From an uncultured Roseivirgaceae bacterium (lineage in GTDB: Bacteria; Bacteroidota; Bacteroidia; Cytophagales; Cyclobacteriaceae): a stretch of DNA of 61,760 nt. The stretch is from positions 1,745-63,504 of the forward strand of contig CAZONK010000001.1 in NCBI GenBank assembly GCA_964581095.1. Reading direction: 5' to 3'. The notes below the pieces were generated by a model that saw only the letters and a list, made by a program, of their open reading frames with translations, searched no databases and was not told the origin of the DNA. Position numbers and translations under genes: made by a program. This document shows, piece after piece, positions 1 through 61,760 of this stretch (position 1 is the first letter of the stretch; each line of letters opens with the position of its first letter).

Positions 1-6
1 ATAAAC

Positions 7-2592
7 TTAGTCATCCCTCAAACATTCAGTTGGATTGATCCTCGCTGCCCTGAACGTTTGTAATCCAACAGTCAGCCAAACCATCAACAATACAATGAAT
101 CCTGTCCCCGCAAATATCCACCATTCCAATTCAATCCGATAGACGAATTCATTCAACCAGTTTTTAGCAATTAAATAGCTTATCGGTAGGGCTATAAGAA
201 TAGCTGCCAGCCCCATTTTAGTGAAGTCGCCCGATAACAGACGTACGATGTTAAATACACTTGATCCCAGGATTTTACGGATCCCTATTTCTTTCAACCG
301 TCTCTCGGCTGTAAAAGTAGCCAAGCCAAGGAGTCCCAGGCAGGATATGATAATGGCAATACCTCCGAAATACTTTGACAGTGTGCTGATGCGTTGCTCA
401 GCCGCGTATTGAAACTGGTAGTCCTGATCGATAAACCGGTAATCAAAGGTAAATCCAGGATTATATTCTCTATAAAAATCCCCTATACCTTTTAGAGTCT
501 TGCTTGTTTTATCTCTTCCAGCCTTGACCATCACCCTTTCGGTGTATTCCGGCGCGAGAATGAAAAATAACGGTTTCACCTCGGATCGAAATGACTCGTA
601 ATTGAAATTTTCAAATACTCCTATAATTTCGCAGTTATATGATCCGAAACTAATTGAATTCCCGACAGGATCTTCCATACCCATAGCCTCAATACCAGCC
701 TTGTTGAATATGACCTGCATAGTGTCACCAAAATCTCTGGAAAAGCTACGGCCGGCAACAAACTTTAATCCCATCATTTCGGGTAGATCATAGTTTGCAG
801 CTCGAACTGCAAATGGGATGCGTAACTCAGGGTCTTTCCCTTCCCAGTCAAGATTTGTGGTATTGCCTCCACCTACCATGCTTTCACTTGCACTTGAAGA
901 ATATTCTACTCCTGGAATTTGCCTTAATTCTGAAAGAAAAGTTTCGAGATTGTCCTTTATTTTTCCTTCAATATTAAAGTAGAATATGTTATCCCTGTTG
1001 TATCCAATGTTCTTGTTTTGTACATATTCGATTTGCATATAAATTACTGCTACTGATGCAATAAAAATTACAGTAATAGCAAATTGAAATACGACCAATC
1101 CATTTCGTACCCAGAGTTCACCCAAACTACCCTTAATTTTTCCCTTTAGTATATCAATCGGTTTGAAACCGGATAAGTAAATTGCCGGATAACTACCCGC
1201 AAGTAAGCCTGTTATCAGGGTGATACCCAATGATGTCAGTATCAAGTTGGAATCAAAAATGAGTGTAAGGTTTTTTCCAGTGATTTGATTAAACTGAGGT
1301 AACAAAAAGTAAACGATTAGTATTGCACACAGTAAGCCAAAAAATGCGATAATGATTGATTCCAACAAATATTGAATGACAAGAGAATAACGAAATGCAC
1401 CTACAGCTTTTTTGATCCCTACTTCTTTCATCCTGCGAGATGCCCTGGAAGTAGCCAGGTTCATGAAGTTGATACATGCAATCGCAAGTATAAAGATTGC
1501 GATCATCGAAAACAATCGCACATACTCAATCATTCCTCCACTCAGAATTCCGCTTTCATTCATATCATATAGGTAAGTCCTGGAATAGCGGGCCATAAAA
1601 AGTTTTCGGTGGGTGGATTCTGTCTTCGTACTGATGTAATCCGTAATATTTTCAGAAAACTTATTTGAATCCGAACCTTTTTTCAGCACCACATACGTAA
1701 ATGGTCCGGCATTTTCCCATGAAAAAGCCTGGGGTTGCGTGTCTTTTAAAATATCAACGGATAAAACCATATCAAATCGCATAGATGAATTGGAGGGTAC
1801 ATTTTCAACAATACCGGAAATGAAATACTCCGTTTCGTGTTGAAATTCCAGTGCCTTACCGATCAGATTATTTGTAGTTCCAAATAATCTGAGGGCAATT
1901 TCTTCTGAGATAACCACATGATTTTTATCTGCCAATACCCGGTCCGGATCTCCATGGATGAGGTTAAATGAAAACACATTAAAAAAATCTTTACCTGTAT
2001 AAATTCCTCTTGCTTCTGTGATTTTATCTTTAACAGAAAGGGTAAATGGACTGTACCAGAAAAAGGGAGTTACGACAGTTGCAAATTCTACCTCGGGCAT
2101 TTCTTCTTTGAGCGATTCTGCCAGTAACCACGGAGTTGATCCGGTAACCCGAACACTTCCTGTATGTTGCTGGCCTTCCATTAACTGAAAAAGATTGGAA
2201 TCATTTTTATGAAAATTATCCATACTCAGTTCATCATTCACCCACAGGTAAATGACCAGGGCACAAGCCAGACCGGAGGACAACCCAATCAGGTTAATAA
2301 AAAATGAGCTTTTATAACGTTTGAAATTTCTAAAACTGACCAATAAATTGTGTTGGAACATAGCTATAAAATTGTGATTTTGAATTCCTGAAAATGAACG
2401 AATAATACCCGGCCGGAAAAGCTTTAAGATATCCGCCATGAATAGCCATTTTGCTTTTTTGATTCCTTTTTCTTTCACGTTCTGATCAAAGAGTTCGATC
2501 AAATCCCCTTCGATATATTTTACCAGGTCCGGGTGGCAAAACCAGTGAAAGAGTCGGAGAAGGAATTGAGGTGGATAGTGTTTCTTATTCAT
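7..2592 (-). CDS. FtsX/MacB-type ABC transporter permease with N-terminal PadR-associated prefix domain
   Basis: 861-aa ORF. The N-terminal motif HWFCHPDLVKYIEGDLIELF is shared with the neighbouring paralog. It has two FtsX 4-TM modules, each preceded by a large extracytoplasmic MacB-like domain. It overlaps the upstream paralog by 8 nt. Confidence 0.85.
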   Translation of the reverse strand: MNKKHYPPQFLLRLFHWFCHPDLVKYIEGDLIELFDQNVKEKGIKKAKWLFMADILKLFRPGIIRSFSGIQNHNFIAMFQHNLLVSFRNFKRYKSSFFINLIGLSSGLACALVIYLWVNDELSMDNFHKNDSNLFQLMEGQQHTGSVRVTGSTPWLLAESLKEEMPEVEFATVVTPFFWYSPFTLSVKDKITEARGIYTGKDFFNVFSFNLIHGDPDRVLADKNHVVISEEIALRLFGTTNNLIGKALEFQHETEYFISGIVENVPSNSSMRFDMVLSVDILKDTQPQAFSWENAGPFTYVVLKKGSDSNKFSENITDYISTKTESTHRKLFMARYSRTYLYDMNESGILSGGMIEYVRLFSMIAIFILAIACINFMNLATSRASRRMKEVGIKKAVGAFRYSLVIQYLLESIIIAFFGLLCAILIVYFLLPQFNQITGKNLTLIFDSNLILTSLGITLITGLLAGSYPAIYLSGFKPIDILKGKIKGSLGELWVRNGLVVFQFAITVIFIASVAVIYMQIEYVQNKNIGYNRDNIFYFNIEGKIKDNLETFLSELRQIPGVEYSSSASESMVGGGNTTNLDWEGKDPELRIPFAVRAANYDLPEMMGLKFVAGRSFSRDFGDTMQVIFNKAGIEAMGMEDPVGNSISFGSYNCEIIGVFENFNYESFRSEVKPLFFILAPEYTERVMVKAGRDKTSKTLKGIGDFYREYNPGFTFDYRFIDQDYQFQYAAEQRISTLSKYFGGIAIIISCLGLLGLATFTAERRLKEIGIRKILGSSVFNIVRLLSGDFTKMGLAAILIALPISYLIAKNWLNEFVYRIELEWWIFAGTGFIVLLMVWLTVGLQTFRAARINPTECLRDD

Positions 2593-5212
2593 CCCCCAGG
2601 CATTTAACAGGATTGGAAAAGGACACTTTTATCACCTGACTTCCAATGGTCATCAACGATACTCCCAAGGCAACAAATGTTGCAACTACAAATAAAATCC
2701 AGTGTAAATCTATTCGATATGCAAAATTTTCCAGCCAATTATTCAATCCGAAAATAGATACAGGTATGGCAATGATGGAAGCAATGATCACAAGCCTTAA
2801 AAAATCTTTTGTTAAAAGACCCAATAGAGCAACAGGAGTTGCACCCAGAATTTTCCGGATACCCATTTCTTTAGTTCGGCTGGCGGTACTGAGGGAAGAC
2901 AAGCCAAGCAATCCAAGGCAGGATAACAATACTGCAATGGACGCGAGGTACAGGATAAGCTTCCCAAACCTATCTTCTGTATTATATTGTGCCTGATATG
3001 CCTGGTCGGCAAAATAGTAACTAAAGGGCCTCTTGGGACCCAACTTCATCCATTCCTCTTTCAAAATGGCAATTGTCTCGTTAATATTATGACTGGAAAT
3101 GTCCAGTGTTATAAAGGTGAAACGTACAGGGTCTATTTGAATAGTCAATGGTTGTATTATTTCTTTCAATGAATAAATATGGAAGTCCTTTACCACTCCC
3201 ACAACTGTACCCCGCCATCTATTCCATTGTTCAAATTCCTTCCCAATGACTTCATTTAGATTCGAATAACCAAGCTCCCTGGCGGCAGTTTCATTCATGA
3301 TCATGGCATTTTTAATATCTGATTGAAGATCTTTTTGAAATGCCCTGCCTGCCACAACTTCAATCCTATATTGATCTAGAAAATCAAAATCAACCCAATA
3401 CACATCAGCCTGGAAATTTTGGGTCTCACCCCCGGCTCCCTGAATTTTTGTATTAAATCTACGATTGGTTTGCCCGGGTACACACGAAGACATACTTATC
3501 TGTTCTACACCAGGAATGGCCATCAACTGCTGCTTGACAAATTTCCCGTTTTCTTTAATATTTCGATCGAAATAGAAATCCAAAATGAGTTTTTGTTTCC
3601 TGTCATATCCAAGGTCCTTATTTAACATAAATTGGATTTGTTGGTAAACAACAATTGTGGAACTGATAAGAACAATGGAAATAAAAAATTGAGTTACTAC
3701 CAACACTTTTCCCATGTTAAAGCCATGTAACCCCCCGGAAACAAATTTTCCTTTTATTCCATTGATTGCGTTAAATCCCGAGAGAAAATATGCGGGATAA
3801 ATGCCTGAAAATATGCCCAGGAAAAGTGTCAATACCAATAACCAGCCGAAGTGATGGGCATGATCAATAATATCTACGCTGATTTGTTTGCCAACTAGTA
3901 TTTGAAAATACGGGGATATCAAAACAAATAATATTGCTGCAAATCCATAAGCAACAAATGAAAATAACAACGCATCCCATAAAAATTGAAATACAAGATG
4001 TCTTTTTTCTACGCCCAATACTTTTCGTATGCTAATTTCCTTCACCCTGTTTAGGGACAGGGCTGTGGAAAGGTTTACAAAATTGAATCCTGCAATGAAC
4101 AATACGAAAATGGCAATAATGGCCAGAATGTAGATGTTTTTGATATTTCCAGCCACTGAAGACCCCGTACGCCACCCTCTCGGGTCTGCATGCAGATAAA
4201 TACTTTTTAATGGCTCCAGGGACATCTCGTACCTGGATTCGCTTTGGTCAATGCGGTTGCTTACAAAATCGGTTAGTTTGGCATGTAATGAAGTGAGGTC
4301 CGGATATTCCTCAAGTAGCAAGTAGGTATAGCACCCGAACAATGTCCAATTCTTTTTAATTGAGGGGTTCCATACATCGGTCAGTAATGACATTGATAAC
4401 AGTATATCTATCCTGAAATGTGAGTTTTGAGGCATATCCTTCATTACCCCGGTCACATAAACGGAAGTTGATCCGTCCAATATTATTTGCTCGCCAATAC
4501 AATTGGTAGACCCAAAATATTTGATTGCTGCACTCTCAGATAGGACAACACTATATGGTGTATCAAATACTTTATTTGGATTACCTGTTAGCAAAGGCAA
4601 TGTAAACAAAGAAAAAAGAGAAGCATCGGTATAAGCCACATCTTCCCTGGTATAATTATCCAGGCTGGATTGCACAATCATGTAGTCTAAAAACACCTGC
4701 GTAAACCCGGTTATTTCCGGAAAAGATTCAGCCATGGCCGGAGCCATGGGAATGGAAGAACTTTGAAGCTTAGTGCCTGATGCAGTTTTTACATCTGTAA
4801 CCAGTCGATAAATGTTGTCGGCCTTCTCGTTATACGCATCATAGCTCAATTCAAAATCCACATATATCAAAGCAAAAAAGCAAACCAATAATCCAATGGT
4901 CAATCCTACAAGATTAATGAATGTCAAAGATTTATGTTTTTGCAGATATCTAAAGGTGATTTTCATATGATTCTTAAACAAACCGAAATGGTTTAACCTA
5001 AGCGTTCCACCTACCGGCCGGATAATGGATGGCCTGAAAAGTTTCAATACATCCCAGGCAAATAACCACTTTGCTTTTTTTAGCCCTTCTCTTTTTACAT
5101 TTTCGTCAAAAAGTTCAATCAAATCCCCTTCGATATATTTTAACAATTCCGGATGGCAAAACCATCGGAAGAACAGAACAGGAATTTTTGGAGGTGAGGG
5201 CTTATCCTTCAT
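2585..5212 (-). CDS. FtsX/MacB-type ABC transporter permease, paralog of 7..2592
   Basis: 875-aa ORF with the same architecture and the same N-terminal prefix (RWFCHPELLKYIEGDLIELF). It lies 12 nt downstream of padR on the same strand. Confidence 0.85.
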   Translation of the reverse strand: MKDKPSPPKIPVLFFRWFCHPELLKYIEGDLIELFDENVKREGLKKAKWLFAWDVLKLFRPSIIRPVGGTLRLNHFGLFKNHMKITFRYLQKHKSLTFINLVGLTIGLLVCFFALIYVDFELSYDAYNEKADNIYRLVTDVKTASGTKLQSSSIPMAPAMAESFPEITGFTQVFLDYMIVQSSLDNYTREDVAYTDASLFSLFTLPLLTGNPNKVFDTPYSVVLSESAAIKYFGSTNCIGEQIILDGSTSVYVTGVMKDMPQNSHFRIDILLSMSLLTDVWNPSIKKNWTLFGCYTYLLLEEYPDLTSLHAKLTDFVSNRIDQSESRYEMSLEPLKSIYLHADPRGWRTGSSVAGNIKNIYILAIIAIFVLFIAGFNFVNLSTALSLNRVKEISIRKVLGVEKRHLVFQFLWDALLFSFVAYGFAAILFVLISPYFQILVGKQISVDIIDHAHHFGWLLVLTLFLGIFSGIYPAYFLSGFNAINGIKGKFVSGGLHGFNMGKVLVVTQFFISIVLISSTIVVYQQIQFMLNKDLGYDRKQKLILDFYFDRNIKENGKFVKQQLMAIPGVEQISMSSCVPGQTNRRFNTKIQGAGGETQNFQADVYWVDFDFLDQYRIEVVAGRAFQKDLQSDIKNAMIMNETAARELGYSNLNEVIGKEFEQWNRWRGTVVGVVKDFHIYSLKEIIQPLTIQIDPVRFTFITLDISSHNINETIAILKEEWMKLGPKRPFSYYFADQAYQAQYNTEDRFGKLILYLASIAVLLSCLGLLGLSSLSTASRTKEMGIRKILGATPVALLGLLTKDFLRLVIIASIIAIPVSIFGLNNWLENFAYRIDLHWILFVVATFVALGVSLMTIGSQVIKVSFSNPVKCLGDE

Positions 5213-5223
5213 ATTAAGTTCTT

Positions 5224-5562
5224 TCAGGCGAATTTTAAATCAAGGGCAACTTTGGGAATTGCATCATACAGTTGGTTTCGCATTTCTTTTGTTTGTTCCA
5301 TCACGTTTTTACCAACGGCAGTAATGACAAAATAGCGTTTTGGGCGGCCTCCACGTTCGCTGGTAGACTCCCCTTCACGGGATGACAGATAGCCCTTTTG
5401 TTCGAGTCTCTTCAAGGCAGATTGCAGTGCCCCAACACTTACCTTCCGTGCAAGGCGTGTTTCAATATCTTTTTTAATAGATACGCCATAAGCATCGCCA
5501 TACAATACTCCAACAGTTAGCATCACGATTTCCTCAAATTCACCCAGTTGATATTTACCCAT
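5224..5562 (-). CDS. padR: PadR family transcriptional regulator
   Basis: 112 aa with a winged-HTH pattern (GYLSSREGESTSERGGRPKRYFVIT), typical PadR size, and a position heading the permease genes. Confidence 0.9.
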   Translation of the reverse strand: MGKYQLGEFEEIVMLTVGVLYGDAYGVSIKKDIETRLARKVSVGALQSALKRLEQKGYLSSREGESTSERGGRPKRYFVITAVGKNVMEQTKEMRNQLYDAIPKVALDLKFA

Positions 5563-5568
5563 GGTTAT

Positions 5569-5629
5569 TTCCTAATTGTAGTATTGCAAATAAAGTCAAA
5601 AAATATGTAAATTCCTAATTGTAGTATTG
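5569..5629. promoter_or_regulatory. Two perfect 18-nt direct repeats (TTCCTAATTGTAGTATTG) upstream of padR; candidate operator
   Basis: The exact copies are at 5569-5586 and 5612-5629, 43 bp apart. The proximal copy ends 6 nt from the padR start codon. Confidence 0.5.
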
Positions 5630-5653
5630 TGATTCTAACTACTGTAAATTACT

Positions 5654-5689
5654 TAACCTGAGTTCGATATAAAATTCGAACTCACGTTA
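5654..5689. other. Imperfect hairpin between the ATPase gene end and the padR promoter; possible terminator or insulator
   Basis: tgagttcga (5659-5667) pairs with tcgaactca (5676-5684) across an 8-nt loop, and four further flanking base pairs follow one mismatch. There is no T-tract. Confidence 0.35.
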
Positions 5690-5760
5690 CTTAAGACCTC
5701 CTGTCTAATGGTCAATGCAGCTATAAATAAAAGACTCCGGGTGGGATGTGGGATGAGGGA

Positions 5761-6945
5761 TTAGTCATCTAATTTCTGTAGCAAATTCATTATTTCTGTC
5801 AATGAAATAGCAGTTATGCCTTTTGCAATAGGGAAGCGATTCTCCCCGGAATAAACCAAAAATCGATCTGTGGCTTCTATGTCTTCACATCCAAGATGAA
5901 ATCCTTTAGATACTTTTGGGGAAAGCGATCTTTTAATTTCTATCGCTATTTTTATTCGTTGACTGTGTTCTATAATAAAATCTATTTCTGCTCCTGCAGA
6001 AGTTCTATAAAACCAACAAGTTGCTCTTGCAGGAATACACGAAATAAGGTTTTCGATTACGAACCCTTCCCAACTCGTCCCAATAACAGGATGGCCCATC
6101 AGGTCATCGATATTAGAAATATTTAGTAATGCATGCGTGAGACCACTATCTCTGATATAGACTTTCGGGGTTTTGACGAGGCGCTTTCCGACATTTCCGG
6201 ACCACGGGCGTAAAGTACGGATAAGAAGCAAGTCCTCCAGTAAATCGATATATCGTTTTGCTGTAGGCGCAGCCACATCCAGGTTCGCACCTAGTTTTGC
6301 TATATTCACCTGTGTACCTTGATTGTGTCCCAGCATCGTCCATAATCTCCTCAAAGTTGTAGCTGGTATTCTTGGCCCCATTTGAGGTATGTCACGTTCT
6401 AAATATGTACTGATAAAGTTGTTCCGCCATCTCAGGCTGGCCTGGTCACTTTTCGCCAATACACTATCAGGAAATCCTCCCCTAAGCCACAATTGATAAG
6501 AGGTGATTTTTGATTCCTTATTAATTTCGATTAGGTTCAATCCGGACAATTCTACATAAGCGATCCTACCGGCAAGGCTTTCCGATGATTGCCTAATCAA
6601 ATCCAATGAAGCAGAGCCCAATATAAGGAATTGACCTGTATTATAGCCTTTTCGTCGATTACGATCAATTACACCTCTTAAAATTGAGAACAATTCGGGT
6701 ACTCGCTGAATTTCATCCAGGATAACAAGTTTACCTGTGTGCAATTCGAAAAATTGCTCTGGTTCATCCAGTTTGGATAAGTCAGAAGGGGACTCCAAAT
6801 CCAAATATATTGCTTCCGAAGCTAAATGTCCTGTCAATTCGAGTGCCAGCGTAGTTTTACCAATTTGCCTTGGGCCCAGAATGGCAACTGCTGAAAATTC
6901 TGTTAATAATTGGAAGATCTCATCCTGTATATGCCGCTTAATCAT
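5761..6945 (-). CDS. AAA+ ATPase of the COG1373/DUF4143 type, function unknown
   Basis: 394 aa with Walker A GPRQIGKTT and Walker B VILDEIQ. The C-terminal half has the DUF4143-like pattern (YIRDSGL...WEGFVIEN). It is a paralog of 30234..31409. Confidence 0.8.
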   Translation of the reverse strand: MIKRHIQDEIFQLLTEFSAVAILGPRQIGKTTLALELTGHLASEAIYLDLESPSDLSKLDEPEQFFELHTGKLVILDEIQRVPELFSILRGVIDRNRRKGYNTGQFLILGSASLDLIRQSSESLAGRIAYVELSGLNLIEINKESKITSYQLWLRGGFPDSVLAKSDQASLRWRNNFISTYLERDIPQMGPRIPATTLRRLWTMLGHNQGTQVNIAKLGANLDVAAPTAKRYIDLLEDLLLIRTLRPWSGNVGKRLVKTPKVYIRDSGLTHALLNISNIDDLMGHPVIGTSWEGFVIENLISCIPARATCWFYRTSAGAEIDFIIEHSQRIKIAIEIKRSLSPKVSKGFHLGCEDIEATDRFLVYSGENRFPIAKGITAISLTEIMNLLQKLDD

Positions 6946-6982
6946 CCTTGCAATAATAACATTATTTGTTTGATTTGCAAGG
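6946..6982. promoter_or_regulatory. Inverted 8-mers CCTTGCAA/TTGCAAGG abutting the ATPase start codon; candidate operator
   Basis: CCTTGCAA at 6946-6953 directly abuts the start codon (6943-6945), and TTGCAAGG is at 6975-6982. Confidence 0.35.
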
Positions 6983-7026
6983 TATAATTTATTGATATTT
7001 TAATTCTTCTATTTCCTTGAAAAATC

Positions 7027-7290
7027 TCAACCTTCTTTTATTACCCAACCTATTGTCTTGCCAAATTCATTGGAAATACGAAGTGTTACAAATTCATCCT
7101 GCATACCAGGATCTTTACCATTCCAGTCAAGTCCACTATTTGTAACCCCCATGTTCGTAATTGGTGATTCCGATTTGGAGACTTCGAATACTACTCCGGT
7201 TTGTAACAGATCATTTCGGAATGTTTCGAAATGTTTGTTGATATCTTCACTTTTAATTGGTACAGGTATAATTAAAAAAAAGATTTTTAA
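7027..7290 (-). pseudogene. Relic internal fragment of a third FtsX/MacB-type permease
   Basis: Minus-strand translation gives ...SEDINKHFETFRNDLLQTGVVFEVSKSESPITNMGVTNSGLDWNGKDPGMQDEFVTLRISNEFGKTIGWVIKEG*. This aligns to ETFLSELRQIPGVEYSSSASESMVGGGNTTNLDWEGKDPELRIPFAVRA of ORF 7..2592. There is no start codon and both ends are truncated. Confidence 0.6.
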
Positions 7291-7366
7291 TTTTTTTAAT
7301 TATAGATAATATGAGCCAAAAAGTATACTAAATATGGTGTAGAATCAATTCTGGAAAGTACAATTA

Positions 7367-7771
7367 TTATTTTATTTCATCCCACAAGCGTAAGCCTGCG
7401 ATCTTAAGAAAGTGATGATCATAAGTTACCAATTCAGCACCAGATTCTATGGCATGAGATGCAATCCAAACATCGTTAATCGGGATAGGTGATCCTGATT
7501 TTTTAAGGGCATATTTTATCTCAGAAAAAATCCGAGATGTTTCTATTGATGCTTCAAATATTGAAACACCGGGTTTTTTCAAAAACTTATTTAGGTATTC
7601 CTTATTTTTCTTCTCCCTGGATCCAGCTTTGAAACCGTAATAAAGCTCTGCAAGAACAAATACTGATAAGTAAATAATACCCGATTCACTTATTATCTTT
7701 AGTATTTTTTCATCCCCTTTAAAAAAATTACTGCAGGCATTCGTATCAAGCAATATTTTTTTCATTTCCAA
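7367..7771 (-). CDS. vapC: PIN-domain ribonuclease toxin, VapC-like
   Basis: 134 aa with an N-terminal ILLDTNA acidic motif and PIN-like spacing of later acidic residues. It overlaps the upstream small antitoxin ORF by 10 nt. Confidence 0.85.
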   Translation of the reverse strand: MEMKKILLDTNACSNFFKGDEKILKIISESGIIYLSVFVLAELYYGFKAGSREKKNKEYLNKFLKKPGVSIFEASIETSRIFSEIKYALKKSGSPIPINDVWIASHAIESGAELVTYDHHFLKIAGLRLWDEIK

Positions 7772-8019
7772 TCATCCGGGTCAATTTTATGAAATGTCTT
7801 AGTCCGTTCTTCAAATTCCTGATACTCCTTATCGCTCCACACACCAAACAAATCAATAAATTCTTGTTCTTGGTCTTTTTCCGGATCAGGCGTAATGCCT
7901 AACGCTTTATTCAGTAATTCCTTGATGGTTCTATTTAAACTGTACCCATTTTTCCTTGCTCTTCTAGTGATAAGTTCGGTTAATCGGTCATCAAGATTAT
8001 GTATAGTAATTGATTTCAT
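7762..8019 (-). CDS. vapB: Ribbon-helix-helix antitoxin, VapB/FitA-like
   Basis: 85 aa. The N-terminus SITIHNLDDRLTELITRRARKNGYSLNRTIKELL fits an RHH fold. It is translationally coupled to the PIN gene. Confidence 0.7.
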   Translation of the reverse strand: MKSITIHNLDDRLTELITRRARKNGYSLNRTIKELLNKALGITPDPEKDQEQEFIDLFGVWSDKEYQEFEERTKTFHKIDPDDWK

Positions 8020-8061
8020 GAACCATTTTATGAACCAATATAAATCATTTTTGGTTCATAA
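8018..8061. promoter_or_regulatory. Candidate vapBC operator: three copies of ATGAACCA, including an 11-bp-arm palindrome
   Basis: ATGAACCA occurs at 8018-8025 (overlapping the start codon) and 8030-8037, and inverted at 8052-8059. The palindrome is TTATGAACCAA-N12-TTGGTTCATAA at 8028-8061. Confidence 0.55.
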
Positions 8062-8216
8062 TCAACAAACTTCCCAAAACTACTTGCTAAATTTCCCTGT
8101 TGGCCAAAATCTCAATTCTGATCATGATTTAAAATATAGTTATTAAAATCTTAAAAAAATGCCCCAATTTCTTGAGGCATTCGTGACAGCAATTAATCTT
8201 CTTCCTATAAATTTTG

Positions 8217-8834
8217 CTAGTAAAACTCTACTTCACCTGTCTCTACAGAATAAACCCCTCTTGCGATTATAATATCACCAGCATATTTCATTTGAGCCAA
8301 TATTTTACTTTTGTCTAATATTTGATCTGCAACATCAAGTACATTCCTTTTAGCAACAGAATCCGTAAATTGTATATCACCCATTTCATTCTCTGGTTCT
8401 TTCTTTACTTTTTCTATGGCAGGTTCAATTTTTTTTAGCAATCCTGTGAGATTACCCATTTTAACCTGATCAATGGCACCTTTAACAGCTCCACACCGGG
8501 TATGGCCTAAAACCACGATCAGTTTGGAACCCGCCACATTGCATGCAAATTCCATGCTTCCCAGAATATCTTCATTCAATATATTTCCGGCAATTCTAAT
8601 ACTAAAAATATCACCGAGTCCCTGGTCGAAAATCAACTCGGCAGACACCCTTGAATCGATACAACTTAATATTGTTGCAAAAGGATATTGTCCTTCGCTG
8701 GTTTCATTTACCTGCTCAAGCAAGTTTCTGTGAGCTTTAAGATTATTAACAAAACGGGTATTGCCTTCTTTCAAATATTCAAGGGCAATTTCCGGAGTTA
8801 TATTCGCTTGTGATTCTTTTGTATGTGTTCTCAT
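8217..8834 (-). CDS. Beta-class carbonic anhydrase
   Basis: It carries the zinc-ligand motifs SCIDSR and GHTRCGA and is 205 aa long. It lies downstream of a SulP transporter gene. Confidence 0.9.
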   Translation of the reverse strand: MRTHTKESQANITPEIALEYLKEGNTRFVNNLKAHRNLLEQVNETSEGQYPFATILSCIDSRVSAELIFDQGLGDIFSIRIAGNILNEDILGSMEFACNVAGSKLIVVLGHTRCGAVKGAIDQVKMGNLTGLLKKIEPAIEKVKKEPENEMGDIQFTDSVAKRNVLDVADQILDKSKILAQMKYAGDIIIARGVYSVETGEVEFY

Positions 8835-8858
8835 AATTATATTTTTTTGTAAGTAATG

Positions 8859-10415
8859 TTAATAGTCAACTATTTCTTTTTCGCCCCTGCCGATAAGTGC
8901 GACATTAATATTTTTATCAACTGCTGTTTGTGTAAAATTGTCAATAATTTCCAATACATCATAGTCTATTTTATAAGAATTAGACATATCAATAGTTACT
9001 TTACTATCAGCTGGAATATTATTTAACTCACTGAGAATCGCAGCTTTATTTAAAAAAGTTACTTCTTCTGACAGGGTTAATCTTATCTTGTGATGGTCAT
9101 CTTCGCTTAACTTATCTTCAAGATGCAGGAAGTGTGAATTCTTATAGTTTCTTCGTAATATTATCAAAACTCCAACCACCATACCCAAGCCTATTCCAGT
9201 AAGTAAATCTGTAAATACTAACCCAAGAATAGTTACTATGAAAGGCAAAAATTGATCTTTCCCCGCTTTATACATATGCCTGAAAAGAGAGGGTTTCGCC
9301 AACTTGAAACCAACCATAATTAATACGATTGCTAAAACTGATAATGGAATCAAATTTAAAATATCAGGTATGCTTACAACAAGAACAAAGAGCATAATAC
9401 CATGTAGTATTGCAGACAACTTGCTTTGGCCACCGGATTGTACATTAGCAGAACTTCTTACAATCACCTGTGTAATAGGCAATCCCCCTATCAGACCTGA
9501 AATAATGTTACCTGTTCCCTGAGCAATCAATTCCCTGTTGGTGGGTGTTACTCTCTTATGAGGATCGAGCTTATCAGTTGCTTCTACACTTAACAATGTT
9601 TCTAAACTTGCTACCACAGCAATTGTAATAGCCACCACATAAACATCAGAATTAAATATCTGGCTAAAATCAGGTGTTGCAAACAAGCCAAAAAACTCAC
9701 TTAATGAGTTAGATACGGGAACGCTTACAAGATGATTAGATGCCAAAGCTATATTCGGCCAATAGTTAGAAGTGATAACCTGATATAATACACCAAAAAC
9801 TACGGCCACAATTGGTGCCTGCAATAATTTAAAAAATTTATGCTTTTTAGACAAAATATTATCCCAGACTAATATAATAATCAACGCCAGAACAGCCACA
9901 ATTAGGGCATTTGGAGCAATCGCTTTAAACATATAAAATAACTCCGATATTGTATTATGTCCATCGGGTTGATTAAATGAAAGCCCACCTTCAAAGTCAC
10001 TATCATACCCAAAAGCATGCGGTATCTGTTTTAAGGTAATTACTATACCAATTCCGGCAAGCATTCCTTTAATAACGGAGGATGGAAAGTAATAACCAAT
10101 AACTCCGGCCTTTAGTAAACCGAGTATTATCTGAATAACCCCGGCAATAACAACCGCCAGTATAAACGTCTCAAAATTTCCCAGTGAGGTAATTGAATTA
10201 AGTACAATTACAGCAAGTCCTGCAGCCGGCCCGCTCACCCCGAGGGATGAACCACTTAAAGAACCCACAATAATACCACCAATAACACCAGCAATTATAC
10301 CAGATATCAAGGGAGCGCCACTTGCCAGGGCAATGCCTAAGCACAGTGGAATTGCCACGAATAGAACAACAACGCTGGCAGGTAAGTCTTTTTTAATATT
10401 TTTAAATAAATACAT
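8859..10415 (-). CDS. SulP family anion (sulfate/bicarbonate) transporter with C-terminal STAS domain
   Basis: 518 aa with a polytopic SulP-like N-terminal region and a soluble C-terminal STAS-like domain. It is paired with a carbonic anhydrase gene. Confidence 0.9.
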   Translation of the reverse strand: MYLFKNIKKDLPASVVVLFVAIPLCLGIALASGAPLISGIIAGVIGGIIVGSLSGSSLGVSGPAAGLAVIVLNSITSLGNFETFILAVVIAGVIQIILGLLKAGVIGYYFPSSVIKGMLAGIGIVITLKQIPHAFGYDSDFEGGLSFNQPDGHNTISELFYMFKAIAPNALIVAVLALIIILVWDNILSKKHKFFKLLQAPIVAVVFGVLYQVITSNYWPNIALASNHLVSVPVSNSLSEFFGLFATPDFSQIFNSDVYVVAITIAVVASLETLLSVEATDKLDPHKRVTPTNRELIAQGTGNIISGLIGGLPITQVIVRSSANVQSGGQSKLSAILHGIMLFVLVVSIPDILNLIPLSVLAIVLIMVGFKLAKPSLFRHMYKAGKDQFLPFIVTILGLVFTDLLTGIGLGMVVGVLIILRRNYKNSHFLHLEDKLSEDDHHKIRLTLSEEVTFLNKAAILSELNNIPADSKVTIDMSNSYKIDYDVLEIIDNFTQTAVDKNINVALIGRGEKEIVDY

Positions 10416-10552
10416 ATTAATAGATTTAGCTGAATATGAAATTCAGCAATTAGTGATTGATAAATAATTATTTTGATGAACCGAATCATCGGCCATAAAG
10501 GAATCGATTATTCAACTTTCAGCTTTGAATAAAGCAATTTTAAAGTAGAGTA

Positions 10553-10867
10553 TCAGGCTTCGGGAGGAGGTGTTACAACTTCCAGAAAAACTTCCATGGA
10601 ATGTTTTATGTCGTATTGAATAAACTCCGAATTGCTCACCAAAAGCATTGCCAGGTTTATGGATTTAAGATTATTGAGATGATACTCATTAATTTGGGTT
10701 TCTGACTTTTGAGATTCAACCGGCTCTGTTTTGTCCTCTATGTCAATCAGGGAAAAAGAAATGATATTCTCAGTAATTTCACTACCTAAGGAAACTACTA
10801 AGAGGACAGAAAATATATTTATTAGTGCAAAAGCAATTATTAAATTACTTCTTCTAACCCAAGCCAT
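10553..10867 (-). CDS. Hypothetical small membrane-anchored protein
   Basis: 104-aa ORF with one N-terminal TM helix and no recognisable motif. Confidence 0.4.
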   Translation of the reverse strand: MAWVRRSNLIIAFALINIFSVLLVVSLGSEITENIISFSLIDIEDKTEPVESQKSETQINEYHLNNLKSINLAMLLVSNSEFIQYDIKHSMEVFLEVVTPPPEA

Positions 10868-11078
10868 AAAAAGATAAAATGGTTATTTATAGTTAAAACC
10901 TATTCTGCTGCAAAAATAACAAATCGAGAGTAATTGCAAAATTTGAAAACAGCTTTATATAAAAAGAAAGGCTCACGAAAAAATTGGATAGGGCTTTTTT
11001 ACTTCATTTATTTATATATCTAAAGGTCGGCAAACAGGGCTTCTTGTCTCATCCATACGAACGTTATAAAATCAGACA

Positions 11079-11109
11079 TAAAAAAAAGACCAATATTTCT
11101 AAAGGTCTT
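11079..11109 (-). terminator. Rho-independent terminator after tRNA-Lys
   Basis: On the minus strand, aagacc-N12-ggtctt is followed by a run of eight T. It lies directly 3' of the tRNA. Confidence 0.5.
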
Positions 11110-11117
11110 CTTCCAAG

Positions 11118-11190
11118 TGACTGGCCTGAGGCTCGAACTCAGGACCCACGCCTTAAAAGGGCGTTGCTCTACCAACTGAGCTAGCCAGTC
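11118..11190 (-). tRNA. tRNA-Lys (anticodon TTT)
   Basis: The manual cloverleaf is GACTGGC-TA-GCTC-AGTTGGTA-GAGC-A-ACGCC-CTTTTAA-GGCGT-GGGTC-CTGAG-TTCGAGC-CTCAG-GCCAGTC-A. CCA is not encoded. Confidence 0.9.
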
Positions 11191-11245
11191 ATTTTTTTGT
11201 GATTCCATTCAAATAAAAGCAATGATACTTCCGTATTCTATTACT

Positions 11246-11253
11246 TATATTTG
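11246..11253 (+). promoter_or_regulatory. Bacteroidota-type -7 promoter box TATATTTG
   Basis: It matches TAnnTTTG and lies 60 nt upstream of the 11313 start. Confidence 0.4.
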
Positions 11254-11312
11254 CCACTTCTAAAAAAAATCGAAGCCGCTTGCCTCGAATGGGAATGCAA
11301 AGGTAAAAGGTT

Positions 11313-12065
11313 ATGCAAAATATGCAAAGCAACATATTTAAAATAATTACAATAACATTATTATTCCTTCTGCCTGGCCTTATAAAAGCAGCACCCAAAG
11401 ATTATAAGGACAAAATTAAACTTGCTGATTCACTTTTTGCCCAAAAAAAATATACCCAGTCCTATGAATTGTACGACTCCATTTACCATATAGGAAAGTT
11501 ACGCTCCCCTGCCATGCTATTGAAAATGGCTTACATCCGCGAGGGCCTGGGAGACTACACAATGGCGTTGTATTACCTGTATGATTATTACATACAAACA
11601 TCGGATGAATTTGCACTTGAAAAAATGGAGGCCCTGGCAAATATCCACAACCTGGCCGGATACAATTACTCCGATAAAGAGTACTTCCTAAGTGTTTATC
11701 ATGAGTATTATGACCAGGTTATTATGGTTCTGGGTGCAATTGCCTTACTGTTTCTTAGTGGTATTGCCTGGCAACGGTTTCACCTGCATCGTAAACCCGT
11801 TGGAAATTTTATAATTTTTTCGATAGTGTCCTTCTTGCTTGTTTACATTCTCAATATTGGTATAGGATACCAGGAAGCAATTGTTACCCATCCAAATTCC
11901 TATGCTATGAATGAACCTTCTTCGAGCGCTGATGTGGTTGATATCCTCGCACAAGGTCATAAAATCGAGATCACAGGAGAAAGTGATGTATGGTATAAGA
12001 TTGAATGGAATGAAACGGAAGTTTATATAAAAAAGAAAAATGCACTTCCTGTATCTGTCTGGTAA
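11313..12065 (+). CDS. Membrane protein with TPR-like N-terminal region and C-terminal SH3b domain
   Basis: It has a signal peptide, a TPR-like helical region and two TM helices. The C-terminus ADVVDILAQGHKIEITGESDVWYKIEWNETEVYIKK is typical of bacterial SH3 domains. Confidence 0.6.
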   Translation: MQNMQSNIFKIITITLLFLLPGLIKAAPKDYKDKIKLADSLFAQKKYTQSYELYDSIYHIGKLRSPAMLLKMAYIREGLGDYTMALYYLYDYYIQTSDEFALEKMEALANIHNLAGYNYSDKEYFLSVYHEYYDQVIMVLGAIALLFLSGIAWQRFHLHRKPVGNFIIFSIVSFLLVYILNIGIGYQEAIVTHPNSYAMNEPSSSADVVDILAQGHKIEITGESDVWYKIEWNETEVYIKKKNALPVSVW

Positions 12066-12155
12066 CTCATACTACTCATCTTGTATAAAATACAACAAAC
12101 CATTTCATTCAATTAAATAATTTCATCCCCGGCAACGGATTTCGCTATCAACAGC

Positions 12156-12163
12156 TACATTTG
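12156..12163 (+). promoter_or_regulatory. -7 promoter box TACATTTG
   Basis: It matches TAnnTTTG and lies 10 nt upstream of the rlmD start. Confidence 0.4.
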
Positions 12164-12173
12164 CAGCCGCAAA

Positions 12174-13574
12174 ATGAGATCAAAGAAAAAAATAGTACTC
12201 GAAAACCTTACGGTTGAATCAGTTGCAGCAGAAGGAAAGTGTATTGCACATGCCGATGGCAAAGTGGTTTTCTTAACAAAATGTGCACCCGGAGATGTAG
12301 TGGATGCCCGGGTTACCAAAAAGAAATTGAACTATTACGAGGCTGTTCCTACAACATACCATCAACTATCCAGTGTTCGACAAGATCCTTTCTGTACTCA
12401 TTTTAACTTATGTGGTGGTTGTAAATGGCAACACATGGAATATTCTTCCCAATTGGAGTACAAGCAGCAACAGGTTGTAGATCAACTTGAACGAATCGGA
12501 AAATTGTCACTCCCTCCAATAAGTCCCATCATCGGTTCAGAAAATACACAGCTGTATCGAAACAAACTGGAATATACTTTTACTGATAGCAAATGGCTTA
12601 CAGATGACCAGGTGAAATCCAGTGAGGAAATTGACAGGAACGGAGTCGGTTTCCACATACCCGGAAGGTTTGATCGTATCGTAGATTTGGATCAATGTTT
12701 CCTGCAAAAAGAACCTACCAACGAATTACGTTTGTATATTAAATTTTTTGCCATTCGAAATAAAATGTCTTTCTATAACACGAAAAACCATTCGGGTTTA
12801 TTGCGCAACCTGGTTATTCGTACCACCGAAAACGATGAGGTGATGGTAATTGTTCAATTCGGTAAAAATGATCATGAAAACATCAAGAAACTTATGCAGG
12901 CAATCGTTAATGATTTCCCCGAAATTACATCTTTAAATTACATCATCAACACCAAAAAAAACGATTCCTACTACGACCAGGAAGTAATAAACTATTCAGG
13001 TCTCAATTATATCACCGAAGAAATTAATGGAATCAAATTCAGAGTAGGACCAAAATCATTTTTTCAAACCAATACTGCCCAGGCAAAGCTTCTTTATGCA
13101 AAAGTGATTGTGCTCGCAGATATCAAGGACAACGAAGTAGTGTATGATTTATACTGCGGAACGGGTACAATTTCAAATCTGGTTGCCAATAAATCAAAAA
13201 AAGTTATTGGCCTGGAATATGTACCCGAAGCCATTGAGGATGCAGAATTAAATTCGAAAATTAATAATATTTCGAACACACAATTTATTGCGGGCGATAT
13301 AAAAGATTTACTATCAGATAATTTTTTTAAAGAACACTCCAAGCCGGACCTTATCATCACTGATCCGCCAAGGGCAGGAATGCATAAAGATGTTGTGGAA
13401 GCAATCAATAACTCGGGTGCAAATAAAGTTGTGTATGTCAGTTGTAATCCTGCTACACAGGCCAGGGACCTGGAATTAATGTCCGAAATGTATGTAGTGG
13501 AAGTTGTGCAACCCGTTGATATGTTTCCACAAACCCACCATGTCGAAAATATTGTTTTGTTATCACGAAAATAG
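12174..13574 (+). CDS. rlmD: 23S rRNA (uracil-C5)-methyltransferase, RlmD/RumA family
   Basis: It has an N-terminal TRAM-like domain, a Cys cluster (CTHFNLCGGCKWQH) and the SAM motif DLYCGTGT. The C-terminal YVSCNP catalytic Cys region is also present. Confidence 0.9.
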   Translation: MRSKKKIVLENLTVESVAAEGKCIAHADGKVVFLTKCAPGDVVDARVTKKKLNYYEAVPTTYHQLSSVRQDPFCTHFNLCGGCKWQHMEYSSQLEYKQQQVVDQLERIGKLSLPPISPIIGSENTQLYRNKLEYTFTDSKWLTDDQVKSSEEIDRNGVGFHIPGRFDRIVDLDQCFLQKEPTNELRLYIKFFAIRNKMSFYNTKNHSGLLRNLVIRTTENDEVMVIVQFGKNDHENIKKLMQAIVNDFPEITSLNYIINTKKNDSYYDQEVINYSGLNYITEEINGIKFRVGPKSFFQTNTAQAKLLYAKVIVLADIKDNEVVYDLYCGTGTISNLVANKSKKVIGLEYVPEAIEDAELNSKINNISNTQFIAGDIKDLLSDNFFKEHSKPDLIITDPPRAGMHKDVVEAINNSGANKVVYVSCNPATQARDLELMSEMYVVEVVQPVDMFPQTHHVENIVLLSRK

Positions 13575-13585
13575 TAGATTCAAAT

Positions 13586-13954
13586 ATGTTTAATGACCCG
13601 GAACTCGACGGAAAATATCTTGGAACAATTACCAAGGATTTTGTGATAGTAGCAGAAACGTTAAAGGAAGCATCCTACCAGGTACGCAAACGTGGTTATT
13701 CTGAGTATCCGATTTTCCCCATTTCAAAAAAAGAAGTACCAATCGGCCAGTTACTAATAAATAAAAGTGAGATAGCCACTGCGTGGAATTATCATATCAC
13801 TTACATCGATGAATTCACCGATCTGGGTATCGTTGAAAAGGATAAGGTTGAGGATTTCAAAAAAATATACAAAGACCCTGATGAATTTTGCTGTTTGTTT
13901 GTAATCGATGGTGATTTCACCCGGTTTGTTTTTATACCTTATCCGGAGGATTAA
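13586..13954 (+). CDS. Hypothetical protein
   Basis: 122-aa ORF tightly following rlmD, with no recognisable motif. Confidence 0.45.
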   Translation: MFNDPELDGKYLGTITKDFVIVAETLKEASYQVRKRGYSEYPIFPISKKEVPIGQLLINKSEIATAWNYHITYIDEFTDLGIVEKDKVEDFKKIYKDPDEFCCLFVIDGDFTRFVFIPYPED

Positions 13955-13984
13955 GCATTAACCCACATTTGACCAGACAGAAGA

Positions 13985-14153
13985 CACGTTCCAGGCGGGT
14001 CGATAATCCTGGAACAACTAGCTCCAACTCGTTGGGTGCGAGGCTGCCCAGCGGGTTGAACCTGCTTTAGACCCGATAGGTAGCCGGGGTCTGAATCACA
14101 ATTTTTGTATTCTAATTTCATTCCCTAGAGGGCACCGTTCCTTGGCGGGTCGA
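13985..14153 (+). repeat. GC-rich REP-like repeat: one full ~148-bp unit plus the first ~21 nt of a second unit
   Basis: Units start at 13985 (cacgttccaggcgggtcga) and 14133 (caccgttccttggcgggtcga). There is an internal hairpin, gttccagg-N12-cctggaac. The sequence is homologous to 14836-15027. Confidence 0.75.
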
Positions 14154-14214
14154 GTTTTAAAATGTTAAAATCTGAAAAGTTTTTTAATTTTATCAATCTC
14201 GAATTTAATGTTTT

Positions 14215-14832
14215 ATGGATTATCAAAAATTAGTAAATAAAGAAGAAACCTTGAGTTGTGGCGAAACATACCATATCTATAACAGAGCTGTTGGTGATGA
14301 ATTACTTTTTAAATCAGAAAAAGATTATGAATATTTTATAAAAAAATTAAAGCGATTTATTATTCCAATTGCAAACATCTTTGCTTATTGCCTGATCCCA
14401 AACCACTTTCATTTACTGCTAAAGATTAAAGAGTCTGATTATATTTCAGGGCTTCACAATATTGAAGAGAAAGAATATTCAAAATTCATTACAAAAGTAT
14501 TTGGCAATTTTTTTAACAGCTATTCCAAATCATATAACAAAGTTCATAAAAGGAAGGGTAGATTATTTATTCAACCGTATAAAAGAATAGTTGTTGAAGA
14601 TGAATACTACTTTAGAATCCTGGTAAATTACATTCACAGAAATCCTATACATCATGGGTTGGTGTTGAATTTTTCAGATTGGAAATATTCATCGTATTCA
14701 ATTATTCTTTCAAATAAAACCACATTCATTGATAATGAAGAAGTTCTATCATTTTTTAATTCAAAAGAAGAGTTCATCGAATTTCATAATGAGAATAAAG
14801 TGAGAGATACTGGAAACGATTACCTCGAGTAG
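14215..14832 (+). CDS. Y1/HUH tyrosine transposase of the IS200-like family, REP-associated (RAYT-like)
   Basis: 205 aa with the HUH motif PNHFHLLL and the catalytic Tyr region NYIHRNPIHHG. It is flanked on both sides by the same GC-rich repeat. Confidence 0.85.
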   Translation: MDYQKLVNKEETLSCGETYHIYNRAVGDELLFKSEKDYEYFIKKLKRFIIPIANIFAYCLIPNHFHLLLKIKESDYISGLHNIEEKEYSKFITKVFGNFFNSYSKSYNKVHKRKGRLFIQPYKRIVVEDEYYFRILVNYIHRNPIHHGLVLNFSDWKYSSYSIILSNKTTFIDNEEVLSFFNSKEEFIEFHNENKVRDTGNDYLE

Positions 14833-14835
14833 CAT

Positions 14836-15027
14836 CTTCAACCTGCCGGGAGCAAGCCCACCCGTCGGGTCTACAGGTTTGACCCGACAGTAGACGGAGC
14901 CTAAATCACAATTTTCGTACTTTAATTCCATTTACGAAAAGGCACCGTTCCTGGCGGGTCGAAATTCTGGAATAACTATTTTCAACCCGTTGGGAGCAAG
15001 CCCGCCTGGGGCATGGCCACCCGGTGG
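14836..15027 (+). repeat. GC-rich REP-like repeat: remainder of the split unit plus part of a further unit
   Basis: cttcaacctgccgggagcaagccc... continues the unit interrupted at 14153. The next unit starts at 14943 (caccgttcctggcgggtcga). There is a perfect hairpin, gtcgggtc-N9-gacccgac. Confidence 0.75.
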
Positions 15028-15036
15028 GATTATCTT

Positions 15037-16074
15037 CTACCCAGATTGAAAATGATTCCAACCCTGTGCTTTTATTGCAACTTCCTGGCCGCTTTTTGAA
15101 ATTAGATTTGCCCCCTTCAGCTTTTTATCTATATATCCGATAAGGTGGATGTCAGGATGTTTCTCAATTTTGGGAAGATCTTCCTGCCTGATAGTAAAAA
15201 GTAATTCATAATCCTCCCCACCATTGAACGCACATGTATTGGGATCAATATTAAATTCGACTGCGGTGCTGTATGTGAGCTGGTCGATTGGAACCTTATC
15301 TTCATAAACGCGAGCCCCCTTCACTGATTGGGCGCACAAATGCATCAAATCAGAAGCAAGGCCATCGGATATATCAATCATGGATGTTGGTACAAGGTTG
15401 AGGTCGGCAAGTTCATGAATAATATCCATTCTTGCTTCAGGTTTCAACTGGCGTTGAACAATATAATCATATCCTTCAAGCTTGGGCTGCATCTCCGGGT
15501 TTGTCAGAAAAACCTGCTTTTCGCGCTCCAGAATTTGAAGGCCGATATACGCTCCTCCCAGGTCACCGGTTACACAAATGATATCTTTATCCCCGGCCCC
15601 GCTTCTGTAAACAACTTTTGATTTATCAACGGTGCCCACAGCTGTAACTGAAATAATTAACCCGGATGCCGATGCCGACGTATCACCACCTACCAAATCA
15701 ACATTATATTTTTTGCAGGCAGCCCGGACGCCTTCGTAGAATTCATCTACTGCTTCCACGGAAATCCTGTTGCTCAGCCCCAGGCTAATCGTTACCTGGT
15801 TAGCAATTCCATTCATTGCTGCAATATCCGATACATTTACAACCACCGATTTATAACCAAGGTGCTGAATTGGCATATAGCTCAAATCAAAGTGAATACC
15901 TTCCAATAACAAATCTGTGGAAACAAGTGTAAAATTATCCCCGTTGGCAATAACTGCGGCATCATCCCCAATTCCTTTTTTAGTAGAACTGTTAGTTAGT
16001 ACAACTTTCCCGCTTATCCGATTGATAAGGCCGAACTCGCCTAATTCCTCTATTTCAGTGCGTTTTTCAGTCAT
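15037..16074 (-). CDS. thiL: Thiamine-monophosphate kinase
   Basis: AIR-synthase-like fold with the GIGDDAAV motif; 345 aa. It shares an ATGA overlap with the upstream gene. Confidence 0.9.
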   Translation of the reverse strand: MTEKRTEIEELGEFGLINRISGKVVLTNSSTKKGIGDDAAVIANGDNFTLVSTDLLLEGIHFDLSYMPIQHLGYKSVVVNVSDIAAMNGIANQVTISLGLSNRISVEAVDEFYEGVRAACKKYNVDLVGGDTSASASGLIISVTAVGTVDKSKVVYRSGAGDKDIICVTGDLGGAYIGLQILEREKQVFLTNPEMQPKLEGYDYIVQRQLKPEARMDIIHELADLNLVPTSMIDISDGLASDLMHLCAQSVKGARVYEDKVPIDQLTYSTAVEFNIDPNTCAFNGGEDYELLFTIRQEDLPKIEKHPDIHLIGYIDKKLKGANLISKSGQEVAIKAQGWNHFQSG

Positions 16075-16478
16075 TTATTTTTAATTTCCTGGCACAATTC
16101 AATAAGGACCCCATTAGCAGATTTTGGGTGGATGAAACAAACAAGTTTGTTGTCTGCCCCCTTTTTGGGAGTATCATTCAATAAAATAAAACCTTCATGC
16201 CTAAGGCGCGTCATTTCAGATTCTATATCCTCAACTTCAAACGCAATATGATGTATCCCTTCCCCTCTCTTAGCTATAAATTTTGCAATCGGTGAATCCT
16301 CATCAGTTGCTTCCAGAAGCTCGATTTTAGTACCTCCAATATTGAAAAATGTAGTAGAAACAGCCTCGGATAATACATCTTCAGTTTTATATGCTTTTTC
16401 ATTGAGTAACCTGGAAAACAAATTTTTGGAATTTGTGATATCCTTAACTGCAATACCTATATGCTCAACATTTTTCAT
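16071..16478 (-). CDS. mce: Methylmalonyl-CoA epimerase (VOC/glyoxalase family)
   Basis: 135 aa with the metal-ligand pattern HIGIAV...HHIAFEV...ELC typical of the epimerase. Confidence 0.8.
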   Translation of the reverse strand: MKNVEHIGIAVKDITNSKNLFSRLLNEKAYKTEDVLSEAVSTTFFNIGGTKIELLEATDEDSPIAKFIAKRGEGIHHIAFEVEDIESEMTRLRHEGFILLNDTPKKGADNKLVCFIHPKSANGVLIELCQEIKNK

Positions 16479-16505
16479 CCAAATATTAAATCAGTGAATA
16501 TTGAT

Positions 16506-16513
16506 TACTTTTG
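16506..16513 (+). promoter_or_regulatory. -7 promoter box TACTTTTG
   Basis: It matches TAnnTTTG and lies 63 nt upstream of the 16577 start. Confidence 0.35.
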
Positions 16514-16576
16514 TAAAGTAAAATTCATAAATCCTGCTGGTCTTAAAAAGTAAAACAGGAAAAAGTAAATTCAACG

Positions 16577-16987
16577 ATGATTGTTTCAAATGTAGATATT
16601 CATGTGGAATTGGCCAATGCCCAGAAAAAAATCGAGGATTATCTCGGGCTTGATAATGCTACGCTTATTTTTGATTTTAGCCCTGCCAATGGTAAGGTAC
16701 GATTAGATCTGATTACAGTAAATCCAAGACACAATCAATCCTTTTTATTTCATACATGCGAGGGGTACGATAAGCTGGATGTATTAAAAAATATGTACAG
16801 TTACGTTACTAATAACATTGAAAAAGAAAATCACTATACTGTACAGTGGAGAGCAAAAGGAGAAACTGAATTGCACACAAGTTACTTCAGAGCAAGGAAT
16901 ATGTACGAAGCACTTGATAAGTTATTCTACGGCAGGGACATTAATACCTTGTCGGTATTTCATATCACGCTAAATCCAATTACTTAA
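16577..16987 (+). CDS. Hypothetical protein
   Basis: 136-aa ORF with no recognisable motif. Confidence 0.45.
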   Translation: MIVSNVDIHVELANAQKKIEDYLGLDNATLIFDFSPANGKVRLDLITVNPRHNQSFLFHTCEGYDKLDVLKNMYSYVTNNIEKENHYTVQWRAKGETELHTSYFRARNMYEALDKLFYGRDINTLSVFHITLNPIT

Positions 16988-17033
16988 AATGCTGCATACA
17001 GAGCAATTGTATCAACAATAAACAGATACCGCT

Positions 17034-17360
17034 ATGATTACGATTACCGATAAAGCCAAAAATAGAATTTCACAACTTCGAACTGATGAAGGCCATTCAC
17101 AGGACTACCAGGTAAGGGTATCTGTAAAAGGTGGTGGATGTTCGGGATTGATGTACGACCTTGATTTTGATAACCAATCATCAGATGGGGACCATGTATT
17201 TGAGGACAAAGGAGTTAAAATATTCGTTGATAAGAAGAGTCTTTTATACCTGATGGGTACTACACTGGATTTTTCTGATGGGTTAAATGGTAAAGGATTT
17301 CAATTCATCAATCCCAATGCGACAAGAACATGTGGATGTGGTGAAAGTTTCTCAATATAG
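17034..17360 (+). CDS. Iron-sulfur cluster insertion/assembly protein, HesB/IscA/ErpA family
   Basis: 108 aa with the GGGCSG motif and a C-terminal CGCGESF. Confidence 0.9.
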   Translation: MITITDKAKNRISQLRTDEGHSQDYQVRVSVKGGGCSGLMYDLDFDNQSSDGDHVFEDKGVKIFVDKKSLLYLMGTTLDFSDGLNGKGFQFINPNATRTCGCGESFSI

Positions 17361-17374
17361 TACAAATTCAAAAA

Positions 17375-17416
17375 AGAAGGTGTCTCTTGATTCCCAATTG
17401 GGATGAGACACCTTCT
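17375..17416. terminator. Bidirectional hairpin terminator between convergent genes
   Basis: agaaggtgtctc (17375-17386) pairs with gagacaccttct (17405-17416). An inner palindrome tcccaattggga is present, with A-runs and T-runs on the flanks. Confidence 0.6.
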
Positions 17417-17452
17417 TTCATTTTAAACTTATTTATACCTCATAATTAATCT

Positions 17453-19333
17453 TTAGTAAGCTCTCACTAACTTACCCTCCATAAAATTCATGTAGGCTTT
17501 GTTTACAACACGATTTCCACCGGGTGTTGGGAAATTACCGGTGAAATACCAGTCTCCAATATGGTTGGGTATAGCTTTGCGCAGATTGTCAACAGTTTGG
17601 TATATAACTTCAAGTTCGGCCGTCATATCTTTCGGTTTGACAATGTCCCCGATTTTTGCTGAAATTTGTTCATAACCAAAGGGAGCATAAATTTCCTTTA
17701 CGAAGTTTGGATTATCCTTTTCACCTTCATGCAATTTGCATTTCTCATAAACGTTTTCGGCAATATCCAACCCCGATTCTTTTGCTAAATCCATTACGGC
17801 TTTAAATGCGACAAATTCATTTATTTTAGACATGTCGATTCCATAGCAATCAGGGTATCGAATTTGAGGTGCTGAAGACACAATTACTATCTTTTTCGGA
17901 ATTAATCGGTTCAGCATTGTGAGAATACTTTTTTGAAGTGTTGTTCCTCTTACAATTGAGTCATCAATGATTACAAGAGTGTCAACATCCTTCTTTATTA
18001 CTTCGTATGTAGTGTCATAAACGTGTGCAACCATTTCATCCCGATGGTTATCGTCAGTTATAAATGTCCGAACTTTTATGTCTTTAGATACAAGTTTTTC
18101 AATTCTGGGTTTAAATGACAGGATTTGATCTAGGGAATCGATGTACGGCTTATTTTCAAGAATTACCTCTTTTCTCCGGGTAATCAGGTAATCTTCTAAT
18201 CCATCCATCATACCCAGAAAAGCTGTTTCTGCAGTATTAGGGATATAAGAAAATACCGTATTCTTCAGATCAAAATTTATAGCTTTAAGAACTTGTGGGA
18301 CAAGCAATCTCCCTAACATTTTACGTTCATTGTAAATATCGGGGTCAGACCCTCTTGAGAAATAAATTCGCTCGAAGCTGCAGGATTTTTTTTCAAGTTT
18401 CTTGATGAACGGATACTCTGCATAGTCACCACTTTTGTTGATTATTAAAGCATGGCCGGGCTCAATTTCATTTATCTCACTATACTCTACATTAAATGCT
18501 GTTTTAATGGCGGGTTTTTCTGAAGCTACAACAACAATTTCATCATTGGCATAGTAATAAGCAGGCCGAATACCCGAAGGGTCGCGTGCAACATATGCTG
18601 CACCATATCCTGTTATTCCGGCCATGGCATATCCTCCGTCAAAATCCTTGCAAGACCTTTTAAGTATCCGCTGCAGATCTAACTCATTTTCAATTAGCTC
18701 AGTGATCTCATTATTGGAACGTTTATCTTTATATTTTCTAAATATTTCTTCATTTTCTTCATCAAGAAAGTGACCGATTTTTTCCATTACCGTTACGGTG
18801 TCCACTTTCTGCTTTGGATGCTGGCCCAAATCAACAAGAATGTCGAAGAGTTCATCCACATTTGTCATATTAAAATTTCCTGCCACAACCAGGTTTCTAC
18901 TACGCCAGTTATTTTGTCTTAGAAAAGGATGACAACTTTCAATGCTATTTTTACCATGTGTCCCGTACCTTAAGTGTCCCAACCATAGTTCTCCGGTAAA
19001 TGCACAATTTTCTTTTAGCCAAAATTCATCATTAAATTGTTCACCACCATCCTTCTGAGCTTTCCTGTATTTCCTTCCTATTTTATTGAATATGGTAGCA
19101 AGCGGATTCGGGTCAACAGACCTGTACCTGCTGATATATCTTTTGCCAGGAGGCATGTTAAGCTTAATATTTGCAACACCTGCACCATCCTGACCCCGAT
19201 TACGCTGTTTTTCCATGAGCAAATAAACCTTGCTCATGGCATAAGAGGGACCATATTTCTCAATAAAATAGGATAGTGGCTTTCGAAGGCGTAAAAGTGC
19301 AATACCGCATTCGTGCTTAATGAAATCACTCAT
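17453..19333 (-). CDS. purF: Amidophosphoribosyltransferase (long class-II glutamine amidotransferase type)
   Basis: It has the N-terminal catalytic Cys context KHECGIA and the PRPP-binding loop VIIDDSIVRGTT. Confidence 0.9.
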   Translation of the reverse strand: MSDFIKHECGIALLRLRKPLSYFIEKYGPSYAMSKVYLLMEKQRNRGQDGAGVANIKLNMPPGKRYISRYRSVDPNPLATIFNKIGRKYRKAQKDGGEQFNDEFWLKENCAFTGELWLGHLRYGTHGKNSIESCHPFLRQNNWRSRNLVVAGNFNMTNVDELFDILVDLGQHPKQKVDTVTVMEKIGHFLDEENEEIFRKYKDKRSNNEITELIENELDLQRILKRSCKDFDGGYAMAGITGYGAAYVARDPSGIRPAYYYANDEIVVVASEKPAIKTAFNVEYSEINEIEPGHALIINKSGDYAEYPFIKKLEKKSCSFERIYFSRGSDPDIYNERKMLGRLLVPQVLKAINFDLKNTVFSYIPNTAETAFLGMMDGLEDYLITRRKEVILENKPYIDSLDQILSFKPRIEKLVSKDIKVRTFITDDNHRDEMVAHVYDTTYEVIKKDVDTLVIIDDSIVRGTTLQKSILTMLNRLIPKKIVIVSSAPQIRYPDCYGIDMSKINEFVAFKAVMDLAKESGLDIAENVYEKCKLHEGEKDNPNFVKEIYAPFGYEQISAKIGDIVKPKDMTAELEVIYQTVDNLRKAIPNHIGDWYFTGNFPTPGGNRVVNKAYMNFMEGKLVRAY

Positions 19334-19359
19334 TGAACTTATGTCTGGATGACCTTGTA

Positions 19360-19367
19360 CAAAATTA
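19360..19367 (-). promoter_or_regulatory. -7 promoter box TAATTTTG (minus strand)
   Basis: The reverse complement matches TAnnTTTG, 26 nt upstream of the purF start. Confidence 0.4.
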
Positions 19368-19432
19368 AAAAATATTTTGATCCCATCAGCCTAAAAAAAT
19401 ATAAACAGGCTAATATTTATTTTATCAGCGAT

Positions 19433-20236
19433 TCACTCCCATAGGGAGTACTTTTTTAAATGGATTTCTTTACCAAAAAACAACTTTGTTAATTTCTCAA
19501 ACGAATCTGTAAAATCAGATACCATAAATTTGTTCTCCCCTGCCCTCCCGGGAGAAAGCAATCCGTTTTGTTCAAGATACGCACGGAGCTCTTCAGCCAC
19601 AATTTCTGATGAAGCAAGTGTTTCAATACCATTTCCCAGTTCCTCCAATTCGCCTTTTATTAAAGGATAATGTGTGCATCCCAGTATTAAAGATACAATA
19701 CCTGAAAGTTCTGAATGATTGAGGTATTCCGTAATTATATCATGACTGATCCTTCCATGGATAAATCCTTCTTCGATCATAGGGACCAAAAGGGGGGTAG
19801 CAAGATTTTGAAGTGTAACACCGGATTCGTTAAGCTTCAATTTTTCACCATATACATTAGACGCGATCGTTTGTTTTGTCCCGATCAAACCAATTTTTTT
19901 TCCTTTGTAGTTATGGGATACATATTTCACCATCGGATCAATAACATTGATGATTTTTGCCTTTGAAGCCGAGTATTCTTTCAATAGTTCATAAGCAGCT
20001 GAAGATGCTGAGTTACAGGCAATTACTATAGATTTACACCCCCTTGAGATAAGAATATCTGTGATTTTTACAGAGTATGCCTGGATAGCAGCCGCAGATT
20101 TATCTCCATACGGAAGATGTGCCGTGTCTCCAAAGTAAATTAATTGTTCTTCAGGCAAAATATCGTTTATTGCACGTGCAACGGTGAGCCCGCCAATACC
20201 GCTATCAAATATCCCAATTGGAGCTTGATTATCCAT
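19433..20236 (-). CDS. murI: Glutamate racemase
   Basis: It carries the motifs FDSGIGG, ACNSAS and GCTHYP. Confidence 0.9.
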   Translation of the reverse strand: MDNQAPIGIFDSGIGGLTVARAINDILPEEQLIYFGDTAHLPYGDKSAAAIQAYSVKITDILISRGCKSIVIACNSASSAAYELLKEYSASKAKIINVIDPMVKYVSHNYKGKKIGLIGTKQTIASNVYGEKLKLNESGVTLQNLATPLLVPMIEEGFIHGRISHDIITEYLNHSELSGIVSLILGCTHYPLIKGELEELGNGIETLASSEIVAEELRAYLEQNGLLSPGRAGENKFMVSDFTDSFEKLTKLFFGKEIHLKKYSLWE

Positions 20237-20334
20237 ATTTAAATAGTATTCACCTTAAATAGATTAAATTAATGTTACTTGTTAGCAGCAATAATTAGTG
20301 ATAATTTAGCGAAGTTTCATTTTGCCGTAAACAA

Positions 20335-22350
20335 ATGCAAAAAAGTACCCGGTTTTTATTTTTTCTTGCGTTTATATTTTCTTACCCTTCATTTTCACAG
20401 GTAGACTCTGTTGAACTATCCAACCAATACTATCAGATGGGGATGGATATCTTCAATTTTGAACATCGAAGGCAGGCAAAAGATATGTTTGTGCTGGCAG
20501 CACAAATGAATCCTAAAAATGCAAGTGCTCACCTGATGGCTGGTAAATCAATCATGCTTACAGTGCATAAAGATGAAGCTCTTCCCTATTTCATGGACGC
20601 GTGGATTCTTGAACCGGAAATTGACGAAGAAATCATTTATTTAGTTGGACAAGCATATCAGTATTCTCAAAAATTCGATAGCGCCATAATGTTTTATGAA
20701 CTATACAACATACGTCTTGCCCGTTCTATGAAATTTAAGAAATCGCTGAAAATGAACGAAGTAAACCATCGTATTTTTGAATGCCGTAATGCAAAAATAT
20801 TTAAATACTACCCTGTAGATGTAGAAATTACCAACCTGGGTACAACCATTAATTCGGAGTGGCCTGAATATGCACCAACAATTTCTGCTGATGAATCGGT
20901 GTTGGTATTTACATCAAGGCGTCCTGATGGTACAAATCCAAACCTTGCGGAAGACCTCCAATATTATGAAGATATATATATATCTTATCAAAAAGATGGG
21001 AAATGGGAAGAAGCAAAAAACATTGGACAACCTGTAAACACAATGTACCACAGTGCAAGTATCAATCTGGCACCTGATGGAAAAAGCATGTTTAAATACA
21101 GCGACAATAACGGAGGGGATATATATGAAACAATTTTACTCGAAAATGGTAAATGGTCGAGGCCCAAAGCCCTAAAAGGTGAGGTAAATACCTCCTATAT
21201 TGAAAACTCTGCAGCTATTTCCGCCGATGGCCAAAAGCTTTATTTTTCAAGCAATAAACCTGGAGGATATGGAAAAATGGATATTTATGTAGCTACCCTT
21301 TCAAAATCGGGAGCATGGATAGATGCTGAGAACCTGGGGCCTGATATTAATACAGAATTAGATGAGGAAGGGGTTTTTATATCCGCATCAGGCCGTTATC
21401 TGTTTTTTAGTTCCAATGGCCATGCGGGGATGGGAGACCTTGATATTTACAGATCTGAAATAGATTCAGCAACCAATAAATGGAAAGAACCACTAAACCT
21501 GGGTTACCCTTTAAACTCAGTAGAAAATGATGTTTTTTACACATTGACAGGTGATGACCGATATGCATATTATTCTTCCATTCAATCAAAAAGTCATGGA
21601 GAGCAGGACATTTATAAAGTTGATATGATCAATTGGAAACCTGTTGACTTAACCCAGCCTGTATTTGTAAAAGAATGGGTTGAAAAGGAAGAGAAGAAGA
21701 TCATTGCTGTTGAGCCGGATGCAGTGCCTGTTTCAGCTGATATTTATCTCGAATATACAGTTGTGGACGAAATATCCCTGGGTCCAATTGATGCAAAAGT
21801 TGTATTTATATCTTCTGATGACCGCCTGATTTCACCTGAAAAAATTTCCATCGGAAAATATGGGTACAGGTTAAAAAATGACAAATATTCAAAATATGAT
21901 ATCCGTATTACAAAAGACGGCTATCTCCCTCACCTGTCCGAGATTTTAATCCTGGGTACAGATCCGCAAACTTCTGAAATAAAAGAAACAATCATTTTGA
22001 AAAAGGCCCTGGTGAATTTCAGTGCAGTTCTTAATGTATATTTTGGCCTTGACAGCGATGAACCAAACAGTTTTGAAGACATACAGTACATTGGACTTCT
22101 GATGAATGAAACCCCTTCATTAAAGGTAGAAATATCAGGGTATACAGATAATTCAGGATCCCCTGAGTATAATAAAGACCTGAGCCAGAGGCGTGCTGAA
22201 TCTGTAAGAAAACATCTGATCAATGTGGGTATTGATCCCTCAAGAATTACCTCAAGAGGATACGGTGAAGAGAATCCAGTTGCTTCTAACGAATTAAGAA
22301 GTGGAAGACGGCTTAACAGACGGACAGAATTTAAAATTATTGAAGACTAA
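20335..22350 (+). CDS. OmpA-family protein with TPR and TolB-like beta-propeller repeats
   Basis: It has a signal peptide, N-terminal TPR-like helices and repeated WD40-like PD40 segments. The C-terminal OmpA motif is GYTDNSGSPEYNKDLSQRRAESV. Confidence 0.8.
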   Translation: MQKSTRFLFFLAFIFSYPSFSQVDSVELSNQYYQMGMDIFNFEHRRQAKDMFVLAAQMNPKNASAHLMAGKSIMLTVHKDEALPYFMDAWILEPEIDEEIIYLVGQAYQYSQKFDSAIMFYELYNIRLARSMKFKKSLKMNEVNHRIFECRNAKIFKYYPVDVEITNLGTTINSEWPEYAPTISADESVLVFTSRRPDGTNPNLAEDLQYYEDIYISYQKDGKWEEAKNIGQPVNTMYHSASINLAPDGKSMFKYSDNNGGDIYETILLENGKWSRPKALKGEVNTSYIENSAAISADGQKLYFSSNKPGGYGKMDIYVATLSKSGAWIDAENLGPDINTELDEEGVFISASGRYLFFSSNGHAGMGDLDIYRSEIDSATNKWKEPLNLGYPLNSVENDVFYTLTGDDRYAYYSSIQSKSHGEQDIYKVDMINWKPVDLTQPVFVKEWVEKEEKKIIAVEPDAVPVSADIYLEYTVVDEISLGPIDAKVVFISSDDRLISPEKISIGKYGYRLKNDKYSKYDIRITKDGYLPHLSEILILGTDPQTSEIKETIILKKALVNFSAVLNVYFGLDSDEPNSFEDIQYIGLLMNETPSLKVEISGYTDNSGSPEYNKDLSQRRAESVRKHLINVGIDPSRITSRGYGEENPVASNELRSGRRLNRRTEFKIIED

Positions 22351-22391
22351 TAAGTGCATTCAAGCATTAACGTCTCGTCTTTTTTTTTATC

Positions 22392-22399
22392 TATATTTG
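22392..22399 (+). promoter_or_regulatory. -7 promoter box TATATTTG
   Basis: It matches TAnnTTTG, 18 nt upstream of the 22418 start. Confidence 0.4.
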
Positions 22400-22417
22400 C
22401 ATTTTTAAATTAACCCT

Positions 22418-22792
22418 ATGAAAAAAGCAGCTGTCATTCTAGCATTTCTATTAGTATTCGGATGTTCAGGATCAAAAAAAGCTGTATATAGTCCTGTTGG
22501 TGTATGGAACTATACGGTGATTGGTACACCAAATGGTGATACGGAAGGTACATTTATTCTTTCAAATACGGAGGAGGGCATGAAGGGACTATTTAAATCA
22601 TATGAATATGGTGAATCGGATATGGAAAACCTGACATTTGGAGAAAGTAACGATCTGAAATGCACTATGTATCTTTCAGGAATTGATCTTATCTTAAACG
22701 GTACTTTTGAAGGAGATACCTTTTCAGGAACTGTTGATGCCGGTCAGGCAGGAGCCTTCCCAATCACGGCTGCAAGAAATATAAGTAATTAA
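22418..22792 (+). CDS. Hypothetical lipoprotein
   Basis: 124 aa with a lipobox-like signal LLVFGCSG. Confidence 0.5.
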   Translation: MKKAAVILAFLLVFGCSGSKKAVYSPVGVWNYTVIGTPNGDTEGTFILSNTEEGMKGLFKSYEYGESDMENLTFGESNDLKCTMYLSGIDLILNGTFEGDTFSGTVDAGQAGAFPITAARNISN

Positions 22793-22810
22793 AATAATAA
22801 AACTTTATAC

Positions 22811-23638
22811 ATGTCCAATAACTTACTGAAAGGAAAAAAAGGCATCATCTCCGGTGCTCTCGATGAAAAATCAATCGCCTGGAAAACCGCCATTCGGGTT
22901 CACGAAGAGGGTGGGAAAATTATACTTACAAATGCTCCATTAGCAATGAGAATGGGCAAAATAAATGAACTGGCAGAACAGGTAAATGCCAAAATTATAC
23001 CTGCAGATGCTACTTCCAATAAAGATCTTGAGAACCTTTTTGATGGTGCAATGGAGGAATTTGGAGGACCAATGGACTATATTCTTCATTCAATAGGAAT
23101 GAGTCCTAATGTGAGGAAGGGTAAAGACTATGGAGACTTAAACTACGAATGGTACCATAAAACACTCGATATCTCTGCAATGTCATTTCATCGTATGATG
23201 CAAATAGCAGAGAAAAAAGATGCGATGAATGAGTGGGGATCCATTATTGCACTGTCTTACATAGCTGCGCAAAGAACCTATCCAGACTATTCGGATATGG
23301 CCAATGCAAAAGCACTACTTGAGTCAATTGCGAGAAGCTACGGATACAGGTTTGCAAAAACAAAAAATGTACGTGTAAATACAATATCACAATCGCCTAC
23401 TGTAACTACTGCCGGTACAGGTGTCACGGGTTTTAATGCTTTTATAGACTATGCCGATAAATTGTCTCCTCTGGGTAATGCATCAGCAGAAGATTGCGCC
23501 AATTATATAGTTGCGATGTTCTCTGATTTAACAAGAATGGTCACAATGCAAAACCTGATGAATGATGGCGGATTTTCTTCTTCTGGCATTACCGAAGAAA
23601 TTGTGGATATGATTTACAAAGCTCAGAAAAATAATTAA
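22811..23638 (+). CDS. fabI: Enoyl-[acyl-carrier-protein] reductase (NADH), FabI type
   Basis: SDR fold with the N-terminus LKGKKGIISGALDEKSIAW characteristic of FabI; 275 aa. Confidence 0.85.
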   Translation: MSNNLLKGKKGIISGALDEKSIAWKTAIRVHEEGGKIILTNAPLAMRMGKINELAEQVNAKIIPADATSNKDLENLFDGAMEEFGGPMDYILHSIGMSPNVRKGKDYGDLNYEWYHKTLDISAMSFHRMMQIAEKKDAMNEWGSIIALSYIAAQRTYPDYSDMANAKALLESIARSYGYRFAKTKNVRVNTISQSPTVTTAGTGVTGFNAFIDYADKLSPLGNASAEDCANYIVAMFSDLTRMVTMQNLMNDGGFSSSGITEEIVDMIYKAQKNN

Positions 23639-23665
23639 TCTTAGTTCCACGATTTGATTTAACTA

Positions 23666-24490
23666 ATGGTAGTCTTTCCAAATGCCAAAATTAACATTGG
23701 CCTTGGTGTATTAAACAAGCGTCCGGACGGATACCATACGATTGAGACTGCACTTTTTCCAACAAGATGGTGCGATGTATTGGAAATAGTTATTTCAACA
23801 AACAAAAAAGATACCTTTTCGCTATCAGGAATACCTGTTGATACAGATTCAAAGAAAAACCTCGTTTTGAAGACGTATGAATTGCTAAGAAGTAAATTTG
23901 ATTTACAACCTGTAAACATACATCTTCACAAAATTATTCCTTTTGGGGCGGGGCTTGGAGGAGGCTCATCCGATGCGGCATATACAATCAAGGTTTTGAA
24001 TGACCTTTTTGTTCTGAATCTATCTGAAAAAGAAATGGAATCATTTGCTTCTGAAATCGGAAGTGATTGCCCTTTTTTTATAAAAAATATTCCTGCAATG
24101 GCTACAGGAATAGGTACAGACCTGGAACCAATTGTTTTAAAGAATGTATCAAAACACATTTTGGTGGTGTTTCCTGATAAACCGGTAAATACAACGGAGG
24201 CTTATGGTGGCCTCTCGCTACAGAATCAGTCCGGAAACGTTGCCCTGGCTGATAAAATAGCAGCCCCCATTGAGGAGTGGAAATCATTAATAGTTAATGA
24301 CTTTGAAGCCAACATATTCCGAATACATAACGAGTTAAGCAAGATCAAAGAGTTACTTTATGAATCCGGGGCAATATTTGCAGGTATGTCAGGATCGGGA
24401 TCCTGCTTGTATGGAATTTACAATGAGGAAACAAAGGTTCCGTCCAGTCTTCAGGAATACCTGACCTGGAAAGGAAAGATTGTATTATAA
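23666..24490 (+). CDS. ispE: 4-(cytidine 5'-diphospho)-2-C-methyl-D-erythritol kinase
   Basis: N-terminal PNAKINIGL and the GHMP kinase motif PFGAGLGGGSSDAA. Confidence 0.9.
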   Translation: MVVFPNAKINIGLGVLNKRPDGYHTIETALFPTRWCDVLEIVISTNKKDTFSLSGIPVDTDSKKNLVLKTYELLRSKFDLQPVNIHLHKIIPFGAGLGGGSSDAAYTIKVLNDLFVLNLSEKEMESFASEIGSDCPFFIKNIPAMATGIGTDLEPIVLKNVSKHILVVFPDKPVNTTEAYGGLSLQNQSGNVALADKIAAPIEEWKSLIVNDFEANIFRIHNELSKIKELLYESGAIFAGMSGSGSCLYGIYNEETKVPSSLQEYLTWKGKIVL

Positions 24491-25384
24491 AACTTCAGTA
24501 TTTTTTGATGAAATCTTTTTCCGAATAATCGGATAGCTAATAACGGCAGCAAGAATTATGAGTGCTCCAATATAGAAATTAGTGGCCATTCTTTCCTTTT
24601 CTCCAAATATTATCAGGGCAAGAATAATTCCGTAAACGGGTTCGAGGGTAGCAACAAGATTTACATTATATGCCGATAATTTTTTCATTAAGCGAACGGA
24701 GCCCGAATAAGCATAAACTGTACAGACAATTCCTAAAAACCCCAGGTAAAACCAATCCATTGAAGTTGGAGAAAGATTTAATTCTCCCCCTTTTGCAATA
24801 TATAACTTATAAATTGGCAAAAATAAGAGTGTAATTAACCACGCTCCCAACATTTCATACCCCATAATCTTGAAGCTATTCATCCTGTGTGTAAACTTTG
24901 AATTTATGATCATAAATAGCGCTGCACAAAAAGCTGATGATATTGCCATTATCAATCCCTGGTGGTAGGCCGTATCAGACCTAAAAACTAAATACAAACC
25001 AATAACAATCCATAGCCCCAATAATATTTCATAGATCAGAACCCGTTTCTTATTAATAATCGGATCCAGAATACTTATCCAAAGTGGCACGGTTGACAAA
25101 CCAATGAGAGTAACCGATACATTTGATGCTCTTGTAGCACCAAAAAAGAAGATCCAATGCGCTGAGAAAAGTATCCCTGTTAATAGAAGTTTAACAGCAT
25201 CCCTATTCGGGAGGGATATCGATTCCTGACGAATTTTCAATAAAATAAAAATCCCTAAAAAGCTTAACAGCGTCCTGAAAAATACAATTTCGATAGGCGG
25301 AATTGATATCAGAATTCCAAGAATCGCAGTAAACCCCCAGAGAACGACAATAAAATGTAATTCAATGTATTTGAGATATCTCAT
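24485..25384 (-). CDS. DMT superfamily (EamA-type) transporter
   Basis: 299 aa, about ten TM helices arranged as two EamA-like halves. Confidence 0.75.
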   Translation of the reverse strand: MRYLKYIELHFIVVLWGFTAILGILISIPPIEIVFFRTLLSFLGIFILLKIRQESISLPNRDAVKLLLTGILFSAHWIFFFGATRASNVSVTLIGLSTVPLWISILDPIINKKRVLIYEILLGLWIVIGLYLVFRSDTAYHQGLIMAISSAFCAALFMIINSKFTHRMNSFKIMGYEMLGAWLITLLFLPIYKLYIAKGGELNLSPTSMDWFYLGFLGIVCTVYAYSGSVRLMKKLSAYNVNLVATLEPVYGIILALIIFGEKERMATNFYIGALIILAAVISYPIIRKKISSKNTEVL

Positions 25385-25386
25385 TA

Positions 25387-26460
25387 CTAGCGAGGAACCG
25401 TGAAGTATAACACAAAACTGATTGCGGTGAATGTAATATTAGGCAGCCAGATTGCAAGCATCGGGGGTAAGCTACCTCCTTCAGCCATGCTCTTACTCAT
25501 TATAAAGTAAATGATAAATACAAATGATATAACGAAACCAAGGGCAATCTGGAATCCTGTTCCTCCTCTTGTTTTGCGAGCAGATACGATAACTGCAATA
25601 AATGTTAGAATAACAACACTGAAAGGGTATGAAATCCTCATGTACTTTTCTATTTGGTAAATTACAAAACCATCGAGCCCCCTGGTTTTCAGGTCTAATA
25701 TTTTTTCATCCAATTCTGGAATAGTAAGTGCTTCATTTAATCGTTTGTCACTTGCGAAATCATTCGGATGCATTTTTAGCTTCAAGGTCATTGTATCTCC
25801 CGAAGTCATAATTTCTTTTCCCTCCTGTAATACGCGTGATTGCCAATTAGTTAACATCCATTTATCCAAAGAATCAACCCACCTGATATTATTTGCAGAT
25901 AATTTTTCAATCAAATCGTTATTGTTGAATCTTTCAAGTGTGAAGTTATATCCCGTTACAGAATTGGAATTGAAATTCCGTACATAAACATATAACCCCG
26001 GATCTTCCTGAAAGTGATTATCCCTTTCATTAAACATAAACCTTGATTCAAGGTATTCGTTTTCAAACTTCACCCTGGATTTAGTAGCGTCAGGGATAAC
26101 CCATCCTGTAAAGTAAAAACTTATCCCTCCCAAAAAAATTGCACCAATAATATAGGGAAGCATAAACCGTCTGAAACTCACGCCACTACTAAGGATGGCT
26201 ATGATTTCTGAGTGACTTGCCATTTTTGCTGTTACAAAAATAGCGGCAATAAACACTGTTATAGGTGTGATTGTATTGGCAAGCCATGGTATATAATCAA
26301 GATAGAAACCTGCAACCTGCGAAAAGGAAAGATTGTTGCTCGTAAAGTTCTCCATTTTTTCAGTAATGTCGATCACAACGATAATCAGAACGAGCAGAAA
26401 CACTACAAAAAAGAAAGTGCTGAGAAATTGCTTTATTATATACCGATCAATGATTTTCAT
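25387..26460 (-). CDS. LptF/LptG family LPS export permease (YjgP/YjgQ)
   Basis: 357 aa with three N-terminal TM helices, a periplasmic beta-jellyroll region and three C-terminal TM helices. It starts 2 nt after the tgt stop. Confidence 0.8.
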   Translation of the reverse strand: MKIIDRYIIKQFLSTFFFVVFLLVLIIVVIDITEKMENFTSNNLSFSQVAGFYLDYIPWLANTITPITVFIAAIFVTAKMASHSEIIAILSSGVSFRRFMLPYIIGAIFLGGISFYFTGWVIPDATKSRVKFENEYLESRFMFNERDNHFQEDPGLYVYVRNFNSNSVTGYNFTLERFNNNDLIEKLSANNIRWVDSLDKWMLTNWQSRVLQEGKEIMTSGDTMTLKLKMHPNDFASDKRLNEALTIPELDEKILDLKTRGLDGFVIYQIEKYMRISYPFSVVILTFIAVIVSARKTRGGTGFQIALGFVISFVFIIYFIMSKSMAEGGSLPPMLAIWLPNITFTAISFVLYFTVPR

Positions 26461-26461
26461 T

Positions 26462-27592
26462 CTAAAGCCTGTTTGTCACACTTTTTACCATTTTATTTTT
26501 CCAGGAACTGAAGGTACCTTCCATAATTTGTTTACGCGATTCCTTTACAAGCCAAAGGTAAAAGGTCAGGTTATGAATACTTGCAATTTGTGCACCAAGA
26601 ATTTCCTTACTCATGATCAAATGACGAAGGTAAGCTTTCGAATAGGTTGTACTCACGTATCCTTCAAGTATTGGATCTATCGGGCTAAATTCATCCTTCC
26701 ATTTTTCATTTTTAATATTTATGATACCTTCTGAAGTAAACAGCATTCCGTTTCTCCCATTGCGGGTTGGCATTACACAATCAAACATATCAATGCCCAG
26801 GCCAATTGATTCAAGAATATTTTCAGGTGTGCCTACTCCCATCAAATATCTTGGCTTATCTTTTGGCAATACCTGGCATACCAGGTCCGTCATGGCATAC
26901 ATTTCTTCTGCGGGTTCACCAACCGATAATCCTCCAATAGCATTTCCATCGCGGTTAAAGGAGGCGATCACCTCTGCCGATTCTTTTCGCAAATCTGCAT
27001 AGGTACTTCCCTGAACAATTGGAAAAAGACTTTGATTATATCCATAATGGGCTCCCGTTTCGTCCATTCTGTTGCAACATCTTTTCAACCAACGATGGGT
27101 CATCCCCATCGAAGTTTTTGCATATTCAAAATCGCAGGGAAAAGGAGTACATTCATCAAATGCCATTACAATATCGGCTCCAATTATTCTTTGAATATCA
27201 ATTACTCCTTCCGGATCAAATATATGGCTTGATCCATCTATGTGCGATCTAAATGTAACTCCCGATTCTTTGATCTTCCTGTTTTCTGCCAGGGAATAAA
27301 CCTGGTACCCGCCGCTGTCAGTAAGAATGGGCTTTTGCCATGCATTAAATTTATGCAACCCCCCGGCCTTTTGTATGATATCCAATCCCGGACGAAGGTA
27401 AAGATGATATGTATTCCCAAGTATCACCTGCGCATTAATGTCAAATTCAAGTTCACGTTGATGCACTCCTTTTACAGACCCCGCAGTGCCAACAGGCATA
27501 AATATTGGAGTTTCTATAGAGCCATGATCTGTATATAAAATACCCGCCCGGGCATTTGAGTTTTTATCGGTGTGTGAATGTTGAAAATCCAT
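26462..27592 (-). CDS. tgt: Queuine tRNA-ribosyltransferase (tRNA-guanine transglycosylase)
   Basis: It has FMPVGT and LTDSGGYQV motifs. I moved the start to the MDFQ Met at 27592 because a -7 box (27609-27616) lies inside the longer ORF-track version. Confidence 0.9.
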   Translation of the reverse strand: MDFQHSHTDKNSNARAGILYTDHGSIETPIFMPVGTAGSVKGVHQRELEFDINAQVILGNTYHLYLRPGLDIIQKAGGLHKFNAWQKPILTDSGGYQVYSLAENRKIKESGVTFRSHIDGSSHIFDPEGVIDIQRIIGADIVMAFDECTPFPCDFEYAKTSMGMTHRWLKRCCNRMDETGAHYGYNQSLFPIVQGSTYADLRKESAEVIASFNRDGNAIGGLSVGEPAEEMYAMTDLVCQVLPKDKPRYLMGVGTPENILESIGLGIDMFDCVMPTRNGRNGMLFTSEGIINIKNEKWKDEFSPIDPILEGYVSTTYSKAYLRHLIMSKEILGAQIASIHNLTFYLWLVKESRKQIMEGTFSSWKNKMVKSVTNRL

Positions 27593-27608
27593 AAGTTGTA
27601 AAACGTGG

Positions 27609-27616
27609 CAAAAGTA
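27609..27616 (-). promoter_or_regulatory. -7 promoter box TACTTTTG (minus strand) for tgt
   Basis: The reverse complement matches TAnnTTTG, 16 nt upstream of the ATG at 27592. Confidence 0.45.
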
Positions 27617-27683
27617 CATTGATTTCGTTAATTTAAATCATTGAAATTGAGATACAAGATCCTGATAATGTCATCAGGGTGGG

Positions 27684-27691
27684 TATATTTG
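27684..27691 (+). promoter_or_regulatory. -7 promoter box TATATTTG
   Basis: It matches TAnnTTTG, 13 nt upstream of the 27705 start. Confidence 0.4.
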
Positions 27692-27704
27692 CCCGCTTGT
27701 AATT

Positions 27705-28808
27705 ATGGGGCAGTACATTATCATCCTATTCGAAATCATTGCGATATTACATTTGTCATACCAGGTGTATTTCATTATTGGATTGCTGAAAATATCACCC
27801 ACTGCTCATCGGTCTGACAAGGATGTAACCATTGTAGTAGCAGCACGGAATGAATTTGAAAATCTTAAAAAACTAGTTCCTGCATTGTTTGCACAAAAAT
27901 ACCCAAGATATGAAGTGATTATTGCAATTAACAACTCCAGCGATGCGAGTTTTGACTATTTAAGTAGCCTGAAAGATAAATATCCTTCTTTGAAAATTGT
28001 AAATATTGATCATATACCTGAACATATCAACAGCAAAAAATATGCCCTGACATTGGCAATTAAAGCTGCTCAATACGAAACAATACTCTTAACAGATGCT
28101 GACTGTGTGCCTGACTCTGAAAACTGGATCCAACGAATGGCAGATGGGTTTGAAAAAGGTAAACAAATTGTTATTGGTTTTTCACCATACATATCTGAAA
28201 GTGGATTTTTAAATAAACTGATTCGGTTTGAAACTTTATTTTCAGGTATCCAATACATATCAGCAGCATCCAATAAACATGCATACATGGGTGTTGGACG
28301 TAACCTGGCTTATAGCAAAAAATTGTTTCTTGATCATAATGGCTTTAATGGTTTTTTGAAGGTAACGGGAGGTGATGATGATTTATTTGTAAACAAGTGG
28401 GCAACAGAGAATAATACTGCAGTTATTTTGGATAAAGAATCCAGCGTATTATCAATTCCACAAAGAACGTATGCAGGATATTTCAAACAAAAAGTCAGGC
28501 ATGTATCCGTTGCGAAATATTATTCGAAAAAGAGTAAATTCTTTCTGGGAATTTATTCATTTACACATATCAGTCTTTGGATTTTATTTGCAGGAATGTT
28601 AATTTTTTTACCCAGCAATTTTTTGTATTCATTGACATTTATAACTGCCTATTTACCATTTTTAGTTGCATTTGAAATTTTAAAAAGGAAATCCGGCGTA
28701 AATTTCTCGATGCCATTAACAATTATTATAGACTTTGTTTACCTGTTTTTCTATATTTTCGTGGGAATGCGCATATTGTTCACAAAACGTATCGAATGGA
28801 CGAGGTAA
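27705..28808 (+). CDS. Family 2 glycosyltransferase, membrane-bound
   Basis: It has the VVAARNE and TDADC (DxD) motifs and C-terminal TM helices. Confidence 0.8.
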   Translation: MGQYIIILFEIIAILHLSYQVYFIIGLLKISPTAHRSDKDVTIVVAARNEFENLKKLVPALFAQKYPRYEVIIAINNSSDASFDYLSSLKDKYPSLKIVNIDHIPEHINSKKYALTLAIKAAQYETILLTDADCVPDSENWIQRMADGFEKGKQIVIGFSPYISESGFLNKLIRFETLFSGIQYISAASNKHAYMGVGRNLAYSKKLFLDHNGFNGFLKVTGGDDDLFVNKWATENNTAVILDKESSVLSIPQRTYAGYFKQKVRHVSVAKYYSKKSKFFLGIYSFTHISLWILFAGMLIFLPSNFLYSLTFITAYLPFLVAFEILKRKSGVNFSMPLTIIIDFVYLFFYIFVGMRILFTKRIEWTR

Positions 28809-29407
28809 AGAAACAATTTTCTGCGAAAGCCCTTGAGGATTTTAAACTCATTGATCAGGCCACCAAGGAAAAAAATGAACAAGCCTTCGCAATGCTTATG
28901 GAAAGGTATAAAAAGCCTGTTTACCATATGATATTGAAAATGGTACGAAATGTAGATGATGCCGAAGATTTAACTATTGAGGCCTTTGCCAAGGCTTTTA
29001 AAAATTTAGATCGATTTAAGAAGGATTATACGTTCAGTACCTGGCTATTCAGGATTGCAACTAATAATTCCATTGATTTCATTCGGAAAAAAAGATTGGA
29101 AACTATGAGTCTTGATACCTCCTATCAGGATGAAAGTGGTGAGAATGTATCCATCGATCTGCCCGATAAGGATCTGGATCCACAAGAAAAAGCAATAAAA
29201 TCGCAGAAAAAAGAGCTGGTTCAAATGTTTGTCACAAAGTTGCCAGCAAAATATCAACGTTTGGTTCGGCTCCGGTATTTCAAGGAATTTTCCTATGAAG
29301 AAATTGCAAGGGAGTTAGAGGCTCCGTTAGGTACAATCAAAGCACAATTGCACAGAGCAAGGGAATTGATGTATGAACTGGTGAAAGGCAAGGAAGACCA
29401 TATGTAA
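28796..29407 (+). CDS. RNA polymerase sigma-70 family factor (ECF-like)
   Basis: Region 2 (YKKPVYHMILKMVRNVDDAEDLTIEAF) and the region 4 HTH (FSYEEIARELEAPLGTIKAQLHRAR) are both present. Confidence 0.85.
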   Translation: MDEVKKQFSAKALEDFKLIDQATKEKNEQAFAMLMERYKKPVYHMILKMVRNVDDAEDLTIEAFAKAFKNLDRFKKDYTFSTWLFRIATNNSIDFIRKKRLETMSLDTSYQDESGENVSIDLPDKDLDPQEKAIKSQKKELVQMFVTKLPAKYQRLVRLRYFKEFSYEEIARELEAPLGTIKAQLHRARELMYELVKGKEDHM

Positions 29408-29422
29408 AGGCTTTCAGTTTCT

Positions 29423-30058
29423 ATGGATTCCCCTGATAATTTATTTAAATATTTCCCGGAACTTTCTTCTCTCCAAAAAGACAAAATAAAAAAACTCAAG
29501 AGCCTGTATTCTTCCTGGACCAACAAAATCAATTTGATCTCCCGAAAGGATATTGACTTTTTCTACGAACGGCATGTATTGCATTCACTGGCAATTGCAA
29601 AAATTATTTCATTTCAACAGGGAACACGGATAATGGATGCGGGAACTGGAGGTGGATTCCCTGGTATCCCGCTGGCGATTCTTTTTCCGGAAGTTTCTTT
29701 TCACCTGGTTGATTCAACACGTAAAAAAATAAGAGTAGTCAATGAGATTTCAAATTTACTTGAACTTGACAATGTAACTGCAACCGGGGAAAGGGTTGAA
29801 AATGTGGAAGGATCATATGATTTTATCATCAGCAGGGCTGTTACCAGGATGTCTGTGTTTTATGGTTGGGTACATGGGAAAGTTAATAACAAATCATTCA
29901 ATCCACTTAACAATGGAATCCTCTATTTAAAAGGAGGTGATCTGGAGGAAGAAATGAATAAATTGGGTAAACCCTATACATCTTTTTCAGTCTCAGACTA
30001 TTTTTTCGAACCTTTTTTTGAAACCAAAAAGGTTATTCATCTGCCGGTAGATGGGTAA
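29423..30058 (+). CDS. rsmG: 16S rRNA (guanine527-N7)-methyltransferase
   Basis: It has the SAM motif DAGTGGGFPGIPLAI and a GidB-like length and layout. Confidence 0.9.
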   Translation: MDSPDNLFKYFPELSSLQKDKIKKLKSLYSSWTNKINLISRKDIDFFYERHVLHSLAIAKIISFQQGTRIMDAGTGGGFPGIPLAILFPEVSFHLVDSTRKKIRVVNEISNLLELDNVTATGERVENVEGSYDFIISRAVTRMSVFYGWVHGKVNNKSFNPLNNGILYLKGGDLEEEMNKLGKPYTSFSVSDYFFEPFFETKKVIHLPVDG

Positions 30059-30087
30059 TATTGTTAAAATTCGTATCTAGATATTCG

Positions 30088-30246
30088 TATTTTACCATGT
30101 ATATTGCTAGTTAAAGTGTCATTTTACATGGTATTCAAAATATTTTACCATGTATTTTGCTTTTTTTACTTTCATTATACATGGTAAATAAATATATTTA
30201 CAATGTAATTAGTATAAGTATCTAACAATATTCATGGTAAAAAGAC
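30088..30246 (+). repeat. Three tandem 53-bp units, each with an inverted pair of TACCATGTA/TACATGGTA half-sites; candidate operator array
   Basis: Half-sites lie at 30093, 30125, 30146 and 30178 (all exact), and at 30199 (tacaatgta) and 30231 (ttcatggta, overlapping the ATG). Spacing alternates 32 and 21 bp. The 15-mer tattttaccatgtat is exact at 30088 and 30141. Confidence 0.6.
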
Positions 30247-31409
30247 AAAAGGAAGAAAGAATTTTGACCCTACTGAAACAATTTCCCGCCATTGGAATTG
30301 TTGGCCCGAGACAAGTAGGTAAAACAACCATTGCAAAAGGAATAATTCCTAAAATAAAAAAGAACGTGATCTATTTGGATTTGGAACTGCTTTCAGATCT
30401 TGGGAAACTTACTAATCCGGAAATTTATTTATCTGAAAATTCTGATAAATGCATCATAATAGATGAAATACAACGGAGAAAGGATTTATTTCCACTACTT
30501 AGGGCTTTAATAGATCAGCACAATGAACCGGGAAGGTTTATTCTTCTTGGCAGTGCATCCCCAGAACTAATACGTAATTCCTCTGAGTCGCTTGCCGGGC
30601 GAATAATATACAACGAAATAACTTCATTTAATGTTAGTGAAGTTGGATATTCGAAATTTGGGAACCATTGGTTCAGAGGTGGTTTCCCAAGAGCATTTTT
30701 ATCTGAATCAGATACATCTGCAATGAACTGGATTACCAGCTTTGTGCAATCGTACGTCGAACGTGACTTACCCCAATTAGGTTTGAATGTAAGTCCTATA
30801 AAACTTTACAGATTTTTCAGAATGTTGGCACATTCTCATGGAAGTTTATGGAATTCAAACTTAATATCTAAATCATTGGAGAGTAGTAGGGGGACTATAA
30901 ACAGGTACACTGATTTTTTTGAACATTCATACTTAATTAGAAAACTTGAACCATTTCATGCAAATACCAAGAAGCGGTTGGTTAAATCACCAAAAATGTA
31001 CCTGCGCGATACTGGTTTGCTACACTACCTGTTGGGTATTTCAAATATAAATGCATTAAAAGAGCATATTGCACTTGGGAATTCCTGGGAAGGGTATGTC
31101 ATAGAACAAATTCTACAATTACTACCAACTGGTTTTGAGGGATATTTTTACCGAACGCAACAGGGATCAGAATGCGACTTATTGATAACTCATTCGGGTA
31201 AGCCTTTTTCTTGTATTGAAATCAAGTATTCGGAAGCCCCAAAAATAACGAAGGGATTCAGAATCTCAATAAACGACCTGAAAACGCCTTCTAATTATAT
31301 CATAACGCCCTACTCTGATGACTATCCAATTGATGAAAATATCAGGGTATGTAGTTTGGAAAGATTTCTTAACTATTATTTGGATCAACTAGAAAATTTG
31401 ACACCGTAA
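30234..31409 (+). CDS. AAA+ ATPase of the COG1373/DUF4143 type, paralog of 5761..6945
   Basis: 391 aa with Walker A GPRQVGKTT and Walker B IIIDEIQ. The C-terminal pattern YLRDTGL...WEGYVIEQ is also present. Confidence 0.8.
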   Translation: MVKRQKEERILTLLKQFPAIGIVGPRQVGKTTIAKGIIPKIKKNVIYLDLELLSDLGKLTNPEIYLSENSDKCIIIDEIQRRKDLFPLLRALIDQHNEPGRFILLGSASPELIRNSSESLAGRIIYNEITSFNVSEVGYSKFGNHWFRGGFPRAFLSESDTSAMNWITSFVQSYVERDLPQLGLNVSPIKLYRFFRMLAHSHGSLWNSNLISKSLESSRGTINRYTDFFEHSYLIRKLEPFHANTKKRLVKSPKMYLRDTGLLHYLLGISNINALKEHIALGNSWEGYVIEQILQLLPTGFEGYFYRTQQGSECDLLITHSGKPFSCIEIKYSEAPKITKGFRISINDLKTPSNYIITPYSDDYPIDENIRVCSLERFLNYYLDQLENLTP

Positions 31410-31410
31410 T

Positions 31411-33258
31411 CTAGATTTTATAAACTGAAACTTGTAAATTAATTGTTTCCGTAGTGCCCCCAAACTTTACAATAATTTCTATTTGGTTCCCAATAACTAA
31501 TTCAAATAAATAAGTTCCCAGATAATTACTACCTCCTCGCAAAACTGGTGATCCACTTCCATCTATTGTTATTTCAATATCTGAACCAACACCTAAAAGA
31601 GAATAACCTTGAACTGAAATTGAATACACACCATCTTCTAGTATGGTAATTGTAGAACCGGTTATTAAATTTCCTTTATCCAAAGTAGCCCCCGAGAGAT
31701 CCAGAGCAACATCCCCTGCCCCAGAGGATGTGTAATTAATACCGGCACTTATTGCATAATCTGTTGCTACTTTGGCCTCCAAAAACCCAAGATTCACCAC
31801 GTCATTTAGATTTACCGGATCTCCAACATTAATAATTTTATTACCACTGGCATCCAGGTCGGCATTCAGTGTGCCAAATGACACAATTTTGTCACCCCCC
31901 GAATCGCTGAGGCGAAGCGTATTGCCTGCTTCATTTGTAAAGCTGCTAATCAATTCATTCAATACACTATTATCATTGTCAGCTACTGATATTGTTGTAC
32001 CCGTCCCTCCGGAAATATTGATTGTGCGATTGGTACCAGCAGATGAAGAACTCAGATCTTGACTATCTGTGTTATCCAAATAACCTGATAAATCCACAGA
32101 TCCTCCTGAGGAAAGGGTCAGGTTGTTAGAAACATTACTTAAAGTCTGAATTTCGTTGGCCGGGTCAGTATCGGCATCGTCCACTTCATCAATACACGTT
32201 CCTCCCCCATTCGATAAATCTACCTGGTTCCCTACCTTGGTTAAAACCTGCAATTCATTTGTATTGTCCGAATCACCGTCATCCACAGATATACTTCCAC
32301 CCCCATCCGATAACGTAACTGTATTTAATATCTTGTTAATGGTTTGTAACTCGTTACCAGCGTCATCATCATTGTCGGCTACATCAAATGACACACTATT
32401 CCCATTCGAAATATCAATGGTGCGTTGTGTGGTCGTGGATGATACATTCAATGTTTGACTATCCGTATTATCCAGGTAGGGTGTGAGGTCAATCACTGTT
32501 GGTGTTCCGTTCAGGGTCAAACTCAAAAGATTTCCGGATAATTGAAGGTCCTGGATTTCGTTCAATGGATCTGCATCGGCATCATCAATATTTTTGTTAT
32601 CCACATATATTTTGGTAGCAGCGTCATTTTTATTCACGGGGTTGCCCAACCCGGTCAAATTCTTTCCACCGGCATCAGCTCCATTGTTCAATACACTGGT
32701 AAGATTTTGATTGCCTTCACTTCCGGTTATAATGTATTCAGGATAATTTCCGGTTACAGTTACATTACCTCCTCCAAGGAGCTTCACCGGTACATCAGGT
32801 TGGGTATTTGATATAACGCCATCCGATATCCCCAAACCCTCTCCGGCATGTAACCCCGAACCTGCCTGCGATGCATACATCGCATAAGGTACACTGAATA
32901 TTTGTTGTGCCCCAACCATCTGATAATCAGCACCACCATTCAAATCCATTTCTATCTGCAACCATTTATCACCGGCAGACCAGTCAACATTTTGCAGCTT
33001 TCCTGCTTTCTCACCCTGACCGATTGTTACTGTAAACAAACCGAAAGAATTGGTTGTAACTATATGGGTTTCGCTGTAGTCAACAGTTCCCGACACACCA
33101 CCCGTCAAAATATTTACCCGGATACTGATGGCCTGATGGACCTGCGGGCTCCCATCGCTGTTCCGGGCTACCCCCTGGTAATTGAAACCAATCGGAGCCT
33201 GTGCCACGACCTGGTAAAAACTAACTATTAAGATTAAAAATGTTCCTGCTACCTTCAT
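31411..33258 (-). CDS. Secreted tail-fibre-like repeat protein
   Basis: It has a signal peptide (VAQA) and an N-terminal domain GFNYQGVARNSDG...SVPYAMYA. Five acidic D-x-D...NE[IL]Q repeat units follow. A fibre-type motif NKIINVGDPVNLNDVVNLGFLE precedes a beta-rich C-terminal head. Confidence 0.6.
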   Translation of the reverse strand: MKVAGTFLILIVSFYQVVAQAPIGFNYQGVARNSDGSPQVHQAISIRVNILTGGVSGTVDYSETHIVTTNSFGLFTVTIGQGEKAGKLQNVDWSAGDKWLQIEMDLNGGADYQMVGAQQIFSVPYAMYASQAGSGLHAGEGLGISDGVISNTQPDVPVKLLGGGNVTVTGNYPEYIITGSEGNQNLTSVLNNGADAGGKNLTGLGNPVNKNDAATKIYVDNKNIDDADADPLNEIQDLQLSGNLLSLTLNGTPTVIDLTPYLDNTDSQTLNVSSTTTQRTIDISNGNSVSFDVADNDDDAGNELQTINKILNTVTLSDGGGSISVDDGDSDNTNELQVLTKVGNQVDLSNGGGTCIDEVDDADTDPANEIQTLSNVSNNLTLSSGGSVDLSGYLDNTDSQDLSSSSAGTNRTINISGGTGTTISVADNDNSVLNELISSFTNEAGNTLRLSDSGGDKIVSFGTLNADLDASGNKIINVGDPVNLNDVVNLGFLEAKVATDYAISAGINYTSSGAGDVALDLSGATLDKGNLITGSTITILEDGVYSISVQGYSLLGVGSDIEITIDGSGSPVLRGGSNYLGTYLFELVIGNQIEIIVKFGGTTETINLQVSVYKI

Positions 33259-33270
33259 TACCCCTCTTTC

Positions 33271-33777
33271 TTAATTATCCGAAACCCTTATTACCTTAAA
33301 TGAACCCAACAAATCATCATTGGCACCATACGCCCTTACAATATAAACTCCTTGTGCCAGTAAACTGAAACTCACTTTTCGATTGTCCAGAATATTTTCC
33401 TGAACTAACTTACCATATGTATCAAAAATTTCGATCCTTTCAATATACCTGTTGCATTCTGTATCCCGGATTGTCATGATATCCTGAACAGGGTTTGGGA
33501 AATAGTCAATTTTCAAATCACTGCAAGGTTCCTCAACTTCAGGTTGCAAAAATCCTTGTGTTATAATACCACCGGGCCCTGAAATTGTTTCTATCGCCAT
33601 TTCTCCAAATGAAACTGAAACCAATGAAAATGATGCAGAATGTGTCCAACCGGAATAATTAATTACTTCCGGAGTAACCCTCTGGGCATAAGTTATTAGC
33701 CCGTTTCCGTTCATTAAAATAAACACTAACAGAAATGGCCCTAATTTATTAAGGTATCGGTTAGGAGGCATTACCAT
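33271..33777 (-). CDS. Small secreted protein with T9SS type-A C-terminal sorting domain
   Basis: It has an N-terminal signal. The C-terminal ~80 aa (YFPNPVQDIMTI...IEIFDTYGKLV...LAQGVYIVRAY...KVIRV) fit the Por secretion tail pattern. Confidence 0.7.
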   Translation of the reverse strand: MVMPPNRYLNKLGPFLLVFILMNGNGLITYAQRVTPEVINYSGWTHSASFSLVSVSFGEMAIETISGPGGIITQGFLQPEVEEPCSDLKIDYFPNPVQDIMTIRDTECNRYIERIEIFDTYGKLVQENILDNRKVSFSLLAQGVYIVRAYGANDDLLGSFKVIRVSDN

Positions 33778-33963
33778 TTATTTTTAATTTCGTAAATGAG
33801 GTTTATCTCATTGGTAAATAAAGGAAAATTAATACTCTTTTCGCCAACCTTTAGAACCCAATAATAATACATTTTCGGCTTCATTTTAAGAAATAAGGGG
33901 TTTTAAGGAAAGAAAGTAGTTTATTTTAGTCCGTTACGTTACATATTTTATTAAAAAAATACA

Positions 33964-36900
33964 ATGCCGCAATTTTCTCATCTTCATAACCATACCCAAT
34001 ACTCATTATTGGATGGAGCCGCCAGTATCCCCGGAATAATGAAAAAAGCCAGTGAAGATGGAATGACTGCGGTTGCGCTTACCGATCATGGCAACATGTT
34101 TGGTGCATTCAAATTTGTTGCGGAAGCAAGTAAATATAATATCAAACCCATTGTTGGTTGTGAATTTTACCTTGTTGAGGATCGTAAAAAACAAAAATTT
34201 GTTAAAGAAGATCGTGACAATAGACGCCATCAGTTATTACTGGCAAAAAATAAGGAAGGATATAAAAATTTATCAAAATTATGTTCACTGGGTTACATCG
34301 AAGGCATGTACTCCAAATGGCCCCGGGTTGACAAAGAATTAATAGAAAAATATCACAAAGGTCTCATTGCTACTTCTTGCTGCCTGGCAGCAGAAATTCC
34401 CCAAACAATTCTCACTAAAGGAGAGGAAGAAGCGGAGGAAAAATTAAAATGGTGGCTTGATCTATTTGGGGAAGACTTCTACATCGAATTGCAACGTCAT
34501 GACCTGAAGGAGCAGGGAATTGTAAATGATGTTCTAATTCGGTTTGCCAAAAAATATAATATAAAGACGATCGCCACCAACGATTCCCATTATGTTGATC
34601 AGGAAGATTCCAATGCCCATGATATCCTGTTATGTGTGAATACGGCGGAATTACAAAGTAAACCCATCTGGAAAGGAGCCGGTTCGGGTGGAAGGGATTT
34701 TCGGTTCGGGTTTCCCAATAATGAGTTTTATTTCAAAACACAAAATGAAATGTTGGAATTGTTTTCAGATATACCCGAAGCAATAGACAACACGAACGAA
34801 ATTGTAGATAAAGTTGAAGTTCTGGACTTAAAAAGGGACATTTTACTTCCTAATTTTCCACTTCCACCTGGGCATACAGACGCAGATGAATACCTCAAAC
34901 ACATCACATTCGCGGGTGCCAAATCACCAAAAAGATACGGTGAAATAACCAGTGAAGTTGAAGAACGCATTAATCACGAACTATCCATCGTGAAACACAT
35001 GGGGTTTGCAGGGTATTTTCTGATAGTTGCAGATTTGATAAATGCGGGTCGAAATATGGGTGTCATGATCGGACCTGGTCGTGGTTCTGCAGCTGGCTCG
35101 GTGGTTGCCTATTGTATAGGAATCACAAACATTGACCCAATTAAGTACAGCCTGATATTTGAACGTTTTCTCAATCCCGAGCGGATAAGTATGCCTGATA
35201 TAGATACTGATTTCGATGATGAAGGACGCCAGAAAGTAATCGATTACGTTGTTGAAAAATATGGGTACAACCAGGTGGCACAGATTATCACATTTGGCAC
35301 AATGGCTGCAAGAAGCTCTATACGAGATGTTGCCCGTGTTCGCGACCTTCCCCTCGCGGAATCAAATGCAATTGCAAAACTAGTCCCGGAACGACCAGGA
35401 ACAACACTCCAAAAAGCTTTTGAAGAAGTAGCCGAACTTTCAGATATCCGGAGAGGGAAAGATGAACGTGGGAATGTAATCCAACTTGCGGAAAAATTGG
35501 AAGGCTCTATACGAAATACCGGAATTCATGCCGCCGGCGTAATAATTGCACCTGACGATCTTACAAATTATATTCCGGTATCTACTTCAAAAGATTCAAA
35601 CCTGCTTGTTACACAATTTGATGGTAAAGTCATCGAAGATGCAGGGATGTTGAAAATGGATTTTCTGGGGTTGAAGACACTTTCAATTATTAAGGATGCA
35701 ATTGAAATGATCCGACACACCAAAGGGGTTGATATAGATATAGACGCGATCCCATTTGATGACGTGAAAACATTTGAGTTATATCAGAATGCGAACACTA
35801 TTGGAACATTTCAGTTCGAATCGCAGGGAATGCGAAAATATCTGCAGGCATTGAAACCTACAGATATCGAAGATCTTATTGCCATGAATGCTCTGTATCG
35901 TCCTGGCCCAATGGAGTTTATTCCAAACTTTATTGATCGTAAACATGGAAAAGAAAAGGTAGTTTACCCCCATCCTCTACTGATAGACATCCTGAAAAAC
36001 ACACATGGTATCATGGTTTACCAGGAGCAAATTATGCAAACTGCCCAGATCATTGGTGGGTATTCTTTAGGACAGGCAGATTTACTCCGCAGGGCAATGG
36101 GTAAAAAGAAAAAAGATGAAATGGCCCGTCAAAAAGATATATTCGTTAAAGGAGCCAAAGAAAAACATGATATTAATGCAAAGAAGGCCGAGGATATTTT
36201 TGGGGTAATGGAAAAATTTGCAGCCTATGGCTTCAATCGTTCTCATTCTGCTGCATATTCCGTGGTAGCTTACCAAACTGCTTATCTAAAGGCCCATTAC
36301 CCTGCAGAGTACATGGCTTCAGTATTAACCCATAACCAAAGCAACATTGATAAGATCACTTTTTTTATGGATGAATGTCGTAAACAGGGTATCACGGTTT
36401 TGGGGCCCGAAATAAATGAAAGCCGGATGAAATTTACGGTAAACAAAAACGGGGAAATACGATTTGGCCTGGGCGCAATAAAGGGAACAGGTGATGCAGC
36501 CGTAGAATCAATAATTGAAGAAAGGGATGAAAATGGAAATTTTGAAGAAATATTTGATTTTGCATCAAGGGCAAACCTGAGAACGGTAAATAAAAAAACG
36601 TTTGAAAGCCTTGCCATGGCAGGGGCATTTGACAACTTTAAATCCTACAATCGTCGTCAATATTTAGAAAAACCAGAAAATGGGGATTCTTCACTAATCG
36701 AATTGGCAATAAAATATGGAAACAAAGCCCAGTTGGAGAAGAGTGCTTCACAACATTCACTGTTTGGCGGAGATTCTGGCGTGGAAGTTGCCAAACCACA
36801 GTTCCCACCAATGGAGCCCTACAGTGAAATAGAAAAACTAAAAATTGAAAAAGAAGTTGTAGGATTCTACATTTCCGGACATCCCCTCGACCAGTTTAAA

Positions 36901-37521
36901 ATTGACCTGAAGTATTTTTGTACTTGTTCTACAGATAAATATGAAGAATACCGCAACCAGATAATTAACATTGGCGGCATTGTTACAAAATATATTGAAC
37001 GCTATACAAAGACAGGAAAACCATTCGGATTATTCTCTATCGAGGATTTTAATGGTGTACTGGATATTGCAATGTTTGGAGAGGAATACCTGAAAAACAA
37101 ACATTTCCTGAACCCTGGTAACTTCCTTTATTTAACCGGAAAAGTAGAAGAACGGTATAAACAACCCGGGGTTTGGGAATTTCGACCAAAATTAATCCGC
37201 CTTCTAAATGATGTAAGGGATGAACTTGCTAAGGAACTGGTAATTGATATGGAAGTTTCTGACCTTTCTAAGGATATCATGGACAAAATTGAATCAGCAA
37301 TACTTGCTTCTCCAGGAAAATGTAATCTGAAAGTAAATTTAACCGAGATTGAAAGTGGTTTGAAAGTTGACCTGATTTCAAAAAAATTTATGGTTGGAAT
37401 AACCAATGAAATTGTGGAACAAATTGAGCACATTGACGGGCTTCGGATAGACATAACAAGGAAAAAAATTGATGTTCCAAAAGACAAAAAACCTGACTAT
37501 AAAAAATTTGCTAAGGCATAA
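33964..37521 (+). CDS. dnaE: DNA polymerase III alpha subunit
   Basis: 1185 aa with the PHP domain HLHNHTQYSLLDGA, a polymerase core and a C-terminal OB fold region. Confidence 0.95.
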   Translation: MPQFSHLHNHTQYSLLDGAASIPGIMKKASEDGMTAVALTDHGNMFGAFKFVAEASKYNIKPIVGCEFYLVEDRKKQKFVKEDRDNRRHQLLLAKNKEGYKNLSKLCSLGYIEGMYSKWPRVDKELIEKYHKGLIATSCCLAAEIPQTILTKGEEEAEEKLKWWLDLFGEDFYIELQRHDLKEQGIVNDVLIRFAKKYNIKTIATNDSHYVDQEDSNAHDILLCVNTAELQSKPIWKGAGSGGRDFRFGFPNNEFYFKTQNEMLELFSDIPEAIDNTNEIVDKVEVLDLKRDILLPNFPLPPGHTDADEYLKHITFAGAKSPKRYGEITSEVEERINHELSIVKHMGFAGYFLIVADLINAGRNMGVMIGPGRGSAAGSVVAYCIGITNIDPIKYSLIFERFLNPERISMPDIDTDFDDEGRQKVIDYVVEKYGYNQVAQIITFGTMAARSSIRDVARVRDLPLAESNAIAKLVPERPGTTLQKAFEEVAELSDIRRGKDERGNVIQLAEKLEGSIRNTGIHAAGVIIAPDDLTNYIPVSTSKDSNLLVTQFDGKVIEDAGMLKMDFLGLKTLSIIKDAIEMIRHTKGVDIDIDAIPFDDVKTFELYQNANTIGTFQFESQGMRKYLQALKPTDIEDLIAMNALYRPGPMEFIPNFIDRKHGKEKVVYPHPLLIDILKNTHGIMVYQEQIMQTAQIIGGYSLGQADLLRRAMGKKKKDEMARQKDIFVKGAKEKHDINAKKAEDIFGVMEKFAAYGFNRSHSAAYSVVAYQTAYLKAHYPAEYMASVLTHNQSNIDKITFFMDECRKQGITVLGPEINESRMKFTVNKNGEIRFGLGAIKGTGDAAVESIIEERDENGNFEEIFDFASRANLRTVNKKTFESLAMAGAFDNFKSYNRRQYLEKPENGDSSLIELAIKYGNKAQLEKSASQHSLFGGDSGVEVAKPQFPPMEPYSEIEKLKIEKEVVGFYISGHPLDQFKIDLKYFCTCSTDKYEEYRNQIINIGGIVTKYIERYTKTGKPFGLFSIEDFNGVLDIAMFGEEYLKNKHFLNPGNFLYLTGKVEERYKQPGVWEFRPKLIRLLNDVRDELAKELVIDMEVSDLSKDIMDKIESAILASPGKCNLKVNLTEIESGLKVDLISKKFMVGITNEIVEQIEHIDGLRIDITRKKIDVPKDKKPDYKKFAKA

Positions 37522-37535
37522 GGAACAAAAAACTA

Positions 37536-37543
37536 TATATTTG
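37536..37543 (+). promoter_or_regulatory. -7 promoter box TATATTTG
   Basis: It matches TAnnTTTG, 43 nt upstream of the trxA start. Confidence 0.4.
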
Positions 37544-37586
37544 CGTTTTCATTTTCAAATACTATTAACACTATTTATTTACAACA

Positions 37587-37907
37587 ATGAGCACAATTGA
37601 AATTAACGACGATAATTTTGAAGAAATACTAAAAACAGATAAACCGGTTATGGTTGATTTTTGGGCAGAATGGTGTGGCCCTTGTAAAATGATTGGTCCA
37701 GTTGTAGCCGAAATGGCTGGAGAATATGACGGTAAAGCCGTAATTGGAAAAGTAGATGTTGACAATAATCCAGGAGTTTCAGCTAAGTTTGGCATTCGAA
37801 GCATACCAACATTACTATTTTTTAAAAATGGTGAGATTGTAGATAAGCAAATAGGAGCTGTACCTAAAACTGTACTGACGGGTAAACTTGATGCTCAGTT
37901 AGGATAA
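37587..37907 (+). CDS. trxA: Thioredoxin
   Basis: 106 aa with the WCGPC active site. Confidence 0.9.
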   Translation: MSTIEINDDNFEEILKTDKPVMVDFWAEWCGPCKMIGPVVAEMAGEYDGKAVIGKVDVDNNPGVSAKFGIRSIPTLLFFKNGEIVDKQIGAVPKTVLTGKLDAQLG

Positions 37908-37932
37908 TAAATAGTACCCATCAAGATCTTCT

Positions 37933-37965
37933 AAAGTGTTCATATGACTGGACACTTTTTTTTCT
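37933..37965 (+). terminator. Rho-independent terminator after trxA
   Basis: The stem is aaagtgt/acacttt with a 12-nt loop, followed by a T-run. Confidence 0.45.
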
Positions 37966-38387
37966 TAAATTCTATTCGAGAAAAATAAAATTCCAAACCC
38001 GATGAGTACAAGTATGATTCCAAGTACTCCTAAGATCATTGGGAAAAAATATAGGTGTGAAAAATCATCAATTGCAATTTGCTGAGGAACCTGGGGGTTA
38101 ATAAAAATTGCTAAGGAATCCTCTATCAAAAAATCCGGAGGAGAACGAAAAACATCTGATGTGTAGGCCAGTGTATCTTCTTCCCAAACGTAAGATATAA
38201 TGGGAGCTGCACCTCCTTCTGCCGGATCTACAATCAATGAAAACACCATCCCTTTTGATTGTTCCCAGTTATCTTTTATGTCTTTTACTTCAATTAGGTA
38301 ATAACCGGTTACCGTAATCAGGATTAGTCCTGCAATACTGAAGATCCATGCAGCAATCCCGATGCCTCTATCTCCTTGATTTTCCAT
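37965..38387 (-). CDS. DUF3592-like membrane protein
   Basis: 140 aa with an N-terminal and a C-terminal TM helix flanking a small beta-rich domain. Confidence 0.5.
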   Translation of the reverse strand: MENQGDRGIGIAAWIFSIAGLILITVTGYYLIEVKDIKDNWEQSKGMVFSLIVDPAEGGAAPIISYVWEEDTLAYTSDVFRSPPDFLIEDSLAIFINPQVPQQIAIDDFSHLYFFPMILGVLGIILVLIGFGILFFSNRI

Positions 38388-38496
38388 GATAGTTTCAGAT
38401 CATATTTCAATTTAAATTTAATCTGTTTGTTTTGCAATGCAGCTGAATAATATCAAAAAGAATTGATGTTATCAGTACTGAGAATCACGGATATAC

Positions 38497-39111
38497 TCAT
38501 CCAGTATATTTTGACTCCATTGTTTTAAGTTTTTTAGCATCTGTAAACGATTTCTCATGAAATTGCTTAAATGCATTTTTACTACCAAACCAATCTATTA
38601 TTTCCTTCGTATTCAAAAATGTGTCCTGTTCTGATAGTGCAATAAGGTAACTGCAAAATGGCCAGTCTTCAATTTTATTTGTAAAGCCATGGTGCACGGG
38701 ATTGTGGTGGATGTAAAATATTATGTTTGTTAAATAAGTATCAGAGTTGATTTCATTCTTTTTAAAATTAGGGGTGAAGAGGCTCCCTCTTCTTTTATAC
38801 ATCTTATTGTAGGCCTGAGTATAACTGCTAAACAGATTAGCAAATTGTTTGCTAAAACGGAATTCCATCAACTCTTGGAAAGTACCAAACTTTCCAAGAG
38901 TTGAATAATTCATTTTTAACTGATCTTCACCCAAAGTTCTAATCAAAAAATGAAAATGATTTGGCATCAGGCAATAAGCATACGTTTCAGCAATAGACTC
39001 GATATATTTTACCCATTGCTGTAAGAAGTAACGATAATTTTCATCATTTCTAAACAGGTTCTCACTTCCATTTGCCCTGTTATAAATATGATAAATTGTA
39101 TCCGGTTGCAT
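38497..39111 (-). CDS. Y1/HUH tyrosine transposase of the IS200-like family (RAYT-like), solitary copy
   Basis: 204 aa with the HUH motif PNHFHFLI and the Tyr region FYIHHNPVHHG. It is a diverged paralog of 14215..14832, and I saw no GC-rich repeats in its flanks. Confidence 0.85.
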   Translation of the reverse strand: MQPDTIYHIYNRANGSENLFRNDENYRYFLQQWVKYIESIAETYAYCLMPNHFHFLIRTLGEDQLKMNYSTLGKFGTFQELMEFRFSKQFANLFSSYTQAYNKMYKRRGSLFTPNFKKNEINSDTYLTNIIFYIHHNPVHHGFTNKIEDWPFCSYLIALSEQDTFLNTKEIIDWFGSKNAFKQFHEKSFTDAKKLKTMESKYTG

Positions 39112-39140
39112 GGTTCTTAAAGTTGTAGGTTGTAGAACTA

Positions 39141-40766
39141 TTATCCTAAGAACGGATACCTATAGTCGGTAGGTGGTACAAATGTTTCTTTAATTGTTCG
39201 TTGTGATATCCAGCGCTGCAGGTTCAGTTTTGAGCCAGCTTTATCATTCGTACCCGATGCCCTTGCTCCTCCAAAAGGCTGCTGCCCCACAACAGCACCG
39301 GTAGGTTTGTCATTTATATAAAAATTCCCGGCAGAATTAACAAGTACCTGGCTGGCCCTTTCAGCAGCATAGCGGTCTTGTGAAAATACTGCTCCGGTTA
39401 AGGCAAAAGGTGATGTGTCGTCCACAAGTTTAAGTGTTTCTTCAAACTCATCACTTTTGTACACATAAATTGTAATTACAGGGCCGAATATTTCCTCACA
39501 CATTGTTACATATTTAGGATCTTTTGTCAGTATCACAGTAGGTTCAATGAAATATCCGGTCGATTTATCACAACCTCCTCCAATGAGAATCTCTGCATTG
39601 TCATCCGACTTAGCTCCATCGAGATACTTACAAATGCTATCAAAAGCTTTTTCATCGATTACCGCATTAAAGAAGTTTGAAAAATCTTCAACACCACCAA
39701 CTTTAAAATCTTTGATGTCATCAAGGACATATCCTTTCACCTCTTCCCACATAGTATCCGGAATATATGCCCTGGAAGCCGCGGAACATTTTTGTCCCTG
39801 GTATTCAAATGCACCTCTTGTAATTGCAGTTGCCACAGATTTGGCATCGGCTGATTTATGAGCGATAATAAAATCTTTCCCGCCTGTTTCGCCAACAATC
39901 CTTGGATAAGATTTATAATTGGAAATATTAGTACCGATGGTTTTCCAGATATGTTGAAATACTCCAGTACTCCCGGTAAAATGTATTCCTCCAAAATCCC
40001 TGTGATTAAAAATAACTTCTCCAGCCTGGGGACCACTTACATACACGAGGTTAATTACCCCGGCAGGTAAACCGGCCTCTATGAAAATTTGCATAAGCAA
40101 ACTAGCTGTATAAATTGATGAATTTGCGGGTTTCCAAACTATAGTATTTCCCATCATGGCCGGGGCAGTTGGAAGATTGCCGGCAATGGAAGTAAAATTA
40201 AATGGGGTAAGTGCAAATACAAATCCCTCAAGCGGGCGATGTTCAACCCTGTTCCATATACCTGCTGATGATTCCGGCTGATCTGCATAAATCTCCGCCA
40301 TAAACTTAACATTGTACCGGAAGAAATCTGCCAATTCAGCAACTGCATCAATTTCAGATTGAAAGGGGTTCTTTGACTGAGCAAGCATGGTGGCGGCATT
40401 AAGCTTCGACCTGTAAGGACCCGAAATCAGATCAGCGGCTTTCAGAAAGACTGAAGCCCTGTGCTCCCAGGACAAGTTAGCCCATTTTTCTTTGGCCGCC
40501 ATCGCTGCATTTATGGCTTGCTCCACATGCTCGGCACTACCGGCATTAAAATACCCTAATATATGTTTGTGATCGTGCGGAGGACTCATTGCCACTTTTT
40601 TATCCGTACGAACTTCTTCCCCTCCTATATACATCGGTACTTCTATTTCCATTGAACGAGCTGTAGCTATTGCATTCTGCAACTCATCACGCTCTTTAGA
40701 ACCAGGTGCATATGTTAATACCGGCTCATTAACCGGTTCGGGGACTTTGAAAAATCCTGTAGCCAT
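39141..40766 (-). CDS. pruA: L-glutamate gamma-semialdehyde (1-pyrroline-5-carboxylate) dehydrogenase
   Basis: 541-aa aldehyde dehydrogenase with the motifs VGETGGKD and GQKCSA and a PruA-type N-terminus. Confidence 0.85.
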   Translation of the reverse strand: MATGFFKVPEPVNEPVLTYAPGSKERDELQNAIATARSMEIEVPMYIGGEEVRTDKKVAMSPPHDHKHILGYFNAGSAEHVEQAINAAMAAKEKWANLSWEHRASVFLKAADLISGPYRSKLNAATMLAQSKNPFQSEIDAVAELADFFRYNVKFMAEIYADQPESSAGIWNRVEHRPLEGFVFALTPFNFTSIAGNLPTAPAMMGNTIVWKPANSSIYTASLLMQIFIEAGLPAGVINLVYVSGPQAGEVIFNHRDFGGIHFTGSTGVFQHIWKTIGTNISNYKSYPRIVGETGGKDFIIAHKSADAKSVATAITRGAFEYQGQKCSAASRAYIPDTMWEEVKGYVLDDIKDFKVGGVEDFSNFFNAVIDEKAFDSICKYLDGAKSDDNAEILIGGGCDKSTGYFIEPTVILTKDPKYVTMCEEIFGPVITIYVYKSDEFEETLKLVDDTSPFALTGAVFSQDRYAAERASQVLVNSAGNFYINDKPTGAVVGQQPFGGARASGTNDKAGSKLNLQRWISQRTIKETFVPPTDYRYPFLG

Positions 40767-40807
40767 TTTCTTTTTTTATTTTGTGTAAACGGTTAAATAT
40801 TTGGCTG

Positions 40808-40815
40808 CAAAAATA
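40808..40815 (-). promoter_or_regulatory. -7 promoter box TATTTTTG (minus strand)
   Basis: The reverse complement matches TAnnTTTG, 41 nt upstream of the pruA start. Confidence 0.4.
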
Positions 40816-40830
40816 GATATAAACCACAAC

Positions 40831-41529
40831 TTAAAGTAGAATTTTATACAACTCACTTAGATGATTTATTTCATGACTTACGTCTTCATTATGGGATCTT
40901 TTTTGTGGATTATAATAGACCTGATCCATCCCTGCATTTTTTGCTCCTCCAATATCAGCTATCAGGTTATCTCCTATCATTATGCACTCTTCCGGTTTAG
41001 CCTGAATCCTTTCAAGAGCATACTTAAAAATAGCAATATCAGGCTTTTGCGCACCGGCACTTTCTGAAGTTACCATCACATCAAAATATTTCAACAACCC
41101 AGCCGATTCAAGCTTAATATTCTGAATTTCTTCAAATCCATTGGTTATAATATGCATCTTATAGCTAGCTGAAAGTCTTGGAACCACTTCACCGGCATTA
41201 TCAAGCAACTTTCCTTTTCTAGGACACTCCAGTAAGAAATAATCCTGTAAATCCATCGCGCCTTCGAACCCATTCATGCCCAGACGTTCAACCACCAAAG
41301 GAAACCGTTCCAACCGAATTACATCTTTGTCAATCAGTCGCTGATCGAATTTTGTCCAGAGCTCTAAATTGATCCTGAAAAACTCATCGATAAAATCATC
41401 AGAACTTAAATTATCAAACCTGTTAAGTTGAAAATGATCAAACATTTCATTTAACGTATCCCTGGCATTTGTATGGTAATCCCAGATTGTTTCATCGAGG
41501 TCAAAAAATATGTGTTTGTATTTCTTCAA
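40831..41529 (-). CDS. HAD-family hydrolase, YjjG-like nucleotidase
   Basis: It has HAD motif I FFDLDETIWD and a C-terminal GDNLIADIGGA motif. Confidence 0.75.
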   Translation of the reverse strand: MKKYKHIFFDLDETIWDYHTNARDTLNEMFDHFQLNRFDNLSSDDFIDEFFRINLELWTKFDQRLIDKDVIRLERFPLVVERLGMNGFEGAMDLQDYFLLECPRKGKLLDNAGEVVPRLSASYKMHIITNGFEEIQNIKLESAGLLKYFDVMVTSESAGAQKPDIAIFKYALERIQAKPEECIMIGDNLIADIGGAKNAGMDQVYYNPQKRSHNEDVSHEINHLSELYKILL

Positions 41530-41545
41530 TTTATAATATTAAATT

Positions 41546-41929
41546 TCAGGATTTCCATTTTTTACCCTCTACCTTATTCTTTGATAATTCCCTGTTGGAA
41601 AAGAGTGTATTGTAGTTTCGTATATCAGAGTCCAGAACAGAATCATTTTTGAGAAAATTAAATACTTGTGGTACAATGTCCATTGCTTCATCTTTTATAT
41701 AATAAAAAACCCATTGATCGAGTTTTCTTGATGAAACTATTCCGGCATTTTTAAGATAGGTAAGATGTCGTGCGGTCTTGGTTTGAGTGAAATCAAATAT
41801 CATCTCAAAGTCAGAAATTGTTAATTCTTTATTTTTGAAAAGTAAGTACAACATTCTAATGCGGGTTTCATCTGCAAGCGCCTTAAAAAACTGTGCACCA
41901 AATGTTACGTTTAAGCTTTTTAGACGCAT
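41546..41929 (-). CDS. ArsR/SmtB-type winged-helix transcriptional regulator
   Basis: FKALADETRIRMLYLL followed by an HTH segment; 127 aa. Confidence 0.7.
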   Translation of the reverse strand: MRLKSLNVTFGAQFFKALADETRIRMLYLLFKNKELTISDFEMIFDFTQTKTARHLTYLKNAGIVSSRKLDQWVFYYIKDEAMDIVPQVFNFLKNDSVLDSDIRNYNTLFSNRELSKNKVEGKKWKS

Positions 41930-41967
41930 GTTATACTTATCTTTGCTGTGTTTTACTTGCTAATTTA

Positions 41968-41975
41968 TATCTTTG
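41968..41975 (+). promoter_or_regulatory. -7 promoter box TATCTTTG
   Basis: It matches TAnnTTTG. It lies inside the ORF-track N-terminal extension, 23 nt upstream of the GTG at 41999. Confidence 0.4.
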
Positions 41976-41998
41976 AAAAATATAATTATCAAAACAGG

Positions 41999-42625
41999 GT
42001 GAATTTCAAACGTATCATAGCTTTATTTTTATTGATTACCAGTATTCAGGGTTCAAATGCGTTTGCTCAATTCGGATCTAAAAAGGAAAAAATTGTTCAA
42101 TTCTCCGGAATCGTTATTGGTGAGAATAATCTGCAATTACCTGGAGTTCACATCTACGTTCCAAAAAGTGGCAGAGGTACAACCTCAAATGTGTATGGTT
42201 ATTTTTCTATGCCGGTAATCGTGGGCGATAGTATTGTGTTCAGTTCTGTTGGGTATGAGAAATTCAGTGTTATCATTCCTGATGGCAGGGAACGTATCAG
42301 GGCCCAGATAAAATTAACAGTAGATATTACCTATCTCGAAAACGTTGATATTTCACCATTCTTATCTGAGGAAAATTTCAAACAAGCTATTCTGGCTTTG
42401 GAATTACCAAATGAAGAGGACCTGATAGCGCAAAGGCTTGATGGAGCTTCAATGGCCTATATGATTCAAAATACACCTTACGATGGAGCGTTAAATGCGA
42501 GATATTATTTAAATCAGCAAATCTATTACCAGCAGGATAAATACATGCCCCGAAGCAATCCTTTATTGAATCCATTTGCCTGGGCCCAATTCTTCAAGTC
42601 CATAAAAAAGGATAAGAATAAATAA
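41999..42625 (+). CDS. CarboxypepD_reg-like domain protein (secreted)
   Basis: A GTG start at 41999 gives a clean signal peptide (NFKRIIALFLLITSIQGSNAFA). The domain motif is FSGIVIGENNLQLPGVHIYV...GYFSMPV...VFSSVGYE. Confidence 0.7.
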   Translation: MNFKRIIALFLLITSIQGSNAFAQFGSKKEKIVQFSGIVIGENNLQLPGVHIYVPKSGRGTTSNVYGYFSMPVIVGDSIVFSSVGYEKFSVIIPDGRERIRAQIKLTVDITYLENVDISPFLSEENFKQAILALELPNEEDLIAQRLDGASMAYMIQNTPYDGALNARYYLNQQIYYQQDKYMPRSNPLLNPFAWAQFFKSIKKDKNK

Positions 42626-42887
42626 ATGTGACAGTTGAATTCCTGCATCACAAGAATATCGTAATCAAAATAAGGATAATCAGCATCAGGTAAATTATCC
42701 CGATAATCACTTTATAAAAATTAAATTCTCGTTTTTTCATAGCATCCCTCCTGTTCTTTTTCGTTCTTGTATAGTATAGTGCAGATTCTGTACCGGAAAA
42801 GAAAATGTTGATTTCAGGCTTCTAATAGCCAATTTCAATTTCCAATTTATGGTATTTCATCCATTTTATGGACTTTATTCCCATTTT

Positions 42888-42970
42888 GGGATAGGATGTG
42901 GCACCCGTCCGAACGGAATTATCCGGGCAGGCAGCCCGGTTAGCACACCCCGATAGGTCGGGAGGGCCGC
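42888..42970 (+). pseudogene. Decayed 5' copy (positions ~3-50) of the downstream tRNA-Pro
   Basis: Exact blocks ggatgtggc, gcagcccggttagc, cacc and gggccgc are shared with 43238-43287. A 28-nt insertion interrupts the D stem, the anticodon arm is degenerate, and the T arm and 3' acceptor strand are absent. Confidence 0.75.
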
Positions 42971-42976
42971 ATTGAA

Positions 42977-43231
42977 ATGAATATTGTTTATATTCTCAAG
43001 TCAGAAACTACTGCACAATGGTACATTGGGTTTACCGAAAATCTAAACCTGAGATTGCTTGATCACAACACAAATAGATCTAAATGGACAAGATTTAAAG
43101 GGCCATGGCAACTAATATTTAAACGTGAATTTGTTAACAAATCGGATGCTTTGAAATTTGAAAGACAACTTAAGAAATCAAGAAATAAGAGATATATTTG
43201 CGATCGTTTTCAAGAATATTTTCTTGAGTAA
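42977..43231 (+). CDS. Stand-alone GIY-YIG nuclease domain protein
   Basis: 84 aa with the VYIL...WYIG (GIY-YIG), conserved Arg (RLLDHN) and Glu (KFERQLK) pattern. The stop codon lies 4 nt before the tRNA. Confidence 0.85.
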   Translation: MNIVYILKSETTAQWYIGFTENLNLRLLDHNTNRSKWTRFKGPWQLIFKREFVNKSDALKFERQLKKSRNKRYICDRFQEYFLE

Positions 43232-43235
43232 AACA

Positions 43236-43310
43236 CGGGATGTGGCGCAGCCCGGTTAGCGCACCACGTTAGGGACGTGGGGGCCGCTGGTTCGAATCCA
43301 GTCATCCCGA
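43236..43310 (+). tRNA. tRNA-Pro with anticodon AGG
   Basis: The manual cloverleaf is CGGGATG-TG-GCGC-AGCCCGGTTA-GCGC-A-CCACG-TTAGGGA-CGTGG-GGGCC-GCTGG-TTCGAAT-CCAGT-CATCCCG-A. U33, G37, G18G19 and the T-loop are canonical, and CCA is not encoded. Confidence 0.85.
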
Positions 43311-43314
43311 CTTC

Positions 43315-43352
43315 GCCCATCTGATTTCTACTAGAATGAAGGTGGGCTTTTT
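43315..43352 (+). terminator. Hairpin plus T-run after tRNA-Pro
   Basis: gcccatc (43315-43321) pairs with ggtgggc (43341-43347), including one G-T pair, and is followed by tttttcc. Confidence 0.45.
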
Positions 43353-43389
43353 CCTTCCTATTTTTTCCAATTTATCTTTGCTGAGCTTC

Positions 43390-43453
43390 GTCGGGCAGGC
43401 CCGACACTGAAGCAGAAAGCCATTGACGAAGTTGATGGCTTTCTGCTTCAGTG
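43390..43453 (+). other. Structured element of unknown function: GC palindrome plus a perfect 19-bp-stem hairpin
   Basis: The palindrome is gtcgggc-ag-gcccgac at 43390-43405. cactgaagcagaaagccat (43405-43423) is the exact reverse complement of 43435-43453, with an 11-nt loop between them. Confidence 0.6.
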
Positions 43454-43586
43454 TATACCACCTACTCATGTATTACCGACCAAAGTGAGGTAGAGCTTAT
43501 CCAGTCACCCGATAATAGACAAACTAGTATTTGATATTACTCCTTTACTAACTAGCATATTATGCACCCATTCGCTCTAAATCACT

Positions 43587-43594
43587 TATTTTTG
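43587..43594 (+). promoter_or_regulatory. -7 promoter box TATTTTTG
   Basis: It matches TAnnTTTG, 14 nt upstream of the 43609 start. Confidence 0.4.
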
Positions 43595-43608
43595 TAGTCT
43601 TCTGACCC

Positions 43609-46224
43609 ATGAAACCAATAACAGTACTTCCCATAATTTTTGCATTGTTCAGCAGTTTCCTTGTTATGTCACAGGCCAAAAGGGCTTTGAACAATATTGA
43701 AAAAGAGAAATTTGAACAAGCGGAAACGCTCCTTTACAAAACCATTCAGAAAGACAGTATCAATGCCGGAGAAAAGTATGCCCTTTCTATTCTTTACTTT
43801 TCAGATAAATATCCTGGCTTTGATGTTGACAGTGCATACCTCTATATTCTCCAGGGCCTTGAAGAATATGGTTATATGGATTTAAAGGAAAAAGAGAAGC
43901 TACATAAAGATGACATTGATTCGATATTAATGCTAAATCAAAAGTCATTGATTGAAAATTATGCATTTGTCCTCGCGAAACAAAGTGATCGGCAGTTAGA
44001 CTATGAAGTCTATATTCAAAAATTTACAACCTCATCAAAATATGACTCGGCCGTATGGTATCGAAATTTAAGGGCTTATGAAAAAGCTCAGAGTATCAAT
44101 ACATGGGAAGCATATAAACAGTATATGACTGATTACCCAAACGCTGAATTATATCATGATGCAAAAACTAATTATGAAAAATTGATTTATGAAGAGAAAA
44201 CAAATGATGGAAAATTGGCATCCTATAAAAATTTCCTCACAGATTTTCCTTTTACACCCTACAGGGAAATTGTAGAAAGGGAAATATTTAAAATAGCTAC
44301 AGGAGATCATTCCATAGGAAGTTATGAGCAGTTCATTGATGAATATCCCGAAAGTAAATCATCAAAAGTTGCTGCCACACGAATTTATTTTGAAAACCCG
44401 GACATTGCATTCTCAGGTGTTGCTAAAACCTACCTCAATAAAGATTCAATCCAAACCCTGTTAGAAAGGGAAAAGGAGCCTCTTTTCATAACATTTAAAG
44501 ATCCGTACTATGTATTTAATTCACCTTCCGGATACGAAATCAAACTTAACATAACCAGGGTACTACCGGAATATCTGTGCAGGATAGTGACAGATAAATT
44601 ATTACTAACTACGATTGACTCTACTACATCAATTATTAATAAAAACGGTGCAAATATTTTCCAAAAACCAGGGATGGAAAGAATCTTCGATTTTGGTGAT
44701 GGAATTATCTCCTATAGAATCAATAGCAGGTATGGCCTCATTTTTTATGATGGTGAGGAGATATCAAAGCCTGTTTATGACAGTGTTAAACTTATCCAGC
44801 GCCAGTATATCGCTTACTTGCAAAATAAGAAATGGGGTTTACTTTCAATAAATGGCATTGAAATGACCAAACCTGTATTTGATGAAATTGATAATGCAGG
44901 AGTACTAATAAAACTGACCTCAAAGAACAGGTTTGACCTGATACCTCCCAATTACCTTATTCCTCTCCTTGATGGTGAAGAAAACACTTTTAATTTTCAA
45001 TACACAGATATAGAATTGCTGAATAACGATCTGATAATAACATATAAAGATGATGATGAAGGACTAATAACAAATGAATTGCGACCAATCCTCAATTTAG
45101 CAAAGCAGGAAATTACCATTCTTGATATGGGAATTCTTGTGGAGCAAGATAATCGATATCGCATTCTATCCAGAGAGCCCCTTATCAATCCTTCAGATAT
45201 ATTTAATTCAATTGATTACAATGATCAATGGCTTGCCGTAAAAGAAAAAGAAGGCTGGAAAATCATTTCACAAAGTGAGGACCAGGTTATTGAGGATTCA
45301 GCTGACTCAATTAACATTCTAAATTCTACAACGATTCTCATTTACAAAAATGACACAACAATTTTATACTTTTCAAATAACAAAAAAGTTTTGCTGCCTC
45401 CAGGGAGTAACTATTCCATCTTTTCTGCACCACCAATCGCGGATACAAAACCCATCAACTATTACCTGATTCAGGATGGAGCTATTAAAACTTTGTTCAA
45501 TAGCTCCGCGGATACAGTAACACTTCCTGAAAAATATAATTCTTTGTCCGCGATTGGAAATGAATACCTCGTTTACTCATACAAAAAGAAGAAAGGCCTT
45601 CTTGATTCCAATGGAAATACACTTTTAGAACCGGATTATGATGGAATTGCAAATTATAAAGATGGTAGTATCACTATTTTAGATGATGGGAAACTTGGGT
45701 TATACAATCTTTCAAAAGAAATATCCATTCCACCAATATATAACCGCTCATTGGTATTTTATAATGATTCGTTGCTGATCGCGCATAAGGATGATTCATT
45801 TGGCCTGATAAATAGTGATAATGAAGAATTCCTTTCATTCAAATATTCAAATATTTCCTATTTTAATGATTCGGTTGCATGGGTATCAGATAGTAGTACC
45901 TGGCACCTTATGAATATCTATACCCATGATGTAATCCTCCAAAATGTAGTGTCCTATCATCAAAGCCCGGATACCGGGAAAGAATACTCGCTTTTTACTA
46001 CAACGAAAGGAATGGGAATGATAAACTCAAAAAATGGCATGGTTATTAACGGTACATATACAGATATAAGAAATATCGGGAGTTTAAATGAACCGTTTTT
46101 TTATTCAGAGTTGTTTGTAAATGAAGCTTCACTATATATTGCAATAATTTATAATGCAAAAGGAAACATCATATCCAGAAACGCATATACAGAGGAAGAA
46201 TATGAAAAAGTAATTTGTGAATAA
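43609..46224 (+). CDS. WG-repeat protein with N-terminal TPR-like region
   Basis: It has a signal peptide and multiple KWG/YGLI-type repeats (KKWGLLSINGIEMTKPVFDEI, KKGLLDSNGNTLLEPDYDGI, GKLGLYNL, SFGLINSDNEEFL). Confidence 0.7.
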   Translation: MKPITVLPIIFALFSSFLVMSQAKRALNNIEKEKFEQAETLLYKTIQKDSINAGEKYALSILYFSDKYPGFDVDSAYLYILQGLEEYGYMDLKEKEKLHKDDIDSILMLNQKSLIENYAFVLAKQSDRQLDYEVYIQKFTTSSKYDSAVWYRNLRAYEKAQSINTWEAYKQYMTDYPNAELYHDAKTNYEKLIYEEKTNDGKLASYKNFLTDFPFTPYREIVEREIFKIATGDHSIGSYEQFIDEYPESKSSKVAATRIYFENPDIAFSGVAKTYLNKDSIQTLLEREKEPLFITFKDPYYVFNSPSGYEIKLNITRVLPEYLCRIVTDKLLLTTIDSTTSIINKNGANIFQKPGMERIFDFGDGIISYRINSRYGLIFYDGEEISKPVYDSVKLIQRQYIAYLQNKKWGLLSINGIEMTKPVFDEIDNAGVLIKLTSKNRFDLIPPNYLIPLLDGEENTFNFQYTDIELLNNDLIITYKDDDEGLITNELRPILNLAKQEITILDMGILVEQDNRYRILSREPLINPSDIFNSIDYNDQWLAVKEKEGWKIISQSEDQVIEDSADSINILNSTTILIYKNDTTILYFSNNKKVLLPPGSNYSIFSAPPIADTKPINYYLIQDGAIKTLFNSSADTVTLPEKYNSLSAIGNEYLVYSYKKKKGLLDSNGNTLLEPDYDGIANYKDGSITILDDGKLGLYNLSKEISIPPIYNRSLVFYNDSLLIAHKDDSFGLINSDNEEFLSFKYSNISYFNDSVAWVSDSSTWHLMNIYTHDVILQNVVSYHQSPDTGKEYSLFTTTKGMGMINSKNGMVINGTYTDIRNIGSLNEPFFYSELFVNEASLYIAIIYNAKGNIISRNAYTEEEYEKVICE

Positions 46225-46263
46225 TAGTAATATTCCTATTATTGATTTCCAATTTAAATTATC

Positions 46264-48153
46264 ATGAAAACATTATCAGCATTATTGACCTTGGTTTTTA
46301 TTCCATTTATTTCATTTGCGCAAATTGATAGTCTTGTAAATGTCTCTTTGGTCCATACAAATATTGTTTATGACACCATCAATGGCAGGCAGTATATAAA
46401 AACAGAATCTGGTTTTGCAGAAGAAGTATCAATCCCACATAAATACTCATTGGATCAAATGAAAGGAAATATTGCCGGAACTGCCGCCGGATTATTTTTT
46501 GATTTTGGGAAGGAAAGTCTTAACGGTAAACTTATGTATGGCTTTATTCCCAATGGTGATTCGAAACATCCTCATCCCGTTTATTTTAGAACTCCTGCTG
46601 ATATATTACAAGGCAAAGCAAGTATTAATATTAAGTACTCGCTCAGCAAAACATATGATATGGTGGGGTGGGAAAAATCAGGGACAGGAACAATCGGATA
46701 TCGGGTTATAGCTGAGGACGGGAGTATGTTGTATGATGGAGTAGTTACTTTTAAAGGAACTGGCCCCTTCGAGGTTGCACCCACTGTTATTGAAGGCCCG
46801 TTTATAAACCTGCTGACATCAGAAGGAGCTACAATATCATTTGAAACAAACCAGCCGATAGTTGCAGAAATTATTGTGGGGGATAAAACCTTTAAAACGG
46901 GATCTGCTGCAAATCACCATGAAATTAAAATAAAGGGCCTTTCCGCAGATACCCCCTACGATTACATACTAAAATATGGGGACATTAACGAAAAGTATCA
47001 ATTCAGGACAGCCCCGGATAATGGATCAAAGACTAAATTCACATTCGCTTATGCAAGTGACTCCCGATCAGGAAATGGAGGTGGCGAGCGCAATATTTTT
47101 GGTTCAAACTCCTATATCATGAAGAAAATTATGGCGCTGGCGATGTATAAAGATGCACGCTTCATGCAATTTACAGGTGACCTTATCACCGGGTATCAAA
47201 CCAATGAAGGAGATATGAAACTTCAATATGCCAATTGGAAGCGAGCGATAGAACCTTTTGCACATTACTTCCCGGTAGTTGCAGCAATGGGCAATCATGA
47301 AGCATTTATGCGCATGTTTAAGAACGGGAATACAACTTACATGATTGACCACTACCCCTATGATGAAGCATCAGCAGAAGCAATATTTAGTAATCAGTTT
47401 GTTAACCCCTTGAATGGACCTGACAGTGAAGATGGAGCCTCATATGATCCCAGTTTAACCAGAACTGATTTCCCTAGCTATAAAGAAAATGTGTTTTATT
47501 ACACTTATGACAATGTAGCTATGGTTGTATTAAATTCTGACTATTGGTATTCACCAAGCACCAATACCATACCTCAAATCGGAGGCGGTTTGCATGGATA
47601 TATTATGGATAATCAGACAAAATGGTTGAAGAAGACTTTAAAATCACTCGAAAAAAATGATGAAATCGATCATATTTTTATCACAGAACATACACCGTTT
47701 TTCCCTAATGGCGGGCACGTTGGAGATGATATGTGGTACAGGGGAAATAATGAAAAGCGACCCTGGGTTGCTGGGAAACCGCTTAAAAAAGGGATTATCG
47801 AACGCAGGGATGAGTTGTTGGATTTGCTAATAAACCAAAGCTCAAAAGTAGTAGCTATTCTTTCGGGAGATGAACATAACTATTGCAAAACTGAAATTGG
47901 CCCAGAAACAATTATATATGATGAAAAATGGGAAGGTAAAAAACTGGAGCTAAAGAGAACAATTTTTCAAATCAATAATGGAGCTGCCGGTGCACCCTAT
48001 TATGCACAGGAGCAAACACCCTGGACACCTTATACAAGTAGCTTCACAACCCAGAACGCCCTCGTATTCTTCCACGTCAATGGTGATAAGATAAAGATGG
48101 AAGTTATGAATCCTGATACGCTTGAACTAATCGAAACTTTTGATTTGAAGTAA
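46264..48153 (+). CDS. Secreted metallophosphoesterase (purple-acid-phosphatase-like)
   Basis: It has a signal peptide and the motifs ASDSR, GDLITG, GNHE and GDEHNY. Confidence 0.8.
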   Translation: MKTLSALLTLVFIPFISFAQIDSLVNVSLVHTNIVYDTINGRQYIKTESGFAEEVSIPHKYSLDQMKGNIAGTAAGLFFDFGKESLNGKLMYGFIPNGDSKHPHPVYFRTPADILQGKASINIKYSLSKTYDMVGWEKSGTGTIGYRVIAEDGSMLYDGVVTFKGTGPFEVAPTVIEGPFINLLTSEGATISFETNQPIVAEIIVGDKTFKTGSAANHHEIKIKGLSADTPYDYILKYGDINEKYQFRTAPDNGSKTKFTFAYASDSRSGNGGGERNIFGSNSYIMKKIMALAMYKDARFMQFTGDLITGYQTNEGDMKLQYANWKRAIEPFAHYFPVVAAMGNHEAFMRMFKNGNTTYMIDHYPYDEASAEAIFSNQFVNPLNGPDSEDGASYDPSLTRTDFPSYKENVFYYTYDNVAMVVLNSDYWYSPSTNTIPQIGGGLHGYIMDNQTKWLKKTLKSLEKNDEIDHIFITEHTPFFPNGGHVGDDMWYRGNNEKRPWVAGKPLKKGIIERRDELLDLLINQSSKVVAILSGDEHNYCKTEIGPETIIYDEKWEGKKLELKRTIFQINNGAAGAPYYAQEQTPWTPYTSSFTTQNALVFFHVNGDKIKMEVMNPDTLELIETFDLK

Positions 48154-48159
48154 TGAAGA

Positions 48160-48531
48160 ATGAATGTGACAAAGAAAATTGAGTGGATACTGCGGATAGG
48201 AGTTTTTGGCACGTTCATGGGCCATGGCATGTTCGCGATATTTTCTAATGCTTCCTGGATACCATATCTCACCACGGTAGGATTTTCACCGGAATGGGCT
48301 GTCAGGATAATGCCTGTTATCGGTGTAATTGATCTGATTGTAGCCTTAGTGGTTCTTGTCAAACCCTTAAAACCGATTATACTGTATGCAGTGTTTTGGG
48401 CTTTTATTACTGCCTTAATACGCCCGATATCCGGTGAATCAATTCTTGCTTTTGTTGAGCGATCTTCAAATTGGGCAGTCCCCCTTGCTTTGTACTTCCT
48501 CATTTTTAACCCGAAAAACAAAAAGCCCTGA
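48160..48531 (+). CDS. Small integral membrane protein
   Basis: 123 aa with about four TM helices and no specific motif. Confidence 0.45.
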   Translation: MNVTKKIEWILRIGVFGTFMGHGMFAIFSNASWIPYLTTVGFSPEWAVRIMPVIGVIDLIVALVVLVKPLKPIILYAVFWAFITALIRPISGESILAFVERSSNWAVPLALYFLIFNPKNKKP

Positions 48532-48576
48532 CAATCGCCAGGGCCTTATTTTAAATTTTTATATGAATTACTTCAA

Positions 48577-49986
48577 TCAACCTCCCGAACCAGGAGTGCC
48601 AAACAACCCTGTCATATTTAAGAACACAAGACCGATAACGATCGGGCAGACATATTTGATAAAGAATACCCACATGGTAGAAAACGAGATGGACCCAATC
48701 ATTGGTTTCGTAAAAAAGTCAGATCCCATCTTGATTTCATCAACAACCCGATCAATTTTCATTGCCCATCCAACATATATTGCTGTTGCAAGAGCGACCA
48801 CCACGATGAACAATGTTCCAAAGTAATAGTCCATAATTCCAAAGAACCCATCTTCAGTCATACCCCCATCAATCTTAGGGATGGACATACCCGAGAAAAA
48901 CTCAGATCCCCCAAAAGATAATGCTGAAGGAATACCAACAATAAAAACAAGTATGGCAACCACCCAGGCTGCTTTTTTCCTACTCCATTTACGCTCATCG
49001 ATAAAGTAAGATGCAGGTACTTCAAGCATTGAAATTGCAGATGTAAGCGCCGCTACCATCAATAATAGAAAGAAAATCGCCCCTACAATATTTCCTCCAG
49101 GCATCTGTGAAAACACATCGGGTAAAACCTGGAATACAAGAGCCGGACCTGCAGCCGGGTCTTTCCCAAACGCAAATACTGCCGGAAATACCATTAAACC
49201 TCCTAACAAAGCTACACCGGCATCCATCATGCCAACCCAGAGGCCGGCACTCACAATATTGGTGCTTTTTGGTAAGTAAGAGCCATATGTAATCATGATC
49301 CCCCAACCGATACTCATCGAAAAGAATGCCTGCCCGAGGGCCGCCAGTACTGTCTGGCCTGTAATCTTTGAAAAATCAGGGTTCAAATAATATGCTAATC
49401 CTGCATCTGCCCCTTCGAGGGTAACTGCTCGTGCTACAACCACAAAAATCAGGAGAAACAACATGGGCATTAATATTTTTGAAGCTTTCTCAATTCCTCC
49501 AGAAACACCCCCTAATACGATGACAACCGTAATCAATAGGAATATAGCTGAAAGGCCAATGGCCATCCCGGGTTCCGCAGCAAAATCTGCGAATGGGGTT
49601 TGGTTCCCTACAGCGGTTTTAAAAATATAACCAATCGTCCATCCGGCTATAACGCTATAGTAAGTAAGAACAAAAAAACTGACAAGAATTGCCAGCAGCG
49701 CCCCAATAAATAACCAGAATTTGTTTGACCCTGTCTTTTTAAATGCACCTATTGGGTTTTTCCCGGTCAATCGGCCAAGACCGATTTCATTAAATAATAA
49801 AGGTGCCCCAATAAGGATCACGCACAATATATACACAAACACAAAGGCACCACCACCATTCTGGCCGGTGATATAAGGAAACCTCCAGATATTACCAAGC
49901 CCTACCGCCGAACCGGCTGCAGCCATGATAAAACCAAACGATGATCCCCATTCTCCCCTGTCTTCTGAGCTTGGGCTAACAGACAT
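48577..49986 (-). CDS. Sodium-dependent transporter, SNF (neurotransmitter:sodium symporter) family
   Basis: It has the GLGNIWRFPY motif and is a polytopic 469-aa protein. Confidence 0.9.
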   Translation of the reverse strand: MSVSPSSEDRGEWGSSFGFIMAAAGSAVGLGNIWRFPYITGQNGGGAFVFVYILCVILIGAPLLFNEIGLGRLTGKNPIGAFKKTGSNKFWLFIGALLAILVSFFVLTYYSVIAGWTIGYIFKTAVGNQTPFADFAAEPGMAIGLSAIFLLITVVIVLGGVSGGIEKASKILMPMLFLLIFVVVARAVTLEGADAGLAYYLNPDFSKITGQTVLAALGQAFFSMSIGWGIMITYGSYLPKSTNIVSAGLWVGMMDAGVALLGGLMVFPAVFAFGKDPAAGPALVFQVLPDVFSQMPGGNIVGAIFFLLLMVAALTSAISMLEVPASYFIDERKWSRKKAAWVVAILVFIVGIPSALSFGGSEFFSGMSIPKIDGGMTEDGFFGIMDYYFGTLFIVVVALATAIYVGWAMKIDRVVDEIKMGSDFFTKPMIGSISFSTMWVFFIKYVCPIVIGLVFLNMTGLFGTPGSGG

Positions 49987-50091
49987 AGTATTAAAAGTTT
50001 AAGTTAATTAAGGTTAATTGATTCAGGTTTTTCGGGAACCCCCGATTTAAAGTCACCAAGAATAGTACAATTTTTCCAATAATACCAATAT

Positions 50092-50994
50092 TTAAGGACG
50101 AATGGATTGGACTTGTTTTGCAACTGTTTCAATGCCCTTTTCAAAAGATTGTGGATGATATCCCAAAACTGTTCTGGCTTTACTAATATCAAATCCCGTA
50201 CGCATTGGACGCTTAGCAGGTTGTGTAAAAATCGTTGAATCTGTTTTTTGTATAAGTGATTTATCAAGACCAAAATAATCGGCAGTTTTCAATGCCATTT
50301 GATAAGGCGTAAGATAGTCCTTGCCTGAAATATTAAAAATTCCTGTTTGTTTTTGATCAACAATTCTGAAACAACCGTCAGCCAGGTCTTCGGCCAAAGT
50401 AGGTGTTCGCCATTGGTCATCCACCACATTTATCTTTTTACCTTCCTGCAGGCTGTTTTTGACCCACAATATGATATTTGACCTGCTCATGTCCTCAACA
50501 ATTCCATACACGAGGACAGTTCTGGCAATTGCCCAGGGAATTTTACTATTCATTACAATACGTTCAGCTTCTAGCTTTGTCTCACCATAGTAATTAACCG
50601 GTGATGCCTGTTGATCCTCATCAAGCATTCCGGTGTTGCCATCAAAAATAAAATCTGTTGAGAGATATAGAAAAAAGGAGTTCAGTTTTTCCGCAACCTC
50701 CACAAGGATTTTAACGGAGGTAACGTTTGATAAAAAGCAATTTTCCTTATTGAGTTCACACTCATCTACATTTGTCATTGCAGCCGTATGAATAACCGCA
50801 TCCGGTTTAAAATCATTGAATACATCCTCAACATTTTTCAGATTAGAAATATCCAATTCCTGGTAACCAGCAGGATATTTGAAACGTTTTTTACCACGTC
50901 CTGTCGCCAGGAAATCATGGTTGCTATTTTTATGAATATGCCTGACAAGTTTTTGACCCAACAGACCATTGGCTCCTGTTAATAATATCCTCAT
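50092..50994 (-). CDS. SDR-family NAD(P)-dependent reductase, RmlD (dTDP-4-dehydrorhamnose reductase)-like
   Basis: It has the Rossmann motif LTGANGLLG and the catalytic YGETK (YxxxK); 300 aa. Confidence 0.7.
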   Translation of the reverse strand: MRILLTGANGLLGQKLVRHIHKNSNHDFLATGRGKKRFKYPAGYQELDISNLKNVEDVFNDFKPDAVIHTAAMTNVDECELNKENCFLSNVTSVKILVEVAEKLNSFFLYLSTDFIFDGNTGMLDEDQQASPVNYYGETKLEAERIVMNSKIPWAIARTVLVYGIVEDMSRSNIILWVKNSLQEGKKINVVDDQWRTPTLAEDLADGCFRIVDQKQTGIFNISGKDYLTPYQMALKTADYFGLDKSLIQKTDSTIFTQPAKRPMRTGFDISKARTVLGYHPQSFEKGIETVAKQVQSIRP

Positions 50995-51840
50995 CTATTT
51001 CTCCTCAGGATATTCAATGCCATAAAGTTTGGCAATTTTTTTCTTTGAAATTTCTTCAACTGTTACCATCATATAAATGTCCTCAAGGGGTACGTCACCC
51101 GGGCCCGTTGATTGCTCCGCAATTTTATCAACAATCTCCAGGCCCTCAACTACTTGTCCAAACACCGTATATTCCCAATCCAGATGTGGGGAACCACCTA
51201 TACTTTCATATTTTGAAAGCTGTTCGTCTGTATAGGACTTTTTAACAATTTTCCCATATTCAGCTTCAACAATACCGACAGATTCTAATACTTTTTCCCT
51301 TACTCCCGCATCATCGTTTACTTGCTGCAACGCAATCAGATCGTTCAACACATCCTTGTTTTTCCCTTCCTGAAACAGTTGGTTCAGTTTTTGAACACAC
51401 TGATTATAATAGCTATCCTCAGTAAGTTTTACCAATTCTTCCCTGGAAAACTTCCTTCCATGAACAATATAAAATTGAGTACCTGAACGTTTTTCAGGAT
51501 TATTTGTACGGGCACCTGCTAGGGCACCTTTTGTGTGTACCAGGTTGGGCCGAAATTCCGCATCAATAAGCGTGTTATCCTTATCCGTTACTCCGGGTAG
51601 ACGATTCACATCGCCACCCTGCACCATAAATTCCCTAATAACCCGATGAAAGGTTGTACTGTCATATTTGCCATCCTTTGCAAACTCAATAAATTTAGCT
51701 TTATGAAGAGGTGTTTCATCAAATAATACCAGCTTCATATTACCATATTCAGTGGAGATGGTTACCAGATAATCAGATTCCTCACATGCTGTAATTAGTA
51801 AAATGGACAATAGGAAAAGTGTTTTATACAAATATTTCAT
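50995..51840 (-). CDS. Cyclophilin-type peptidyl-prolyl cis-trans isomerase (lipoprotein-like, with insert)
   Basis: It has FHRVIREFMVQGGD and a C-terminal YTVFGQVVEG motif, plus an N-terminal signal with Cys. Confidence 0.85.
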   Translation of the reverse strand: MKYLYKTLFLLSILLITACEESDYLVTISTEYGNMKLVLFDETPLHKAKFIEFAKDGKYDSTTFHRVIREFMVQGGDVNRLPGVTDKDNTLIDAEFRPNLVHTKGALAGARTNNPEKRSGTQFYIVHGRKFSREELVKLTEDSYYNQCVQKLNQLFQEGKNKDVLNDLIALQQVNDDAGVREKVLESVGIVEAEYGKIVKKSYTDEQLSKYESIGGSPHLDWEYTVFGQVVEGLEIVDKIAEQSTGPGDVPLEDIYMMVTVEEISKKKIAKLYGIEYPEEK

Positions 51841-52979
51841 TACTGCTTTATTTTTTGTGTTGACTTAAATATATCAGATATTAAAATGGATAAGTTCAGG
51901 AATTCAATTTTAGCATTTGCATTCCTTTCAAGGTGATACATAGATGCACCCATTGCATCAAAAATGCTACCTATCTTTTCTTCATCCATAACTTTACTAA
52001 AATTCAGTGCAAATGTCTCGTCTTCACCGTGTATTCGGCTCAACTCAGGGACTGATCCGGTAATCAGGGTCTCACGCATCATACCGATGCTATAGGCAAG
52101 CATACTTTTTCTCATTACCTTGTTCATTGCTGCGAACTCTTCTGACAGCTCCACCATTCTGGGGTAGACTATCGTGAAACAAACCCTCATCCATTCCCTG
52201 AACCATTCATGTGTATTGTCTTCTATTTCCAAAATAACCTTTTGAGCTTCGTGCAGGCTACCATCTGCAATTCTGGATATACGTTGGGCTTTCTCTTCAG
52301 AAATGTCATATTTCCCCACCAATTCAATGCCTATTTCTTCATCCGTAAATTTCCTGATATTCATCCGTTGAGTCCGTGAGGTAATCGTTGACAGTAATTG
52401 TTCGGCATTGTTGGTTGCAAGTAAAAAAACAGTTTTGTCAGGTGGTTCTTCCAACACTTTAAGTAAAGCATTGGCTCCTTCCTTACCCATCCTTTCAGGA
52501 AGCCAAATAATAACAATCTTGTATTCGGACTCAAATGACTTTAGCGAGAGACTTTTAATAATTTCCCTCGTTTCATTCACCGTAATTATTGCTTGTTTAT
52601 CTTGTCCACCAAATGCAATCGTCCACTCTTCAAGGGTACTATAAATGTTCTCCTTAATAAAGCTACGCCACTCTTTAAGAAATTTATTGCTCAGTGCATC
52701 TTTTGAAGCTATGCTTTTCGTTCCTGTTACCGGATAAATAAATTGGATATCCGGGTGGACAAAATTGAAAGATTTTTTACAAGCAGGGCAATCTCCGCAA
52801 CTCCCCGTTGGCAACCTTTTTAAACAAGTAAGATAGTTGGCAAAGGCGATTGCCATTGCAAGGTTCGGGCTCCCTTCAGGTCCGGCAAACAATTGTGCAT
52901 GGGCAACCTTGTTTTGCGTTACTGTAGAAATGAGGTGTTCTTTCACCTCATTCAGACCTGGAATGGTATTAAAGTGCAT
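51840..52979 (-). CDS. holB: DNA polymerase III delta' subunit
   Basis: It has the AAA+-like N-terminus AHAQLFAGPEGS, a zinc module CGDCPACKK and an SRT-type motif ITSRTQ. Confidence 0.8.
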   Translation of the reverse strand: MHFNTIPGLNEVKEHLISTVTQNKVAHAQLFAGPEGSPNLAMAIAFANYLTCLKRLPTGSCGDCPACKKSFNFVHPDIQFIYPVTGTKSIASKDALSNKFLKEWRSFIKENIYSTLEEWTIAFGGQDKQAIITVNETREIIKSLSLKSFESEYKIVIIWLPERMGKEGANALLKVLEEPPDKTVFLLATNNAEQLLSTITSRTQRMNIRKFTDEEIGIELVGKYDISEEKAQRISRIADGSLHEAQKVILEIEDNTHEWFREWMRVCFTIVYPRMVELSEEFAAMNKVMRKSMLAYSIGMMRETLITGSVPELSRIHGEDETFALNFSKVMDEEKIGSIFDAMGASMYHLERNANAKIEFLNLSILISDIFKSTQKIKQ

Positions 52980-52985
52980 TAATCG

Positions 52986-54176
52986 CTAAAAATTCCTGAA
53001 TTCCGAAGAAACTTCAAAGATATGAGAAAGTATGGCTTTGTCATTATCGGAAAGTTGAATATTCCTTCTTTCCATCATCTTATTTGCCATTTCATAAAAC
53101 CGTTCTATTCGAAATGATTTAAATCCTGAAGCACCACCCCAGCTAAAAGATGGGATAAAATTTCGTGGGAATCCCGCACCAAAAATATTCGAACCGATAC
53201 CAATAACTGTACCTGTGTTAAACATTGTGTTTATACCGCACTTTGTATGATCTCCCATGATCATTCCACAGAATTGCAAACCGGTATTTATAAACCCCTT
53301 TTTAGGGTAACTCCAGATTTTTACATCAGCATAATTGTTTTTGAGATTGCTGTTATTTGTATCTGCTCCAATATTGCACCATTCTCCTATTACTGCATTG
53401 CCAAGAAAACCTTCATGTCCTTTATTGCTATAACCAAACATTACAACATTATTTATTTCTCCACCTGCCCTGCAATAGGGACCAAATGTGGTATTGTGTC
53501 TTACTTTGGCATTCAAATTAATATGTGTTCCTTCTCCAACTGCAACAGGTCCGTGAAGAATTGCACTTTCCATAATCCTGGAATTTTTCCCCAGGTAGAT
53601 GGGACCTTCCTCAGCATTAATTATGGCGGCTTTAATATCAACACCTTCTTCTAAAAATAAATTTTCCTTTCCATAAATGATTGTATGCGGATCTGTTACC
53701 GAAGCAGATTCCCTGCCTTTTGTTACAATATCGAAATCTTTGCGAATCTGATCTCCATTTTCATTAAATATTTTCCAGACACGGTCAATAATTACAACTG
53801 ATTCTGAATGTTGTTTGCGTTTTAAGTTATTCGATCCATTTAAAAATTCGTCTATTTCGCCGGCTTCAACAATTGCAGCCAGTAGTACATCTTCCTTATA
53901 CAGTCCCTCACCAGGCAGTAATCTATTTATTTCTTCCCATAACCCGTCATTTGGTATGACGGCACCATTAATCAAAAGATTTTGATCCTCTATATTTCTT
54001 GGGAAATTGGGCTGAAGATATTCTGCCACCAGGTATGAAACTTTCGATACCGAAAAGCTCATCCACTTTTCCGCTATAGTCATAATACCTATACGAATAT
54101 CAGCGATTGGACGAAGATATGTTAATGGCAACAAATGGGACCTGGTCGAAGGGTCATCAAACAAAATTATATTCAT
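52986..54176 (-). CDS. GlmU-like putative sugar nucleotidyl/acyl transferase with left-handed beta-helix
   Basis: It has hexapeptide-repeat segments (GEWCNIGADTNNSN, GDHTKCGINTMFNTGTVIGIGSNIFG) after an N-terminal nucleotidyltransferase-like region. Confidence 0.6.
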   Translation of the reverse strand: MNIILFDDPSTRSHLLPLTYLRPIADIRIGIMTIAEKWMSFSVSKVSYLVAEYLQPNFPRNIEDQNLLINGAVIPNDGLWEEINRLLPGEGLYKEDVLLAAIVEAGEIDEFLNGSNNLKRKQHSESVVIIDRVWKIFNENGDQIRKDFDIVTKGRESASVTDPHTIIYGKENLFLEEGVDIKAAIINAEEGPIYLGKNSRIMESAILHGPVAVGEGTHINLNAKVRHNTTFGPYCRAGGEINNVVMFGYSNKGHEGFLGNAVIGEWCNIGADTNNSNLKNNYADVKIWSYPKKGFINTGLQFCGMIMGDHTKCGINTMFNTGTVIGIGSNIFGAGFPRNFIPSFSWGGASGFKSFRIERFYEMANKMMERRNIQLSDNDKAILSHIFEVSSEFRNF

Positions 54177-54241
54177 GCTGTAAAAATAAAAAAGTCTCCA
54201 CGATGTACATCATGGAGACTTCATTCCTGTGTAAATTCCCT

Positions 54242-54487
54242 TTATTTTTTCTTGTATCGTCTGTTAAACTTCTCAACACGTCCCGCAGTGTCAACAAATA
54301 CTTTCTTGCCAGTATAAAACGGATGAGAAGCTGAACTTACTTCTATTTTTACTAGAGGATATTCATTCCCATCTTCCCATTTAATCTTTTCCTTGGATCC
54401 CATGGTAGATTTCGTCAAAAACTTAAATCCATTCTGAGTGTCTTCAAAAACCACTTCTTTATATTGCGGATGGAAATCTTTTTTCAT
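54242..54487 (-). CDS. rpmE2: 50S ribosomal protein L31, type B (no zinc ribbon)
   Basis: [14 protein letters not shown]...HPFYTGK; there are no Cys residues. Confidence 0.9.
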
Positions 54488-54525
54488 CTTTTTCTTCTTT
54501 TAATAGATGTTTTTAAAACGGATTG

Positions 54526-54533
54526 CAAAAGTA
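54526..54533 (-). promoter_or_regulatory. -7 promoter box TACTTTTG (minus strand)
   Basis: The reverse complement matches TAnnTTTG, 38 nt upstream of the L31 start. Confidence 0.4.
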
Positions 54534-54659
54534 GCCATTATAACTTTATTTACAAAGTCAAATTTATAAGTATAGTATTCGATAACATAAATATTCTTGT
54601 GCGATCGCATATTTTTTGAAAACTACAATTAGTATCTTGGATGCTTTGAGATTATAGAA

Positions 54660-56351
54660 TTGCAAAAATTACTAATTATATTATTATTGATATTGGGTAT
54701 TCCGGGGTTTGTAGCAGCCCAGAGCACCAATGCACAACTTGATCGCGATTACAACCATCTTATAGAACGGATGGAGATAATGAGTGGAGATTTTACGCCC
54801 GGCTTTCATTCGGTGTACAAGGCCTATCCCAGAAAAGCCGTTGCCCGGTTTATTGATAGCCTGCAATCGGGGGACCTGTCACTATCCCTACAGGACCAAT
54901 TCAATTTATCCTACCTGGAAAATGATAACTGGGAATGGAGTGATTCGCCAGAAAACACTAGTAAGAAAGCATTTCTCAAGCATTTCTATAAAGTAAAATC
55001 AGATTTATGGCAGCATCGAAGTAAAGACTTTGACTTCCATGTCAATCCTGTTTTCCTTTTTGGGGCAGGCAAAGAGACGGAATCCGACATTACCACATGG
55101 GTAAACACCCGTGGACTTGAAATTCGCGGTACGATAGATGGTAAAGTAGGATTCTACTCTTTTCTTACTGATAACCAGGCAGTACTTCCATTTTATGTAA
55201 GGGATTTTATTTCCAAACGACATGCTGTTCCTCATGAAGGATTCTATAAAGGATTTAAAGACAATGGGGTTGACTTTTTTACAGCGCGGGGATATATCAG
55301 CTTCCAGGCTTCAAAACACATCAACTTCCAGTTCGGGCATGATCGCTTTTTTATTGGTAACGGATACCGTTCCCTGATTTTGTCAGATTTTTCTCCACCC
55401 TACTTATTTCTAAAAGTGAACACCCGTATCGGCAGATTTAAATATACAAACCTGTTTACTCAAATGAGGGCTGATGCCTTTGGTCGGCTCGGTGGGTCTC
55501 CATCAGGAAATGACTTCCCTGTGAAATATGTAGTACTGCATCACTTAAGTGTAAACATCGGGAAATCCCTGAACCTGGGAGTTTTTGAGACCGTGGCGTA
55601 TGGAAGAGAAGATTCAACCGGGAACAACAATTTTGATTTAAACTATTTAAATCCTATCATCTTTTACAGGGCGATCGAGCAGCAAAATGGAAGCTCGGAC
55701 AATGTATCAATTGGTGGGGACTTTCGATGGAACTTTGCTAGAAAATTTTCGGTCTATGGCCAATTTGTATTGGACGAGTTCAAATTGGATGAAATTAAAG
55801 CCGGTAATGGATGGTGGGCAAATAAATATGCATTTCAGTTAGGAGGAAAATATATTAATGTATTTAACCTCGCAAACCTTGACTTCCTTTTGGAATATAA
55901 CTATACCAGGCCCTATATTTATTCGCACCGCTCGATCTATACCAACTTTGGCAATTACCTGCAGGAAATCGCCCATCCGCTTGGGGCGAATTTCAATGAA
56001 ATAATCGCAGAAATTCGATACCAACCCTTCGACAGGTTTACATTTGTACTTCGTCCAATATTTGCCAGTTATGGAGAGGATGAAGACAAAAGCACCAATT
56101 GGGGTGGCAACATTTTTAAGGACAATACTACCCGTGAACAGGAATATGACAATAAAACAGGGCAGGGAGTAGCTACCAACCTTACATTGGTTGATTTTAC
56201 AACCACATTTCAGCTGAAACACAATGTATTTATTGATATCAAATACATTTATAGGGATAAAAGCAGCGAGTTGCCTGCCATGAATCAAAATACAAATTCT
56301 GTAAATTTGGCCTTCCGCTGGAATATCCAGCAGCGTATGCATGATTTTTAA
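54660..56351 (+). CDS. Outer-membrane beta-barrel protein, possibly capsule-assembly Wzi-like
   Basis: TTG start, a signal peptide and alternating beta-strand patterns ending in an aromatic residue (MHDF). The family assignment is tentative. Confidence 0.4.
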   Translation: MQKLLIILLLILGIPGFVAAQSTNAQLDRDYNHLIERMEIMSGDFTPGFHSVYKAYPRKAVARFIDSLQSGDLSLSLQDQFNLSYLENDNWEWSDSPENTSKKAFLKHFYKVKSDLWQHRSKDFDFHVNPVFLFGAGKETESDITTWVNTRGLEIRGTIDGKVGFYSFLTDNQAVLPFYVRDFISKRHAVPHEGFYKGFKDNGVDFFTARGYISFQASKHINFQFGHDRFFIGNGYRSLILSDFSPPYLFLKVNTRIGRFKYTNLFTQMRADAFGRLGGSPSGNDFPVKYVVLHHLSVNIGKSLNLGVFETVAYGREDSTGNNNFDLNYLNPIIFYRAIEQQNGSSDNVSIGGDFRWNFARKFSVYGQFVLDEFKLDEIKAGNGWWANKYAFQLGGKYINVFNLANLDFLLEYNYTRPYIYSHRSIYTNFGNYLQEIAHPLGANFNEIIAEIRYQPFDRFTFVLRPIFASYGEDEDKSTNWGGNIFKDNTTREQEYDNKTGQGVATNLTLVDFTTTFQLKHNVFIDIKYIYRDKSSELPAMNQNTNSVNLAFRWNIQQRMHDF

Positions 56352-56390
56352 GCCTTTATCTTCTAAATTGCAACCCGGTTTTTTTAGTTA

Positions 56391-58223
56391 ATGAATACAT
56401 ACTTCAGACTTCTTTCGTTCGGGAAACCCTGGGGCATTTACCTCCCTCAATATGCGACCTATTCGGTTTTATATGTGGTATTCAGCATTTTTAACCTGGC
56501 ATTGTTAATACCACTACTGAACGTTTTGTTTAACCAGGTGAATGTTGAAGCAATCACTGTTGCAGAACAACTCCCAGCTTTCAGCTTTGATGTTACTTAT
56601 TTCAAAAATTTATTTAATTACTTTTTCAATTCTATTATTATTGAGGATGGGAAAGTGGGTGCACTAATATATGTGTGCCTTATTATTGTTGCATCCAGCC
56701 TTTTTTCGAATTTTTTCAGATATCTGATATCCGTTGTACTGGCTTATTTCAGAACACGTGTAATTAAAAATTTACGAAGTGAGATATACAAAAACCTCAC
56801 AAGGCTACATCTTGGATACTTCACTGAAAAGAGAAAAGGGGATATCGTATCAAGGGTTACCAATGATGTCCAGCAAATAGAATTCACAATTGTAGATTCT
56901 GTAAAAGTATTATTGCAGGAACCCATCTTACTTATCGGGCAATTTGTCCTGCTTTTTACGATCAGTGCGAAACTAACTTTATATACGCTGCTGCTCATAC
57001 CGATTTCGGGATTACTTATAGGAGTGATTTCAAGACAATTGAAACAAAAAGCAGGTGAAGGTCAGGACACCATTGGAAGAATTACAAACCAGGTGGAAGA
57101 AACACTTGGAGGCGTTCGCCTGATAAAGGCATTTACTGCACGAAAATTTGTTATAGAACGATTTCAAAAAGAAATATCCAGCTACGCCCGGATTATGTTA
57201 TCGATTGCAAAAAGAACCGATCTGGCAAGCCCGTTTTCTGAATTTATGGGCATTTTAATTGTAACGGGTATATTGTTACTTGGGGGTATTGCTGTTCTGG
57301 ATAACGAGTCAACCATTACTGCCAGCCAGTTTATTACATTTATCATTGTCTTTGCAAGAATTCTTCAACCGGCGAAAGCTGTAGCCTCAGTATATTCTTT
57401 AGTCCAGCGCGGGTTAGCGTCGGGAGACAGAATTTTCGAAATTATTGATGCAAAGTCAAAAATAATTGATTATCCCGATGCTATTGAAGCCCCTTTTATA
57501 AAAGATTCCATTGAATTTCGAAATGTATCCTTTGCTTATGAATCTGAAAATGTACTTGAAAACATCGATATACGAATCCAGAAAGGCAACACCATTGCCC
57601 TTGTTGGCCCCTCAGGAGGTGGCAAATCTACCATTGCTGACCTGATACCACGCTTTTATGATCCTCAGGAAGGGAAAGTTTGCCTTGATGGAGTTGACAT
57701 TCGCAAATTTCAACTGGATTCGTTTAGAAAACAAATGGGGATTGTAACCCAGGAATCTATCATGTTTAATGACTCGATATTCAACAACATCGCTTTTGGA
57801 ATCGAAAATGCAAAGGAAGAAGACGTTATAAATGCTGCCAAAATAGCCAATGCGCATGATTTTATAATGGAAACATCCGATGGATATAAAACGATTGTGG
57901 GTGATCGGGGAACAAAATTATCAGGTGGCCAGCGCCAGCGTCTGAGCATTGCACGTGCGATAATGAAAAACCCCCCAATCCTCATACTTGATGAAGCCAC
58001 TTCGGCCCTGGATTCCGAATCTGAAAAACTTGTACAGGATGCGTTGACAAAATTGATGTCGAACAGGACTTCAATTGTAATTGCACACCGTCTTAGTACC
58101 ATTCAACATGCAGATGAAATTTTGGTGATAGATAAGGGGAAGTTAATTGAGAAAGGAACGCATGATGAATTAATGAGTGCCGGGGGTGTTTATAAAAAAT
58201 TAACACTGATTCAAAAAGCATAA
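56391..58223 (+). CDS. ABC exporter, fused permease/ATPase (MsbA-like)
   Basis: A six-TM domain is followed by an NBD with Walker A GPSGGGKST, the signature LSGGQRQR and Walker B ILILDEATSALD. Confidence 0.9.
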   Translation: MNTYFRLLSFGKPWGIYLPQYATYSVLYVVFSIFNLALLIPLLNVLFNQVNVEAITVAEQLPAFSFDVTYFKNLFNYFFNSIIIEDGKVGALIYVCLIIVASSLFSNFFRYLISVVLAYFRTRVIKNLRSEIYKNLTRLHLGYFTEKRKGDIVSRVTNDVQQIEFTIVDSVKVLLQEPILLIGQFVLLFTISAKLTLYTLLLIPISGLLIGVISRQLKQKAGEGQDTIGRITNQVEETLGGVRLIKAFTARKFVIERFQKEISSYARIMLSIAKRTDLASPFSEFMGILIVTGILLLGGIAVLDNESTITASQFITFIIVFARILQPAKAVASVYSLVQRGLASGDRIFEIIDAKSKIIDYPDAIEAPFIKDSIEFRNVSFAYESENVLENIDIRIQKGNTIALVGPSGGGKSTIADLIPRFYDPQEGKVCLDGVDIRKFQLDSFRKQMGIVTQESIMFNDSIFNNIAFGIENAKEEDVINAAKIANAHDFIMETSDGYKTIVGDRGTKLSGGQRQRLSIARAIMKNPPILILDEATSALDSESEKLVQDALTKLMSNRTSIVIAHRLSTIQHADEILVIDKGKLIEKGTHDELMSAGGVYKKLTLIQKA

Positions 58224-58285
58224 GCTAGAAATTGTTGCTTGATGAATGATTTATTTATATTTATGGCCGTCTTCTTTTAATTGAT

Positions 58286-58678
58286 ATGAAAAATCCTAGA
58301 AAAACATTATTCTATCTTTTCCTTGCTTATAACGCCCTACTTTTTGTTGGCTCAATGTACGTTGATTCAAAACAAGATGACCTGGGATTTCTTCTAAATT
58401 TCAAATCGTATATCCCATGGATGAAATACATCACATTTTCGGGGTTGATTCTTTTCCTGGTTTCCTACGTGGTTGTGAACCGCGAAATTCGGTTGATTGG
58501 AAGTGAAGTGAGAAAATCGAAAGATGAACACACAATGCTGAAAGCTAAATTATTTGATTTGCAGGAAGCCGGCAAATCAGTACCGGATGAAATACCACCT
58601 GTAGATGAGCTAAAAGAGGAGGAGGAAAAAAATCCTGATGAAGCAAAAGAAGATGATTCTACTACTCCTACTCCCTGA
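58286..58678 (+). CDS. Hypothetical membrane protein with acidic C-terminal tail
   Basis: 130 aa with two TM helices, a coiled-coil-like segment and a Glu/Asp-rich tail. Confidence 0.45.
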
Positions 58679-58689
58679 AAAAAATACGT

Positions 58690-59268
58690 ATGAATTCATC
58701 GAGGGTTATCATTGAAGAACTCGAGCAGGCTTCGCAAGTACTTTCAGCATTTTTAAATGACAATCAACAACTTGCAAACACCGGGCTAGCTGCAGAAACC
58801 ATAGCAAAAAGTTTCCAGAATGGTGGTAAAGTATTTTCATGTGGAAATGGAGGATCCCATTGCGATGCAATGCACTTCGCTGAAGAACTTACCGGGAAAT
58901 TCCGGGAAGAACGAAAACCGTTTCCTGCTATTGCTATCGCAGACTCAGGCTATATTACTTGTACTGCCAATGACTATGGGTTTGAATATGTGTTCTCAAG
59001 GTATCTGGAAGCCATTGGAAACCCCGGTGATGTTTTGCTTGCAATTAGCACAAGTGGGAATTCGATTAACGTAATCAATGCTGCTGCCACAGCACGCGAA
59101 AAAGGGATGAAGGTAATAGCCCTCACTGGAAACAATGGTGGAAAACTAAGTGAAATAGCAGATATTGAGATAAGGGTACAACATAATGGATATGCCGATC
59201 GTATTCAGGAAGTACATATCAAAATAATTCACATACTTATTCTTTTGACAGAAAAACACCTCGCGTAA
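58690..59268 (+). CDS. gmhA: SIS-domain protein, D-sedoheptulose-7-phosphate isomerase (GmhA/DiaA family)
   Basis: It has the [16 protein letters not shown] and AISTSGNS motifs. Confidence 0.75.
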
Positions 59269-59269
59269 G

Positions 59270-60808
59270 ATGGTATCGAAGGCCTATGGATGTGCGGTTT
59301 TTGGGGTGGATGCTATTAAAATAACCATTGAAGTTAACGTTGGCCAGGGGAAAAAGTATTTCATGAGCGGGCTACCCGACAGCGCCGTTAAAGAAAGTGA
59401 ACACCGAATCGAGTCTTCCATAAAAAATACAGGCTTCGAGATGCCCAGGAATAAAGTGATTGTAAACCTCGCTCCGGCTGATATTCGAAAAGAAGGATCA
59501 GCGTACGACCTTCCCATTTGCCTTTCCATTTTGAAATCATCGGGGCAGATCCATTGTGAAGCTCTGGAAGATTACGTAATCATGGGAGAATTAGCTTTGG
59601 ATGGGATACTTCGGCCGGTCAAAGGTGTTCTTCCAATTGCCATTGAAGCAAGAAATCACAACTTTAAAGGAGTAATTCTACCACTGGAAAATGCAGAAGA
59701 GGCAGCAATTGTAAATAACCTGAACGTTTATGGTGTTCGTTCGCTCTCAGAAGCCATTGAATTTCTTGACGGTAATATTTCGTTGGACCCAATACAAAAG
59801 GATACGCGCGATATATTTATGCATGAACTCAATAACTATGATGCTGATTTCGCGGATGTACAAGGCCAGGAAAACATAAAAAGGTCATTGGAAATTGCCG
59901 CAGCCGGAGGTCATAATGTGATTATGATTGGCCCGCCCGGGGCCGGTAAAACCATGCTTGCCAAGCGACTTCCATCCATTCTTCCTCCCCTTTCCCTTCA
60001 GGAAGCATTAGAAACGACAAAAATTTACTCTGTTGCTGGATTGCTTGATGCAAAAGCATCGCTTGTTGCAAGGCGGCCCTACCGGTCACCCCATCATACA
60101 GTAAGTGATGTGGCTTTGGTTGGAGGAGGCGGATCGCCACAACCCGGGGAAATTTCCCTGTCGCATAACGGTGTATTGTTTCTTGATGAACTTCCTGAAT
60201 TCAAACGATCAGTCCTTGAGGTCATGCGCCAGCCGATGGAAGATCGTAGGGTAACTATTTCCAGGGCAAAAATATCAGTGGATTACCCCGCCAATTTCAT
60301 GCTGATCACCTCTATGAACCCTTGTCCATGCGGTTTCTACAACCATCCGGAAAAAGAATGTATTTGTGCACCGGGTATGGTTCAGCGTTACCTGTCAAAA
60401 ATCAGCGGGCCCTTGCTTGACCGGATTGATTTGCATGTGGAAGTCACCCCTGTCTCCTTCGACCAAATGACAGCATCGCGTAAAAATGAAACCAGCGCTG
60501 ACATCCGTGAACGTGTAATAAAAGCCCGCGATATTCAGTTGTCCCGGTTTAAAGGGAAACCTGAAATTTATTGCAATGCAATGATGCCTTCGAAAGTAAC
60601 GAAGGAACAATGTGAAATCAATACCGCAGGAAAGTCGCTCCTGAAAACAGCCATGGAAAAACTCGGCCTTTCCGCAAGGGCTTATGACCGCATCTTAAAA
60701 GTTTCCAGGACTATCGCTGACCTTGCTGGAAGTGATGATATCAAAGTAGAGCATCTGGCAGAAGCCATTCAGTACAGGAGTCTGGATAGGGAAGGCTGGG
60801 CAGGGTAA
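59270..60808 (+). CDS. yifB: YifB/ComM family Mg-chelatase-like AAA+ ATPase
   Basis: It has an N-terminal Lon-protease-like domain, Walker A GPPGAGKTM, Walker B LFLDELPEF and a C-terminal ChlI-like helix bundle. Confidence 0.9.
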   Translation: MVSKAYGCAVFGVDAIKITIEVNVGQGKKYFMSGLPDSAVKESEHRIESSIKNTGFEMPRNKVIVNLAPADIRKEGSAYDLPICLSILKSSGQIHCEALEDYVIMGELALDGILRPVKGVLPIAIEARNHNFKGVILPLENAEEAAIVNNLNVYGVRSLSEAIEFLDGNISLDPIQKDTRDIFMHELNNYDADFADVQGQENIKRSLEIAAAGGHNVIMIGPPGAGKTMLAKRLPSILPPLSLQEALETTKIYSVAGLLDAKASLVARRPYRSPHHTVSDVALVGGGGSPQPGEISLSHNGVLFLDELPEFKRSVLEVMRQPMEDRRVTISRAKISVDYPANFMLITSMNPCPCGFYNHPEKECICAPGMVQRYLSKISGPLLDRIDLHVEVTPVSFDQMTASRKNETSADIRERVIKARDIQLSRFKGKPEIYCNAMMPSKVTKEQCEINTAGKSLLKTAMEKLGLSARAYDRILKVSRTIADLAGSDDIKVEHLAEAIQYRSLDREGWAG

Positions 60809-60889
60809 CCTATTGTCGGTGAGATTATTTTTATTAGGCCTTGTTCTATAGCAGATTTTTACAGATCTCTGAAGATTTCAAATAATTTA

Positions 60890-61760
60890 TTATATTACTT
60901 TTAGATTCCAATTTATGGATTTAAGCCTTTCTTTAACTTTTTCAAGTGTTAATACCAAGTCACTCTCTTTCGGTAGTTCACCTGTTCCTAATTCCCGAAA
61001 AGTAGTTTGATAGGCAGTTTTAATTTTGTTCCAAGTTTCTTTGGGCTTATTATAAATCATGGCTGTTGCAGGATGTTCTGCCAACCATTTATTGTCATTT
61101 CTGTAGCTGACAACATCATCCTCGCCAACTTTGATTAGCATTTTATCAAATTCATCGCTTTTAAAGTAGTCATTTATTTCATCATTCTTCAACATTAAAT
61201 GAACATCGTAAACATGACGAATTTTATTAGAAAGGTTAATGATTGGCTCTTTTTGTCGTGAAAAACGGACCAAGCTCATTATTTTCTCACATAACGTCCT
61301 GTTTTTGTCTAATACCTGTACAACAAAAGGCTGCATATTATATTCCCCAATCACATCATCCTGTCCTTTTTCCTTCATCATATCTGTTACGTAACTACTA
61401 AGTTCGCAAGTACTGTATGGTTTAAAATTCCCAAGCCATGTAGCTTCTAAAATTATATGTTTTCTTACCTGACCAAAATCACCCTCAAAGAGTTTGTTGA
61501 ATTCATGTACAGTTTTTCTGATATTTCCCCTTTTGTTTGTTAGTCCTTCTATATTAACTTCTGGCATAATAGCTTCAACAATTTTACTTATTGCTTTAAT
61601 TTTATTTTTGAGTTGATTAGCAGATTCGTTTTCATTTCTGAGCACAACTATATCAATATCCTCTGAAAACCGTTCAATTAGTTTGTAACATTTAGACAGC
61701 GCTGTACCACCTTTAAATACTGCCTGGCTCGCCATGTCCGAATGAAATATTTCATATAAG
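60890..61760 (-). CDS. Nucleotidyltransferase toxin of the AbiEii/AbiGii family (type IV TA / abortive infection); 5' end outside window
   Basis: It has the motif FKGGTALSKCY...RFSEDIDIV. The frame stays open upstream of Met 61735 to the window edge (LYEIFHSD-M), so the true start is probably beyond 61760. Confidence 0.75.
   Translation of the reverse strand, partial: LYEIFHSDMASQAVFKGGTALSKCYKLIERFSEDIDIVVLRNENESANQLKNKIKAISKIVEAIMPEVNIEGLTNKRGNIRKTVHEFNKLFEGDFGQVRKHIILEATWLGNFKPYSTCELSSYVTDMMKEKGQDDVIGEYNMQPFVVQVLDKNRTLCEKIMSLVRFSRQKEPIINLSNKIRHVYDVHLMLKNDEINDYFKSDEFDKMLIKVGEDDVVSYRNDNKWLAEHPATAMIYNKPKETWNKIKTAYQTTFRELGTGELPKESDLVLTLEKVKERLKSINWNLKVI

Follow-up and report, generated by a model that had tools for sequence, protein, structure and literature searches.

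A tRNA gene fragment, a palindrome and a minimal GIY-YIG nuclease gene form a candidate selfish cassette at a bacterial tRNA-Pro gene

Introduction

Seg-type enzymes carry a DNA-binding part and are much larger than the nuclease described here. T4 SegB is a GIY-YIG homing endonuclease within a tRNA cluster and has a 27-bp site that includes the T-psi-C motif (PMC2330249); a recent report credits it with promoting the segmental amplification of loci for anti-defence (PMC13096335). SegB spreads by cleaving the endonuclease-free allele and co-converting the flanking tRNA DNA. Our locus is like that of SegB in having a free-standing GIY-YIG nuclease gene embedded among tRNA genes. It differs in that the nuclease is a catalytic domain of only 84 aa from the Slx1/UPF0213 branch, chromosomal and without close phage relatives, and in having a tRNA-gene fragment and a conserved palindrome. 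To our knowledge, these last two features are not known at SegB loci.

Prokaryotic stand-alone Slx1-like GIY-YIG proteins have been described as the minimal form of the domain, as inherited mainly vertically and as having no known role (PMC1564403). A survey in 2006 asked if some of them are molecular parasites (PMC1564403). The UPF0213 proteins (BH0048, 1zg2; EF2693, 1ywl; E. coli YhbQ) have the same minimal domain and fold as our nuclease and are its best matches in sequence and structure. Linkage to tRNA genes, tRNA fragments or an associated palindrome were not reported for UPF0213 proteins in the literature that we searched.

Two other kinds of insertion beside conserved genes are relevant. 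The att segment of integrase islands typically comes from the 3' part of a tRNA gene. Islands and prophages that carry an integrase insert at a tRNA gene, preserve it and leave a partial tRNA copy at the far end (PMC9897764). They are 9-23 kb or larger, encode a tyrosine integrase and have an exact att duplication, for example a 44-bp direct repeat (PMC9897764). In contrast, the segment described here is about 0.35 kb, has no integrase, and duplicates the 5' part of the tRNA gene in a copy that is broken by a palindrome. In fungal mitochondria, free-standing GIY-YIG ORFs bring a replacement end for the host gene, the displaced end of which persists as a pseudogene, as in the Allomyces atp6 case; GC-rich palindromic clusters are common in these genomes. 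The likeness is a gene-preserving, partly duplicative insertion beside a conserved gene, and the differences are that the fungal targets are organelle protein-coding genes, the nucleases are larger and no conserved palindrome replaces part of the duplicate. By analogy, REP/RAYT and IS200/IS605 systems also link a short conserved palindrome to a small nuclease gene, although their enzymes are of the HUH type, not GIY-YIG, and the elements have no tRNA-fragment context.

Judged from its sequence, the cassette described below looks like an undescribed selfish element living on tRNA genes. We found no published description of tRNA-linked small GIY-YIG cassettes in the literature searched.

Results

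A GIY-YIG ORF between a tRNA gene fragment and an intact tRNA gene

The window is the whole stretch of DNA that was analysed, 61,760 nucleotides from an uncultured Roseivirgaceae bacterium. All of the sequence features listed in the original prediction were found in place by direct reading and with computational tools. The features of the locus are as follows (L numbers denote loci).

42839..42850, + strand: upstream 12-mer tttccaatttat, with its partner at 43364-43375; judged to lie outside the element
42889..42970, + strand: tRNA-Pro 5' gene fragment (T*), aligning to tRNA positions about 3-50 (blastn)
42903..42930, + strand: 28-nt insert in the D arm of the fragment, GC-rich and nested palindromic, ACCCG-TCCGAACGGA-ATTATC-CGGGCAG
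42948..42963, + strand: cassette palindrome (HP), cCCCGA-tagg-TCGGGa, in the place of anticodon-arm positions 27-43
42949-42962, + strand: CCCGA-N4-TCGGG core of the palindrome
42971..42976, + strand: 6-nt spacer attgaa from the fragment to the start codon (ATG); the L002 equivalent is attgac
42977..43231, + strand: GIY-YIG nuclease ORF, 84 aa, catalytic domain only (Pfam PF01541, Slx1/UPF0213 type)
43232..43235, + strand: 4-nt spacer aaca from the stop codon to tRNA nucleotide 1
43236..43311, + strand: resident intact tRNA-Pro, anticodon AGG (ARAGORN; Rfam tRNA)
43315..43352, + strand: terminator hairpin A and T run, fold -16.2 kcal/mol, z -3.3; aligns with the empty allele L154
43390..43453, + strand: older 3' scar, palindrome GTCGGG-cagg-CCCGAC and hairpin B; kept in empty alleles

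The position of the GIY-YIG ORF between a partial and an intact tRNA-Pro was evident by direct reading and from ARAGORN, Rfam and Pfam, and both spacers had the lengths first described (6 nt, attgaa, before the ATG; 4 nt, aaca, after the stop codon). The intact tRNA-Pro (43236-43311) matched the Rfam tRNA model with 61.6 bits (E 2e-12) and was also called by ARAGORN. The exact blocks common to fragment and tRNA were as originally listed: ggatgtggc (42894-42902 = 43238-43246), gcagcccggttagc (42931-42944 = 43247-43260) and gggccgc (42964-42970 = 43281-43287), as was the 28-nt insertion in the fragment D arm at 42903-42930. We think it somewhat probable, on balance, that the segment from about 42889 to 43235 (~0.35 kb) is a small selfish cassette directly 5' of tRNA-Pro(AGG).

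The nuclease is a catalytic domain of the Slx1/UPF0213 branch

The ORF matched Pfam PF01541 over residues 2-72 (E 2.6e-15, 56.9 bits against a cut-off of 22.6), and the 84-aa protein is GIY-YIG domain throughout and has no auxiliary domain. There is no DNA-binding domain of the kind by which a homing endonuclease reads a long specific target. The catalytic residues of the superfamily (two Tyr, Arg, His/Tyr, Glu) are present: Y5, G18 and E62 were invariant, and Y16, R26 and H30 nearly so, among 36 diverse members, and all six were invariant in a 12-member alignment. An AF2 model (pLDDT 94.6) had the alpha/beta fold, in the order strand-strand-helix-strand-helix-helix.

The best Foldseek matches were 1zg2 and Slx1 (TMq 0.63-0.69), with the I-TevI catalytic domain at TMq 0.55. 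Searches of the PDB with phmmer found 1zg2 (5e-8), 1ywl (0.004) and Slx1 (0.013), and neither UvrC nor I-TevI. Because phmmer and Foldseek gave the same order and the protein has domain-only length, the ORF belongs to the domain-only Slx1/UPF0213 (YhbQ-like) branch of GIY-YIG nucleases. The related family, stand-alone bacterial Slx1-like GIY-YIG proteins, had 3953 cluster representatives at E<=1e-3; a word-index protein search with the single ORF found only 2 proteins. Among known defence and phage families there were only partial PADLOC matches (17-18 bits) and none in PHROGs, and tblastn against a phage collection gave a single weak match, to a Rhizobium phage.

Selection on the intact ORF is purifying (dN/dS 0.15, pS 0.56 and dS about 1 in comparison with L002).

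Filled and empty alleles at one locus

We compared the window with relatives at the syntenic tRNA-Pro(AGG) locus. The cassette is present (filled) in the window, L002-5 and L008, and absent (empty) from L154/155, L157-159 and L160, all of which retain the tRNA. Neither an ORF remnant nor an upstream fragment was found in the empty alleles. Identity of the flank protein to that of the window was 85% for L154 (empty), 72-77% for L002/L005 (filled), 69% for L157 and 68% for L160 (both empty), and 43% for L008 (filled), and the closest relative, L154, is without the cassette. The cassette is thus present or absent at one orthologous locus, in the sporadic manner of a homing endonuclease gene at a conserved site. 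Both the tRNA and the flank 3' of it belong to the resident DNA. The original prediction had proposed a mobile cassette, expecting empty alleles in relatives and a linkage of other GIY-YIG copies to tRNA genes; the empty alleles were found at this same syntenic locus (L154/L155, L157-159, L160), the linkage is described below, and the proposal survived both tests.

The window aligned with L154 from tRNA nucleotide 1 (43236) to 43463 with 86% identity, did not align between about 42817 and tRNA nucleotide 1, and aligned again upstream of about 42817. The resident tRNA is 100% identical to that of L154. Since empty alleles exist and homology resumes exactly at tRNA nucleotide 1, the ORF and fragment behave as an insertion at a resident tRNA gene, as had been suggested; the other suggestion, that the tRNA is part of the mobile unit, does not hold because the tRNA and about 150 nt of 3' flank are common to the empty allele. 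Poor conservation of the upstream intergenic DNA kept us from placing the left junction to the base. The window sequence upstream of the fragment has no homology to the promoter region that the empty alleles carry, with only a short host palindrome in common.

Both copies of the 12-mer tttccaatttat, at 42839 and 43364, are present as noted originally, but they do not mark the boundaries of the element. There were 7 repeated-word pairs of this kind in the window and about 5.8 were expected from Markov shuffles. The downstream copy lies in the segment that is 86% identical in the cassette-free L154, where it reads gttccaattcat. We therefore rejected a target-site duplication, there being no excess over chance and the partner lying in flank common to the empty allele. 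The 12-mer resembles a host palindrome, TTCCCA-N4-TGGGAA, that recurs upstream of filled and empty loci alike.

The ORFs of the window and L002 are 73% identical, a divergence similar to that of the flank. This similarity would fit long vertical residence with losses equally well as repeated homing.

Small GIY-YIG relatives are linked to tRNA genes

The small GIY-YIG relatives were checked for the predicted linkage to tRNA genes and proved to be overwhelmingly linked, often with partial tRNA copies: at 23 of the 28 genome loci of the family there was a tRNA gene on the same strand within 400 nt. N-terminal extensions of the protein were translated tRNA sequence in 21 of 150 family representatives. 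A metagenome scan covered at least 20 loci, of which many were on short contigs. This architecture is found again at several tRNA isotypes and in several phyla, in either orientation and as tandem copies. A single protein clade contains both the fragment-ORF-tRNA layout and its mirror, tRNA-ORF-fragment, which does not support the idea that being a mirror image of integrase elements is a defining property.

Copy number and integrity vary. There are tandem copies in L012, L024 and L185/186, with a single copy in L184 at the locus of L185/186; arrays of fragments without an ORF in L018 and L089; a truncated ORF in L031; and an N-terminally eroded one in L021. The ORF stop codon can be borrowed from the tRNA sequence that follows, either the D loop of the tRNA (L010) or the next tRNA fragment (L012). 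By pairwise identity only, a Chitinophagaceae copy is closer to that of the window (57%) than are some Cyclobacteriaceae copies (48%). Relatives in CPR and SAR11 adjoin tRNAs and are without the palindrome and mostly without detectable tRNA fragments, so not every member of the family has fragment and palindrome. In L182, tRNA-Pro has a tyrosine integrase gene next to it.

The ORF might instead be a host gene, a YhbQ/Slx1-like housekeeping or repair nuclease, or one acting on RNA, that is co-expressed with tRNAs, the fragments being unrelated local duplications such as those left by integrase elements. Purifying selection on the ORF is in keeping with this, as are the mostly vertical inheritance described for the prokaryotic Slx1 family and the one known fusion to a tRNA methyltransferase (PMC1564403), the independent 3' scars at the same tRNA-Pro, and the integrase gene of L182. 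We consider it very unlikely, given that the gene is patchily distributed at one locus and missing from the closest relative, that tandem copy number differs at a single locus and a copy is truncated, and that palindrome-bearing fragments flank the ORF (16 of 18 modules, see below), which integrase scars would not explain.

The tRNA fragment follows the resident tRNA

The fragment comprises the acceptor 5' strand, the D arm, the palindrome in place of the anticodon arm, the variable loop and the first T-stem bases, and is without the 3' third of a tRNA. Its likeness to a tRNA is far above chance, because the blocks are collinear, the 14-mer block is rare (it is one of 7 repeated words of at least 12 nt spaced 50-600 nt apart in the whole window) and orthologous fragments occur in L002, L008, L181 and L183. 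It is not itself scored as a tRNA: the real tRNA was the sole match to Rfam RF00005 in 42000-44000 at E<=10, and ARAGORN called no tRNA at the fragment. A circularly permuted or split tRNA was rejected on reading the sequence, since the flanks of the palindrome are not continued by the expected tRNA parts.

The 28-nt insert in the D arm is missing from L002 and L008. It is built like the long-form palindrome of L089 (CCCGA-TCCGCAACGGCGGA-...-TCGGG), and a loose regular expression for this build matched no GIY locus other than the window and L089; folding of the insert by itself was not significant.

In each of L006, L007, L008, L009 and L011 the partial tRNA copy matches the local tRNA with 100% identity over 28-32 nt, although the tRNAs are not the same from genome to genome. 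The fragment thus stays matched to the resident tRNA. The original prediction read the fragment differently: the ORF and a replacement for the 5' two-thirds of the tRNA would have landed in the T stem, and the upstream fragment would be the displaced original, now decaying. Several observations suit that model. The fragments of the window, L002, L008 and L089 stop within the T stem or T loop; the window copy is decayed (mutated acceptor bases, one D-stem mismatch and the 28-nt insert); and a Bacteroidetes-type -7 box (TAnnTTTG-like, by eye) precedes the fragments of L010 and L012, as it does the tRNA of empty alleles. We nevertheless regard it as quite unlikely. The fragment follows the resident tRNA at lineage-specific positions, one conserved palindrome replaces the anticodon arm in independent modules at four unrelated tRNA isotypes, the mirror layout occurs in close relatives, and the promoter region of the empty alleles was not found upstream of the window fragment. 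In addition, those parts of the leader that are not tRNA sequence (palindrome and ATTGAMATG) have 84% identity in the window and L002, whereas the ORF differs at 56% of its synonymous sites.

The constraint on the leader, and the fact that it abuts the start codon, might point to a role as RNA. The tRNA-like leader would then be a regulatory or guide RNA, acting in translation autoregulation, in mRNA stabilisation, as an antitoxin-like repeat or as a homology guide to the tRNA gene. The continued identity of the fragment to the resident tRNA, a nuclease without any targeting domain and the repeat arrays upstream of the ORF in L018 and L089 are compatible with such a role. It seems highly improbable all the same: a role in translation could not be general, given the mirror layout with its fragment 3' of the ORF, the leader of the window folds no better than shuffles (z -1.5), the palindrome stem has no covariation, and no Rfam family matched. 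A structured leader as such was rejected on the same fold score, and lone hairpins were not significant.

A conserved palindrome within the tRNA fragments

What had been described as a degenerate anticodon arm is in fact a conserved palindrome, CCCGA-N4-TCGGG. Its core occurs within tRNA fragments beside small GIY-YIG ORFs in 16 of the 18 modules examined, which involve tRNA-Pro, Ser, Asn and Lys and come from Bacteroidota, one Chloroherpeton MAG and other metagenome bins. The exact 14-base pattern was found in 10 of the first 33 loci. There is 1 match to the pattern in the window (0.20 expected per 61.7 kb), and from the window rate we estimate that chance would give about 0.01 matches in the set of fragments examined. 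The palindrome has an invariant stem, TCCCGA/TCGGGA, and a loop of variable length (4 to 23 nt), and there are nested and long forms. It can replace positions 27-43; it lies in the D loop in L010, L012 and L182, after position 37 in tRNA-Asn, and between the T arm and the acceptor 3' strand in the second copy of L029.

These properties raise the possibility that the unit consists of palindrome and ORF, with the nuclease binding or cutting its own palindrome as a dimer (as inverted repeat or hairpin) and the tRNA fragments being by-products of repeated cutting and repair at tRNA loops. An invariant stem with no compensatory changes and a variable loop argues for sequence-specific recognition by a protein, and the distance from the ORF (12-41 nt, on either side), the diverse positions within the fragments and the nested and long forms agree with this. 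A cut in the donor copy alone, however, does not account for spread to empty alleles, which are without the palindrome, and the CPR and SAR11 relatives also have none. Moreover, a palindrome-first search of viral contigs gave 120 sites with a GIY-YIG gene near only one (L089), so the palindrome by itself is not diagnostic of a cassette and is mostly unconnected to GIY-YIG genes. We consider this explanation unlikely.

The sequence TCCCGAC / GTCGGGA matches the 3' end and the 5' start of tRNA-Pro. A general joint of tRNA-Pro ends was rejected as the identity of the palindrome, since it is also found inside tRNA-Ser, Asn and Lys fragments, the acceptor stems of which are unrelated. Such a joint could be its historical origin.

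An older scar downstream of the tRNA

Terminator hairpin A is common to the empty allele L154. The segment 43390-43453 is a 3' scar, older than the cassette and unconnected with it, and is conserved in the empty alleles L154, L157 and L160. Its CCCGAC (43400-43405) is a tRNA 3' end that was displaced together with its original flank, hairpin B (43406-43453), because in L002 and L157 the CCCGAC of the intact tRNA end runs directly into the B sequence. The fold of the scar had z -7.7, and the reverse-order palindrome pattern had a count of 2 with 0.09 expected.

Discussion

The preferred reading, a selfish cassette directly 5' of tRNA-Pro(AGG), suggests a mechanism of the following kind. The nuclease would break DNA in or beside a tRNA gene that has no cassette, and repair would copy the cassette from a filled allele, with the tRNA fragment and the intact tRNA serving as homology arms in a homing-type gene conversion. 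As the fragment has no normal anticodon arm or T arm, there would be one functional tRNA copy and the tRNA would be preserved. The same breaks may lead to homogenisation of fragment and tRNA, to tandem duplications and to precise loss. A promoter before the fragment probably drives transcription of the ORF, which would form the 5' leader of the tRNA precursor and be freed from it by RNase P; it is plausible that RNase P processing would define the 3' end of the nuclease mRNA, as originally proposed.

The palindrome would be a part of the cassette under sequence constraint, and most likely serves either as a DNA site for the nuclease (as a dimer) or as a patch that makes the fragment uncleavable. 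A pure immunity patch is doubtful because any sequence would serve, yet the palindrome is conserved, even between cassettes with proteins that are only 34-38% identical. Some points count against homing. The filled allele keeps an intact tRNA gene and would have to escape cleavage, and the 84-aa domain is without the DNA-binding module to which classical GIY-YIG homing endonucleases owe their long sites. No integrase gene lies between fragment and tRNA, which separates the locus from integrase-type islands that target tRNA genes.

A wider proposal is possible, though we regard it as doubtful: small domain-only GIY-YIG nucleases together with a 16-17-bp palindrome in tRNA fragments may form an undescribed, phylum-spanning class of mobile mini-elements that home on tRNA genes. 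The palindrome with its tRNA-derived flanks would then be the specificity module that the nuclease lacks. It could be a DNA site bound by protein, or a handle on a guide strand of tRNA origin that steers cutting to the tRNA gene.

This locus and its relatives make the question of molecular parasites among Slx1-like proteins concrete, with a package of ~0.35 kb, filled and empty alleles and a defined partner sequence. If confirmed, the cassette would be a cellular counterpart to the phage enzyme SegB, would help to explain the heavily rearranged tRNA loci of these bacteria, and would be a minimal nuclease-plus-site pair that may interest engineering. It would also give rise to tRNA-gene fragments in a new way, and such fragments confuse tRNA annotation (PMC9897764). 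Carriers are available in culture, Imperialibacter roseus (CP136051.1) and Fulvivirga kasyanovii.

The tRNA-Pro locus and its alleles

Direct reading of 42500-43700, together with tRNA, Rfam and Pfam scans, bore out every coordinate of the original prediction, which placed a GIY-YIG ORF between a decayed 5' copy of tRNA-Pro and the intact tRNA, all bracketed by a 12-nt direct repeat. Fragment and ORF are referred to here as the cassette.

Features of the tRNA-Pro locus in the window
42889-42970, +, tRNA-like fragment matching tRNA positions ~3-50 (alignment with resident tRNA)
42903-42930, +, 28-nt insert in the D arm of the fragment (alignment with tRNA)
42948-42963, +, palindrome cCCCGA-tagg-TCGGGa in place of tRNA positions 27-43 (pattern match)
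42977-43231, +, GIY-YIG ORF, 84 aa, single domain only (Pfam E 2.6e-15)
43236-43311, +, intact tRNA-Pro, anticodon AGG (ARAGORN; Rfam tRNA 61.6 bits)

The fragment ends 6 nt before the ATG, and the ORF stop codon lies 4 nt before nucleotide 1 of the tRNA. The exact blocks said to be shared by fragment and tRNA were present in their alignment. Neither Rfam (down to E = 10) nor ARAGORN called the fragment as a tRNA.

We located syntenic loci in relatives (L numbers denote comparison contigs from genomes or metagenomes) through orthologues of the upstream flank gene, and the empty-site alleles that were sought there were found. The closest relative found, L154/L155 (flank protein 85% identical to that of the window), has kept the gene for a 30-aa peptide, a 100% identical tRNA-Pro(AGG) and the window's 3' flank; the ORF, fragment and palindrome are all absent, as they are from L157-159 (flank protein 69%) and L160 (68%). 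Filled alleles were present in L002/L005 (72-77%) and L008 (43%). The metagenome contig L002 has the gene order of the window (HAD hydrolase, ArsR, CarbopepD_reg-like protein, ORF, tRNA-Pro(AGG)), and its ORF is 73% identical, in the same layout with the 28-nt insert absent.

From tRNA nucleotide 1 (43236) as far as 43463 the window matches L154 at 86% identity, and the alignment resumes to the left of ~42817; the 418 nt of the window between these segments have no L154 counterpart. Because they align with an empty allele, the tRNA and the DNA downstream of it are resident, and it is a cassette of ~0.35 kb that is present or absent. The left junction is less sharp: directly next to the fragment in the window is a host palindrome, ATTCCCA-N4-GGGA(A)TAG, which in L154 lies ~130 nt 5' of the tRNA. 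Exact copies of the 12-mer stand at 42839 and 43364. The window has 7 repeats of identical 12-mers at a spacing of 50-600 nt versus ~5.8 expected from Markov shuffles, a frequency near chance, and the second copy lies within the downstream DNA shared with L154 (where it reads gttccaattcat), so it is not a duplication made by the cassette. The pair does not mark an element boundary.

The upstream fragment is maintained

Damage to the window fragment amounts to two lost acceptor bases, one D-stem mismatch and the 28-nt insert. Over 38 nt (D-stem 3' strand, palindrome, variable loop and the ATTGAM before the ATG) the window and L002 are 84% identical, whereas 56% of synonymous sites in their ORFs differ (pS 0.56, dS ~1); their intergenic DNA further upstream does not align. 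The fragment also tracks lineage-specific tRNA variants (gtGgc versus gtAgc, agCcc versus agTcc, and the CGAGGTG acceptors of L008, L181 and L183). Because the leader is more conserved than synonymous sites and follows these variants, we conclude that the fragment is maintained. Decay is only partial, and this upkeep refutes the description as a decaying duplicate on the prediction's own terms. Judged from these comparisons, upkeep could be due to either selection or continual gene conversion with the tRNA. What had been called a degenerate anticodon arm is instead the conserved palindrome. The observation was real apart from the 12-mer. The mobile-cassette reading is partly supported and extends well beyond this locus, but its decayed copy and direct-repeat boundary are wrong.

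A palindrome common to the cassettes

The palindrome pattern has one match in the window versus 0.20 expected; the L002 palindrome is tCCCGA-cagg-TCGGGa. We compared 28 family loci (one-genome-per-species contigs), at least 20 metagenome loci and the contexts of further homologues. The CCCGA...TCGGG core was within the ORF-adjacent tRNA fragment in 16 of 18 fragment-bearing modules; L021 and L024 carry variants.

Occurrence of the palindrome by tRNA
tRNA-Pro(AGG) or tRNA-Pro(CGG): window, L002, L006-L012, L181 (Imperialibacter roseus, complete genome), L182 (Fulvivirga kasyanovii), L183
tRNA-Ser(GCT): L018, Chloroherpeton MAG
tRNA-Asn(GTT): L029, L184-189
tRNA-Lys(TTT): L089
Variant CCCGCC...GGCGGG: L024, Neomarinimicrobiota, Asn
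Variant TCCGAT...ATCGGG: L021, Patescibacteria, Gln

Among the compared modules, loop length ranges from 4 to 23 nt and the stem has no compensatory changes. The stem is constant despite only 34-38% protein identity between the most distant cassettes, and the acceptor stems of tRNA-Ser, Asn and Lys bear no relation to it; the palindrome is therefore part of the cassette and not of the tRNA. The 28-nt insert of the window has the same nested build as the long palindrome form in L089.

A palindrome that is invariant and free of covariation suggests that a dimeric protein reads its sequence specifically, and the nuclease is the sole consistently present candidate. These observations led to the alternative of an element centred on the palindrome, which we consider quite unlikely, and to a guide or handle role for it, which is more speculative.

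In L089 (IMGVR_UViG_3300048038_000024, an IMG/VR contig filed as viral; 1-900) the tRNA is preceded by at least three ORF-less tRNA-Lys 5' fragments in tandem, whose palindromes are of both the short and the long form. After the tRNA come the ORF, a 3' fragment that carries an additional insert in its T loop, and the beginning of another ORF copy. Of 120 palindrome matches in viral contigs, L089 alone had the cassette. A second reverse-order match in the window (TCGGGAACCCCCGA, 50032-50045), with no tRNA anywhere near, is probably due to chance.

Linkage to tRNA genes and layouts

The proposed check of small GIY-YIG ORFs for tRNA association was borne out: a same-strand tRNA lies within 400 nt of the ORF at 23 of the 28 genome loci. 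These tRNAs are of isotypes Pro, Met, Gln, Glu, Asn, Ser, Arg and Gly, and carriers include Cytophagales, Chitinophagaceae, Chloroherpeton, Neomarinimicrobiota, Patescibacteria, Peregrinibacteria and Pelagibacteraceae. A separate sign of linkage comes from a 1.8-billion-protein library: of its 150 best representatives, 21 carry N-terminal extensions translated from tRNA arms. CPR and SAR11 members are 3-270 nt from a tRNA; this palindrome is absent from them and tRNA fragments are mostly undetectable.

Two mirror-image layouts occur, both within the protein clade to which the window's ORF belongs. Layout U, [5' fragment with palindrome]-ORF-tRNA, was found in the window, L002, L008, L010, L012, L181, L182 and L183, and layout D, tRNA-terminator-ORF-[3' fragment with same palindrome]-terminator, in L006, L007, L009 and L011. 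Over 28-32 nt, fragment and local tRNA are 100% identical, although tRNAs vary among genomes (L006, L007, L008, L009, L011). Tandem [fragment+ORF] copies are present in L012, L024 and L185/186, with a single copy at the same locus in L184. Arrays of fragments with no ORF are present in L018 and L089. Decay also occurs, and the ORF of L031 is truncated.

With identical flanks (RecR, YbaB, 607-aa gene), L184 has one and L185/L186 two units of ORF plus tRNA-Asn 3' fragment in different metagenome samples, which suggests that a unit was recently duplicated or lost in a single population. In L182 a tyrosine integrase gene (2469-3692) is directly 3' of a tRNA-Pro(AGG) bearing the cassette on its 5' side; one tRNA gene therefore serves two element kinds. 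In L183, a complete Bacteroidota MAG genome, the neighbourhood is rearranged: the cassette locus is flanked by an IS110-family transposase gene and an inverted 871-aa WG-repeat protein (600-1640 and 1-349), the latter resembling the window's downstream gene.

The nuclease, and its proposed expression and mode of spread

Window and L002 ORFs have a dN/dS of 0.15. Among 36 diverse members, Y5, G18 and E62 are invariant and Y16, R26 and H30 nearly so. AlphaFold models the protein with high confidence (pLDDT 94.6). The solved structures closest in sequence are those of the UPF0213 proteins BH0048 (1zg2) and EF2693 (1ywl), followed by Slx1; closest in fold are BH0048, then Slx1 (TMq 0.63-0.69) and EF2693, with the I-TevI catalytic domain farther away. 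We found no close phage homologues and no meaningful match to defence or PHROG families.

Tight junctions (-24 to +4 nt) and putative Bacteroidetes -7 boxes, read just 5' of the fragment in L010 and L012 and 5' of the tRNA in empty alleles, make it plausible that the ORF is expressed as the 5' leader of a tRNA precursor, RNase P setting the mRNA 3' end. The ORFs of L010 (2501-2773) and L012 (2501-2791) have no stop codon of their own and terminate inside the next tRNA sequence: that of L010 at a TAG in the D loop (GGTTAGC) of the following tRNA, while that of L012 runs into the tRNA fragment that comes next. Were RNase P to cut at the 5' end of the L010 tRNA, a non-stop mRNA would result.

On balance we favour a homing-type selfish element, whose nuclease would break a cassette-free tRNA gene and whose cassette would be copied from the filled allele during repair. 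The homology arms would be the fragment and, on the opposite side, the intact tRNA, and the position of the long arm relative to the interrupted region would decide between layouts U and D. Homogenisation of fragment and tRNA, tandems by unequal exchange and precise loss would all follow from recurrent breakage. Against homing, the protein has no DNA-binding domain, a normal tRNA gene persists in the filled allele, and an "immunity patch" has no need of conservation.

The closest experimental precedent is T4 SegB, which is encoded among tRNA genes, recognises a site containing the T-psi-C motif and drives its own inheritance (PMC2330249); it was recently reported to drive segmental amplification of anti-defence loci (PMC13096335). 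The cassette behaves like free-standing homing endonuclease genes but lacks the defining DNA-binding domain of the Seg/I-TevI class and belongs to another GIY-YIG branch. Integrase-borne elements and CRISPR spacers are known to give rise to tRNA-gene fragments (PMC9897764); unlike integrase-borne elements, the cassette has no integrase and is ~30 times smaller, and the window copy duplicates the 5' part of the tRNA. A 2006 GIY-YIG survey treated the Slx1-like proteins of prokaryotes as the minimal form of the superfamily, passed on mostly by vertical inheritance, and raised the possibility that other members are molecular parasites, with tRNA-gene linkage unmentioned (PMC1564403). We found no account of tRNA-linked small GIY-YIG cassettes or the palindrome in a literature of incomplete full-text coverage, where an earlier description is possible. 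That the cassette is a distinct element class with its own targeting logic is less likely than not but a serious possibility.

Other features of the tRNA-Pro neighbourhood

With or without a cassette, tRNA-Pro has anticodon AGG (A34) in the window, L002, L006-8, L010, L012, L031, L154-160 and L181-183 (Cytophagales-like genomes). In most bacteria A34 is restricted to tRNA-Arg(ACG) (PMC8007984). An A34 tRNA-Pro suggests either that TadA has a widened set of substrates in this lineage or that the A34 tRNA goes unmodified.

Independent scars lie 3' of tRNA-Pro in the window (43312-43453), L157 (4716-5010), L158, L160 (4641-4870) and L183 (2480-2500). That of the window has a displaced tRNA 3' end, CCCGAC (43400-43405), still joined to its original hairpin B; in those of relatives, tRNA 3' ends of 17 or 6 nt are repeated, and a copy of terminator A accompanies each of them. 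Lineages differ in whether A or B comes first, and a conserved reverse palindrome, GYCGGRCARGYCCGAC, lies 5' of the displaced end. The scars may have been left by tRNA-ORF-fragment cassettes or by integrase elements.

The conserved gene for a 30-aa hydrophobic peptide, divergent from the tRNA locus and with a GGAGG-like motif upstream, lies at 42648-42740 (-) in the window (MKKREFNFYKVIIGIIYLMLIILILITIFL) and 4195-4287 (-) in L154 (MKRTEFNFYKLIIGIVYLMLIVLILITVFV). It probably encodes a real small membrane protein.

A palindrome, TTCC(C)A-N3-4-TGG(G)AA, recurs intergenically 5' of the tRNA in filled and empty loci, and the 12-mer resembles one half of it.

Sites of TTCC(C)A-N3-4-TGG(G)AA
Window: 42868-42888, ~42840-42853
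L002: ~2068-2085, ~2308-2325
L154: ~4424-4444
Also in L156, L157 and L160

It may be an operator for a local regulator; an ArsR-family gene is nearby.
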